Part shown: piece after piece, positions 1-64,000 of the stretch
Numbering within the stretch: the stretch's first letter is position 1
Layout: each line of letters opens with the position of its first letter
Assembly: GCA_965285935.1 (NCBI GenBank)
Contig: OZ260661.1
Coordinates: 112,096,001 to 112,160,000 of the forward strand
Direction of reading: 5' to 3'
DNA length: 64,000 nucleotides
Source of the DNA: Ophelia neglecta
Taxonomy: Eukaryota
Notes under the pieces: generated by a model
Told to the model about the DNA's origin: nothing
What the model saw: the letters and a program-made list of their open reading frames with translations, nothing else
Databases searched by the model: none
Position numbers and translations under genes: made by a program

Positions 1-1301
1 GGGCATACGCGGCTGTGAGCAAAGTCTTTCGCATTACCCAGATACCCAGGTGTTCTTCTCGGACGGAAGTTACATGATGGGCGTCCGTGGTAATACTTGG
101 TGAGAATACCGATGCTTTTGAAAAGCTAACGGGTTCCAGGGAATTATCCCACTTGATCTAAACCCAGATACAATATTGGTTTCCTTAAAGGCTGTCTGGT
201 AGGCCTCATGGAACAACTTGGGCCATGTCTTTCTGTTTAATGTATGGGTAACATCCTGTTGCAAGTATATTCGGTACAGATTCTATTGTATGCACCCTTG
301 AGTGTACCGAAAACTGCTAAATCCAAAGGTTGCAATGCGTGTGTGGTGTGAGGGGGAAGGCAAAAAAATAGTATGTCGTTTTTTAATGCCATCTCGATCA
401 AACCTAAAGTTTCGTGAGAATGATGGCCGTCCAGAATGATCATTTGCGGACGTTTCGGACCACAATTTTTCAGGAACAGTTGCTGAAACCACATCGTCCC
501 AAGGACTTCATCGGTCCACGCTTTTTCTGCGCAAGTCCACAAAGCACCTTTTGGGCCGTCTTGGGTTGACCAACTATAAAGCACTTTTGGAGATTTCCCC
601 CTGACGATGACAAGTGGTGGAAGTGCTTATCCCATACCATTGGCGATGCCTATGATGGTCAGCGATTCTTTTGAGTTTGACACTCTTCCCGGCACAGCTC
701 GTGCCCCTTTTCGAGCCACTACCTTACTAGGGGAGTGCTCCATTGTAGAACTAATTTCGTCCATGTTCCAGATTTGTTGGGGACTGGCGTTCAACCCTGT
801 GGAGTCAAGCAGTTCTTTTAGTGCAACAAAGTAGTCTCCGACCACCGTAGGGTTAAGTCCTCGCGCCCTGACGCTTGACAGACCCTCTGGTTTTCGCAGG
901 GTTATGGATGGATTTCTAGCAAGTAAACCCCTATACCACGCCTCGCCTGCTTTGGTTTGAAATGGTGTCGGTTTTTGAGGCGTGCTAAGACTTCTAGCTA
1001 TACGTCCGACTCTTGTTAGTAGCTGTGATTTGGTAAGAGCCATGCCCTGCTCAGCTGCTGACAGTACTTGGGTCGTTAACATATTTTCTTCATCAGGCGT
1101 GAATACAGGAGGACGCCCGGCTTTTCGCCCATATTTACATTTTCCCGATAATTTGTCCCCGATGGTACTTCGGGGAATGCCAAATCTTTCAGATGCCTCT
1201 CTCTGAGAATAAACCCCAGACCTGACGGCTTCTAAACCGTTTTTAAGCGCCGAGTCATCATATCGAATGTATATATCTTTTTTTCTGTTTTTCTTGGTCA
1301 T
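1..1301 (-). mobile_element. pogo/Tigger-type DDE transposase pseudogene (HTH_psq + CENP-B HTH + DDE_1), runs off the window edge
   Basis: ORF 627-1301 has 'SQREASERFGIPRSTIGDKL', 'GRPPVFTPDEE' and 'WNMDE'. After an in-frame TAA at 627-629 the same frame continues 'ALPPLVIVRGK...ILDGHHSH...LPPHTTHALQPLD'. A frameshift near 265 leads into 'NIVSGFRSSGIIPWNP', with another near 120. TIRs not located. Confidence 0.9.
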
Positions 1302-2453
1302 CGTCGCTGAATCTGCAAAAAGGAATCATTGAAAACGAGAAGCTGGTTTTATTTAATTGATCTTTTTTATAAATCTGACTTAAATACAGTATCCCCCCCC
1401 CCTCTATGCCCGAATAGATAGTTTCTTTGACGTTATTGCACTTACTTTAATATGGCATAAAATCAAAACGAACGGGCCTTGTTAAGGTAAAAACCATTTA
1501 ATGCAAAACGGGAACCATTCATTAGCTTTGTGTGTTGTAACTTTTGGAATAGACTTCTTATCAAATGAGAAAGACAGCAGCTTGACTGGAACCCTCCCCC
1601 AATCACCCCCCTACCTGTTACATATGGCGGGCCCCAGTGCAGTAAATAATACATTCTTTTTTACAGAAATATACAATCTCCGTTGAGCAAGCAGTTGTGC
1701 ATTGAATAAGTGTAGAATAATCTAGCAAACAGATTATTTTACTGCTTTATTAATAATTAGACACTTGCTGGATTACAATATCTTTTCTGAAAATTGACCA
1801 TCTAGCTTAGGCCTATGATGCAATTCAGCCTCTGTCTGGTATAAATAATCAAAAATGTTCACTGGATCATTTAATTACATTGAAACCCACCGTAATAATA
1901 AATCACGTCGTGACTGATCGCAAGAGGCCACTGTGTAAGTGTGCCCTTAGAGCAGATGTATGTGGCCGTAATTGCAACATATAGAAAAAAACTGCATATG
2001 GGGCAATTACGGCCACCCTTTTCAATTGAATACCAACTAAGAATGCGTTTTATTTGAATCATTTGAGTTAGTTTCAGGTTCTAGGTTACATACTAGTATC
2101 ATTTAATGACATTAAAATATATAAAAAAAAGTGTTAATTGTTCCAATGTTACCTTTATGAAACGACCCCTGGTACACCGCTGCATCCACTGGTAAAGTTT
2201 CGAATGTAGCTTAAAATGGCGGGGATTGTATCCGACCAAACCTGTATTGGTTCTGTAGCCTTGCCCTTGCACGGGACCATGCCATAATTGCAGTAAAAAT
2301 AAGCTGTACTTTGAATAGATAAATAAAAGAAAAGCTATCGTAAGTTACTGTAGTCTTAGCCATGTTATTTAATGAAAGGATGAATGGCAGAATGTGTGAT
2401 CTGGCCTGTCTTACACCTAGGGAACTAAAAGGCTACAATGGCTTTGAGTTATA

Positions 2454-2877
2454 TGTAACAACCGGTGGTCTCAGCGGGGTTTGAACTCACTACCCTTGGT
2501 TCTCCAGCCAACAACTCTACCAAGTTTGCCAAAGGGGTAACCCCTCTAGCCAAGCTAGTAGGAGTGTTGTGATCATGCACCAGTGGCCATGACCTGCTCA
2601 TACATCTCTGTTACATTCTCCCCCCTGCTGAGAACCACGTCCCCGTGGTGGTATGGCCACAGGACGGCTGTTGGGTTCGAGACTCTCGGTGAGACAGTCC
2701 CCTACTAGGCTCCATTGTAACAACCGGTGGTCTCAGCGGGGTTTGAACTCACTACCCTTGGTTCTCCAGCCAACAACTCTACCAAGTTTGCCAAAGGCGT
2801 AACCCCTCTAGCCAAGCTAGTAGGAGTGTTGTGATCATGCACCAGTGGCCATGACCTGCTCATACATCTCTGTTACA
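2454..2877 (-). mobile_element. TRIM (non-autonomous LTR retrotransposon) with tRNA-like sequence in its LTRs, Helenus-type
   Basis: Two 162-bp TGTAACA...TGTTACA LTRs (2454-2615 and 2716-2877) differ at 1 position and flank a 100-bp internal region. TATA TSD at 2450-2453 and 2878-2881. On the minus strand a TGG-starting PBS lies 1 nt after the 5' LTR, and PPT AGGGGGGAGAA precedes the 3' LTR. Each LTR has an A box (TGGCAAACTTGG) and a B box (GAGTTCAAACC). Confidence 0.92.
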
Positions 2878-4331
2878 TATAGACCTATAGGCTTCTCTGC
2901 TCATACTTGGGCTAGGCTGCGGCTGCTTCGTACAGACTTGTCATTGCACGTTGCATATGTCCTGGTTCGTCACCATAAAAGCTTGAATGGTTTAACTAAC
3001 CGCCATAGCGGTTCTTTTCTCGTTTGTATGGTCCACAACTTGAAAATCGACAGCTTTATTTGTAATTGTCATATCCATATTTTTTTATTCCTTTTTTTAT
3101 CGTCACTCCAAAGTGAGCATCTTGAAAACGGACTTTACATATGATCATCATGACGTTCTTTTACGATATACCATTAGCATATATTCGCCGCATCTGTGTT
3201 TAACTTGCATTTGACTTAATAACAGTATATTAGTCATTTGAGGCCCCTCTTTCCATCGCCATTGTTCTGATTTCCATTTTTTGTCGTTTTTAACTGTTGA
3301 TTAACTTAGTAGGAGACTTGTCGTAATAAAAACAAAGGAAGAAACATCCAACAGAAAGCATATTTTTTTTAGAAGTTTCTTAAAAGACATTATAGAAAAA
3401 AATTGCAATCAACATTGCAAGATACAAAATTCCAAATAAGTACTTATAAACCTCTAAACTTTACCTGTATTAGAAACAAAAACCTTTTCTATAAGGAGAA
3501 CATGTAAATAATTTATCTTTTTGTCGGCAATTTTTTCAGATTGAAAAATCTATGCCAGTCGGTGTCGTAGTTTATATTCAACAGAATTTGTAACTTTTTC
3601 TAGATTGCTCCTTTTTCCATGGCTTAAAAGTCCAGGGTGAAAAAGAAGGGTATTGTGGTAAATCTGATATATTGTCTGAATACCGATTTCATTATAGAGC
3701 TACATCGTAAGGTCAGAATTGAAAGTTTATTTCAGATAACTAGAATTATGACTCTGCAAATGTGAAAATCAGCGCCACAACCGTCCACGTACAGTGACTT
3801 TACAAACACATTACCCCAAATAGAGTGTGGTGTGTAACCTCATTTAACAGAAATGTGAAAGGATGGTGTGTTAGCGTTGACTAGGCCTCTAACCTCCCAA
3901 CTGATCATTACCAAGCATAGGGTAGCATAGATGCCGTAAATGAAACTCGTTATAAAAGTTGAAATCGTGAAATTCCTTCACACAACTTTCCGCGGACAAT
4001 GATATTGCTTCTCTTTTATGAAAATCAATAGTCATGTGATAAAGTCTTTAATCTTCACTAATGGTTGTGACAGCACTGGAAGCTTCTACAAGCCAAAATC
4101 GCAATCGCTGCCATCATTTCTCGACTCGAAAAGCTCGAAAAAATGCATAAAATTAACAATTCAAGGAACAAGTGGAGATACTTACCTCTAAAACAAAAAT
4201 TGAAGCTTAGAAATTAACTGAACCCACAAGTATATTATAATATTAAAAATAAAAATTCTCCCTAATATATATGTTACGCCTAATTCCTACTTGACTTCAG
4301 CTCGGGGTCTTTATGTTTAGGAGAATTGACG

Positions 4332-4490
4332 GAGAGCGGTAGATTTGGAGTTCGACCTGCACGGATCTATCGCTCCGAGTCAATTGACCGACTTAAAATA
4401 TTTGCATGGTCATATAGTGTGGCTTGAGACAATGAGCAGTAGATTCGAGACAATGAGCAGTAGATTCGTGATTTCTAATCTACTGCTCTC
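4332..4490. repeat. Small imperfect inverted-repeat element (possible MITE) containing a 21-bp tandem duplication
   Basis: gagagcggtagatttgga at 4332 versus ttctaatctactgctctc ending at 4490; gagacaatgagcagtagattc x2 inside. No clear TSD. Confidence 0.35.
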
Positions 4491-4609
4491 TGAATAGGGT
4501 GACGTCAAAAAAATATTTTGAATATCAATATCACTAGATTATAAAATCTAATCCAGATTGAAACATGGGAAACACAGGTCAAGAAATGTTGATGTTATAT
4601 ATTACGTAC

Positions 4610-4725
4610 CTCATATACAGATCTAAGTGATCCATTACATGTAGGAGGATCGAAGACACCAGGATCGCTGACGACTACGTCTACATTCATGAATGAACCT
4701 GTCACGGTTGCTGACAGACCAGTAC
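4610..4725 (-). CDS. EPDR: EPDR coding exon 5 (FMNVDVVVSDPGVFDPPTC)
   Basis: acceptor tttgtcgtttag; ends at donor GTACGT or reads on to TAA at 4595-4597. Confidence 0.85.
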
Positions 4726-7700
4726 CTAAACGACAAACATCAATTTACTCTGCTGATATTTATAGATATGCTCAATTGTTATTCATTATTACCAGAGTTT
4801 AATTTCTAAAACATCGGTGCCTTTCAACATCTAAAATGAATAAGTTAGTATAGTTATTATTATATCCTAAAAGAGGGCAATTCTAAATATATGAACTTAT
4901 TTATGCAGGCTCAATAAAATTCAAAGAAAATTGTGTAAGGACATGCCTCATTTGAGTATAATTATATTAGATCGTTATCCATCAAAATGCACAGTATTCT
5001 GTGATGCTTGGTATATCTTATAGACAACCACTGAAACACTGTTTTATGCGATAGATGATTAGACATGAGAGTTGTTCTTCATTTCATATAGGCCTATAAG
5101 AATAAAAACTATTCGAGCGTATAAATCAAGATGAAGCATTGGAGGTTGGAAACTTCCATTTCTGTCTCTGTTCATGGTATGTTGTTGCTGTGGCAAACGA
5201 AACTATATGGGGTGGAGTATTTACTCAAGGAAACAAGACAAGCAGGCTCAAAGCTACCCTTTGTAAAGCGGTGAAGCTGTGCAAAGAGCATTACTTTCTG
5301 CTTCGAAGAGTAGCCCATAACTGGATGTATCACATATTGATATACCTACTAGACAAATAGGATGACGTCTTATGCCATATTTCACAAAAATCAGATTTTT
5401 TTGAAGGATAGCAACTCTTCATTTCTAAATGTATATATTTTCACAAGTATATTGAATATTCCATAATTTTTCCTATGCTGGCCTTTAATATTTATACTCA
5501 TTTTGTACCTATTTCCAGAACATTCCATTGCCGATTAAAACAAATACATTAGTTTAATCATTGAAAAAAGACGGCCGGAAGCCGGATTATGTTAGCATCT
5601 ATATTCGCAACTTATTGTAAGGTCCATTGACCAGGATTTCGCAATTGAATACGTAACGCCATTCGTTGTTTTGTTTAATTATTTATGTTTTGGGGGGGCC
5701 GCATGCGCGTTCACGATTTCTCAGTAGAAGGGGTACATTTTTGGCTTCGATCTTGGGACCGAGAATTTCTCGAAAAAGGGGTTTATTTTCGAGTTTTTTT
5801 TCGCGAGAAATTGAAAAAAAATGGGCCTTTTTTATCAGCCCCCAGAGAAATTTTAAAAAGGCATTTTGACAAGCATGTGCAGAGAAAAGGATTGGAAAGA
5901 TTTCCGAGAATGGGGGATGAAAAACGCCGCCGTCACAAAAACAGCTTGTGGTCCTCCAAGCTTTGATATTTTACCTCATTTTGATGCCCCCTATAAAAGG
6001 GGGTAGGTGCTTCCTGGAGCCTGAGAATAGGGGGTATGATAGGGGTAAAAACCTGAAAAACCCCGCGATAGCCTAAGATAAGGGGGTGAAGAATTCAAAA
6101 CCTTTTCTGAGATAGGGGTCAATTTTAAAAGAGGTGACCAAGCATGGGTACCCCCTAAAATGGCGGAGTGGGGGGGGGGGGGGGGCTGGGCATATACATT
6201 GATACAGATATCTTATCACTACTGGGATGAGGCCTTTATAATGAAAAAGCTATCTCCATGTAAAATTGTTTTTGTGGACAAAATATGTATTTCTAGTCGA
6301 ACAATGCTTTTCCACAATATTTGTGCTGTTTTTCTTTGATCTCTGTCGGTTGATGTCACCTGCGATCTCTTGATTGCCAAATATGTCTAGAGTCATTATA
6401 GTTTATCTACTATCTATAAGCAGCTAGTATATCCATAGATATATGGATCCAAATCTATATAACTATATAGCCTAGTACTTAAAAGTAAGATAGTGTCTTT
6501 GAATATATGACAAGTAGTTTTGACAGGCTTGTTACCGATATCTTACCATTTTTCATCTCTCAGACTTAACAATGGGCAGTATGACTGCTGCAGCCAATCA
6601 TATTTGCCAATATTAATTTACTTAAATAATAAAAACCGTGGAATGAAAATAGTAGGCTGGAATACTTTGGTAGGTAAGAAAAGAAAATCAGGCTGTCATT
6701 GTCTCAGGACTGAGAAAATCCAAGGACCTAGCTTATATATGACGTCAGCTTCAGTAATTATTGACACCAAGGGGCTGGCACCTCATTTTATATATAAAAG
6801 AAGGAAATATAACATACCCCAGGAATCATTCCAAAAAGTATTGAAATTGATGTAACCACAATACGGCTCTTGAACGGTGATATACGAATTAACAGTTGGA
6901 CTGCCAGGAGCCATGTTATAGGAAGTGGCGCTTATTCCGAGACCGAGCCAATAGCTACCAGCAGATTCGGCAGTGTCTGGAAAAATGTTGGTGACTGATT
7001 GACATGGGAATGCGCACGCACTCTAGAGGCAGAAACCTGTGTCAGTTTGGCATGGTTAATAACTATGCATACTTTATATTATATAAATACTAATATGACG
7101 GTCAAACTACAGATATCGAAAACAGTAAATTTATTCAGCGCTTTCATTGAAAGGGCGTGGATGTGCGCTTGAGTCCAAACGAGTCGCTTACCGTATGCAG
7201 TTAGGGCATGATGGTTTAACATTAATTCTGTCCACTTTAATAAGAATAATTATATTTATAACTTAAAATTCACAGTTTTCTAATATTCACAGTGTTATTA
7301 TAGCTAAAGTCATTGATTTTTACATGATTATCAATCGAAGGAATGCTTTCCCTTACCCGGGATACACATAGGCATGACGTTATCCGGAGCCATGAAAGAT
7401 CCCGTTTCGCATGATCCATCTTCATACGTCAGCCACATGGTGCCCTGTGCGTGAATCAAACCATGATTTGATTATCTATAATACCATATAGAAATAATTG
7501 GTAATAGTTCCCCCCCCCCTTTTCTTCTTTGACTTCAATTGATGTTATATTTAAGCTTTTTAAGCTCTATTCATAATACTCGGTTACAAGAATTGGGGAA
7601 AAATGACATATGTGGGCCTGGGGAGGATTGATCCTGATGAACCCGGACTGTCTGTATTAGCGATTTTCATTTGACTGCCAGGTATCCAATTTTAGTTTTA

Positions 7701-8522
7701 GAAGAAGGGTAGTCGTGCCATTAACCCCAAAATAGGAACGGTACACGCTATGGATATCGTCTAAAAAGTTACGCTTGTAATTAATCAGAACTAATGTGAG
7801 CTAATAAATATTGATTAAGCGAGATAAAGCTTCATTTTTAACTCATTCATTGGTATTATAATAATGGAAGTGCAATTAGAAACATCTAATACACTTCTGA
7901 TTGCTTGTGATTACATTCAACCGACCGTGCTATAGTCAAATAGTCCATAGGACACTCCGGGGAGAAGTGGAAATACTCCGCCATAAGATGCAAAAGTCAT
8001 CTCCCTATCAGCATCATATACAACACTGGGGGAAAAATAACATACCATTAAATATAAGGAACTTCATTATTATCCGTAATACATAGCAATAGTAATGAGA
8101 CAAACTCGAATGAAATATTTTTATTACCAGGTGGCAACTGGAAAGTATATGTATAATGAGAGAAAAAGTGGCAAAATAACTATCAACCCACACCTTGCAA
8201 TGTCCTGAGTTGTTGAGATCTACAACAGTGTGAAAATTGCCAAATCTTTCAAACGCACCTATTATCCGATCAATATTGGATAGCTATACGTACATCACCT
8301 AATGGCATATGTATCACATCATAAATTTTATTGTCCTCGATTCATGCTATTTTTTTTAAAACGTTCTTAAACATACCTCAAGGCGCTGTATAAGGATTCT
8401 GCGGTGCCATTTTGGTACCATTGCATAGAATAGCCTATCATGCCTTCCCACTTCCTAGGCATACAGCAATGCTGGGCTTGACATGCCAGAAAACATAGGC
8501 CAAGAAAGACAAATAGCAACAT
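4610..8522 (-). CDS. EPDR: Ependymin-related protein (EPDR), secreted, >=203 aa. Exons 8522-8377, 8025-7926, 7444-7357, 6976-6818, 4725-4610; last few codons uncertain
   Basis: Spliced translation: MLLFVFLGLCFLACQAQHCCMPRKWEG...VVYDADRE...LFDYSTGTMWLTYEDGSC...PMCIPDTAESAGSYWLG...EPYCGY...FMNVDVVVSDPGVFDPPTCNGS. It shows a signal peptide plus the CCxPxxWEG, YD, CIP and FxN...DPxVFxPPxC ependymin motifs. All introns are GT-AG with matching phases (2,0,1,1) and no stops. Confidence 0.9.
5691..6190. repeat. Probable non-autonomous DNA transposon remnant (G-run ends, repeated GGGGT motifs) in EPDR intron 4
   Basis: CpG-rich block bounded by G tracts, with recurring aggggt.. motifs; a similar-looking block lies reversed at ~34660-34830. 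Termini and TSD not resolved. Confidence 0.3.
6818..6976 (-). CDS. EPDR: EPDR coding exon 4
   Basis: acceptor atttttccag, donor GTATGT, 159 nt, open. Confidence 0.85.
7357..7444 (-). CDS. EPDR: EPDR coding exon 3 (GTMWLTYEDGSC...MCIP)
   Basis: acceptor cacgcacag, donor GTAAGG, 88 nt. Confidence 0.85.
7926..8025 (-). CDS. EPDR: EPDR coding exon 2 (VVYDADRE...LFDYST)
   Basis: acceptor tttttcccccag, donor GTCGGT, 100 nt. Confidence 0.85.
8377..8522 (-). CDS. EPDR: EPDR coding exon 1 (signal peptide + CCMPRKWEG)
   Basis: ATG at 8522, donor GTATGT, 146 nt, ends phase 2. Confidence 0.88.
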
Positions 8523-11270
8523 CGTTTGGTATTATTAACCGGAATGCTGCGAAGATGTTGTACAAGCAATATGCTTGGTTGCAATGTGCTGAAAGGGTAA
8601 AGCCTTAAATTGACGTTCTCGTGAGTGTTGCTTAAGATACGTTGCATTTTATAGTTCAGAGATATTTATACTGAGATAAGAAATGGCTAAACCTTGGTAT
8701 CTTGAATTACCTTTATATATTTCATTTATATCATGAACGCCACGTTGGATCAAGGTGAAAGTTACCGTATATAACACGGTGAGGAGGAGGAATCACCATC
8801 TGTAGAAATCCCATGGTTGTTAAAATAGAGCCAGTCAATAATAAATAAAATTTAAATATCCAAAGTCTGATATGATTATAAACGTGAAAAGGCAGCCACT
8901 TCATCTTTTAAAGTAATAGTTGGACTCTCCGTAGCTGAAGCTTTGGCCGTCTAAAAACCTCCAAAATAAAATCCAGCGAAGGATTCTTATGAGCGTGCGA
9001 ACAAAGATCCCGGACATATTCGTGAAAAAATATAAATCATAAAATAAATTGAAAGGTTTTATATCTCTCTAGAATGCAGCAATAGCTATTTACACTGACA
9101 TAAATTGCACCTCTGAATACCAAAGTGGCAGTTGTATTAAATCAGATCTCTGTTTTATTAATCTTGGAAGAATGTCGTGTTATTTTTCACCCCTTTCAGA
9201 AGAAGTCACACGTACGTCTTATCCATATCTCCGCACATATACGTCTTTTCCATATCTAAGCGTTCTGAGGTACACATATCGCCTTGTTGGCAAGGAACCA
9301 AACCGAATCACGAACTCAACTGCATTGTGGAGCTTCTTGACTGTACATCATCCCACGAAAGGAAAAGCCGGATTGAACAAATTGTATAATAAAATACTTA
9401 GACGACCGCCAATCAGCACCGGCTACAGTCTGAATATTTTGTATTGTTGCTCTTCTCAATTCTTCTAAAGGCTGCGTGTTCTTTCTGACAGTGTGCTTAA
9501 TACCCTGAGAGAGTGTATATTCTTTGACTTATTGAAGGCTCTATCTATATTTTATCTCCATTTTTTCTATATATTTCTTTCTTTTCTTGTTCTTCGTGAC
9601 CGAAAAGATCCTGGCCAACCTTATCGTCGCTCAATCCGCTAGCAACTTTCCTTTTGCATCAGCGGGCGGTGGGCGGTGGGGGTGGGTGGGGTGGGGGGAC
9701 ATATAATCTTTACCCTTTGGCAAGGTGCTAATAGCCGACTGAACAATTCCAGGTGGTAGCTCGTATGCCAGTCCGCACTAAAGCCTCTTATAAGCGCTGC
9801 TGATGGGACAGCAAAGTACCATCTCCATGATCTTTATCCCCACTCATGACACTTAAGAACTTGCTATGAAGTTAGGGCATACTCCACTTTCCAGAATTTC
9901 ATATTTTCTGTGGAAGGGTCCGTGGTCTCGCAGCAGTCTGTTTCTATTACCCGTCCCAGCTCCGGTCCTTAACGATACGTTTGTAAATTTTATAACTTAC
10001 ATGTATGTCGCGTTATCGCGCAAATACAGGCTATGTCAAGTTTTACTATCTTCGGTGGTATAGCAATCAATTAATGAAAATATAATATATATCACTGAGC
10101 GAGGTATGAAGACGAGCGATATGACACTATCATTATGTCATATGCGTATTTGTTTAAAAACCTGATATTTAATAAAATAATTTATGATTGTGTTCAAGTT
10201 TTAAAAGGTATGTGAAGGTGTATTGACAGGTAAGGGCTTTTAAATGATTGTATTAATAAACTCCTCGATTCATAAAATCCTAGATTACAATCACTTGAAA
10301 GTGTAAAAATATAGTATCTACAATACATTTTTAAATCTTCTTTGGTTTAAACATATTTATTTGGATTGACCGAGTAGCGCTAGGCTAATCGAGCGGTCTC
10401 TCCTCAATAACAATACAGATTAATATTAAATGACATATATAATAAGGTAACATATTAAATCTTCTTTCTATGACCAGCATTTTATGGAGACTGATCATTG
10501 ATTACTTTGACCTTCATTATTCGCCCCTTTCCTGCCATTAAGGTCAAACCAGAATTGGATATCACACTGAAAGGTCAAATGGTAGGCCTCTTCAATGCTG
10601 GGTAGATTAACGGGCTCGGCCGACGGAGGTTTCCGGAGGACATTGCTTCCTGCGCAAAATGAAGGTTAAAGTAGGTACAGTCTGTATGTACTATTTAAAA
10701 CTCCGGATCAATGATCCGATAGGGGTAGACATATCCAATCTCCAAAACTACGCATAAAAATATATTATATACTTTGTAACTGTAATAAATTAACACGGAT
10801 ATTATTTTAACCGCGTTCGCGCGAACGCGATTCTTGGGCGAGGGCGGTAGATTAATGCCAAGAAGGTTACAGTACGCATGCGCTGCAAACCATGACGCGT
10901 CAGTTCGTACTAAAGTAGCATATTCCAAATCCCTGTTTAATATTGTTTTTTGTTATAAAGATATCACTTTATCAATATGGATTGTGCAACAGCACTTGAT
11001 ATTGGTATGGCAGTAATGTCTAATGCGGTCTTATTTTGCTTAATTCATTATTGTAATTAATCTTATTCAAAGTGGTCATTCCAAGTACCTGCCGAATGTA
11101 TGCAGTAGATCTGGTAACGTCATCCACTTCAAGCCAAACATGCATATTTGTTACAACATCGTTCACAGTGCCTACATTCCGGAGATGACCCATATTAACC
11201 GGCCTTTCACTATTATGTTAAAAGTTATTAATGAGAGTAATTTTACATAGCCTATAGTCTTTTTACGTAC

Positions 11271-12470
11271 AACACCTGGGTATTCTGAGGCTAGACTCGA
11301 GCAACGTGTAATGCAGCTTTCATGATTTAACTCTGAAGAGTGGGATCTTACTTGTATTATTTGACTTGATCCAATGATAGGGGGCAGGCCTGGTGTTTGT
11401 AGTGAGTAACATCCGAGGTCTTCATAGTTATAGCCTGGTATAATTAATGATAAACCATTACTCATGTCCGATTCAGACATAATTTACTCATATATGTTAC
11501 AAATTATATTTGGATATTATTGAAGTCTGAACATAAAAGAAATTGATCAAATAACAAATAAACATATATGTTTGTAATACTATATTGGTCTAGGAAATTC
11601 CTGTTTAGTTCCATTTTGTGCGCTATTGCAGGAGCCAGTTCTGGAAGAAGGCTAGCATGAAACTATTTAACGTGAATTTTACTTCATAATTGAGGATTGA
11701 TTTAACATTAGAAAAGATATATATCGAAGTAAATCATATTGAGAACACACACAAAACCTGCGTCGCTGACATGGCCAGGCAACACATTTGAAACCAAGAA
11801 GCAATAGTAACAATATTTAACCAAACTAACATGGTCAGAGCATTCATAGAAATTCAAATACAGTATGAAGGTTGCGGAATAAACTCAACACAATTATTGC
11901 GCTCACTGTTGCAAACAAAAGGTTATCTTTTTATGTCATTGAAGACTGTAGGCTTATATAGTATGTTAACAAAGATCTAAACGTTCAAAACATACCGGAA
12001 TAAAACCTCCATTTTTGCCCTATTCTTCCACCATTAGTGTTTACGTAAATGGAGCACCAGGAGTCATGATCAGCAGGATTTGAGAAGGAACACTTAAACG
12101 GACAAACTATATTACCGGGATCCAATTTATCGTCCAATTTCGGACCACATGAACCGAACAGCATCACTTTTCCGTAGTTATCAGTTTGAGCTTACTACCA
12201 GAGGCGATGTGGTTTAAAAAGAAATGGGTGCTATTAATAATGATAATATAAAAGTTCTCATTGGGCATACATATATAGAACTGTTATGGGAACACTAATC
12301 AGAAATGTCGAGTTCAACATTCATATAGTTGACGGTACTACTTGTTTAAAGAAAATGCATCAGTGGATGACATAAAGGAATCAATGGTGGACTCACTACA
12401 AAATAATAACCAGACGTGCATCTTTTGGAACAAATCTCTCTTAAAGTCCTACAGGATGCCCAGAGGGCCA
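11271..12470 (-). pseudogene. Possible decayed WSC-domain (Cys-rich extracellular) gene fragments
   Basis: Exon-like 11434-11271 reads 'YNYEDLGCY...LNHESCITRCSSLASEYPGV'. ~12190-11996 reads 'GSCG...CPFKC...WC...GG...WRFYS|GTATGT'. ~12470-12397 reads 'REICSKRCTSGYYFV|GTGAGT'. One junction is phase-compatible; the others hit stops. Confidence 0.35.
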
Positions 12471-13517
12471 CCGCCCTATCATGTTGGTCGACAATGTGTG
12501 CAATCACAAGATTGGGTTACTTGAATTTGAAGATAAATTTCAACAACATAAAATTCCAGTAAAGAGTAAAAATGTAAGTAAAAATTCCCCTAAAAACTGT
12601 TGAAAAGAATGGAAAGATGTTCCCCCTCGAGAAAATGTTTGTTAATTTTCTTTTTAATATTAACTTCCCAAGTAAATTTTAAGAAACGCAATCGTTTTAG
12701 GTATGCGTTTATTGCATTGAAACACTTTCTAGGGTCATTTGCCATAGAAAAGTGTCAATTACAAATATTGGCAGCCCTTAGATTTAAGTTACCCAATCGC
12801 CTTAAATTACCATTCATTGCACTGAAACGTGACGTCGTAATTAATTTATTATGCCTACCTTTATACCATGAAGTGTTGTTCACTTTTGAAAGAAAAATGT
12901 GAAAAAGAAACTAGGAACTAGAACTAGCCCCAAACTGCAGTTTCAGAATATTATTCGAATTAGGAACTAGGAACTAGCCTCTAACTCCGGGTGGAACCCA
13001 TCGAAAACTACTACGCCTTAAGATAGACGTGCGAATCGCGCTATCCTAGTAGTACTTAACGTTACGGAGGCAAAAGGCGCAAAATAGACTTGTCCGCTTC
13101 AGGGGGGTCTCAGTTAGTTCTCTTCTTTTTGTATCGATGACTAGAGTCTTTTGGAAATAATTTTCTACCATGAATATTATCCATTGCTCCTTTTCCTTGG
13201 ATTGGGTTACAGAATATATATTGAATACAGTGTCAATAATATATTTTTTTGCAGTGTTTGAATATTAAATATACCAAGTAGTTGTTCATTAAGAGACGTG
13301 TCGGCAGCTATCACCCCTTGGCCTATAATTCCGCAGCCCAGAACGCTGAGGCCATCTCATCGTACTGCACAATGCTATTGTCCATGGTCCATGGTCGCTT
13401 GTAGCAGCTGCGAATGCTTGAAGATTACATCTTTGATGATATTACTGTTTCTAGAATCAGTCGGTGCATAATGGAAATGTTAGGCCTTCCTAGCGGTATT
13501 TTGTTTGGGTGACTGCT

Positions 13518-13788
13518 ATGGGATCGACCGGGTTGCTTTTGGATGTGGAAGTTGAAGATTTGAAGGAAATCGTATTGGAGGCGGTGGCGTGTGATGAGAA
13601 GGCCCGGTCGCGGTCTCCGGGCCGATCGCGCTACCGTCTTAGGAAGATGAGGGCACTTCCTGGGTCAATCAGCAGACGAGAGCTCCGGGGCGCCTCAATA
13701 TGTATGCTTGCCTTGTTACTGTGCTTACTGGCTTTGCTGGTCGACCGCCGCGAAAACAAGGTCTCCGACTTCGACGTTGGAGAAACAA
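13518..13788 (+). CDS. NCKX: NCKX exon 1 (N-terminus with Arg-rich segment and signal anchor)
   Basis: ATG at 13518; hydrophobic [15 protein letters not shown]; donor GTGAGT at 13789; phase 1 fits exon 2. Confidence 0.75.
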
Positions 13789-16700
13789 GTGAGTGTCAGT
13801 GGCAATAAACATGTCAAAATATATGAAGCTATATATTATATTCTGTTCCCCCGCAGGCTGTACCTAACTGTTTTACCTAGCTGAGCTGAGCTACAGCGCT
13901 CTGCAAGTTTTAATATAGATTTTGTCGCAGGTCTTGCTTTCATGGCTGGTGCTAATATGGTACGATCAATAAAATAACTGTCAACCTTATAATACCCATA
14001 TTGACATATTGTCACTCATTTATAGATAACGGCGACGACGATGTGCTAAATTTCGCTACTCTGATGCTAAGACCTACAAAAACAAAACTAGCGATAAAAC
14101 ACTGCGCTTGATAGAACCCACGCACTGAGACTGAATGGAGGCGGGGGATTGTTTTTGATTAGTCCAATTATAAGGTTTAGTACATAGCAAGCTATATAGT
14201 ATCATATGATATAGTTCGCCCTTCAGAAGGAAAAGTCAACCGAACAATAGATCGCCTATAAACAACTTTAAGGTCGTGATAGCCCTGTATTCAGTGGTTA
14301 AAATCGGAGGTATGGAGCGTTGGCCGAGGCATAGATATGTATAATAGATTTTCTTTACCTATGGCCGAGGTAAATCCCAATGACACAGAATTTTACATTT
14401 ATAATCGTTCTGTTATACACTTTCCAAACCCTAAAATTAACCCAAGCCACAGGCTTGACGATGTTGTTTTTTGAGTCGGGCAATTTAGAAATAACCGCCA
14501 CGTTTCCCTCCCCATGGTCTCTGCAATTCCTTGTTTAATCCATTACCCAATAACCAGAAAATGTTATTTTGTCCACATTGAATGGTCTGTTTATCACCAG
14601 GAATTGACAGGTGCCCAGGCTAGGAACTCATCGGTTTCACAACTATTCTCTGGACTCGCCTAGAATTCCTTCACTTTTGCAGGAAAATAAAAAACAAATG
14701 GCCAACCGAAAACATTTTTCATTGAGATACATGTGTATTGTGTAATTTTCATACTGTCTCTGCTCCTTACAACAGAGCTGCCCCTTATTCTTATGTGTCC
14801 ATTTAAAAATACAATGGACATAATTGTTAACATCCATTAAAACACTGTTGCTGTGATAAATCTCTTCACAAACATCAACATTTGGGACATTTATTTAGAA
14901 CCAAAATAAATAGATGCCTGGTGGCTGACCGATAGAATGATTTATATGTTAATATGTATGATTGTATGTATTTATGTTGTTTTAATGTATTTTTATAGTG
15001 ACTGTGTCAAATAACATGCCAACAGGTGTTACTGAATACCTATTTTTACAAAAATTATACATTTTTATGTAAATAAAGAACATACCCACATGTACATATA
15101 TAGATAAATCTAAGATTATGTATCGATAAGTCGCATTTTACCAACTATTCAGGAAAGTTTTTAATATTTCATGCTATCTGTGTGATAAATATTTGTAATG
15201 TGTCCATAATTAACTACATGTACTTTCAATAATATTACTAGGTTCATGTACATTCTAGCATCACCAATTTTTCCAACAATTGATATACCTGTTAACATGA
15301 TGAATGAGCAATATTATTTCAACAGCAATATTGTTTTCTGTGGATTCACTAGCATTCTTCAAAACAAATTACTTAAGATAGAGAAAATAGTCTTTTTTTA
15401 GTTTTAATTATAGTATGTTAAATATGTTAACTCCATGTAACATGTTAGTTAAAGCAACAACACTATACCAAAAGTTCCGGCTACCTTGGTAGTTAGTAAC
15501 ATATAGGTTGACAAGTTCAAGATGCTGCAAAACCCAACTTAACATAAGTGCATACATCTACATGTAGCAGTGGGTCTGATGTATCATTTGATACTTGGTT
15601 GTCCCAGTAGGCCAAGTTACTTGTACATTCAGTTATATCTGCCTTATTAAACGACAAACTGTACATGAATATTCTGAACACTTAGCCAAAAACAAGAAAG
15701 ACAATCTAGGCACCTCATATGCCCTCTCGCATCTGCATCGAAACCATTTTAATGTGAGCTTATCCATTTTGCTTTGAACATCAAATTTGTTTAGGCTGTT
15801 CTAGATTTAGCTTGGAAGATTTCAGAAATTCTGCATAGTCAGACCTTACGTAAAGATATTGGTTCATAAAAAATGTTTTTAGAAAAGTGTACAAACATTA
15901 AATGTGTCAAGTCACATATACATGTATGTTGTGGTTGAATGATTGTCAATACTCATTGCTAAGCAACAGGCTTTTATGTTTAACCTGGTTAAGAAAGATG
16001 CATTAAAGGTAAAGGTGTACTGTACAGTGTACTTTTAAATTGTTCTTTAACCTACTGTCTGTGGCAGTGGTAAATTTACAAGTGTAGGTCATGGTATCTG
16101 ATGACCCTCAATTATTTTGGGGCTAGGCTTCCAATGCCATGTGGTGGCTAGTGAAATATTTGTTCACTAAATCATTTACCATGCACTATGACCATAGATA
16201 AATTACAATAGGTTTTTGCCTTAAATGAATATAGATCAACACCTAGAAGAGAGAATTTTATAAGTACACATTTGAGTACAATTATTAGGTAGTAACCCTG
16301 TTTTGTCATTGCCAAATTATAAATAATACTTTATACATGTACAATTATTGTATTATAACAATTATCAGTAGAAGATCAATATATTTTTACAAATTGATTG
16401 GCATAACTACGTGTATGTGCAACAATTAAAAACTGGGAGAACCGGCAGTGCATGGTTCTAATGGGTCTAGCACTCCTAGTTTGTGATGTGCATGTACACT
16501 TACACTATAAACAGGCATTGGATAATTCAGCTAAAGTGTAGAAAATATCAACATTTTTTCACCACAACCATATTTTGAACAACAAAATATGTTTATATTT
16601 CAAATGACCCTTAAATTCTGTTCTTCCCGGGGTTGGTTGGAGAGGGGTTATTTTTACCTGTCTTTAAATCAAACCACATTATTTACACCAGAGATATTAC

Positions 16701-19700
16701 TTCCTACTTGTAATTAATTGAACTGTTATCACGCATTAAAGTGAAATTTCTGCAGTTGCATGTATATTTGCACGTTTGTTAACTGAGAGAATGAAACAAA
16801 TGATTACACAATATTTGATTTATAAAAGTTTGGGATAAATACCAGTATTATAACCATGTTTCCTTTTTAAATGCTGTTTAACATGAAATGTATGGTTACT
16901 CTAATTACTGTCTATTGATAATTTACACATTCTTGTCCATTGTTTAAATTACCTATTTAACTTTCACATTCACAAAGTCAAAACAATATTGTTTCATTTT
17001 GTTTCAGATGTAGGCCGGCATCTCCTAGCTGATATAACAGTACATCATAACTATGACCATTTAAACTGTACTCCTCGGGCCGTTGGGAATTTCCCTTCCA
17101 CCATCTTCACACAGCAGCAGAGGCTGAGGGGAGCCATCATCCTGTATATTCTTGCTGCTGCCTACATGTTTCTTGCTCTGGCTATCATATGTGATGACTA
17201 TTTTGTGCCTTCCTGCGAGTTTATCTGTGACGGTGAGTGGCTAAGAATGTTAGGAAATATTTAATACACTAACATTTATTTATTCTTTGGTTTCTTTTCA
17301 GGTAAATTGTAAGTCTCAAGGTCTATAATAATTCTACCACAGTCCCTTTATATGTTTTATGCTTGTGTAGTATTTTTATACATACATGTATTTATATAAT
17401 ATTCAAGCGGTGGTTTACCCCTCATCTTTTGGAAAATGAATAGGTGAAAACTCACTGAGTGACAACAGAGTCCATAGTATTGAGACCTAAAGTGAAATTC
17501 AAGCGTAGTCTGTACTGCCAAATTCTTTCAATGCATTCCCAGGCAGGTCTAAAGGCTTCCGTTGGGGGTGTGTGGCATAAGTCAAGGACATAAATATAGT
17601 TTACCACTCATCTTTGCAGCCACATGTACTTTTGCCATCAATGCCTCCAAAGTTTGGAGCAAAAGAGTAGGGGAGTTCAAATGGCCTAATGTATCTGCAT
17701 TCATATCTTTGATTTACTAGTCACTTCAAATGAACTTTGGACTATAATTGATAAAATCCATGAACTATTACCAGGCATACTTTTTTTTTTCACTTTGCTA
17801 TCATGAAAAAAACAGGCACTTCTCCTAAAAAAAGCACACCTTTTGGTTGTTTATTCTATAATAATAATTGTTATAAAAGAAGATGATTTACTTTATCATT
17901 ATAAATGAATTGTTTTAATGACCAATACTCCCAACTTGTTTATATTTGTGATCTCAAGTACCAGGTACCTTTAGTTTTTATTTGTTGAAAATTCGAGCAT
18001 GACTATATCAGCTTAATATGGTGATACTCCCCTGTTGTCATAGAGGTAATACATATTACATTGGATGTAATAATGTTCTATATTATAGTGATTATACATA
18101 ACTTATATCCATTGTAACAGGGAAGATATCTTGTTAAAATAATGTTACAGAATAGAGGTATGATATGCCCATAGTTGTTTTAAAAACATTGGAAACTAGC
18201 CTTTACATGTAGTTTACATGTAGTTTACATACAGCTTTAATTTCCATGTTGTCATGTTAAGTACATGTGCTGACTGTTTGTCTGTTATTCTATTGCATCA
18301 GGCTTTGGAAGTTAGACATTTTTGACTTACTTTTTACTCAGGAAAAAACATGTATAGTCATTCATCCTAGACATAAAAATCTACCTTTGTCATCTGAGCA
18401 AAATTCATTTATTTCTAGTATTTGGGCTAAGGTCTTGAAATCTTAGAAAATATTGCACTGATGCTCAGTATATTATGGGTTGGATGCATATCATAGTAAT
18501 AAGCTCTGATTTGTAAGAAAGATCTCTGTTCCATATTAGATTGCCAAAAAAGGATTGCAGAATGGTGATTAATCCCTTTTTATGATAGTACTACATTTGC
18601 ATAGGTTTTATTAATGGCCACAAATGCAGCCTGTTGTATTTGTACAGTTAGGAAGTCAGTTATTGTGTAACTGCTGTACATTTCCAACAATAAACTAGTG
18701 GCTGTATATCCAGCATCCCAGTGGGAAGCAAACAACCAATCAACTGTAATGAGATTTTTACTCTTTGTCAGTTTCATTTTGATAAACCCATAATTCCTCC
18801 TTTTCATATCCCTTGCCACTTGTAGCTTTGCCAGTTGGAATAAATGATTAGCTCAAGAAAAGCCTGTCTCGGAAGTAAGAATCAGTAGCACTTCTCATTG
18901 GCAATATCTTACACTTTTCTCCACCCATTAGATTTGATGAAATTGTTACCACATATATCCAGCTGCCTCGGAAGAAATTGAGCATTTAGTTAGGTTTTAT
19001 GAGACAAATTCCCTTAATATGATAGAAAAGGCACATTTGTGAGCCACACAATTCTGTGGACCAATTTAGCCTCAGTTTGCGAGCAGATTAAGCCTCCATT
19101 TTATGTATTTTGTAAGCCTTCAAATGTATTTTATTGCAGTTAGGGAAATTGAAGATGTACCATTTCTGCGGTTTACTTTGATAAAAACTTTACACTTCCC
19201 TTGTGAGATGTTTTATACCGGACACTTCCGTTTGAATTATTTTATGAGCAGGCAAGGCTCATGATGGAATAAAAGATAAGTGAATCTACAGCAAAATAAA
19301 TTCCCTCATTGGGTGCTGAAGCATCAGACATGTCTTGATGTCCCTGAGCATGCAAATGAAGATAGTCCCAAATGTGCTACAGACCTTACCACAGCTGGAA
19401 ATTAATGCATCTCTTTTTTACAATATCAAAATCTGCCAATGACAGCTGTACATATGGTAGACACTAGGGCCAACATTGGAATGTGTAAAGATACAAATGT
19501 AGGAAGATTATTATTGCTCTCAATAACTATTCATTTAGTATGGGAATTTACTAAGTTCACTCTGTGTAAGGATGATTGATGAATTAAAAGTTTGGGAAAT
19601 GTCGTGCCAATTATCAGTACTTGTTCAATATGTTTTTTTCTGTTAACACATGTCTCCATGCTGACAGAAAATCATGTTCTGTTGCCAATTTAATGACAAC

Positions 19701-22700
19701 AAAACATGACACTTTATATCTCAATATTATTCAGGCCTTTGGCACTGCAGGTTCAAGTTTCTTATGGCTTGCAATTACATGCATTGAACATCTATTTTGT
19801 ATAAAAAATGTTGTTTGAGATCTTGTTCACCAATTATGGCTTCTTTTGATGCTGCTCTTGAGGATCTAATTTCCATGTAAATCCTAAGTTAAGCCTAGTT
19901 CTTTGGCTGTACTTACAGTGCTTGCCTTCAGGGTCCTCCTTAGCATGCAGTACAGACTGTGGATTTGTTGGTGATCATAGACTTGCGGGTAATGGGAGAC
20001 GTTTTCAGAGCAGCTGAACCTCAGACAAGTTCTAATGTCACATAAATTGCCTTCCTGAGGGACACACCACTGAGGGGTGGGGGGGGGGTGGTGGGGTGGG
20101 GGGGTGGGGGTGGGGGGGGTGGTGGATGGGCTAGAAACTTTTATTAAGTTCTCTTATTTTTGTTAGTGCATTTTCTTATTATATTAGTACAGTTCCTATA
20201 AGGGTATCATGAAGCCCTATTCTCATGTTCACTGAAATGGTGGTTTTCCAGTCACTGCATGAAGGGGCTTTTCAATAATTGTTATTTTCTGGCTTTTTTC
20301 TTATTTTATGTATTTAATCTGAATCATGAGGTTTGTTTAAAGGAAACCTAATCAATGCTTCTACCCAGGATGCCAACACCAAACTGAAAGAATTCCCTTA
20401 ATTCAACTGCTAGTTTCGTGGTTCCAACTGTAGTTGGGGGTTGTACCTAGTCAGTATGCTCAAATTGCTGGTTTGTGACTGATCAGAACTACTAATAACT
20501 GATGCAAGCTAAAAAATGATGTCAAAACAAATATAAAAATGCCAGCCCACAATGCCTAATACCTACTTTTATGGCAAGAACCAAAATTTGTTGATCTAAA
20601 GTATTATCAGTGTAAATGTTTTCTTCAATAGTCAAAATGATGGGTTTCCCACAAAGTTCTCTTTGCATAACATCTTTGATTACTGAAAAAAAACAAAAGG
20701 CTGCGTGTTTGGATTACTCAAACAAGTGAAGCCGTTTCCACTAACTACACAATCTAAGAGTTGTACTGTTATCCACTAGGGCAAACTAATCAACTACACA
20801 AGGCTTGTTGATGAGATCTCTGGAGCCAGCCGGGGATTGTGTTTTAGTTTTATTGAGTAGTATATAAACCGTTCAAGTTGCATGCAAATGCAGAAGTTGG
20901 GGATAATAGATAAATAGCAAAAAATGCTAGCTATTGTCAACGTCCTTTTAGGCCTACATGTGCATATCAATATTGCAAGTCATTGTATTAATTTTGCAGC
21001 CCAAGAATTACTTTATACAGTGAAACCCGTATATTAAGACCACCAAAAGGACCGGAGAATACTGGTCTGATTTTGGAGGTGGTCTGTTTAGACAGGTTTT
21101 TTAACATTGAAAGTATAAAGCAACATCCTCATATTGGTTTGACAGGTGGTCTGGATTGACAGGTGGTCTGATTTGGAGGTGGTCTTCAAGGCATGTTTCA
21201 CTGTACTAAATTTTATGCCTCTAAGCCCTCTATGTTTTCCATTATCATGGAAATTTAATATCAAATCATGATTGACTTTTATAACCACTTATATATTGAT
21301 GAGCTTAATTACAGACAACATGACTATGAATATCAATTCAAGGGTTGTTAGATTTAACAGTTTTCGCTGGGTTATTTCAACTAATGATAAAAGTTAAAAG
21401 CTAAGCCGGTCAAGTATTTCATTGCATTGGTAAGTGCTACCTGTTCCTTGTCAAGGGTTCTCTATTTTGTCAATACATATTGACTTCCGATCAGATAATA
21501 ATGGGTAGGCTCCATTAATTCACTACTCCAGCTTCCCTTCATAGTGTTGTCCTCCACACATTACTCACAATACTCACCGCCATGATGGTGTGTTGGTAGG
21601 CGTCAGCTGTGCTAAGGGCTCTCAAACTCTGCTACAAAGGGAATACTTCCCATTACTATGCATTATACTAGTATGTACAGCAATTCCTATAATAAATCTT
21701 TTGTAATAATTCACCCCCTGTATTAATCAGGTGGACTGATGATTATCACAATCCTGTTACTATCCTGATGTTACCACAAATGAATGACAGCTTGTACAAT
21801 TAAATGGTGTATTTTTATGATTATGGGATGAAGCCTGCAGCATTTCAGTGTACCTGATAGATACATTAATACAAAATAAAAATTAATAGCTGCTAGTAAA
21901 TATTTAAGGTAGATAAAGATATATTCAGTCATCACAGGCAGTTGGTACATTGTGTATAGTAATATCACAAGTCAATATTAATTCAGTAGGTGAAATAAAA
22001 ATGGGGCACCTACGAGTGTACCCTACAACTTGACAATTGTCTCTTAAATTTGCAGGCGTGAAAACTTGCACTTAGACACCACATTAGCTGATCACAACAA
22101 CTAATTCAATGGACAGAGCTCCATTTTTTTAGTCGAAAGTTCTAGTGCACAAGACAATATTAATAGATATGATATTGATACATTAATGGTTTCCTTATAT
22201 CCAAAACATAATACATTTAACTGAGAATGTTTATAAAGCCAGCTGTGTGCAATAATAACATAAAGCAACTTTGTCCACCATGAATGTTCCAGAACTATGC
22301 CACTAGCACATGTGTTGTCGCTGGCAACCGACCTCCAGACCCTAGGGTTCTCATATCCTACATGCATATACAGTGTAGCAACAAAGACTTGATCGGGTGT
22401 AGTTTTGTCGACATATGGGGATCACCTGAAAGTACCCCTTCTCTCAGGGATATGTTTCCTACCCCAGCAAGCACATCCAAATTACAATCAATATCATATG
22501 TATATCACATTTTATTAGTCTTCCATGCATATTTTGAAAGGTCTTTAAAGCTTTATTCTTCTGACACAGGGTATATCCTGGTACAAGCTGGTTAGTCAAC
22601 CAATAGTTAGCACAACAGATGTCAAACTATTAAAATAATATAACTGGTAGTATGTTGTCTGCACACTTAATATAATAGGATGTTTTTTATCGCACTGAGG

Positions 22701-25700
22701 CAAGCCTTGAAATACCTCTTTCATGCTACTTTAATATTCAAAATTTGCATATATCATATTGTATCTGCTCATAGTAAACACAAACATATCATAAATAGAA
22801 CCGTTACCCTGTTTTTAATAAGGTTCATTCATTTCTTTCCTCTCTACACCTAAAGTAGTCATGGCTAAGAGGCCACCTGCCAATGACAGCTAATGATACA
22901 TGTACAGGTACTATATGTATACATGTACAAATATGTACAGTTTATATAGCCATGAATGTGTATACCATACTACAGTTAAATCTGTCAGATTATGTGAAAT
23001 TAAGAACTGGAAAAAACTGACTTTATTATGTAGGTGACCTTAATAGGCAGGTCATTTAACACAAGCTTACATTGGGATATTGACTATTATTTAATGACCT
23101 TAATAGGCAGGTGAACTGATTACACAGGTGACTATAAACATATGATTCACTGTCTTGCTATGTACATGTAGACATCAGAATTGTTAAAAGATGCTCGCTA
23201 GCTGGGAGAGTACAGTTACCCATGATCACAACAGGATGTTTTGAAACATCAGGAGCCATATTCTAAAGGATATTGTACATGTATTTTGAACTTGCTTGTT
23301 GATACTCACATCTTTCACATAACTTTGAGTAGAGCACTGCAAAATTATGCATTATCCTATGATATATATATAACCATTTTGATATTTTTATATACTGCTG
23401 CTATATAGACAGACCACAGTACCCAAGTAAGGTCCAATAAGAAAACTGTTTCATTGTCAATACCATGGAACCCCTCATAAAAGGCCACCTAATAAGTAGC
23501 CTTTTAAGAGGGGCGGTCTCTCATCAGGGGTGGAAATTCATGGCAGGTATAGCAAACCTTTTAGCAAAAATGGCTGTTTTGGCCATTTCTGCATGGTCTT
23601 TCATCAGGGGTTCCACTGTATACCCACGTAGTTATAATGTTTTTTTTTGTTTTTTTCATTGACGAAAAATTTAATTTATTTTTCTTCTTTTTCATAAATC
23701 ACTTTGATACATAAGATAGAAACAGTTTTGGAACGGAAAAACATATTGCAAGTATTTTATTGGCCTTCAAATTATTAATAAGAGGGATTATTACACACCT
23801 GTTCAGAAAGGAGTATGGCATAGATGTGTAGCCTACAATACACATATTATAGCAATGCTTCTAACTTGACTGATGTAAAGATAATGCCTGGTTTATAGGT
23901 AACAATCTTAATTAGGAGGGGATTTCTACACCCAATAAAATATATCAAGAACAGAGATTAAGCTGATGAATTTAATAATGTGAAATTTGTTCGGGCAAAC
24001 ACTGCCCGCTTACAAAATAATGTGAAGATGTGGTGAGCTTGCTCTAATGATGACTCTCACAGATCAGACACAGACTTGGAAAGATAATTACAGTATTAAA
24101 CCATACTTTTGCAGATACCTATGTAGATTTTGTACAGCTGGTACGCTTTAAGAAAATATGCTTGTAAGGCTTGTAAGGAAAAATGTTAGTTTCCACCTAT
24201 GCCTATACACTGTACACGTATAGTAAAGTTAATTGCATCAATGGTAGCATCTGTTGATTGCTATCAGGCTCGTTAATACATGTATTGAAATAAACTGATT
24301 ATGGCCTGTGAAATTGATGATTGAGATAGCGATTCAGTTTCACATATATTATTAGCCCGACAACTGGAAACTTTGCCAAACAGTCCATCCTTAAAATGCA
24401 AATAAACCCATGATTACGACCATGGCAAAATTTTAGCTCAGGAATGAAACACTTGTATTGGCTTTTTTTTAATTCTGTGAACCAACAATTGAACCCTAAT
24501 AATAAGTGACAGAAAAAAAATATATAATGGAAACAAAAATTTGCTAACCTAATGAAAATATACAGATGCATTGCCCATTACATGTACATTTCGTGTTTTT
24601 TGTACATGTACACTAATGCCTCGCTACCTTTATACATTTATAGCTCATCCGTGGCGATACTATGCACTGACAAGCATTGAAATAGTAAGAAGATACTAAT
24701 GAAACCACTACCTGTAACTACGTATATTCTATCAAAATGGGCTCTGGGTGTTTGTATCTCCCAATCAAATCACACCATTTGCAATCTAGTGTCAAATTCA
24801 TGGCTACAGGGAAGTCAGATTTATGACGAAACTTCCATCAAATGTATTACCCTTATACACTCCTCTACTCAAGAACTAAAAGAATAGACATGAGATAATA
24901 ACTCACAATAGCTCTATGGTCTTTTAGCTTTTTTATGTAGCATGTAAGATGGCATGTAATATAGGCCTCAGTGGTGTCCAAAAGTTAATATTATCCACTT
25001 TTAATGAAACTTGGATACAATGCTTTGGGGCATATCTGTTCAATAACCAGCCGGATTGTCTCATTAACCCTGAGCAATTCCCACCAGGTCGTAAAGAAGT
25101 GCTGAAATTAAGCTTGTCCAGACAATAACTTAGTATTTTTTTTCTAAACTTGATGGTAACATGTAATGGGAAAAATTCTAGGCCAAAATAGATCAGCAAG
25201 CAAACTGTGCAAGTAACACCCGAGTTGTGGTTTTAAGTGACAAAATTATGAATCCAACCTGCAGCGATTTTTGAAGTGTATGCCCATTTCCATTGAATTC
25301 TAGTTGGCAAATTATCCACCACAGTAATGCACTGTGAGAGGGGTGAGGCATTGTCATGAATTGGACAGTGATTTTGTCAACTGAAAACAAAAAAATCAGA
25401 TATGCTCTGTCAAGGTTCATCATATTTTAAAGGATATTGGATTTACTGGAATGCCAACAGTATGGAAGAGAAACATACCCATATATGTGTACATGTTTAA
25501 GTTTGTGCAGGAAATCTATTATCAGTCAGTCACAAATTTCTCTAACACAGCTTAAAGGCAAGTAAACGTACAGATTAAAGCAAAAGCAAAGCCGTTTGTA
25601 TATTTTTTTATTTATAGAATACTCAACCCTTACTTGCTTACAGTAGTTAAGAAATATTAGCTGAAGATGGTTCAGTTATAGAATGTGAGTGTCATGTAAT

Positions 25701-28700
25701 TTGCCTCATCGGACATCGGATGTCATTGTTCTTGAGAGAAGTCCATTAACTTTGGATTTTTATTCTAGTAAGGCATTCACTGCCGACTTTTCTGTTTTAA
25801 TAAATCAAAGGCATTTTGTATAAGATATATCAAGAGCCATAAAACACAGGGATAGGGTTAACAACCACAGTGAAGGGTTTAACAACCACAGTGAAAGAGT
25901 TAACAACCACAGTGCAAGGTAAACAACCACAGTGAAAGGGTTAACAACCACAGTGCAAGGTAAACAACCACAGTGAAAGGGTTAACAACCACAGTGCAAG
26001 GTAAGCAACTACAGTGAAAGGGTTAACAGGTTAACAACCATAGTGAAAGGGTTAACAACCACAGAGCAAGGGTTAATAGGGCTATGTGCAGTGTAATGGT
26101 AAAAACCAGTAGCAGTAGACTGTGCAATAAAATAAGGTGAACAATTACCCTTATCTGTTAATCTAAGTGGTCATATTGAGTGGTTTTCTTCTGTGCCCCA
26201 TCTGTCAAACCCTGGATTATTCCAAATCAAACCAATTCAATGGTAGTCTGCTTTTTGGGGATTCTCTAGCTAATGCTGCATAATTTCCATACATTCCGTC
26301 TAATCGAATCCTCTTTGATCCGTTTGAGAACCATTGGGCTTGAAAATTTGGATTCTTTGTCATTCTCAGTGTGCTTTTGGTCTCTCCATCTCCTTTACTT
26401 GATGGTGGTTTGTTATTTTATCTGTGATGCTGTTTAGAAAGAATGATATACCTGCCAAACAGTTATATAGAAAATGAGTTGGCACTTACCCCAGTCCTCT
26501 TTTTGAGGTTGTTGAGGTGTTTGTTGAGATATTATGCACCCAAACATGGCAACTTTTGTAAAACATGAAATATTTCTCTCCACTTAATTACTTATTCATG
26601 AATAACAGGGATTGGGCACATATTAGGTGGAAGAAAATTACATGCCACTCTATTGCAAAAATAACCTGCACACAAATTAAATGTTGCCCATGCTGTGAGA
26701 ATTTAACATTTTATAGTATGTGCATTTGTTTACACACTAAAATTGTACAGTGCTTTACTAGGAATTTTCTGTCATGAACAGAGGGATGTCTAATGGTCTA
26801 CCAATACAGTGAGTGAGGGATCATGGACTCCTAGTTGAACATGGTTTGACCCGTCTACTTTGTCTTTAGAGCTGAGCCAGGTCAGGGTTCAACATGAACG
26901 TGTACCTACTCTCCTAGACAAGTAATTCAGATCTCTGGACATGTAAATTTAGTGTGTTACTTGTCTTGTGCTGAGATCAAGTGAAGTTTTCAAGACAATG
27001 GAACCAAAACTCTTTATAAAGCCATTTTCCAGGTCAATTTGGCATGTACTGTTGAAACAGACACAGTCGCTTGTACAGGTACATTAAAACCTTTTGTATT
27101 TAACCCCCCCCCTCCCCTCCCCCTCCCCTGATACCTTACAATAGTTGCCATTATATGCTTCAAATTATGATTTCTAGTGATACAAGTCATAATGATTAAA
27201 TTCATAATTTGAAATTTGCCATTATGATACTTGAGACTTCATCTAAGGCAAATATTCACTGTTCTAAGTTCCTCTGAAAGTTTGTGATGAGAAATTAAAT
27301 TTCTCGGTAAAAATACATATATTGCATGCCATGAAATTTTTCTTTTAAATATGCCAACAATTATGATCTCAGGCAAAGGAGTGGGGCATACTGGTAATGT
27401 TAATAATTTTAATACAGCTTATGGTCTGACCACGAATGCTAATGCTACTTGTACCTGTGTACAATCATGGTCAATGAATATACATATCTGATAATGTTCA
27501 TTTGTGGCAACAATAGTTAGCATGGTTAGTGATTGATAAGTGTTGACGATGATCAGTCACTTCGGGAATATCATTATTATATGTCAAAAGATTACCCAAC
27601 AGACCAATTATTGTGAGAAGATAGTGAAAGACCACACACACAAATAATGGTTGATGCTGATCATGTGGATCATTTGTCAAACCTTTTAATTCATGTACAT
27701 TTATTTGTTGCAAAGGTCACCACATGAAGTGGTCAATATATGTAATTAAGTTCCCTACCGATAACAAATTATGTGCGTCATTGGTCATTCCTAGACTGGT
27801 CATTAGTTGTCATGACGATCACTCATACATAATATGTAGTGCAACAGGTGTTATGTACCTGCTAACAAACTTATCATAAAATTGTGGCATGCGGTTCATA
27901 ACCATTGAAAATTTAAAATAAAACCTGTGAATTTTAACTTGTCATGGCTTGGTATACAGAATGTATTGCTTAGCTGCTTACAACAGTTAAACATGTGTGT
28001 GTGTGGGGGGGGGGGGGGGAGGGGGGTTTTATACTAAATTCTGACAATTTGTAGGTAAATTGTTTACAGGGTCCTAGTTGATCATAATCTGTAGTCATGA
28101 GATTGACAGGTTAATCATGATAAACAGATATTATCAATGATTTGTACCCAGTTATGTAATCACAGATAGATCAATATTTAGGCACAGCAATAGTTTAAAC
28201 ATGACGCCCAACTTACAGTGAAACCTGGTCAAAAGGGCACCTGGAAATATGGGGCACCTGATAATAAGGGATAGCTACATTAGGACCCAACATATCGTTT
28301 TATATGTACAAAAAAACCTTGAAATAAGGGGCACCTTAGAAAACAGGGCACTTTAACACAGTCCCTTGCCTATCCCTAATTTCCAGGTTTCACTGTATTT
28401 CCTGAAAATGAGGCAAAAAAAGGCATTGAACTTTGACCCAGGGGATTGTGCTAAATGATCTCTGGTGGAGCCTTTAGCACCATCACACATAATTTTACTA
28501 TAGAATAATTCACTACCTTATTTTGAATTTCTCTCTCATTAAAATTGGAAATATTGGTGGAATTTAGTAAATAATAGGGTTCAAGGGCAAAGGGGCAAAT
28601 CGTACTTTTGACCCCACTTTCGTTGATATTGAACTCAAAAAATATATTTATCACTCTTAGAATTTTTTTTACTCTTTTTTCTTAATGTATACCCTTTTTT

Positions 28701-31700
28701 ATGCAATCATACGCCAGTTTATGAAGGAAATGAGCAATATATTATTAAGTTAAACATGTTTTGGCATAATGATAATGATTGTGATTCTGTTGATCTGGGT
28801 TAGCTATTGTGCAATATAGGAGCCTTTTTGCCGGCACCCTCCCCTGTAATAGACTACCGGTATATCAGAACCAACTGTCTGATGTGTCTTGTTATTGGCA
28901 TATCAGAATTTAGGATTCAGTGAGTTACTGGTACATGTGTATGTACAGTAAAACCTGCCTTAAAGACCACCTCTATAATCAGACCACTTGTCAATTCAGA
29001 CCACTCAAATGAGGACCATGTTGTATACTTTCCATGTTAACTAACCTGTCTAAACAGACCGACTCCAAAATCAGACCAAGACTTTCCGGTCTCTTTGGTG
29101 GTCTTAATTCACAGGTTTCACTGTTCATGTTATACCTTTAGGTTAAAAAAACATCAGGGAAAATATGACATATAACATTGTTTTATCAATTTTGTGTTCG
29201 CAGTAAAAGGTTAGCATACTAGTATTAATGATCGAGAATGCGATGATTATGGTGATAAAGGTTCTTTATTTCAATTTTATTCTATTTTCATTTATAACTT
29301 ATTAAAGCTGTTGCCATTAATGTACTAATTAATAAGTATATAACTTATAGCTGTAAATTTGATGCATTGGCATCACATTTTTATGCTTATACAGTGTATA
29401 TTTGGCTGAAAAACAAATTTTAGGTACATGTACATGTATACTGAAACAGTTAAAATTTGCTCTTTTTTATTATTTCAAGAGATCAATTATGCAATCATTT
29501 ATATTGATTAAAAAAATATACATCAATGAAAAGACTATATTACTTCTTTTCAAAAATATTGTGCAATCTGTTACTAAAAACCCATCTAATAGTGTTTTTT
29601 TGTAAAATGCAGACTGGTGTTCTTTTATTTTTTTGGTAAAATTATCATTTAATGTTAGCATCATACAGATATGATCTTACCTGTTTTGTGTAATTAGTAA
29701 TTATCATTTTTCATACTGTTTGCAAAGTATCAGTCCTTCTAGTCTTGATGAATTACACATATTTGTTCATTGAAATTGAAGGAGTAAAAAATTAGCAACT
29801 CTTCAAAAATGTAGGGCCAGTATTGGCAAATTTTTCTTCACGACAAATGATGAGATCTTGGTATTTGTACGATTTCTGTTGGCTGCTCTTGTGTAACAAA
29901 GCATGGATGAAGGGCAAGGCATAGACTATCACCCTGGCTGCGAGGCAGTAAATGATACAGATGAAACATTAAGAGCTTTAGGTGCAGTGCTAGTAACTGG
30001 GGTAAATTGCCTTCCAAGCAAACCAAAATTTCTGGCTAGTAGTAAAAAAATATTGGTAGCCCGGACTTTTACTCACCCAAAATTAAAGACAGGAAATTAA
30101 TCAATAAACCTGCTTTTTTGTCTGTGCTCTTGAACAATTCACAGAGGTATGAACATGTTGTTTTACTACATAGGACATCAGGTACTACGTAAACATAATT
30201 TTGCCAACCCATGTGAGTGTCACCATCCAGATCAATAGTATATTAACCATAAAATTATGTTTAAACACTACATTGTTGATTTAAATAAAAAATTAGCAAA
30301 GGCCTGCCCTTAATTAATCATTTTGTTTCAATATCATGATTTTGTAGATATAAGAATTTGACTATATTAGAAACTTTGATCAAGAAAATAGTATCAATAT
30401 ATAAAATCTTGAAACGGAAATGAATATTGCCTGTAATAGAGAACCTGCCCAATCAATAAGCAGATGTGATGATACTGGTCTCAAAGAAGTATAAGCAATA
30501 TTCACTAGAGTGCTCACTAGATGGCTGAGCAGTAATCCCACAGCATCTGGGCAGAGTAGGCCTAAATTACTCTCGACAGCATAGGTGTCGCCACCTGTCG
30601 TTGCATGCTATGACAACAGTGGCATTGCATTACAGTAGTTTGAATTTTAGGTCTATTAGTTTAGGATTAGGTGTTAATAGTATTATGAAGTGTAGATACA
30701 ATATATGCTGGACATGTATAAAAAGCACACCAGACATGCCTGTAAAACTTCCCAAACTTATTGGAAAAATTCGTATCATGTTATGCTGCCACAATATGCC
30801 CCTACAAGCAACCACAACTGTTTTCTTATAGCTCGGTTATGACTGGTAAAATGTCTGGAGTTCTTTACAAATTATTGGACATTACAGATTTCAATTGACA
30901 AACGGCCGCTTGTAAAACCCAGCAAAAAGCTGAAAACAATAACTGTAGCATCATAAAAATTCATGGCCTAGCTTATACTTGTGTGTCATATGTACTAGTG
31001 AAGTGGCATTTTAATTTAGCCCTGCAACAATCATGATTCAGGGGATTTTAGCTATATATAAGAATATGACACTACCTCAGAATTACTAGATAGTGCATAT
31101 TTGCATTGCTATGACATCACTGTACGGTAAAACTTGCCCTTAAGACCACCTCTATATTCAAACCACCTGTCAATTCAGACATCTAATAGGAAGACCTGAT
31201 TTTGCATTTCAGTGTGGGTTCCTCATGTGGTGTAGCCACCGACTCTGAACACTAATCACTACATATTTGGGTAGCTATGACATTCAGTACATGCATGGGG
31301 CAAGGATGTTGCCTACATTTTTCCATTTTTCCATTTGTCTCAACAGACCACCTCTGTAATCAGACCAGTATTTTCCAGTTCATGGGTTATCTACATTCAC
31401 AGGTTTCACTTTATATATTAACATATTTCTGAAATATACGCACCTTAATATTCACCCTAATAAGGACAGATCTTGTCTACCCCGCATTTATCCCGCACCT
31501 GAAAAATGAGGTCATAGACAGAGAAATTTTGGTGGAAATATATCAATCTACATGTATTCTCTGGGATTTCCCCCACTTAATACAATATGCCGTTGGAAAT
31601 TTTAACTGCCAATAAAGCCAGACAATAAATACTTACCAACCGCAATGTGTTGTTTATTTAGGTGTTTGCTAGGCAAAGCATAGATACATGGATCACTTTG

Positions 31701-34700
31701 TGTTCAACTGGTGTCAGTATAATGCACTAATGAGAGACCTCCAACTTGCAATCAGGTCCTGGCCTGCCCAAAAATATGGCTGCTGAATTTTGACTCAAAA
31801 GTTGCACCTTAAGCAAAAATTCCACTCATAAGTCAATCACAGTTTTACCAAGGCTACTCTGCCTATTATGTACATTTGCTCAAATTCTATCTTTGGGCCA
31901 TAGTGGCAAACAGTGAAAACTTAAAAGAATATACGGTAATTAAACAATTAAACTTTAATCTGTTCTATATAGCTAGCCATGCATTGGCTCTGAACAATAT
32001 AAGTACACGCTACATGTAATGCGGGAAGTTTGCTATGCAGGTTCCTCGTGTGGTGTAGCCACTGAATCTGAAAACTGAAAAAATACATATTAGGGTAGCT
32101 ATTACATTTAATTCAGTTGATGCATGGGGCAAGGATGTTGCCTACATTTTTCAACTTTATTTGCAAAAGTCCACAGTTGTCTCTTGATATGATAGCTCTA
32201 TCATGGAATTCATCAGCCAAATATAACTGTGAGCTTTCAGAAGTTTACAACATTTTGTAATAAAAGTTCTTTATCGACATTTTTGGATCCTGTTATGATT
32301 GATGGGCAATTCACTGAATTATCACCCACCAGGACAATTCTGGCTAATCTGAGAAAACTTGAGAAATTTTAGTATCTGTCCATTTTCCGCACCTCCAAGA
32401 TTATTTACTAGTTATAACTTTACTTATTTCTGATCATACACGTGGAAAGACAGTATTGATAGGAAAAATGTGAACAGACCCTTTCTTTTCATAAGTTATT
32501 GCATCTCTCAATTAAACTGTCTAAACAATTTATCAAATGATTTATTATATGTTCATCTGGGTCTACTTGTGAAAGGCACTGAAAGCTATAAGTCCCAGAT
32601 GTAGGAATATTAAATTCCACCTGACCCTGTCCCTAAAACTCATTGCATATCTAGAATGTGCCTCAACACCTGCAGTAAGACACCTTTTGTAGAAAGCTGG
32701 TCCATCTATATTTATGGCCCTTTGCTTTATGTCCGAATGTTCAGCTAGACCTTTATGGTCTGAAGCCTGTTACCCTCAGCACTATACAGCATCCAGGACT
32801 GTAAAACCTTAATTATTAACACAGTGACAAGAGGCAGGCGCCAGCTGACACTTAAGGAAGTACAGTAGTTATTTATTTAATAAGGGGACACAAGATGGAT
32901 TGCGGAAATTTATGTCTTGCAATTTTTTTTGCTCTTAAGGCCAATCTCAGTGTTGTCTCAATGAAAGAAGAACACTATTTTTTATGTAGTTAAATTTCGA
33001 ACCAATGCCAAATATGTCGTATTCTCTCATGATCATTGCTAGGGACTGATTATTTTACAATTGCCTTCTCTTGAAAATAAATTTTGTATATATATGTATG
33101 TATATCAGCAGGCATATTCATAAAATTCTTATACTGATAGAAATAAACTGAATAAGAAGTGGTATTATGGCTCATTTTAATACAGCCATGGTGCTTCTTA
33201 TCTCATCTATCTCCTCTCATCTCAGCTCATCTCATCTTTATTGCTGTAAGGCTACTTTCTTTATACTAAGAAGTGACACAAGGGAAAACGCATGATCTTT
33301 TTGGCAACTGAGATGCACTCAAAACCTAGATGCAGTTGTGATTTTTATAAAAATGAACGGCAAAAAGAACATTTTCTTGATGGTCAAAACATGTCTTTAA
33401 GTCCAAACCTGACTGACTGGGTTCTGTGATGCATAATGAGATATATTCCAAGTGAGTAACTTAGTGTATGTTTTACAGTATTGAGCATCTGATTTCATTG
33501 TTCTTCGCAGTGGAATCTTTTCGAGATTAAATTGTTTACAAAGGCAGCTGGTCTGTTTAGAAAAATTCAGAATTTTAAGTATTTGTGATGCATTATGGAA
33601 AATTAGTATATTTTGAAAAGTGATTTCATTTACCCAAACATTGAATAAATTTGTAATGAAATTAATAATAATAAAGGACAAGTGATATCACCTGCATGAG
33701 AAGACGTGTGCAGTTTACCATGATGCAAGTTGGAAGGCAAAACAAACGAGTCAGTGATCAGGGTAGGACTCAGATGAAATGTGCCCTAGGGGAGCGCATT
33801 TTTATGACAATGTTTTGAAACCCCATTCTGGTACTTAAAATATTTTGCTTCCAAATTGTACTGCAAGAACAATAGTATGACATGACAAAAATGCCTTATT
33901 TATTTAGTGTTGGTCTATTCTGTAATGCATACAATATGTGCTAAGGCAGTTAATTCACTCAGTTAGAAATATCACACGAACTCAGCCTTGGGCTTCATAC
34001 AGCTCATGATATAATACCCTTACCATATTGTATATCTGTTGAATATTTAGGAATAACGCTTGAGGTTAACATACTTTATTAAGTTCCTTGTCTCAATTCA
34101 ACATTTAGTTTATGAAATGTTTCCTGTGATACAGATTTATTCTGATAATAAAGGCACAAATTGAATTTAATGGAGATGAGTTTTCTTTATAATTTATTGA
34201 TATTGACATAAGCTGCACATCAGCGGTATTCCCACTGAAGTTGCCTGCAACTGCAGACAAACTCAATCACTGAGTGACATGGGTAAAGCCTGAATTTGAG
34301 GCATTCATTAAAGCCCATGAAAAACCCCCAAAAGACCCATTCATGTTAAGTGGACATGTATTTTCTTTCAGTTGATGTCATGTGATGACACACAAGTCCC
34401 ACATCTTCATTAATTTTTGAAGTGCTAAGCATGCTTAGAGCTACAAAAACCGGACTTCAATTTCCTCCAGCCATACCTGTCAAGTATTTTTGTATAAAGC
34501 AGGGTAAATTAATACATGAGCATAAATACCTGCCAATAAATGTCCTCTGGAAGAAAAATGAGATTGCACACTGGTGACAGATGAGACCCAATTATTCAAA
34601 CAGGCACTCTTGGGAATGGCATAAGGTGAAATACACTAAGAAGGTCTGGAACAAGGGCTGAAAAGTCGGGGCTGGGGGCACTTTGGGAGAATATGTAGTC

Positions 34701-37700
34701 ATGTCCATGCAAAAGTATGCCGAAAAGGGAATTTTGACCCAATGACCCATGCTGACCCATGTTCAGATGATATTTTTCAAGCATTTTGGAAGAAAAGGGG
34801 TAGGTTTTTAGGCTCAAGGTTGGAGTAAAGGTTCCCTATTCCTTGTTAATTCCGGCTTTGCTGACCTGGTAGTCGCCATGTTTTTTCCAAATTAGGAAAG
34901 AAGTACATGTAGTTCGAAATTTTAGTCTAACTGCAGTCCTGTTTTCCTGGTAGGGATCCTTATTACCTGTATACCTGGCAATGTCTAGCAATCATGTTTG
35001 TGGGTATCTTTTCCGGTTGGTCTGCGATTAGGGTCATAATTAATTCAACAAATCTAGGTCAGTGTTTAGGGTAAGATTTGAATTTTATGTACAGATATGA
35101 GTACATAGCAAATTTATTTAGAGCAACCCCCCAAGGCTGAAACTTGGTAGAAGATGTTTTGGATTCGGAAATATTTTAACAAATGTGTAAATGCATGCAA
35201 AATTTATAACTGGTTGTAGCTTTAAACCTTTGATCAATAAATTAACATGTCGGGTTATTAAAATAGTAATACTGTGTAGTTAATGTCCATATAAGTAGCC
35301 AATACCAAGAAGGAATGGAGATTGAGGCCAGCTTTACTTGCCAAGGCTTTCCTTTCTACCAGGCATTGGCTGCTTGTGTGGACATTGACTAATGTTAAGT
35401 ACAGGTTTAGTCAGTTGAGCTATGAGTAATTGATATCTGGAGGTGTCAAGTTGTATTGGTGTTAGAAGTTCATGATGTAAATCGCGATTTTATTATGGCT
35501 ACGCGGACCTGTTCCTTATAAGCTTATTTCATTTCTGAAGGCCATTAGTTACCCTGCTCACTTTTCCTTATCTACATTGTAATTATCTACTACCCCAATC
35601 AGGGAACAAATGAAAGCTGGCAATGCAGGGTAGCCACTCATTGGTGGCAGTAGGTAATACTTCTCAGTGGAACACCTGATGATGGCAAATGCCAATGTCA
35701 TGATTATGTTGCAACAAATATTATGTAACCCACTGTAACATGTACTAGCGTAATCTTACTCATGCTGTACAGAAGTACAAATTAAATGAGGTGGTTTGCA
35801 TTGATAAAAGGCCTATATTTGCAGTGATATTTTTTAACCATTTTTAGTTTTTTATTGTAAATGTACTAGAGTTCTTAGCCAGTACTTGCATAACCATCAT
35901 TGAAACCCTGCCATAATTAAGTCCACATATTAATTCAAGGGATGAGATGTTCATATATATTATGAGCTCACTCTCCAGGGGGGGGGGTCCACTGCATCAA
36001 AATCCACTACACTACTTAAGACTTATTGCCTATATATCATCATATCTAAATGGGAAGTCACTAAGCATGGTTTTTGAGCAATACTGACATGCTTTAAGTA
36101 GGTATATGAGCCATGTGTACACACTGTCAATGTGCTTACCCCTTAACTCCTTTATTGGGCCAAGCTAGTTAAGGGGGTGTTGGCATACTACTTACGGTAA
36201 TTAGTCACCTATTTGTACTCCGGCTAAAATAACCCTGAGAGTCGACACTCGGTATACTCAAATAATGCTAAAATTAACTTGGAAAGGCCTCTCCTTGTAG
36301 GATGAAAGTGATAGGTTACTGATGCTGAATTGGTGCTGCCAGTTCCCTGGCTATAACAATTATACTCACTGCTTGGGTACATTTAGGGCCATATTTCATG
36401 ACAGCCTTTTATTCATACCTGTCAAAAGTCCATTTGTAAAGAGTGAGCTGTACACTCGGATCATGGTCTCCACAATTCCATCAGGGTTTATCTCTGTGGA
36501 GGGACTGGTGATGGCACCCTGATTATACGGACAAAAACGACAAGCCACTGTAGTGGCCACCGGGACAATGGGCTGAACCATGTGGACAATGGAACCACTG
36601 GTGTTCTGAGCAAAACAACCCAGAGGTTAATATGAACCAATACAATAGATAAAGAGATTTCATTTGAGATGCACCTAAATGTAATTTATCTGGATACCTT
36701 GAGGGACAACAGAGCCAGAGACCAGCGGATGGACTGGATGGACTCGGTGGCTTACAATGCCTAACGCTTGTAGCTTTGGTCTGCTATTGATTACTGCAGC
36801 CGTACTACAATCTCCTGTTGATGGTCAGTTAGAAAAGCATTAGGCCATAATGGTTTCCTCCAACATACCTAGAATGGACCAGCTAATACATCAGGCCTCG
36901 TCGGTCCATAAACCACAACACCTTCAACTGTACTTGCCTGTTCTTTAGGCAGTAGTTATTGTTTATGCCCCCCTGAAGATGAGTGCTTGAGACTGTGCAG
37001 GAATTAGTTCAAAGAACAATTATTGATTTGCTCAGAAAGCAGCCTTCTCACATTGTCAGCTGCTGCACAGGGTTGAACACTGCAATATTATTTTATATTA
37101 TATAGGAAAAAGTAGCAAAGTAAGCAATCCTAATTTAAAATGAAAAATTGGCTGTTATTTATCATGTTCATAATTTGGATAATGTCAGATGATAGAAGAC
37201 AATAAGGTCAGCGTAGCGCTTGACCAATTTGTAAGATCAAAGAGCTAGTTACTTTTAATCCTACCATTGATAGTGTCATCTGCTCAGCTGTCTCATTAAG
37301 TCAGCAATTACCTCATTATACTTCCAGCTACAGATGACTTCGCTGTATTTATCATCCTTGCTCACATATACTCAGGATCTGTATGGGCAAAGATCGGTAA
37401 AGAGCTTTTTTGTGGCCTGCTGGTATTGATGAAATGTGTGGGCTTCAAAGATGGAACAAAAAGTAGACTTAGTTGATCAGAAAATACAATAGCAACCCTT
37501 TAGTGAAGACATCTGCTACTTTTAATTGTTATATTAATAATTATCTTAGGGAAAAACAAGCAGTTTGGAAAGGTATATATACACTATAGCATCTGAATAG
37601 AAGACATTAAAAAACCTAAGAGATAAAGGGTTTGTTTATTGAACAGTGAACTGTTCACTCATTTTACTCCTGCTAAACAAATTGGCAGGAAAAAATATCA

Positions 37701-39219
37701 TCAGCTGGTGCATTGTGTCCATCCATTTGTAAGTATGCATGTCGTCTCCAGAGAATTAAAATCTCTTAAACTACTGGGTAAATTTTCACTATATTACACT
37801 TGAATTATTTGTTTCAAGATCAGGTCTCCTAAACTAAGGGACAGATTATGACCATAACGTACTTGTGCCATTTGTGGAAACTGTAATTAGGTCCATTTTT
37901 AGTGATGTTCTGGGAAAAGTCTTTCATTTCAAATTATAGCTTTATTACTGTGCTATGGATGTTTAGGGGTGGTCTGCTTACAAGGGTGGTGATGTGGCAG
38001 GGATATTACCCATCCCCCTCCCACGTGGTGGCTTACTTTGGCTATAAGCAAGCTAAAACAAGGTTATTTGTACAACCAATGGCCCATAAAGAGGGGGAAC
38101 TCGATTGTTAAATCAAACTCAGCTGCTGCTTTAGAAATAAAATAGGGACGGCAGACTGTAGTATAGAAGGTATATCTTCAAAACTTCTTATATTAGTGCA
38201 AAGAGAAACTGATGTAAGTTGTGTAGTATACTCTGCCTATATGCTTCACCCACATTACAAATTGGAGCCATTTAAGCTTCCATGGAAAATGCATTTCCAT
38301 GTGTCCAATGTAAAAAAAAAATTGGCAACAGATCTCACACTGCAAATTAAAAATGTGTAAATAAATTGTATTTTTGAGTGTTACCGTGCCGTCTGCCTTT
38401 GCACAGCAGAATGAGTCACAAATTGGTTCTGCCTGTTAGTAGAAATTATTGATCACAAAAGGAAATTTTATCATTGACACTTGATTGTGTGTGGGATAGA
38501 CCAGTTGATTATACATGTGTGCAAGGTCTGTAGCCTTTTGGTTTGATATCATGGTAGCATATTAAGTAAAGCAGATCTACCGGTAGATTTCCATAGGAAA
38601 CTTAGTATATCGTGCAGAAAATAGCATCGCAGGCCGCACTATTATCTTAAATCTACAGTTTCAGAATAATGATGTTTAAAATCTCAGCTAAAATAGTCTT
38701 TTTCCTAAAAATGCTTGTACTAATCCAGAAAGAGACAGAAAGCAAAAACAAAAGTCTCATATACTTTTTGATTGTTTAAAATTATTTCCCCTATTGCTCC
38801 CCTCCCTCCCCCTCCCCTCCGCTCCCCCAACTCATATTTTGTTCAAATTATTGCAGGTAAAGACACAGCATGAAAAGGTTTTATATGATCAAAGTATATT
38901 TTCAACTAATTTCATATGAAATAAAATTACCACAAATCCTCCAGACAATTGTATGATTAATGTGCAAGCAGCTGATTACAGTTTGATCTGTGTAGTAATC
39001 CATGATTTTTGTTTGTTTTCACAGCCTTGAATCTGCAGGATGATGTCGCTGGTGCTACTTTCATGGCTGCAGGCAGCTCAGCACCTGAACTGGCTACTAC
39101 AGTAATCGGTGTCTTTGTCACTAAGGTGGGAGGACGTGACAGTAAAACATGAAAACACATTTAAACTAAAATAATGGAGTTCTAGATTTACTAACCAATG
39201 AAATTAGATTCACAACCAA

Positions 39220-39250
<31 letters not shown>

Positions 39251-42200
39251 CAGTGAAACCTGCCTTAAAGACCACCTCCATAATCAGACCACCTGTCAGT
39301 CCAGACTGCCAATATGAGGATGTTGCTGTATATCTTCAATGTTGAAAAAAACCCTGTCCAAACGGACAACCTCCAAAATCAGACCAGTATTCTGAAGTCC
39401 TTTTGGTGGTCTTAATTTACAGGTTTCTCTGTATATATATTTAAATACAGATTTGGTGGTGAATCTAAAATCTTTAATGTATATATAAATATATATTTAC
39501 ATTAAGCTGTTTACTTTTGACAAGCACTCTATATAATATTATTCGACACTTGATGCATTAACATGTCATTGATAAAATGAATGTAAATGTCAATGGTATA
39601 ATTTGTTTATTTATTGAGTTTAGGATGATATCGGCCTTGGAGCTGTGGTTGGCTCTGCCGTGTTTAATGTGATGTTTGTCCCAGGAATTTGTGCCTTATT
39701 TGCTGGAATGGTAAGTCTTGAACATGGCTATGTCCCCCCTATCAACACCAATATCGTCCTAATCATACAACACCAGGTGTTAATTTTAAACTTTTTTGCA
39801 ACAATTCATAACCCAAAAATTTACATACTCAGAATAGGAAAAAAATAGTTGGGTTATTGCTTTAATCAAAGCATACCTACAAGACTTAGTATTGATGCTG
39901 TTCTCAGGGAAATTATAGCAATTATTTAAAATATCCTCACATATCAAGCTTCCCAGACATACATGTAAATACAGTACATGTATGTACATATATGTATGTA
40001 ACCTGCTAGTAAAAATGTCAAGCCGGGCCTGCATTGACACCAAATTGTACTATTTATACTTGGAATTGGGTCCCATGCCCTTCATTTCCCTTTTTATTTC
40101 ACATTCTATTGAAATGCACCCAGCCGTTGGATGCATATGGTCCACCATTTACTTCCATTCATTTGTTGCTGTGTACATAGTTCTGTCTATAATGGATGCT
40201 GATTTCAGACACATTTTCAATTCAAGCCTGGCCGAAACTAATTTTACTGGCTACCAAACTTTGATCATCACTAAAGAGCATAATTTCAAGTAATAGGTGT
40301 ACATGTTCATGTACATGGTTGTATTATAAAGTCACACAGTGCAAGTTTAATGGTCTTATTATTTATACAACAATGGCTGGCCGTAATGTTGGTGTTTTCA
40401 GGCCACCAAGTCAATGTGCCTAAATTGGATATACATGTTAGCATGTTATAAATGCCATCTACAATATTATAATTGTCAATATTAACAGTAAAGCTCTGTT
40501 TTCCTTTGTGCCTGTTTATGTAGATTTATTTGTGGTGTTTGAGGTGAAAGGAATAATTGTGACCAATGAATTGTCATTAGGTGAATTTCTCTCTCCCTCC
40601 CCCCCCCCCTTCCCCCTTCTCAAACCATCCTAACTTACTGCAAAACAATATTGGTAAAAGTGGTTTTTTTTCATTTATATCTGTAGACAGTATAATTGTT
40701 TTATAATTCCAGGTGATTTACTTAAGATGGTGGCCTCTTGTGCGAGATTCTTTGTTTTACACAATAAGCATTGTAGCTCTAGTGTTGATCATCATGGATG
40801 GCTCTATTACATGGTAAATACACCATCTATTATACACAATTGAACAAATCAAAATTTAATGAAACATTTATAGCTGGAGTTTCTGATGAAACCCTATCAG
40901 CTTGTAGAACAAACCAATGCACATTTTGCCCCCCTACTGTAAATAAGTGTTCTTCTAGAAGAATTTTTCTTTTTTTGCAGGTGGGAAGCAGTAATATTAT
41001 TAAGCCTGTATATAGTGTACATAGTTTTAATGATCTTCAATCCTAAGATTGAGAAATGGATGGAGGGGAAAAGCCCCTGCTGTGGTAGCAGTAAACAGCC
41101 AGCAGAGGAGGAAATGTTAACAGCCACTGCCCACGGCAACAATACTACTAACAGTGGAACATTCTCGGAAGAAGAAAGTAGTGATAATACTGCAGCAGGT
41201 CAGTTGAAATATGGCTCATTTTAAATAAATGATTTTGTGGGAACTCTTTGGTGCTTAAAATAAAGTGAGCATGTTAGAAAATTCACTTTATTTTGTTTTA
41301 GCAGTTTTAAAAATTGGTCTGCAAGATCCAGAATGTTAATAATAATGTTAACAATGCTTCAGAAGTTACCAGAATTATTGTAAATGTTATGAATATGGAG
41401 GTCATACCATGTTTTCAAGCAATTAATGGTCCCTTTGTCCTGATCTACACATTACAACATACACTCAAACATGTTTAAGATCACCAATGGTTTAGGATTT
41501 CAAATAATATCCCAAACCTGTGGAAGTATAAAAATGATATGTAAATAAAGGGGACTGGGTTATACATAAGTTGTGAAGATCACTGTATTCAAGGTTAGAT
41601 TATAGGTCACATTTATTGTGAGTACCAGTTACTGTAGGCATCATGGGCCAAATTAGACCTGTGATTGAAATATCATCGGTGTTGCGGCAGCTTATAGGAG
41701 ATAGTGCGAAGATCAGCTTTCTAAGCCTACTGGAAAGCATAACTTCTGCTTCTTATCCATTTCTCAAATGTTACCTTGCAAGGGTTCCATTTTAGTCAAA
41801 CCACTAAAAGCAATATTTCAGCTTTAGTTATAGGAGATAGAACCTAGAACCTAGATCAAAGTTGAAAGCATAAAGAAAGCACAGTTTGCGCATCTTATGG
41901 ACTTATCAAATTTGACCTTGAGTCCATTTCAAGGGCAAATTGCAAATTTCATGATTTTTGCTTTTGTTTTACCAGGTAGTGCCTACAACTACATTGGGTA
42001 TAAAAAAAAAGCCTAATTCAAGCATCTTATCTAGTTTTCAAATGTGAGAGTTGAATGAGCCACTTGTTATTGTCAGACTAGCCATTGGTTTGTATAGCAT
42101 TCAATGCTAGCTGGAGCTTCATGGTTCAGTTTGTGGGGCTATTTTAGTTACATGTGATGATGTGAATGAAACCAGTTACTAGCTTCCGCATGAGAATGAT

Positions 42201-45200
42201 TCCATGGGTATCTTGATGGGTATCCAAGAACAAACTGGCGTCATTATGATAGAATCCTTAAAAATCTACTCATTGATAGAAAATCTTCAAAAAGACTACC
42301 CCTCTGATAATTTAGCTTCTAAGTAATCTGGCCTTAAATTAATACAAGAATATTGGCATGTTTTAGTATTTACTTTAATTCTACTTTAATCAGCAAATCA
42401 TATAATGGATAAGTTCTATTGTATGTTATACCTATAAAAAATCAGTTAATATTGGCAGTTAACAAAGAAATAGGATTCATTGACTTCACTGAAAGCATTA
42501 GATAGGTTAGATAGATACAGACACAATTGAATATCAGGCTAAGAACCATAGACAGGGGACTGTAGAGCCAGCCACGAAAACATGGTAGGACCCAGTATTT
42601 TAAACATTGATTATAACAGTAAAAATGAAATTCAAAGGAATTGTATTAAATGTGCTTGTAAGTACTGTATATGTTCCATAACTTGTTGGTGATAGAATTG
42701 ACATGAACTCATATGATATAGAATGAATTAATGAATCATATATTTTAACCATTCTGTTAGTTGTCTATTTACCCTGTATAAATCTATTCTTATTATGATT
42801 ATTGAAGGGAGACAGATGGGTTTATATCCTAACTTGAACAGTAAAATTTATGACTACAGTGTTTGATCTGTATAGACTTTCTTTACCATGTCCTCTATAT
42901 TACCTGATTATGGGCTGATGGCTAATTCATTCAAAACTTCAGTGTGTAGTTTTTCTCCTTTCTAACTACTGACACATTTACTTGTGCTGTTGGTATCCGT
43001 TGGGTAGTCTCAGATGCATACTACTTTCATTCTTCTGACAATCATACATGCTGCTTCCTAACAGATATAGATGAAACTACTGAATTTGATATACTACTAC
43101 CCCAGCTCGGACAAATTCCCACTCAACTTAACAGACACATCATAAATGGTAAATGTTTTGCTGAGTATCAAAGGCTTTTAATTCTACAAATAATGTGTGA
43201 TAACAATTTCCTTTAGCAGAATAATTTTTTACAATTGACAGACTGCTAGTCAAATTTTCACGCTGAAAATAGTTTTCTTGCTTTTTACTACATAGTTGAA
43301 TGTTTTAGCAAGTACAGACAAGGTGATTTGTAGTCTATTAATATGGCAGCTTCTGACCAGTTTGCATGATAATGTATAAATACTTTTAGTTCAAAGCACA
43401 AGCCTATCCCAATAGTATCTAAGTTGATCCCCTCCCGTGTTTTTGTCAATGACCATTCAGTTTTGTACAAAATAGTTGGATATTCTTTTCTGTGCATGCC
43501 TTTGGCAGAATTGTGACTTCTGGTGAAATGTTCTTAGTTAATGGCTTCAAGTTTGATAGCTTATTTAATTTTGGTGTGTTACCATGTTTTTCTATTGAGT
43601 ATTTGTTATCAATGTTTACAGATAAAGCAGCAGCTACATTATTCTTTACATGACTACCGCCCAATGACTTGGGCAAGTTAAGAGTTTGCATTATAACTGA
43701 TCTCATGATACAATATTATGTGGTAGACTATTTGTAATGATGTAGGTGGCCTCTTGCTTTCAATACCAGTGATGTCACTGGTTTAGGCTGTGTTTCACTC
43801 TGCAACACTGCCTGAATGTTGTTATTAACTGCCACTATTATTCTGAGAGTACACTGACACAATTAACCATTGACACTTCACAAATCTCTGCAGTGTTGTA
43901 TGAAAAACAATAATTAAAATGTATCTGGAAGGTTAAAGGTGCAAATTGGTGTGATTTAAACCACAATTCAGTGCACTGCTAAGACAAAAGACTTGACCAT
44001 TTTGGTTGTCATTTAATCTCAGTGGTTGCTTTCGCCCAGAAGAATTATGGAATAATAGAGTTCATATTTTCCCACACAATGCAGATAAAGGATTAATGAC
44101 CTCATTGGAAGACCAGGGTCAGCATACATTGAGACATTACTAGTTACATGTTTAAACATTGCAAATGAAACTATGACTCCTGTTACGGATGGCAAGCAGT
44201 GATGTCATTGACCTCAGAATCAAAAGCCCAGAAACCTAAAAAAAGTTTTTTTTTGCTAATGTTATCGGAATTAACAAGTTGTACTTTTCCAAATGCCAGT
44301 TTATGGTATCTAAAATCATGGTCAATGATTTGTCAAGAACATGAATAAACTAAACACAATTTCATGCAAACCAACACAAAGTGTTCAGGTTGGTTGAAGT
44401 TAAGGCTCGTTTGGCATGTATCCATCAAATGTACATGTACAAGTATATCTAATACAAATACCTAAATCAAAAATGTTCCTGAAGCCCATGATGTGTATGG
44501 ATGATCAACATATCCCCATTGACATCTTTGTAGCCTCTGTCATTGACCTGACATATCATTAACTAATTCAATAATTGTGGCCAGAATTTCAATTGTTTTC
44601 ATAAGTAACTCCTTGGGTTATGGGCGTGCAAGACCTTGTGCACTATCTGGTAGTTGCAGTTGTAGTTTAAAAAGAACTTTTTGAAACAAGGTAAAAATAT
44701 ATATTGAGATTCATTGAAATACAAGTTCCATACAGGTACAAACAGTTAACAATACATGTATAAAAACAGTAAATAGGTCAATGAACTGAAGGTAAATTAT
44801 GTATTGAGGGTAATTTAAGTATTGAAGGTAAAGTTACGGAAGGTAAATCATGTACTGAAGGTAAATGCATGGAGTGCTTGCCTGTGTTGATGTTGTTGAT
44901 GTTGTTGTTGTTGTCCATGTTGACTAAGCGCTTTTAATATTTTCTGAAAGCAAACGATATAGAGACATGTGTTTGCTCACAGACGGGACCGTGCCTAATT
45001 TGATAATAATTCTAAATATGAAAACTTAGTAAAGATGATATTTCATTTTAGGTAGTGCAGTCGCAGAAGTGCAAGGTATACAAAATAATTTGATCAGGGT
45101 TTTAGCCAGTGGCATTTTTCAGTAACCCATGTATGTGAAAATGTTTGCAGGCTTATGATTTGGTGCAGGCCTACAGGGAAAAAAATCCATGTTGGTAGTT

Positions 45201-48200
45201 TGATTTTATACTTTCAAATGTTAATGTTAAACACCCTATCTAAACAGACCACCTCAAACATCAGACCAATATTCTCCAGCCCCTTTGGTGGTCTAAACTC
45301 ACAGGTTTCACTGTATTCTACAAAATTCTTCAAAATAATATGCTAGTGACAGGAGTGTTGACATAAAGTGGAGTACATTATAACAACTGTAGGGCAGTAA
45401 ACCAAATTACTATTCTTATCATTACTTTTCATTGCTGACTTTCCCATTTAAATACTATTTGAAGTTAAAACTTGCTTTGGCAAACTACAAGGCCTGTCAT
45501 GAAGGCCTACCCTTAAAACTTAGGCAAATGAATGACTCACGCATAAAATCACTTGCTATCAATAGTCTCGATGTACACCCTGAATAATGGTACACCTTTT
45601 TTATCCAACAGCTATCAAGAAAGTTCTTTAAACGTTTAGAATTTTAAATTGAATGAAATTTTAATTTGGACAGGTTTCATTGGCCACATTAGGTCAGTGC
45701 CATGTGCCAATGAACTGTATCCATTGCACCACAACATTTTCCCACTGACTTATTTACAACACAGCAGTTCATTATAACGTCTCTTGATATATTCACTTCA
45801 AACATGTACTTTTCAAATGAATACGTCTGCCCAATTGTTATACCAACCTATTCTGTACCTCAATTCAAAAAGCATTACAATGTGGGATCATACATTTTTA
45901 AGGTTAAAATAATCTTGTCCTCTTCACCATGCTACCTGTACATTTTGCAGGAAGTTCTGGTCGTTTATACACACTGGTTGTTTGGTTAATCCCCTACCTA
46001 TTTTGTCACACATCACTTGGCAATTGTTCCATACCTTTTTTTTGACTCTTTGCTCCATTGCTATCTGTTTCATATTAGTGCAGTGTCTCCCGCACATTCC
46101 ATCCTACTATTTTTACCCTAAACATGTACATGTGCTACCAGGAATATATTGCCACGATACATAGTAATAGACCCCACAATAGTTTTGGAGTTGGTATTTA
46201 TTATTCTGTCATTTTGTGTCATGATTATCAGCGCATGTACATGTATTCTTGTGAGTTTCTGTATGTATATATGTTTATCTACTTTGCTTTTCATGCCACA
46301 AATATTATGATTATAGCAGTTTACCTTGGCTATATCATAAAATGACAAAAACTTTTTTCTAGCTTTAATTGTCTAAGTGTATTATAGTTGTAATGCCTAA
46401 GTTTTTCTCTAAAGTAAACTATTTGGATTGAGAAACAAAGTGTTTCTGGTCGATATCCTTATCAAGAAAAAACAAATTCTCCATTTGTATGAAATGGCAA
46501 TTTTTTGCAGCACTGGACATATACCTAGTCTAACTCCACCAGCCTAAATGTATAATCCGCGAACTACCTATCATTTAGTCTGATAACACTGCCTGCAGCC
46601 AAGTGCCCCACTGAAATGGCCGGGAGATGGCGCAGCAAAGCCTAGCGTTTACGGTCAAAGCGAGGCTGTGAACTCTGACCTGCTGTGACCTAGATTGAGC
46701 ATTGCGTTCAGCAACCTTCGGGATTTCCCAGATCAGCTGTTTGATCCAACATGGCAGCTCATGTGTTCTCCGTGTTTATCGTGGTAGAATCAGGTGTTTC
46801 ATTAGCTTGTTATGCCTAGTAAATTTCATCTCACAATCAAAATGGAAGACGCTCTGCATCCTTTTCCGAAGATTGCTGAGGCCGATTCAAGTGCGAGCGT
46901 ACCGACAGCAATGTTGCTTGACACAGATAGCGTGGCCGCGTGTCCAATCACACCGCGCTGGGTGACCCAGTTTAGTGGACTGGCCGCTGATAGGCAGGAC
47001 ACGGATTCTGTGTCTGGAGGGCACTTGGCCAGAGGCAGTTTTACAAGACCCTAAGGCAGTACATCAGTATCTAAAAATACCGCGCGGAGGGGATGTGTGG
47101 CACAAGACTAGACATATACCCATACTTAAAAGTTGTGCAAACTATGAACAAATTTCTATTGAAAAAAGAGGTTCTTTTTTTCTTGTCATTTTATCATTTT
47201 CACCTGACCAGAACCAAGTTTGTAGTTTGTTATGTAACCTAACAGATCTTGTACACACTTCTTTCATTGTAAGAGAATTCCATTGCAGTTTAAAAACTGT
47301 GGCTGCAAAACAGCCCTTTTCAAGGGCAATGAAAAATGATTTGTATTTAATGTAGTCAGCACTTATATTTTATTACATTAAATAAAGGTTGTCTCTTGAA
47401 TAAGATTTTTCCAAACCATTTTGAACACTTTTTCATTTTTGGTGCTTTTTAACTTTATCCCATGTAGAAAAATTGACTTATGTTCACTTTCTTTGTAAAC
47501 ATCGATAAAATCGATAAAATCTTAACTAATGAAGTAACCTAAATAAACCTGTATATAAATGACACAGGCAAATGATTTATAACATGTTTTTTTACATGGC
47601 TTTGTATTTTTTAAAATTATGTTCACTTTTTTACTGCTATCTGGTACATTTGTTTATAAAAAAAAAGTCAAACAGACAATGATAATGTTTTGGAATTAAA
47701 ATCAATGAATTAATATAAAGCGAAAAATCGCTGGCCAGATTTTTAAGTGCCTGTGATTACTAGAAGTAAATCTAAAGACTGGCATATTATCAAGGCTGCC
47801 TCAGATTTTCCAGGAATATTATATTCTTATTTATTTTCTGTTGCAGTGAAGACACCTGAGGAGGACAAGGAAGATGATGAATCTCCCTTGACTTTTCCCA
47901 GCAGCTGGCACAAGCGAATTCTATGGGTCATCTCTTTGCCTCTCACAATTCTTTTCTTGTTTTCTGTTCCTGATTGTCGTAAGCCTGCTTGGAAGAAGTG
48001 GTATATTTTAACATTCTTCATGTCCATTATCTGGATTGGGGCCTGTTCATATTTAATGGTCTGGATGATCACAGTGATCGGTGAGTATAATTGGTTTTCT
48101 AACACAATATAAAATGAACTGAAGAAGAAAAATTTGACCAGTATAAGCTAACTAAAACACCTGGCAAATGTATTCAATGTGGATCCAATAAAACTGCAGC

Positions 48201-49283
48201 AAGATGCAATTTATCTATGCTCCAATCTAAAGTAAATTTATACACCTATTAGGGTTTGACTTCAAAGTGCCTGACACAGTTATGGGGATCACATTTATTG
48301 CGGCTGGCTCCAGTGTGCCAGATGCTATTGCCAGTCTCATTGTCTGCAGAGAAGGTATGCTTTCCTTTTAACTCATTGGCTTCTGCATTAATTCTGTATA
48401 ATGTACATTTTTGTTTGGCTTTTCATGATATTGTTAGCAGTTTATACGATTTTTTTACCTTGGGTGGGTGAAGGGAGGGAATTAACACCAACAAACTTCC
48501 CTCCACCTCCTTCACCCCAATTTGAAAAGGAATATTTTTAACAACCATAAAATCTTAAATTTCAATTCTGTTTCAATATCTAATTTTTTAATTTTTTTTT
48601 TATCTGAGTAAATTGAAAGGAAAAAACATTAAAATGTAACTTGGACTACAGCTATTTGGTTCTCGTTTTATTTAAATACAACCTATGTTATGTAGTTGAT
48701 TGGAATGTTTTCCATTGTAGGTTTGGGTGACATGGCCATATCCAATGCCATTGGGAGTAATGTGTTTGATATCCTTTTGTGCCTTGGACTCCCTTGGCTT
48801 CTGCAGACAACTATTGCTCAAAATGGCGAACCCATTCATGTTTTCAGTGGGGGTGAGAAAAATAATGCAATCTGATCAAACTTAGAAATTCTCGCCATGC
48901 ATCATTCTGAAAATTTTTTCAAGCAGCAATATATTTGCCTATGACCTGTAAAATAAGAATACCCTCATGCATGATATATGTAGTAAGTGAAATAATTTAT
49001 TCATTAATTATTGGATATAATGTTGTGTTTTGCCATGGGATGGTTCAGAAAAGTAAATAACATTTATTTCCCTTATTTTCTAGGTTTGACCTACTCGGCG
49101 CTGACGCTCCTCAGCACTGTCGTTCTGCTGGTATTGATCACCCACGTCAACAAGTGGCGTCTTACTAAGCCTTATGGCGTGATTCTCCTGATTATCTATG
49201 TTTTATTCAATGTTCTAGCGTCTCTCTATGAACTGAATGTCTTTGGGAAAGTGGACCCACCACAGTGTGATATGGTATATTAG
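13518..49283 (+). CDS. NCKX: Sodium/potassium/calcium exchanger (SLC24/NCKX family, Drosophila CG1090-like), 11 coding exons, ~584 aa
   Basis: Alpha-1 repeat [17 protein letters not shown]...GSAVFN; alpha-2 repeat [14 protein letters not shown]...[17 protein letters not shown], retaining the Asp linked to K+ dependence. Exon lengths 271+225+101+87+101+218+84+234+102+132+200 = 1755 nt, all GT-AG and phase-consistent. Confidence 0.95.
17008..17232 (+). CDS. NCKX: NCKX exon 2
   Basis: RHLL...[11 protein letters not shown]...[17 protein letters not shown]; tttcag/GTGAGT. Confidence 0.95.
20073..20130 (+). repeat. G-rich (GGGGT)n low-complexity tract
   Basis: ggggtggggggggggtggtggggtgggggggtgggg...; similar tracts at 9662-9698 and (C-rich) 52820-52935. 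Confidence 0.8.
21018..21203 (-). mobile_element. Tc1/mariner-pogo-type MITE, 'AAGACCACC' family
   Basis: TA|CAGTGAAACC...AAGACCACC ... GGTGGTCTT...GTTTCACTG|TA; interior is reversed relative to the 39251-39431 copy. Confidence 0.85.
22973..23152. mobile_element. Degenerate CAGT-ended MITE
   Basis: ta|cagttaaatc ... gattcactg; internal tgaccttaataggcaggt x2. Confidence 0.55.
23463..23618. mobile_element. MITE with TA TSD
   Basis: ta|ccatggaacccctcataaaaggcca ... tggtctttcatcaggggttccactg|ta. Confidence 0.7.
25854..26076 (+). repeat. 21-bp minisatellite, ~10 copies
   Basis: unit agggttaacaaccacagtgaa with variants. Confidence 0.9.
28216..28395. mobile_element. Tc1/mariner-pogo-type MITE ('AAGGGCACC' variant)
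   Basis: ta|cagtgaaacctgg...aggg ... ccct...ccaggtttcactg|ta. Confidence 0.8.
28946..29123 (+). mobile_element. MITE, 'AAGACCACC' family
   Basis: ta|cagtaaaacctgccttaaagaccacc ... ggtggtcttaattcacaggtttcactg. Confidence 0.85.
31125..31410 (+). mobile_element. MITE, 'AAGACCACC' family, interrupted by a ~110-bp insert
   Basis: ta|cggtaaaacttgcccttaagaccacc ... aacagaccacc...caggtttcact; the insert at 31217-31325 recurs at 32040-32152. Confidence 0.7.
39025..39125 (+). CDS. NCKX: NCKX exon 3 (alpha-1 repeat)
   Basis: [33 protein letters not shown]; ttttcacag/GTGGGA. Confidence 0.95.
39251..39431 (+). mobile_element. MITE, 'AAGACCACC' family, inserted in a (TA)n tract in NCKX intron 3
   Basis: ta|cagtgaaacctgccttaaagaccacc ... 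ggtggtcttaatttacaggtttctctg|ta. Confidence 0.85.
39624..39710 (+). CDS. NCKX: NCKX exon 4
   Basis: [29 protein letters not shown]; tttag/GTAAGT. Confidence 0.95.
40713..40813 (+). CDS. NCKX: NCKX exon 5
   Basis: [23 protein letters not shown]...; ttccag/GTAAAT. Confidence 0.95.
40981..41198 (+). CDS. NCKX: NCKX exon 6
   Basis: [24 protein letters not shown]... into the acidic loop; ttttgcag/GTCAGT. Confidence 0.9.
43065..43148 (+). CDS. NCKX: NCKX putative exon 7 (cytoplasmic loop, symmetric 84 nt)
   Basis: cttcctaacag/GTAAAT; open, phase 1-1 ([28 protein letters not shown]); no homology support. Confidence 0.5.
44785..44914 (+). repeat. Degenerate tgaaggtaaa minisatellite followed by (GTT)n
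   Basis: ~5 copies of (t)gaaggtaaa, then gttgatgttgttgatgttgttgttgttg. Confidence 0.65.
45195..45313 (+). mobile_element. MITE 'AAGACCACC' family, right half only
   Basis: ctaaacagaccacctcaaacatcagacca...ggtggtct...caggtttcactg|ta; left boundary approximate. Confidence 0.7.
46526..47110. mobile_element. Non-autonomous DNA transposon with TAGTCT...AGACTA ends and 10-bp TSD (AcademH-like)
   Basis: GACATATACC at both 46516-46525 and 47111-47120; short TIR TAGTCT; CpG-rich relative to the host intron. Confidence 0.8.
47847..48080 (+). CDS. NCKX: NCKX exon 8
   Basis: [39 protein letters not shown]; ttgcag/GTGAGT. Confidence 0.95.
48253..48354 (+). CDS. NCKX: NCKX exon 9 (alpha-2 repeat)
   Basis: [29 protein letters not shown]; attag/GTATGC. 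Confidence 0.95.
48721..48852 (+). CDS. NCKX: NCKX exon 10
   Basis: [26 protein letters not shown]; ttgtag/GTGAGA. Confidence 0.95.
49084..49283 (+). CDS. NCKX: NCKX exon 11 (last coding exon)
   Basis: [10 protein letters not shown]...[19 protein letters not shown]; acceptor ttttctag. Confidence 0.95.
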
Positions 49284-51983
49284 AAAATTAAGCCACATTT
49301 TTCTTATGATACTCAGCTGAATTTATTAATAGCAAAGTTGTGAACAGAAAATTAAAAGTCAATGAACCAAAGTATGCCCGCTAGTTAAAAGCTTCCTTTG
49401 TATATCTCCTCTGTTTGAGAAAAATTCATTGTTTGTTTCAAAATTAAATACTTATTTTTTTCTGATGGCAAATAATTTAGGGTTAATATTGGAGGTATTG
49501 GAGCAATAGGTGACCGCCATTTGTAATTTTCTGTTGGTGTCAGTATTTCAGCAAATATTTCACATGAGGGTGTTTTGAATGCAATTACAATATAAGATTA
49601 TGTACTTGCACAGTTTATGTCAACCTTCAGTGTTCCAATTTCCTGTTAAAATGGTCTTAAATTTACATGTGAAATACATTGAATAAGGATATAAACAAAA
49701 AGTCAGTGAATATACATTCATAAGTGAAATAAAATATTTTTACACAAAATATATGAAGGGACATATGCCATAATGCAGCAAAAAATATATGTTTGAATAT
49801 GATAGAAATTACTAAAACAAGACTCCTTCTGGACAAAACAATTTACATGACATCCACAAATATCTTTAGAGCATGTACATCATGCCTGATTTTGGCATTT
49901 TTGATGTGTAAGGAAAGGGCTTTGGATTTAAATAATACAGATAATGTACAATTTCTTATACATTCATTTTTGGTTTGAGGGATGAAATGTTAATTTTTGT
50001 ATGTAGGTATGTTACGAGGGAAGCAAAGGCATTCAGCTCAACTTGGAGGCTCACCTCGGGAGCTCACCCCATTCTCCTAGCCTTGAATTATGATGTCATC
50101 AAAAAGGTTGCCATCTTAAATTATTGCTAGGATATTTTTTTGAGGAGCACATCCAAAGTGTGGGAATTGTCCATAAACACCTTGTGCTCCAAATGATAGA
50201 TTAATTTATGATTATAATGCTCTACATACCTAAAATAAATAATAGAAATGAGGCATTTAATGTATTTTTTTTTGAATTAATCATAATATGTTTTTGAGTT
50301 CTTTAAAGATTGTGGTGATAATTTTACCTCATGGATTTTATATCTTAAATGCTCAGTGTACATGGTTACTGCATCATTTCTATTTTCTCAATGACTGACG
50401 GTCTTGTGTTTCACACCTGTGTATATGGTGAAACTACTTAGATTAGCTATTTTTCTTGTTTGTTATCATTTTAGATTGTAGAAATTTTGTATACTGTGTG
50501 TACCTTGTTATGAAATATAAAACTCCAAAGTTCATGCTGATTTCAAATTTTTGTTCCTGCCTTTAAGAAAACACAAAAAAAAATTCCCAAGGTGTTATGT
50601 ATTTTACCAATTTTATAGATAATTGGATCTTGATTTTATGAATGATTGACTCAAAGATAAATCTCCACACAGTTACAAAAACACTGTCTTTTTTAAACAG
50701 CTCCACAAAAAGTAAAAAACAGTTTCTTGTCAGCATCTGGAACTCATGTTTTTTTAAATTCATCTTACTTTTCTATTAGATCCTTCCATTTACAACTCTG
50801 ATACCAGTTAATAATCACACAGATGGTGACAGAAAAGAATGTCAACATGACATATTTGAATGTGGACTCAACACAAATACTTGTAGATGCCAAGAAGCAA
50901 TGTTACTGGACACCAAACCATGTTTTTATTGCTGGTCATTGTGAAAGTATACATGAATAGGCCAGTCCAGTACCCGGAGTAGTAGCCTTAAATTGTCCCG
51001 ACTCGAGCTGGCTCCAATTAAGTGGTTATGTAGATAACTCAGGAAAACAGATCCAGTTTTTTTCTTCGTCTTTTTGTACTAACTGTTACTACTTTACTTT
51101 TTTGTTTCCATGTTCAATTTTATGATCTATATTACAGATGGTGGTGGCCTATAGTGAACCCCACCCACTTGACAAACACTAAGTAATTAACTGTCACTTG
51201 AAAATAATAAAAGTTCATATTCTCTGAAGCCGTCTTCCTTGTTGTAACTAAATCCTGTGTGCAAGTCTTAGTGAAGTGGAATTATGGTTTCTTTTTGTTT
51301 CGATGATGCATATCAAACTTGTATTTCTTTAATTAAAAGAGTGAATCATTTTAATTTCTGAACTGAAATAATGTCAAACCGATCAAAATAGATGTCCAAA
51401 TTACAGTCGAATCTGTGAATAAAGGGCACTGATCAGACCGAATATATTTGCCCTTAATTTGTAGATGCCCTGAATTTCAAGACTCCCCCTTTTTCAACTT
51501 AATTATTTGTCAATCAACCAGTTTGTCGTTAGTACACATACTCGCAAAGAGTGCGACCTCCTGTGAAGTGAAATTGTAAGTCTGCTTTATATAAACAAAA
51601 ACTAACATTTTATCTCGGAAAAAAACGAATCACAGGTTAATATATTGTAACCATTCATACAATCACTCTGGGATACAAGAAACCAGATATAGATTCTTAT
51701 ATCCCAGAATCACTCAAGCTGCAGACTGTTACACTACATGTTACTCTACACAATAACGCTGCGTTACGAACACATTTCTGGATGCATCGTTTAAAGGAAA
51801 AAATCGTCTGAACAAGTCTTATATTTCTATTGAAATTTTAGGTGTAACTGGCATAATTAGATATAGTGTTATGTTTTTTGGCAGAACAAACATCTAATAT
51901 TGAAATAAAATTCCTTTAGAGGCGAAAACAATCATTTTGAATTAGACGTTGGCAAATGCATCAAGTAGATTGGGTTTTGTTGA

Positions 51984-52223
51984 GCCCCGAAATGTAACCT
52001 GCCCCGAAATGTAACCAATTACATTTAAGGGCTGGTTACATTTTTGGGTGCAGTGGAGGGTGCATATGTAACCAACCCCAAATGTAACCAACAACCCGAA
52101 ACGTAACTAGCCGTCCCTGAATGTAACCAACCCCGAAATATATCCGGTTACATTTCGGGGTTAGTTACATTTAGGGGCAGCACTACTGAATTTCAAAATG
52201 TAGCCTTCCCCGAAATGTAACCA
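51984..52223. repeat. Cluster of ~13 CCCCGAAATGTAACC motifs in both orientations
   Basis: direct and inverted copies visible. Confidence 0.85.
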
Positions 52224-54138
52224 GTTACGAGCTTGATCTCGTGTGGGTTGCAGTTCTCCTCTCAAATTAAACCCAATAGGTATTTGGGGGAACTAAATCT
52301 ATAGTTGCATTTGTTTTAACTCATTAGCAGTAAATTTCACAATGATTTTAAATGAGCTATTCTGCTCATTACAGGGCAAATGGAAATGTGAATCTGCTTA
52401 ACAATAATTAAACAAAGTACGTCAATTGCGGACACATAGGCCTATGATCAGTCTGACTCGCAATAAAAGCGTCACTGGATCACTACACATATTGAAATGA
52501 TTGCACTATCGATTAAGTAGTATACCATTTTCCTCTACAATTTAGAGTGACACTTTACATTCTTCTTTGTTTTTGAATATTTTATGGGTGTCATATTAAG
52601 TCCACCATAGAGAGCGTACAGACTATCCTTGGGCATATTTGAATAATATCGATCTAGTACGTTGACCACAAGCTGGTTTGTTTTGTGATTTGACTCCCAT
52701 GGATCATTCCAAATTTAATCTAACTGTTCGAAGCTTAGCGTGATATCCAATTTGGCGTCTAATGTAATAGCGAATCAGCCTACCATGTTAACGCAGGAAC
52801 TACAGAACCATCTTAGATGCTGCCCGCCCACCGCCACCAACACCACCCCCACCGCCAACCAACGTACACCACCACCAGCCTCCACAACCCCCCCCCCCCC
52901 CCACCTCACTCCTCTCACCCCCCCCCCCCCCCCGCACAGATATTGTAGAGATAGTCAGCACATATAACAGAGCACATACCGCCCCAAAGTTAAATAGTAA
53001 TTTTAATGTCTGACTTGAGTTAGGCCTATAGTTATTGCCGTTTCGGGCGGGGCAGGACGAAAGGTTACAGGAGTTTAAAAATGTTATTAAATAATTCTGA
53101 TAAGTAGGAATTAATATAGAGTTTTGAATATTATAATCAATTGTTAAATTAGGAAACATGTTGCTAAGCCAAATATGAATAATAGAATTTTTGGTCATTA
53201 CGTACAGTGTGGGATTCCCTGCAAGGTCGACTCAATTATATACAATGTAGCATAACAATTAATGGGCATAACTGTAAATAAGAAATTAACAAAAGATCGT
53301 AAACAAATGTAGTGCCAACGGGTGGGCAGGGAGGGAAAGAAAGATCACGTATCTTAGTGAAATGTAGAATTAAAAAACAAGGGTCCGAAAGGTAAGTGAA
53401 TTGGAATAGGTGTCGATCGAAGGTGAGATTCCGGAGAGAGATACGAGACTTCCTTCCTGGTCGAAGTCAAGATGAGAAGGATCGTTTAATTCGAAAAGTT
53501 CCTAGAACTGTCTTTCTGTGTGATCTGTTGCGCGATTGGCTGAGCGTGAGCACGTGATGCTGATGTCTTTGTTTTGAGGCTATTGGGTGTAGTTGGCTAT
53601 CGAGGCTATTCCCGGCGCCCGCCGTGAAGTGCAATCAGCCGCGAAACATGAAATGAGGAGATTGGTTTAGAACATACAAACTATATGTGTATATGGTTTC
53701 CTTGCGAAAAACACGGCTGTGTAACCACAACCGTCACATTTTTCTTTGGGAAAGCAATAACACAAGGCACACAGGAGTTTAAAAATTTTATTAAATAATT
53801 CTGATAATTAGGAATTAATATAGAGTTTTGAATATTATAATCAATTGTTAAATTAGGAAACATGTTGCTAAGCCAAATATGAATAATAGAATTTTTGGTC
53901 ATTACAGTCACAGAAATATGATTACATATGCATGGCTAGGTTAAAGTTAAGTATAATTATTAACGTATGTACAATAAAGACTAACGAAGCGACTTGAACA
54001 TATATACAGAGTAGACATCAAATATGTACAATGTGGGATGCCCTGCAACAGTGCAAGGTCGCCATGAGCGAAGGGTGCGGGCGTTGGCAGCACACTGAGC
54101 GGGATCCCACAAATGTAGAGCGGATAAAGGGTAGGTGT

Positions 54139-54296
54139 TGGGAGCAGCATGCGCTGGTCTTCCCGGGAGTGAAAAACCCTTAAATTTGGGAGCAGCATGC
54201 GCTGGTCTTCCCTAGGGTGAACCCTGACTGGGGGCAGCATACGCTGGTCTTCCCTAGGGTGAACCCTGACTGGGGGCAGCATACGCTGGTCTCCCC
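54139..54296. repeat. 42-bp tandem repeat (~3.6 copies) downstream of the YR ORF
   Basis: tggg(a/g)gcagcat(a/g)cgctggtcttccctagggtgaaccctgac; units start at 54139, 54187, 54229, 54271. Confidence 0.9.
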
Positions 54297-54299
54297 GAA

Positions 54300-55199
54300 T
54301 TAAGCTAGCTGTGGAGCGGGGCGCTCTAGTGTGGGAGAGGCACGTGTGCGTCTGATGTAAGATTTGAAGGCATCGCTGTTCCACCGGCCGACAGATTTTA
54401 TTGTGGCTTCAGTCTCATTTTGTAGGGACATTTGCGTGGCCCTACCTATGCGGAACCCATGGGTGTTGTATTGAGCGGGATTTAGTCCAGACATTGACAT
54501 ACATTGTTTTAGGAAAGTGGCGAAGGTGTTTCTCGTTATGGGCACTTTTTGTTGGTTTATAAACAGGGCACCGTCTTGTTGGCCTTTTTTGAGGAGGTAG
54601 TTACGAAGTGCATTATACGGGCAGTATAGCTTTTCGGTTCTGGCTTGTAACAAAACTTTTGCTGTGCGATTCCTTGAGTGTTTAAAAGACTGAAAAGTTA
54701 TTAGGAATTCTTGGTTACTTTGCTGAACCTGGTTAAATTGTAACATGTGTTGGGGAGTTGGGGTCAAGACATCTTCGCAAGCTCTCATGCAGGCGTAATA
54801 CATTATTAGGAAAAGTGCTTTATACATGGTTCTATAATAAGGTGATATTGTGCAGAAAGGGATGGAATCAATCAGTCTTTCCAATATTGACTTTGTGATT
54901 GGGAGCTGATGGTTATCATAGTCACACTTTTCCAGAGAGCTGATTCCGTCTATTGCTTTTCGGACAATTGCACTATCTGTGGGGTCTGGCAACTTCTTAA
55001 TGGTGTGAACGAACGAGATAGCTGACATGTATGTTCGTATAGTTGACTGACGAAGGCCCTGCTGAAAGAGGTGGGTAACAAATAAAGCTACAGTATATTC
55101 GGACACAGGGAGGGTGAGTAGCTGTCGTAATTCGTGGGTAATGAAAGAAAGGAGGGTTTTCCATTGCCTATTGTAGATACGACTTGTGCTTGTAGCCAT
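54300..55199 (-). CDS. Tyrosine recombinase (phage-integrase family) of the retrotransposon
   Basis: STIRTYMSAISFVH N-terminal domain; catalytic residues in MRACE (R), HGFRIG (HxxR), GRW and SYIR (Y); uninterrupted 299 aa. Confidence 0.92.
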   Translation of the reverse strand: MATSTSRIYNRQWKTLLSFITHELRQLLTLPVSEYTVALFVTHLFQQGLRQSTIRTYMSAISFVHTIKKLPDPTDSAIVRKAIDGISSLEKCDYDNHQLPITKSILERLIDSIPFCTISPYYRTMYKALFLIMYYACMRACEDVLTPTPQHMLQFNQVQQSNQEFLITFQSFKHSRNRTAKVLLQARTEKLYCPYNALRNYLLKKGQQDGALFINQQKVPITRNTFATFLKQCMSMSGLNPAQYNTHGFRIGRATQMSLQNETEATIKSVGRWNSDAFKSYIRRTRASPTLERPAPQLA

Positions 55200-55219
55200 G
55201 GATGCGTTTAAAAGCGTAT

Positions 55220-56760
55220 TTAAACCAAGCTGTAGTTGCGAGGAAGGATATCCTCGGGGATCGACACGGGGGATAACTTCATCCTATATTGTAGAAGTGT
55301 GGCTTTGTCCGCCTGGAATCGAGAAATTTTGTCGCATAAAACATTGTCTATACCTGGTATATGTACAGGGTTCAAAGTTATGTTATTTAAGAGGAGGGTG
55401 AGAACGAGTGGGCGCAGTATGGCCATGATACGTGGGCTTTTTGAGCTTTGCTTTTTAAGCACTTCGACTACGGCTTGATTGTCACAGTGGAATGTTATGT
55501 GCGAGTGACTTAGTTGATCAGCAAATGTCATAATGATGGCAAGTATGGGATAAATTTCCAAGACCGCTATGTTAAGTGTTTGCCAGGAGGTGGGCCATTG
55601 TCAATGTATCCAATTGTTTTTGTAGGTTGCTCCAAAGCCTAATTTGGAAGAATCAGAAAAGAGATGTATCGTGGTTGAATCTAAGTTGGAGGGCTTTGTT
55701 ATAAAGGACTTTCCATTGTAGTTTTGTAGGAAACTGTTCCAAGTTTGAAGGTCTTGTTTTGCCCCTCGGCTGAGGCGAAGAAAGTAAAATGGTTTCGAAA
55801 GGCCAATGGTGAGATCGTGCAATCGCCTTAAAAAGGGTTTTCCTGAGGTGACTATGCAAGTTGAAAATTGCAATTTGCCTATCAATGATTTGAGCTCTCT
55901 CAGTGTTAATTTATTGCGTGCCAATGTATCTTCTATGTCTTGTGTATATCTTGCTAGTTTATCTGGTGGAAGCGAAGCAGTCATGTTTATTGAGTCCAGG
56001 TGTATTCCCATGAATACTATTGCAGTGGAGGGTCCTAGTGTTTTGTGGGGGGCAATGGGGACCCCAATCTCGTTACATAATTCTAGGAATATGTTCAGGT
56101 ATTCATGGCATGTCGAGAGTCAGGGGGACACGAAAAAAATTCAATTCAAAAATTTTACAAGAGGAAGCACAACCCATTGGCAGACATTTTTCATAATAGT
56201 ACTCTCCCTTAAATTGGAACCCCATAAGGTGATATTGTTTAGGGTTTATAGGTATGAGCCGAAAAGCGTCTGCAATGTCACTTTTTGCCATGAATGCCCC
56301 CGGTGAACACTGTTGAATGAGGGATATTGCATCTTTAATACTTTCATACTGAACCGTTGAAAAATCTCTAGGTATGTTGGTATTGACCGAGGTTTTGTCA
56401 TATGGGAAAGACAAATTGTGCAGGAGCCTAAATGTGCTTGGAGATTGTTTTTCTCTAAGCGCTAATGGGGAACATTTGAAATTAGGGAAGGGTGCAATTT
56501 TGAAAGGGCCAGAGATTCTGCCAAGGGCTATCTCTTGTTCTAGTTTTTCCTGTACTATTTCAGGGTTTTTTTAATACAGATTGAGAGTTTTTGAATGTAA
56601 TGGAGTTTCAGGGCCAGAAAATTAATATCAAATCCATATTTGAAACCATGCATAAGGTATTTTTCATGTTCATAATTAATTAGATATTTGGTCAGGGCGT
56701 TTATTTGTACCGGGGTTGGGAGATTTAAGTGGTCTCGATTTGGGGGCGATTTGAGGCTGC
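55220..56760 (-). pseudogene. Reverse transcriptase-RNase H (DIRS-type), disrupted
   Basis: PTPVQINAL...GFKYGF; GRISGPF...FRLLHNLS...MAKSDIADAFRLIP...LPMGCASSCKIFE; RNase H motifs LFSDSS, EIYPI, FHCDNQAVV, DKISR. Frameshifts, a TGA at 55601-55603, and no YxDD region. Confidence 0.9.
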
Positions 56761-57959
56761 TGAGGGCGGGTGTGTCCGAAAGTGCTACATTGAGAGTACA
56801 TGGGATGGCGTTTTGAGCACCTAGGACATTCGTGCTTGTAGGCACACGGGTTATTGTGGCACCGTACGCCCCTTTGGTGGAAGGTGAAACAGTATCCAGA
56901 TGGGACTCTTTGATTCTCTTGGTAAGGCCGAAAAGAATTTGTTGGTCGAAAGGATTGTTGGAGGGGAAAATATGCGTCCAGCTGTAGATCTTTCTCGCAC
57001 AGTTGACCAAGAGTATGGCACTTCTGCGTGTTCTCTCTGAGAGCGGAACTCATGGTCATAAAATCGCCATTCGGCTCCGCGGCGCATCAATTGTTTAATG
57101 TGATGGCAGTATGTAAGGAGATCACTAAGGTGAGAGGAATATTTTTGTACATATATTGCCACATATATGTCCATTGCAGAGCTCCATTCATTTTCTGTGA
57201 GCTGCTTTTTCCTACGGGGGTTGAGGTTTAGTTGGGGGGTAGCACTAGGGTCAGAGAATTGCAGGGAGTAGGATCTGCGAGTTCAATGTATTTATGGGCC
57301 CAAATGTTTTGTTTTGTCTGCATATCCACGCATGCACCTAATGGGAGTCCGGATGATGTAGTTGGACGGTGGGTGTTGACAACTATGGGAACGTTAAGAA
57401 ACTCACCGTTAGCTGCCTGTTGGTTTTGATAGTTGTCAGCCAGCTGTGTTTGTTGGACGACAGCTGGCTGGGGCTCTTGTATGAAGTCTGTCTGTGATAC
57501 GGGAAGGTCTGCTGTCTGGTAATTGTCAGGTTGCGGAGTTTGCGGGGTAAAGGTGTCCTGCTGCTGATGGGTGTCTGGTTTTTGGTGGGTTTGAGTTAGC
57601 ACAGCTATCAGTGTCTCCATCTGCTTGTTAAGCAGTTGCTGGCCAGCGATGATACTTTGCTGCATCTGCGCCATGGTGTGTAGGGAAATGTCTGTTTGAT
57701 TTGCTGAAGTGCTCGGCTGAGGTTCGGTCTGTATTGTCATGGAAGGTGTGTCAAACGAGTCCACCAACCGTGCTGGCATGTTTCTCTTTCTTAGGGGCTG
57801 CTGTCTTTGGGTTGGAGGAGCGGGCTTTGATATTGGTTTGGTGCGGGTTCTTCTGAGGGGAGATTTTGTTGCCGAAGGCATCACGGATCTCCTTCGTGCC
57901 TTCAGCTTCATTGAGAGGGATCCGGAGGATCGGGAAGATTTTTCTGATACTTTAGGCAT
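56676..57959 (-). pseudogene. Gag-like ORF1 with C-terminal Cys/His zinc finger, frameshifted
   Basis: Low-complexity Q/P/T-rich N-terminus; 'KQNIWAHKYIEL'; 'WRFYDHEFR'; 'YCFTFHQRGVRCHNNPCAYKHECPRCSKRHP', spread over three frames. Confidence 0.8.
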
Positions 57960-58150
57960 GGCTGTAAAAGAAATGAGCATTAGAAAATAGAACAAAGGTA
58001 AATTGCAGCAAAGCTGCAATGACTGAAACATGTGGGATTAGTGTTTTACTTATGCATCGAGACACACTATGCTCTGAATCAGGTAACGTGTGATACACAA
58101 GGTTGTGCTAGATAATAAAGGGGATAATATTAAGGTATGTATGGGAGAAT

Positions 58151-58752
58151 GGGGCCGAGGCCGGTCCCCGAGATAATATTGGGGTTTGTAGTGGGAGGAT
58201 GGGGCCGAGGCCGGTCCCCAATCATATGAACGAGGTGCTTACGCCGAGGCCGGCAATGTTTATAAAGTTGCACAAATTAGTGCATAGTTATAATGTACAA
58301 AATAGCAAATGCAGTTTGGGACCGAAGCCGGTCCCCGAAAGCTATAAATTGAATTTGAATATTCTTGGGAGTGGCTTACGGTGATGTAGCCAGGGAGGCA
58401 GAAGCCAGTCGAAACAACAAATTTTTTCTGAAAGCAGTGTGGGGCCGAAGCCGGTCCCCACTGAAGTAGAAACTGAATTTTTAAATTTCATGGGCGTTAC
58501 TTGCGTTTAAGCAGCTTGAGAGGCAGATGGCGGTCGAAATATGGCAACAAAATCTTTTTATTCACAAGAATGTTAGCAAATCCAGCGTGGGGCCGAAGCC
58601 GGTCCCCAATGATGTAAAATTTGAACGTCGGCCCTTTTTGTGGGCAGGGAAAACTAGCATGAATAGGAGGCCGAGGCCGGACTCTCGTGGATGAGAAGCA
58701 TGCAATTTTGTCATGTTAATTGGCAAGATCGGAGGCCGAGGCCGGTCTCTCC
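58151..58752. repeat. Array of 8 GC-rich hairpin motifs GGGGCCGA(G/A)GCCGGTCCCC in the element's 5' leader
   Basis: copies at 58151, 58201, 58243 (partial), 58318, 58441, 58589, 58667, 58732. Confidence 0.9.
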
Positions 58753-59654
58753 TGGACAAAGAAAGGTTGTGTGAAGGATGAAGGGGGGGAGGGGGACTGT
58801 TGATAAGGAGGGTGGCGGGCTGTCCCCCACGGCGCATTGTCAGTGGGGTAGGCCTGCTAGGATTGGGAGTGAAATTCATTGTGGGGGAAAAGCGTGGTGT
58901 GCCTGCACAGTCTTAAATGTAATTTCCCTTAGAGATTTTTTATATAATGTCCTGCCTATTTCTGAATTTGGGTGAATGCCATCCAAACTATATGTGTATA
59001 TGGTTTCCTTGCGAAAAACACGGCTGTGTAACCACAACCGTCACAAATTTTATAACGTTATAGGCTAGGCCTACTCTATATTACGCGATATGAATTAATT
59101 AGCACTTGTTCTGAGTTTCAACCCCGGGAAAACTCACAGACTTTCATACGTAAGTCAGTCGAGTCGGGAATAGACTATATGTATAAAGAACGTCTTGTGA
59201 AGTGCTGTATAAAGTGCTGTATGGCGGCCATTAAACTAGGTGTGGCAAGCAAGTTTAGTTCAATAGCGTTATTACATACATATAAGAGCTCCTTTCCGAC
59301 GCAATAATTTAAAAAATCGAATAACTCTTTCCCTTTTTACCGTGAGCAATGCTTTCTTGGATAATTTATCTAAAAAAAACCACGGATATGTTGCAATAGA
59401 ATATAGAAAAACAATTAAACAAAACTTATGTTATCAAATAAGAAAAGTAACAAGTTATGCATGAAGCACACACGAACACCTTGCTGACGTCCATGCTTCT
59501 TTACTCTGTACAACACTTCATATATATTTTTGCCAAGAATTATGTATTTTATGTGTAAAGAAACAGAATAAATTACATCAATCAATCAAACACCTATACC
59601 CGTTACAAAGTCATGCAGGCGCACACACGCTGCCACGGGCGAGAGATGTTTGTC

Positions 59655-59985
59655 TCACACCCGAAACAGCGAGAACACCATCCTTGCTACAACGTGCACA
59701 ATTTTAATGTCCTTTGAGGACATAAGGTAAGTGACTTTCTCGTCATCTGAGAAGTACATAAGAGGCGACAAGAGGTCAAATGATTTCGACATGTAAAATG
59801 ATCTTATTTCATGAAGAGCCCGACAACTTACCAGAAAATGCTTCTCGTCCTCTACACCATCGATCATTACAAAGTTTACATAGCCTAACGTGAGCTGGCG
59901 TCTTAGACTTAGTATGGCGACCACGCCCTATCTCTAAATTATGACTGCATAGCCGTAACCTTGTTATTGCGTGCCTATATTTATA
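59655..59985 (-). mobile_element. Non-LTR retrotransposon (LINE) ORF2 C-terminal fragment
   Basis: RHAITRLRLCSHNLEIGRGRH...RLCKLC / VEDEKHFLVSC zinc knuckle, frameshifted. Confidence 0.8.
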
Positions 59986-60489
59986 TTAAAGAAAATGTTG
60001 TGTGTATAGTTCCAATTCAAAAGGAGCTTAAACAACGAATACGTTCTGAGCTAAGGCTGTTCACTTAGTGACGTTATTTGGGCAAGCCAGTGTCTTGCAA
60101 AGTTTTCCCTTAATTTTGTCTTTAAACTAGAAATTTAAGATGAGGGTTCTCAATATGTGCACTATAGGGACATAAAAATGAAGACTGTGAAATAAGTTAC
60201 CCATGTTTTAAACCCACAATCGGTAACAGTCGATAGAGCGGAAATCCCTAGAACCACTCTGGTCTCACAAGATACATAATCTAAAATAAAAATGCAATGC
60301 CTTAGCATGCATTTCTTGGCCTAGTGGGAGAACACCATATTCCCCGTACAGAGCGGGCGTGCTAGTAGACTGTTTTACGCCAAGCTCTTTTTTAAGGAAA
60401 TGATGGTGATTTTTTCTATCATTTTAATGGCGAACTACCGAATACCTCATATCTCGCCGCCATATAGCAAAATTGTCGAAAATAGAAAG

Positions 60490-61320
60490 AGATATATCGG
60501 GTGGCATGGCGCTTCTGCCTTAAGAATATTCAAAATTTCTATTTTAGTACAAGGACTGACCTAGCACTCACCCTGTTGGGGTTAAAATCGGCAGAAGCAG
60601 AGATTGATGAAAAGAAACTCATGTTCTTCGGCCCAATGTGTCGACTAGATAGGAAGTACACAGCAAAGTTCATATTTGTCAATCGTCTGTGTAGGACCCT
60701 GTAGCAGTAGAACGCATTAGGCTATTTAGGGTCAAAGGCTTTCTTGCGGACCTGCTGCTCATAGCAGAGAAGTATGAACTCATGGAAACCATCCAGACAT
60801 ACCTGAGGCACGGCGTGCCGTGTTCCCGCCTTAAAAGGTCTGGCGAGACGAGGTTAAATAATTAATAAATTTAACCTTAAAAACCTAACAGATCGTGTTT
60901 AGAATGACAAACAGTTAGACAACCTTAGAGATGTGAGTACAGAACTGTTAGCAATAGAACTTTGGCGCGTCCATCGATCTCGCCCTGAAAACAGACATTC
61001 ATTAATGAATTTGTCTCAGCTACTTATCTGGCCAAATAGTGTTAGAGGGATTTGCCACTTCTGTGACTGTTCGGTAAATGATGTGGTAACCCATCTTATA
61101 TTTTACTGCATGCGTTATGTAACTCACAGGGAACTTTTCTAGGAAGACGTTTAAGAGCTCCTGCCTCAGATGGAGACCCTACTCAAAAACAGCTGTGACC
61201 GAGAGAGAATAAGATCGATACTATACATGAGAGACTGTAAAACATGCTTGGAATTCATGTATTTAAAAACTGAGTTAGCTAATGTTAACTAATTTAAATT
61301 ACTTTCATTAATTTAATTCA
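60490..61320 (+). mobile_element. Decayed LINE ORF2 3' portion
   Basis: RFCLKNIQ...TRTDLALTLLG...EIDEKKLMFFG.MCRL...KFIFVNRL, and later CHFC...VTHLIFYC zinc knuckle; many stops. Confidence 0.7.
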
Positions 61321-61639
61321 CATTGCTATGAATTTATAGAATACTTCTTCTATTTAAATGTTCCTTGTTGTATGCTTTATCTCGCGAAAGGCTAATGTAA
61401 TCACTGTAAGGGCACACAATCCATGCGGAAAGGAAGCATTTTGAGGTATGATGTGCATGTAGTTCATTTCTTCCGTGATTACTCTGTGCATTCCGGACAG
61501 CTTCACAACGGTAGCTATAGTCATATAACGATAGACCCACATTTGTAGGAAAATAGGCTAAATTATATGGGCCTAATAAATGATTCCACTGTGAAAATAT
61601 ATATATATTCATTAAATATGAACATGAAATCGAGGACCG

Positions 61640-61970
61640 ATTTGTGAAAAACTACATGCCCTATTCCAAACACGTCGAAAGAAAAATGTTGCCTGTACCC
61701 AGTGAATAAAATGGAGGAACAGTTATAGGCGAGAAAGATGAAATTCTAGAATCATGGTACAAACATTTCAAATAAATGTATATACCAAAGGATGAGGAGA
61801 ACTTTGACCATAATCCTCAGAGATAGGTAAACTCTAGGCCTATAGGCTTTTTGAGGACTGTTCACATATTATTAGACGAGATCATGTCCATGCCAATAAT
61901 TGAAGAGGAAGCGAGAACAATGATAATGAGCTTACATTAAAGGAAACGATGGCACTTTCTGCTGATCAGT
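61640..61970 (+). mobile_element. LINE ORF2 linker fragment (upstream of RT)
   Basis: NGGTVIGEKDEILESWYKHFK*MYIPKDEENFD...PIIEEEARTMIMSL. Confidence 0.5.
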
Positions 61971-62574
61971 TAGGGACAAGGGCACAGGTGCACAAGCACT
62001 CGCACTGCACTACACTGACGTCAGAATGTGCATCTCGCCATAACGAAATGAAGCACTCATGTAAACCGGGTCCGTTATTATTAGAATGCCGTGTCGAAAA
62101 ATGAACATGTTAAAATTTACTATACTAATGGTCAGCCCTTCATCAAATATGGTGTTTTTTAAATGAAAATGTCTCTGTTTGACGTAGATAGATAGGCCTA
62201 GATAGACAAGGAGATAAACACCTACTAGAGCAAATTAATCATGTTAAAGAAGCTGTCCTTGGCATAAAATTAAAACCGCCTAAGTCCTCTGGATACTTTT
62301 TGGTATGAGGGCAGTCTTTATATGTTTATGATTTGAGTCTTTTTTTATTTGAACTTAATCTCAGATATTCCGTATTATATAGGTATTGACTGGTACTATC
62401 CAGAAGATTAGATCTATGCTTTGTAAGATAATGAATTTGCAGGCTTTTCGACAACAGACTTTTCCCGATAAAGTTTACATGTATTGTATGTCCTAAAACC
62501 ATGTAGTAATTGTTGTGTATCGCGCTCACTTTGGTGGCGGATTACCATAAAATACCACGGATTCAAAAGGTGAT

Positions 62575-62702
62575 TGAAATATAGCATGGTAGGGTACCCT
62601 ATGCTTTATTGATGACTCAGACCGGAACTGCTTGGTGCACAAGCATTATTACAGATACCACGAGGGGATCAGAACTGGCTGTTTACATACTACTACACTA
62701 CA
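62575..62702 (-). repeat. Putative 3' LTR (~128 bp)
   Basis: begins TGTAGTGTAG directly after the PPT, ends CTATATTTCA (imperfect inverted ends); AATAAA ~30 nt from the end; partner LTR outside the window. Confidence 0.65.
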
Positions 62703-63097
62703 TCTCTTCCTTTGTTTTTAAACAATATTACTTAATAGAATAATCATCAAATGAATAGAATGTTTACTCTCAATGTTAGAGTTCAGTATGATCTCCATCT
62801 GATCATTTTACACAATAAATGCCCTGCAACCTACTACTGAGGTATTCACTAAAATGTTAATGTTCCTTGCCTTGGCAATATCCATATTATTTGCAAAATA
62901 ATCTCTTTTACTAAATGTCACAAAATATTATCCTTATATTTAAAATCTATCTTAATAATGAAACATATGAAAATGTAAATAACATCTTGAGAGGAGAGGT
63001 TCCAGAACTTCACTCTCACTCATAGTTTTATGAGCACACTAGCCTTTACCGCTAGCTCCCTAACTAGAACCTGATAAATGTCATTTCCCAAACAGTT

Positions 63098-64000
63098 CTA
63101 ATTCTGCATTACGTAGTCTTTATACCTTTCAGGCATAGATCTTTGTCTCCTAGGCCTCACAAATATTGACGGAGATTGAGGTGGGACAGTCAGCAACGGA
63201 GGCACAATTTCTGGCTGGTTTCCCAGTGGAACCCTGGGCGTCGGCGGTGATGTCAGCTCTGGTCGTGCCTGTTTCTGAGGTGAACTGTTGTCCTTAACAG
63301 TGTCATCCAGAAATATATCTGGTTCAGCCTGTGATGTAGGCACTGTTTCTCTCCGCGGTGCCTGCTTAAAGAACGACGAATTCCTTGTAAGCGTCCTACC
63401 ACTGTGCTGGAATTCTGCCGTTATCATACTACCTTTCTTCTTTTGTATTTTCAGTGGTTGGTGGTTGTATGGTAAACTGAGAGAGTTTTCTTTTTCCTGT
63501 TTAACCACCACTGTGTCCCCAATTTGAAAATCCGATTCTCGAGCTCTCCTTTTCAAATCGGCATACTTCTTCATTTTTTCTTTACCCATTGCATCAGAAT
63601 TGAATATATCTGTGCTAGTTTTCTTGGGCAAAACAACCTCAGGCAGTTGAGTTTTCATAATTCTCCCTGTAAGGGCTGTAAATGGGGCAACCTTGGTAAT
63701 AGTATGTGGAGTAGCCCTATATTGTCTCAAAAATCTGTTCAGCTCCTGGCGCCACGGTTTGCCTTCCACTCGTGCCAGTTTAAGTACTTTCCCAAGAGAT
63801 CTCATAAATTGCTCAACCTCGCCGTTAGCTGACGGCCACAACGGGGTCACTTTTCTGTGTCTGAATCCCAAATGTTTAGCAAATAAAGCAAAATCATTCC
63901 CGTTGTACGGGGGTCCATTATCTGATTTCACTATGGACGGAACCCCTTGTCTTGCGAATATTGAATCCAACTTAGGAATTGTAGCTTTTGCACTTGTCGA
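63098..64000 (-). CDS. Gypsy pol C-terminus: integrase core (D..35..E) and GPY/F-like region; 5' truncated by the window
   Basis: GVPSIVKSDNGPPY...TPLWPSANGEVE; YRATPH; FQIGDTVVVK; C-terminal RPRRQRSMPERYKDYV. Confidence 0.92.
   Translation of the reverse strand, partial: STSAKATIPKLDSIFARQGVPSIVKSDNGPPYNGNDFALFAKHLGFRHRKVTPLWPSANGEVEQFMRSLGKVLKLARVEGKPWRQELNRFLRQYRATPHTITKVAPFTALTGRIMKTQLPEVVLPKKTSTDIFNSDAMGKEKMKKYADLKRRARESDFQIGDTVVVKQEKENSLSLPYNHQPLKIQKKKGSMITAEFQHSGRTLTRNSSFFKQAPRRETVPTSQAEPDIFLDDTVKDNSSPQKQARPELTSPPTPRVPLGNQPEIVPPLLTVPPQSPSIFVRPRRQRSMPERYKDYVMQN

Follow-up and report, generated by a model that had tools for sequence, protein, structure and literature searches.

Fused copies likely name the Gypsy helpers on which a 424-bp non-coding TRIM rides, even though the TRIM and these Gypsy elements carry sites for different tRNA primers. 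The TRIM occupies positions 2454-2877 on the minus strand of the window, the 64,000-nucleotide stretch of Ophelia neglecta DNA analysed here. Roughly one in seven of the loci that we examined is a fused TRIM-Gypsy element, mostly bounded by a single target site duplication (TSD), which names candidate helpers directly, and the composites show several partner families at once together with the primer mismatch. According to the published accounts consulted, helpers of TRIMs with Pol III promoters have so far been assigned, for Helenus, through primer sites that match, and are unknown for Cassandra. The element type has already been published, and the structure by itself is unsurprising; what is added here are fused copies naming helpers that use a different primer. 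Such a young family makes it possible to test how specific the helpers are, whether RNAs are co-packaged and what the tRNA module does.

Anatomy of the element

The two LTRs, each 162 bp long, differ by a single mismatch at LTR position 80 and enclose a 100-bp non-coding interior. The primer binding site (PBS) follows the LTR at 2877-2716, and the polypurine tract (PPT) immediately precedes the LTR at 2615-2454, which makes the minus strand the sense strand. Length, LTR pair, interior, PBS, PPT and TATA TSD all agree with a preliminary description of this DNA. The sense strand of the TRIM contains no run of four T residues, the first such run lying 24 bases downstream in the flank, and the interior folds no better than shuffled sequences (z 0.56). 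An identity as a SINE2 was considered and rejected, given the fixed TG..CA ends, the missing tail and the fixed 4-bp TSD.

Table 1. Features of the TRIM in the window and TRIM-Gypsy composites elsewhere in the genome
Feature	Location	Strand	Basis or remarks
TSD TATA	2450..2453		flank repeat
3' LTR, 162 bp	2454..2615	-	LTR pair comparison
B box, 3' LTR	2478-2486	-	
A box, 3' LTR	2520-2531	-	
PPT, 11 purines	2616..2626	-	
9-nt stretch complementary to T arm of PBS-matched tRNA-Lys	2673..2681	-	possible extended primer contact
Predicted PBS, 19 nt complementary to mature 3' end of host intron-containing tRNA-Lys(TTT)	2696..2714	-	
5' LTR, 162 bp, TGTAACA...TGTTACA	2716..2877	-	LTR pair comparison
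Degenerate tRNA-like module, 5' LTR	2728..2800	-	alignment to host tRNA; predicted Pol III start near 2800
B box, 5' LTR	2740..2748	-	LTR positions 130-138
A box, 5' LTR	2782..2793	-	LTR positions 85-96
U3 hairpin, immediately upstream of tRNA-like module	2802..2827	-	second copy 2540-2565; fold z -1.69, equalled by 12/200 shuffles
TSD TATA	2878..2881		flank repeat; X3 contig joins 2449 to 2878
Composite, family A	C1:13.50		TSD TGTA; Gypsy end + TRIM end
Composite, family A	C2:107.82		TSD TATG; Gypsy end + TRIM end
Composite, family A array	C2:108.19 and its duplicate		TSD ATAG; Gypsy end + TRIM end
Composite, family B	C5:59.69		TSD TTAG; Gypsy end + TRIM end
Composite, family B	C50		TSD TACC; Gypsy end + TRIM end
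Composite, family D	C1:116.85		TSD TGTA; Gypsy end + TRIM end
Composite, family D	C5:33.30		TSD GTGC; Gypsy end + TRIM end
Composite, E-like LTR	C12:29.39		TSD ATAA; Gypsy end + TRIM end; far LTR end placed from the TSD itself
Composite, family A	C1:2.29		TSD CACA; TRIM ends both sides
Composite, gag-bearing partner	C5:110.87		TSD TTTG; TRIM ends both sides
Composite, family G	C2:87.87		no 4-bp TSD; 1.3-kb flank duplication
Composite, family A, older	C1:7.10 and its duplicate		no 4-bp TSD

A tRNA-like module with a predicted Pol III promoter

An ungapped alignment of LTR positions 78-150 with a host tRNA-Thr(TGT) gene has 46 of 73 positions identical and a score of 67 compared to a maximum of 50 among 1000 shuffles, and the A and B boxes lie in sense orientation and are spaced as in a tRNA. 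When four tRNA types were compared, likeness to Thr stood at 71 vs 50 in the subfamily of the window, and one copy of a second subfamily gave 53 for Thr vs 55 for Phe. Among the same four types, the module matches Thr best, and the PBS matches Lys; the module does not pair with the PBS of its own element. ARAGORN called no tRNA on the LTR, a search of the LTR against Rfam gave neither tRNA nor any other family, with no 5S match up to E 10, and the tRNA-like part folds worse than 200 of 200 shuffles (z +2.25). Set against the usual, non-obligatory Helenus box letters (TRGCY, YGG and GGTTC), the element has TGGCA in place of TRGCY and retains YGG, and its B box reads AGTTC in the window's subfamily and GGTTC in the second.

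The preliminary description had placed sense-oriented A and B boxes in each LTR and treated their conservation among copies as decisive. Both points are borne out, with the A pattern intact in 69 and the B pattern in 70 of 76 LTRs (one per locus, leaving out 16 motif rows, 3 duplicates and 6 census loci that lack a full LTR). The number of deviating rows per column averages 2.5 in the A box and 1.3 in the B box, compared with 9.9 between the boxes and 8.2 in U3 (76 LTRs; rank test p=0.005, the columns being non-independent and having subfamily history in common), and LTR positions 75-84 and 139-155 are conserved to the level of the A box. Columns with variants shared among copies make up 13 of 27 in the arm between the boxes vs 1 of 9 in the B box (p=0.052). 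TTTT is absent from all 46 interiors inspected. As far as sequence can tell, the box conservation fits selection on a promoter; use by Pol III is a prediction, and the SINE origin put forward in the preliminary description is likewise hypothetical.

Two fold-back copies (L177 at C1:73.62 Mb and L121 at C5:71.58 Mb) are centred on LTR position 77-78, where a short palindrome covers the point at which Pol III is predicted to start, and their sequence is compatible with snap-back at this palindrome or with an RNA 5' end. Similar palindromes are visible by eye in many Helenus LTRs among the published records (PMC10886601). At another locus (L091, C1:147.37 Mb), a minisatellite with a 19-bp unit derives from the U3 hairpin region of the LTR.

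A small, young family

The TRIM belongs to a small multicopy family, with about 50 PBS-bearing loci in the genome. A DNA search returned at least 49 matches, with 40 of 319 candidates scored; exact PBS-junction patterns matched 44 and 18 times, and an exact U3 motif of the LTR matched 153 times (100 of these are listed, and the other 53 were covered where they fall within the census). The census comprises 53 PBS-bearing or full-length loci, reduced to 50 by dropping three segmental duplicates, and the LTR motif adds 48 further loci, or 37 after removal of 11 duplicates or co-duplicated copies. Further copies with 4-bp TSDs, on which the preliminary description had made its reading depend, do exist: such duplications abut the ends of the TRIM in 23 of the 50 census loci and, among the matches listed, in 18 of 32 full-length LTR-motif rows, alongside one 5-bp case. 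Their sequences have a weak Y-R-W-R bias. A target preference for TATA, which that description had proposed to check, is ruled out, as TATA accounts for 2 of 39 TSDs.

Among the 25 rows that have two LTRs, 7 pairs are identical and 6 carry one difference, and the nearest copy differs from that of the window at 2 of 424 bases. Contigs from three sequencing runs, all of a single sample, contain the stretch in question. One X3 contig omits the element exactly, its short side being 30 letters, which is a weak hint of a heterozygous insertion. The identical LTR pairs, along with this hint of an empty site, support the recent activity previously suggested; the family is young and probably still segregating. 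Other forms in the genome are tandem arrays, solo LTRs and fold-back copies. A diverged LTR of the TRIM is also found inside a larger repeat, of about 1 kb or more, in at least seven places (L230, L231, L240, L241, L243-L245).

Relationship to known TRIMs

Judged by its sequence, the element is a new family of the known Helenus kind. Helenus, the animal TRIMp3, was described in 2024 by Kojima (PMC10886601) and is defined, in the text available, by this very anatomy. The suggestion of a Helenus-like element of a likely new family thus stands as to novelty, and is corrected in that the element shares sequence with published animal Helenus. Like them, it is a TRIM of <1000 bp with two LTRs and no coding capacity; each LTR bears a sense tRNA-like module with A and B boxes, a PBS, a PPT and a 4-bp TSD are present, the tRNA part is non-functional, and tandem arrays and solo LTRs occur. 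A word search located the U3 9-mer CCTACTAGC at the same place in five published LTRs, four from oysters and one from a nemertean, and an anticodon-arm word, found by word search and compared by eye, is common to scallop Helenus-4_MiYe. LTR motifs are shared with Helenus-1_CGi, -2_CVi, -3_SaGl and -6_SaGl (oysters), -4_MiYe (scallop) and -1_LiLo (nemertean), which are the closest published records by eye rather than by computed alignment, and the U3 hairpin motif, again by eye, recurs in oyster and nemertean Helenus. Unlike in Helenus, the PBS here corresponds to an intron-containing tRNA-Lys(TTT), which has 0 matches in the supplement lists of PMC10886601, and the interior was not recognised by eye in the published records compared. 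The evidence on helpers differs as well: dependence on Gypsy, as in animal Helenus, is read here from genomic TSD-bounded composites, and the helper's primer differs from that of the TRIM, whereas Kojima links partners through a common PBS (PMC10886601). None of the words hairpin, palindrome and chimera appears in the main text of that paper. The mitochondrial cox1 of the host reads best under translation table 5 (AAA=Lys, AGA/AGG=Ser and ATA=Met at conserved sites), which points to a probable protostome invertebrate; the gene appears closer to annelid cox1 than to its counterparts in oysters, mussels and scallops, and a host group new to Helenus is possible. A protein search with an NCKX exon gave no placement of the host.

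Similarities to other small elements are more partial. With Cassandra and Ajax, as described in the sections consulted of PMC7215508 and PMC10886601, the TRIM shares a Pol III promoter inside both LTRs (predicted here) and tandem arrays, but its promoter is of tRNA type and not 5S-derived (Rfam to E 10), and its TSD has 4 bp where Ajax has 5 bp (PMC10886601); the partners of Cassandra are termed unknown in PMC7215508. Complex LTR elements with one TSD have been read as co-packaged RNAs that integrated once (Sabot and Schulman 2007, PMC1950507), and our composites resemble them; in that account, however, closely related members of a single family are joined, whereas here a 0.4-kb TRIM is joined to Gypsy elements with unrelated LTRs. 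The biv-TRIM (Satovic 2019, PMC6934838) is likewise an animal TRIM with solo and tandem forms, but is set apart by its description, which gives neither a canonical PBS nor a partner. Chimeras between TRIM families (PMC13570524) and partners named by similarity (PMC4717578) are on record in the texts consulted, and a search of openly accessible literature, at the level of listings and passages, found no co-integrants of a TRIMp3 with a helper or autonomous element.

TRIM-Gypsy composites

As assembled, composites make up 12 of the roughly 87 independent loci that we examined; 10 of them have one 4-bp TSD, and in 8 of these 10 one end is Gypsy and the other TRIM (Table 1). We read those bounded by one TSD as single integrations, the criterion given in PMC1950507. 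Nested insertion does not account for the group with a Gypsy end and a TRIM end, because in these the TRIM lacks a separate TSD and is not followed by further Gypsy sequence. In the cleanest composite (L088, TSD TGTA), a Gypsy LTR is joined to the TRIM PBS, with the crossover inside a 14-base word that is common to both partners and spans the LTR ends and PBS starts of each; among the contigs over this junction, no listed piece bridges it. In six of the 12 composites the joint coincides with the PBS or with a copy of the primer tRNA, and the joint at C2:107.82 includes a tRNA-Thr copy reaching the anticodon. End-to-end joints with leftover dinucleotides occur at C1:116.85 and C2:87.87, and also in a TRIM-TRIM dimer.

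Template switching of plus-strand strong-stop DNA is an established retroviral mechanism, and the sequences of the PBS and primer joints fit such switches. The end-to-end joints could equally well stem from nuclear end-joining or from template switching, and under either origin it is most likely that a TRIM end was accepted by a Gypsy integrase. The helpers are thus indicated by physical hybrids and not by a matching PBS, and these hybrids support the mobilisation in trans by Gypsy that had been proposed from the window alone. A candidate long relative with the same LTR (L041/L043) was rejected, as it proved to be one old chimera of the TRIM and Gypsy family A within a LINE, duplicated later, with no TSD.

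Gypsy partners and the primer tRNA

Searching with PBS variants led to Gypsy family A, a young 8.7-kb element with ends TGTAACA..GGTTACA, 4-bp TSDs and LTR pairs that are 99.6-100% identical. Families A, B, D, F and G encode RT, RNase H and integrase domains, have LTRs that are nearly identical, and make 4-bp TSDs. Their mutual RT-RNase H identity is 62-86%, vs about 40% to an unrelated Gypsy; in the RT tree, from which C dropped out and to which E does not belong, the outgroup is long and the deep forks are left open. Wherever the PBS of a partner family is readable, it is of tRNA-Thr(TGT) type, a PBS junction with 56 matches, and has only 7 PBS bases in common with the TRIM. Beyond the termini, the TRIM and Gypsy LTRs share no sequence. 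The autonomous Gypsy anticipated earlier was therefore found with regard to its TGTAAC termini but not with regard to a PBS matching that of the TRIM, which is of Lys instead of Thr type. Reverse-transcribed tRNA-Thr(TGT) copies with CCA, extending to the anticodon loop, adjoin Gypsy LTR ends at L079 / L141 (C2:20.67 Mb) and C2:107817139, and whole Gypsy elements with common LTRs form head-to-tail arrays at G000:C2 108.19-108.23 and 108.59-108.62 Mb, C7:2.80 Mb and C2:122.1 Mb.

The tRNA end predicted from the TRIM PBS later turned up on C8, in a tandem array (62 pattern matches) whose gene is an intron-containing tRNA-Lys(TTT) ending in T (Rfam tRNA, 61 bits). Such an intron and discriminator are unusual for animals. 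The PBS matches this tRNA over 19 nt, vs 7 for tRNA-Thr, and its columns are nearly invariant across 46 interiors; the 9-mer complementary to the T arm is conserved no more highly than the rest of the interior. Exact searches for the Lys-type PBS, covering matches of at least 11 nt that do not directly follow CA, gave only TRIM copies, composites and chance-like matches, and thus no autonomous element. Among 26 additional matches, 25 are 11-13 nt long with neither an LTR nor a Gypsy match, and one is a TRIM. The array itself (G000:C8 ~12.58-12.74 Mb, L031-L040) has a unit of about 1.93 kb containing tRNA-Lys(TTT) and tRNA-Phe. By eye, many published Helenus interiors likewise contain a further word that could pair with the T arm of their primer tRNA, making a bipartite contact possible (PMC10886601, records consulted).

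Proposed mechanism and alternatives

We consider it probable that this copy of the TRIM inserted recently, that its family, a new one within Helenus (TRIMp3), is likely transcribed by Pol III and predicted to be primed by tRNA-Lys(UUU), and that a tRNA-Thr-primed Gypsy group likely mobilises it. Transcription would start near LTR position 78, driven by the A and B boxes of the 5' LTR, and would either continue through the 3' LTR to the T run of the flank, read-through into the flank being expected because the element has no four-T run, or stop at a TTT behind the U3 hairpin. The RNA may then enter particles of the Thr-primed Gypsy group and be primed by host tRNA-Lys(UUU). Reverse transcriptase would at times leave a TRIM template for a Gypsy one or the reverse, in most cases at the end of plus-strand strong-stop DNA at the PBS, and the Gypsy integrase would accept and integrate TRIM ends.

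The usual helper might instead be an element that escaped detection and has tRNA-Lys(UUU) as its primer; the composites would then be by-products in which unrelated cDNAs were joined by nuclear repair and integrated by the Gypsy integrase. The end-to-end joints with leftover dinucleotides suit this account, as does the matching of animal Helenus with same-primer Gypsy by Kojima (in the text available of PMC10886601), and a polymorphic helper may be absent from one assembly. However, half of the 12 joints lie at the PBS or at copied primer tRNA, where reverse transcriptase and both templates are needed, and the exact PBS searches, within the scope given above, yielded no such element; we judge this explanation improbable. 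Equally improbable in our estimate is that the tRNA-like module does not work as a promoter, that Pol II or read-through transcripts are copied, and that the module persists because it serves packaging or simply as a remnant. The imperfect A box, the conservation reaching past the boxes, and the position of TRIMs behind Gypsy LTR promoters in composites and tandem arrays lean towards it, and Kojima notes that Helenus promoters are without experimental validation (PMC10886601, text consulted). Against these stand the fixation of the B box in contrast to the intervening arm, which differs from one subfamily to the other, the lack of T4 on the sense strand, and the precedent of Cassandra as presented in that source.

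A local SINE duplication or an assembly artefact could be imagined from the tRNA-like head and from the poor assembly of repeats in general, but dozens of dispersed copies have TG..CA ends, a PBS, a PPT and distinct 4-bp TSDs, and the stretch is present in contigs from three runs, which leaves this explanation with next to no credibility. Mobilisation of a Pol III-transcribed TRIM by Thr-primed Gypsy, our preferred reading, can also be taken further: the TRIM might parasitise the whole Thr-primed Gypsy clade using a Lys(UUU) primer, of which the last seven bases are common, with the Thr look-alike start of its RNA serving as a packaging mimic of the primer. This extension is speculative and, in our view, rather unlikely to hold; if true, the tRNA module would be both promoter and packaging signal, and assignment of partners by PBS would be unreliable.

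Genomic neighborhood

A transposase remnant is found about 1.1 kb away from the TRIM, and the first detected NCKX-type exon follows after about 14 kb. The remnant (window 237-1325, minus strand) is a broken pogo/Tigger-like transposase with an HTH_psq domain, and the exons (17016-49271, plus strand) are those of a K-dependent Na/Ca exchanger (NCKX), with one 22-kb intron. Farther along (54300-58037, minus strand) is a broken DIRS/Ngaro-like retrotransposon with a tyrosine recombinase. A 21-bp inverted repeat with a 13-base gap at 1962-2016 is possibly a MITE remnant, and the high summed contig depth at 4329-4400 marks the start of another multicopy repeat.

Follow-up and report, generated by a model that had tools for sequence, protein, structure and literature searches.

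The Psi packaging signal of retroviruses lies downstream of the major splice donor and is present in unspliced genome RNA, not in spliced mRNA, and the gypsy Su(Hw) insulator is an array of DNA sites without covarying stems. Export of unspliced retrotransposon RNA is described for RTE, the MusD MTE, and C. elegans Cer1 in PMC12786077, where it depends on a complex fold present once or on a specialised protein. Dictyostelium DIRS-1, a YR retrotransposon, has inverted repeats with an ICR; the primer is stated as unknown in PMC7192593, and the accessible portion of that paper describes neither an internal array nor a natural intron. The split-repeat layout of Ngaro elements, a superfamily of YR retrotransposons in the order DIRS, is set out in PMC8547959 and PMC9210276; in the latter, the hydrolase-bearing Ngaro elements of Xenopus (DIRS-53_XT and DIRS-54_XT) carry their SGNH hydrolase ORF after YR, and its function in Ngaro elements is called unproven. 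The words splic-, tandem, and hairpin are absent from the main text of PMC9210276. In the literature on Ngaro and DIRS elements, founding Ngaro papers and Repbase aside, we found no internal hairpin array and no natural intron, in agreement with the first-pass annotation of the present locus, which knew of no such array in these elements.

The DNA analysed here, referred to as the window, is the whole stretch of 64,000 nucleotides from Ophelia neglecta. The array that it contains is carried by a Ngaro YR retrotransposon, which lies on the minus strand from about 53067 to 59045. In common with the two Xenopus elements it has the arrangement A1-ORFs-B1 A2 B2 with a gag-like ORF, RT/RH, YR, and an extra SGNH hydrolase ORF; unlike the Xenopus type as given in PMC9210276, it has the hydrolase as its first ORF, before gag and in a predicted intron, and not after YR. 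In the sense direction of the element, the features of the window copy are the following.

58980 to 59045, minus strand: A1 remnant of 66 bp, the rest of A1 being deleted (by comparison with intact copies)
58876 to 58983, minus strand: tail of the SGNH/GDSL hydrolase ORF, from the DGIHP block to the stop
58825 to 58848, minus strand: hairpin present once, downstream of the hydrolase stop, one of its pairs being broken in the window copy
58728 to 58753, minus strand: array hairpin 1, GGAG...CTCC type (core scan, covariance model)
58663 to 58688, minus strand: array hairpin 2, GGAG...CTCC type, partly decayed (core scan, covariance model)
58585 to 58610, minus strand: array hairpin 3, TGGGG-A-CCG GCTT CGG CCCCA type (core scan, folding, covariance model)
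58437 to 58462, minus strand: array hairpin 4, G-run type (core scan, folding, covariance model)
58314 to 58339, minus strand: array hairpin 5, G-run type with one private substitution (copy comparison, covariance model)
58236 to 58261, minus strand: array hairpin 6, TG-CCG GCCT CGG-CA type without bulge (core scan, covariance model)
58197 to 58222, minus strand: array hairpin 7, G-run type, in a 50-bp tandem with hairpin 8 (covariance model)
58147 to 58172, minus strand: array hairpin 8, G-run type (covariance model)
57962 to 57995, minus strand: predicted 3' splice site, with a pyrimidine tract and a CAG separated from the gag ATG by 2 nt
56679 to 57959, minus strand: gag-like ORF (ATG at 57959), split among three frames
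55223 to 56570, minus strand: RT/RNase H region, likewise split among three frames (PF00078, PF13456)
54300 to 55283, minus strand: tyrosine recombinase frame (PF00589)
54139 to 54296, minus strand: 42-bp tandem repeat (3.6 copies) directly after YR
53067 to 54048, minus strand: B1 (about 53739 to 54048), A2 (53337 to 53739), a spacer, and a truncated B2 (53067 to 53201)

The window copy retains only remnants of the split direct repeats A and B, whereas seven intact copies elsewhere have the full A1-[ORFs]-B1 A2 B2 structure, with A repeats of 402–417 bp and B repeats of 292–319 bp that are 99–100% identical. Their order is A1, a donor-like site, the SGNH hydrolase, the single hairpin, the array, an acceptor-like site, gag, RT/RH, YR, and B1 A2 B2. 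The first-pass annotation had placed the array in the leader of the element; as the intact copies have a hydrolase ORF upstream of it, the array lies between hydrolase and gag instead. In these copies the hydrolase is an SGNH/GDSL protein of 207 aa, which in one of them (L031) matched PF13472 at 33.3 bits against a cut-off of 32.9, and the S, D, and H motif columns were invariant in all 14 aligned proteins. The tyrosine recombinase frame of the window matched PF00589 at 34.2 bits (cut-off 27.1), whereas the matches to PF00078 and PF13456, obtained on broken pieces, fell below the curated cut-offs. The gag-like ORF gave no Pfam match and is named by position. No match to the Dam family (the DIRS-type methyltransferase) was found among seven ORF pieces of the element, and no terminal inverted repeats were found in the window element or the intact copies. 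The window copy is dead. Its gag and pol are split between several frames, and a deletion at a 4-nt TTTG microhomology has taken out about 930 bp, and with them most of A1, the donor-like site, and most of the hydrolase ORF. Removal of a spliced intron was ruled out as the source of this deletion by the microhomology and the lack of an AG. The copies of the element fall into two subfamilies of six and four members, which differ at 103 of 309 4-fold sites.

Several other features of these elements and of the surrounding DNA were observed. The 42-bp tandem repeat after YR has hairpin potential, and a repeat occurs at this place in many families. Directly after A2 a C-rich tract (CCCWCCC-like; about 53320 to 53337 in the window) was present in all 10 families inspected, and a role for it in priming or strand transfer is possible. 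Three loci (L018, L021, and L022) are solo A-spacer-B remnants, as expected from recombination between A1 and A2. At 51984 to 52254 the window contains a cluster of direct and inverted 17–63-bp repeats (CCCCGAAATGTAACC), probably the end of a small DNA transposon; at 63098 to 64000, minus strand, the window ends within an integrase (rve) ORF, which belongs to a separate LTR retrotransposon. A frame at 47747 to 48112 on the plus strand resembles an exon of a cation-exchanger (SLC24-like) host gene, in or beside which the element may lie.

A scan of the window for the array core (plus-strand CCGA[G/A]GCCGG with at most one mismatch; CCGGCYTCGG, 10 nt, in the element sense) found eight copies spanning 58147 to 58753, with starts at 58155, 58205, 58244, 58322, 58445, 58593, 58671, and 58736, all in the same orientation, and a covariance model of the array found exactly the same eight. 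The number of copies given in the first-pass annotation was thus correct, while its consensus was exact in only four of the eight, which represent three hairpin types: a G-run type with a bulged A, a GGAG/CTCC type with bulges, and a TG/CA type without a bulge. A 14-nt pattern with up to two mismatches matched eight times in the window, where 0.06 matches were expected by chance; these were seven of the eight cores and a degenerate copy at 58397, the core at 58244 being missed. In the 762-Mb genome the exact 14-mer occurred 61 times and its reversed control not at all. All but three of these matches (58 of 61) fell inside 10 elements belonging to a single Ngaro retrotransposon family, which carry it one to eight times each in both subfamilies, and the remaining three were isolated and outside element copies. 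The spacers are 20–129 bp long with a GC content of 25–42%, and only one of 21 spacer pairs, 58337–58440 and 58460–58588, is alike, the very pair reported earlier. The proposal built on it, that the array arose partly by tandem duplication, was borne out, and the array is kept in the second subfamily, with 15 motif copies in rearranged spacers. When the array DNA was compared with the genome, it matched element copies only. A coding repeat was ruled out by spacings that are not multiples of 3, and a CRISPR-like repeat-spacer array by spacers that are uneven (20–129 bp), two of them being duplicates. An Rfam 15 scan of 52800 to 59300 gave no match at gathering score and one chance match (E 1.7).

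The claim that the motif is far better conserved than its spacers held among paralogous copies, where core identity was 0.92–0.96 as compared with 0.24–0.43 in flanks more than 5 nt away. Within subfamily 1, a slower rate of change in the motif was not significant (15 of 152 variable columns in the motif vs 72 of 470 in the spacers, p 0.11); between subfamilies, survival of the 14-mer unchanged has a probability of 0.003 at the 4-fold rate. The inner three pairs of the hairpin are nearly invariant, so that the core, which is also palindromic, shows sequence conservation and not covariation, whereas the outer pairs change on both sides. When left and right flanks were matched with their own partners, none of 20,000 permutations was as good, and in the bulged register 79% of cells were paired, a value reached in none of 500 shuffles, although a control slid by +1 came close (0.264 vs 0.277). 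The covariation looked for is therefore seen in the outer pairs, and it rests on three hairpin types and few events. Two individual changes had been read as structure-preserving. The one at 58318, G.T to A-T, is private to the window copy (one of the nine copies holding the position) and so does not speak for selection. Both subfamilies have the 58732-type change. Loop variants UUCG, CUCG, and CACG match the YNMG pattern, but a cYNMGg (UUCG-type) tetraloop was ruled out by an ensemble probability of about 0.0001, as against 0.998 for the CCG/CGG stem.

Two further features, both absent from the first-pass annotation, as was the upstream hydrolase ORF, were found around the array: an enclosing pair of splice-site-like sequences and another hairpin, whose pairs covary more strongly. 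For the former we collected 62 loci of YR and hydrolase relatives, 50 of which contain the hydrolase start, and chose 19 family representatives by eye. Donor-like sites (GT or GC) were scored as matches out of 9 to the U1 consensus. Within 110 nt before the hydrolase ATG, a site scoring at least 7 was present in 15 of the 19 representatives and one scoring at least 6 in all 19; shuffled windows reached 7 in 6.7% of cases, the summed score was 135 against a shuffled maximum of 110, and the mean was 7.1 as compared with 5.8 on the reverse strand. In two elements (L031 and L036) this was the sole site scoring at least 8 in the whole sense strand, and in two others (L094 and L098) the site upstream of the hydrolase is a GC (GCAAGT), not a GT. 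Of 18 representatives, 15 have an acceptor-like YAG with a pyrimidine tract no more than 15 nt upstream of the gag ATG; such a site precedes 197 of 1520 other sense ATGs (13%) and 5 of 19 hydrolase ATGs. As the thresholds were set after the sequences had been seen and the representatives are related, these values describe strong patterns and are not clean p-values. In L031 the donor-like site lies 35 nt before the hydrolase ATG (sense 1185/1186), and 2 nt separate the acceptor-like site (sense 2780/2781) from the gag ATG; the predicted intron, enclosing hydrolase and array, is 1595 nt there and 1716 nt in L036. Because the pair is conserved across families, hydrolase and array very probably form one predicted intron. 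No intron-less copies were found among 10 gag starts of the array family, from which two chance matches to the gag-start pattern outside elements (L135 and L138) had been excluded, or among the matches listed for three sister families (best 40 candidates scored each). Acceptor-like sites between A2 and B2 were seen in 2 of 10 families and are not general. Contigs of one sample of unspecified kind, listed as three runs, showed no joint at the predicted splice sites and were left out of the evidence.

The second hairpin has a 6-bp stem, a bulged U, and a conserved top made up of a GAC/GUC stem and the loop ARYGC. It is found mostly 8–70 nt after the hydrolase stop in families whose YR identity is about 50% or higher (L031, L036, L072, L074, L077, L079, L081, and others). 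In 12 aligned copies 90% of cells paired, all six lower pairs changed on both sides, and two one-sided changes gave G-U pairs on the sense strand. Its score of 0.60 was well above that of slid controls (0.04–0.19) and was reached in none of 500 shuffles. Model R1, built on this hairpin, gave no match in the more distant families and also missed L116, which has a shortened stem. Nothing else in the hydrolase-gag interval points as clearly to selected single-stranded structure as this hairpin, which gives stronger structural evidence than the array itself.

The array motif is family-specific. Among 36 sources its covariance model matched the eight window copies only and nothing in 35 loci of other families. 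The second subfamily keeps the motif; no third subfamily with the array was found in 10 further 3'-end loci or nine A-repeat loci. A single-protein scan for relatives in other organisms gave one locus among 117 candidates (L144), which we judged to be a chance match in unrelated DNA. In 9 of 18 families the hydrolase-gag interval contained a repeated 10-mer above the best of 12 shuffles, and in the other nine it contained none; the repeats of the families other than the array family were not enriched in hairpins (z −2.3 to +1.5 vs shuffles). The intergenic regions of L093, L099, and L103 have an interspersed GGTCGGCTCC motif without a clear hairpin, which resembles the array core by transitions (a weak, post hoc likeness), and in L100 the region from 4140 to 4620 has four to five repeats of about 80–170 nt, apparently long hairpins with variable tops.

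Deletion derivatives were also present. In a sister family (L074), five copies on five chromosomes (L120 and L145–L148, at C5:37.49M, C8:32.04M, C1:115.64M, C2:66.98M, and C7:60.94M) have a common deletion junction, at which the acceptor and most of gag are lost. Of these, the four retrieved in full have a YR deletion in common as well and keep the donor and the single hairpin, and the hydrolase deletions of this lineage stop 8–60 nt before that hairpin. Four of the five contain 11–17 motif copies, as compared with 4–5 in full elements; L120 has five. All three replicated deletion lineages, two of which belong to two more families, keep their own array (chance probability 0.20), and four single deletion copies with ends intact or partly intact (L112, L113, L153, and L158) are without it. 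The derivatives include L151, a sister-family mini-element of 2.1 kb in which part of the array is retained; a replicated derivative (L109, L126, and two further copies) that has lost about 2 kb from gag into RT and keeps hydrolase, array, and YR; and L152 and four more copies, which have lost RT/RH and have a 1.9-kb insert in gag (L152 sense 2812–4715). This insert looks like a LINE RT fragment and, being present in a replicated derivative, has travelled with the element.

We propose, with a probability of roughly 0.45, that on the sense RNA the array would act as a multi-copy tag by which Gag singles out the unspliced genome RNA to be packaged and reverse-transcribed. One transcript from A1 would be either left unspliced, as hydrolase mRNA and genome, or spliced to give the gag-pol mRNA; splicing would remove about 1.6–1.7 kb holding hydrolase and array. 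Since the A and B repeats would remain in both RNAs, the spliced one would become a competing template, and the element would need a mark on the unspliced RNA only; a mark within the intron would set the full genome RNA apart from the spliced RNA. As the array lies inside the predicted intron, the unspliced genome RNA alone would carry it, and the mark would be the repeated, family-specific hairpin, read most likely by the element's own Gag. The splice prediction is the stronger part of this proposal and the role of the array the weaker part. Like retroviral Psi, the array would be a structured cis element restricted to unspliced RNA, here predicted from sequence; unlike Psi, it is a repeated, family-specific hairpin, and the roles of the two RNAs would be the reverse of those for retroviral gag and env, the spliced RNA giving rise to Gag-Pol and the unspliced RNA to the accessory enzyme.

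The same splice sites and the same location of the array would also fit hairpins that bind a host factor or the SGNH protein, and not Gag, and so bring about intron retention or export. The G-runs of the array presumably resemble hnRNP H sites. Export elements for unspliced retrotransposon RNA do exist (PMC12786077), and the array would solve the same problem as RTE, MTE, and Cer1, that of bringing intron-containing RNA to the cytoplasm, a likeness of description, the Rfam scan being blank. We nevertheless consider this explanation unlikely. The motif differs from family to family, which is a better fit to a co-evolving element protein than to one host factor, and a weak RYCGGCYYC core, noticed post hoc, is common to only 3 of 16 other families. 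Moreover, the gag-less lineage has no acceptor and yet has an expanded array, so that splice control cannot be the reason there.

In double-stranded DNA, the array could offer CpG-rich sites (CCG-N4-CGG) to a host transcription or insulator protein and so serve as internal promoter or enhancer of gag-pol. An invariant, palindromic inner core, copies all in one orientation, and AT-richer, freely varying spacers are what such an array would show, and the architecture, a short motif repeated about 8–15 times among AT-rich variable spacers in the 5' region of a retrotransposon, is like that of the gypsy Su(Hw) array. Unlike the units of that array, however, those found here have stems that covary, and binding to duplex DNA would leave unexplained both the three different outer stems, each of which still pairs, and the adjoining covarying single hairpin. 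The strongest donor-like site, moreover, is found ahead of the hydrolase and not in the array. We regard this explanation too as improbable.

The first-pass annotation had assigned the structure to antisense RNA or cDNA, where the hairpins might be landing sites for Gag or YR, because G.T pairs would form on that strand only and be A.C mismatches on the sense strand. Nothing in the analysis spoke for small-RNA generation, another role suggested there. DIRS-1 does accumulate linear single-stranded antisense cDNA (PMC7192593), and the antisense strand folds equally well or slightly better: z was −3.5 as compared with −2.7 for the sense strand, and mean MFE over 43 distinct windows was −10.7 vs −10.2, the sense strand being better in 17 of the 43. 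Hairpin probabilities in full context averaged 0.50 and 0.67 for the sense and 0.35 and 0.80 for the antisense strand. The G.T argument, however, disappears in the bulged register, where leaving one A as a bulge lets the sense strand pair completely, and the A-T change cited for it is confined to one copy. When partners were exchanged among the 11 windows of G-run type, own partners had an advantage on the sense strand (237 of 20,000) and not on the antisense strand (12,476 of 20,000), a weak hint in favour of the sense strand. The array also lies a long way from the ends of the element, the expected site of YR recombination. What stands of the original idea is a maintained, hairpin-forming motif in a YR retrotransposon, and a role on the antisense strand is very unlikely.

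A neutral minisatellite, in which RT jumps duplicate and shuffle units and template switching perfects palindromes without selection, has little chance of being the explanation: tandem duplications are evident, ordinary tandem repeats occur at this place in many families, motif protection within subfamily 1 is not significant, and the growth of the array in copies without gag may follow from a relaxed limit on size, but the cores are 92–96% identical beside flanks that are near random, and the exact 14-mer is present in both subfamilies despite its low survival probability.

The proposal of a Gag-read tag can be extended to a joint reading, which we think doubtful, in which these elements would form a large Ngaro clade with an inverted retroviral programme: the intron would consist of the esterase gene and the array, Gag-Pol would be made from spliced RNA, the array would be a packaging code matched to the Gag of each family, and gag-less parasites would amplify it and thereby outcompete their helper. 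If this reading is true, it would provide the first located RNA-selection signal and the first natural splicing programme for YR retrotransposons. The predicted donor-acceptor pair with exact coordinates, the 26-nt repeated hairpin, and the covarying single hairpin are testable handles on it, and the questions that they touch are how the ORFs of these elements are expressed, how the genome RNA is chosen, and what use YR retrotransposons make of an SGNH hydrolase.
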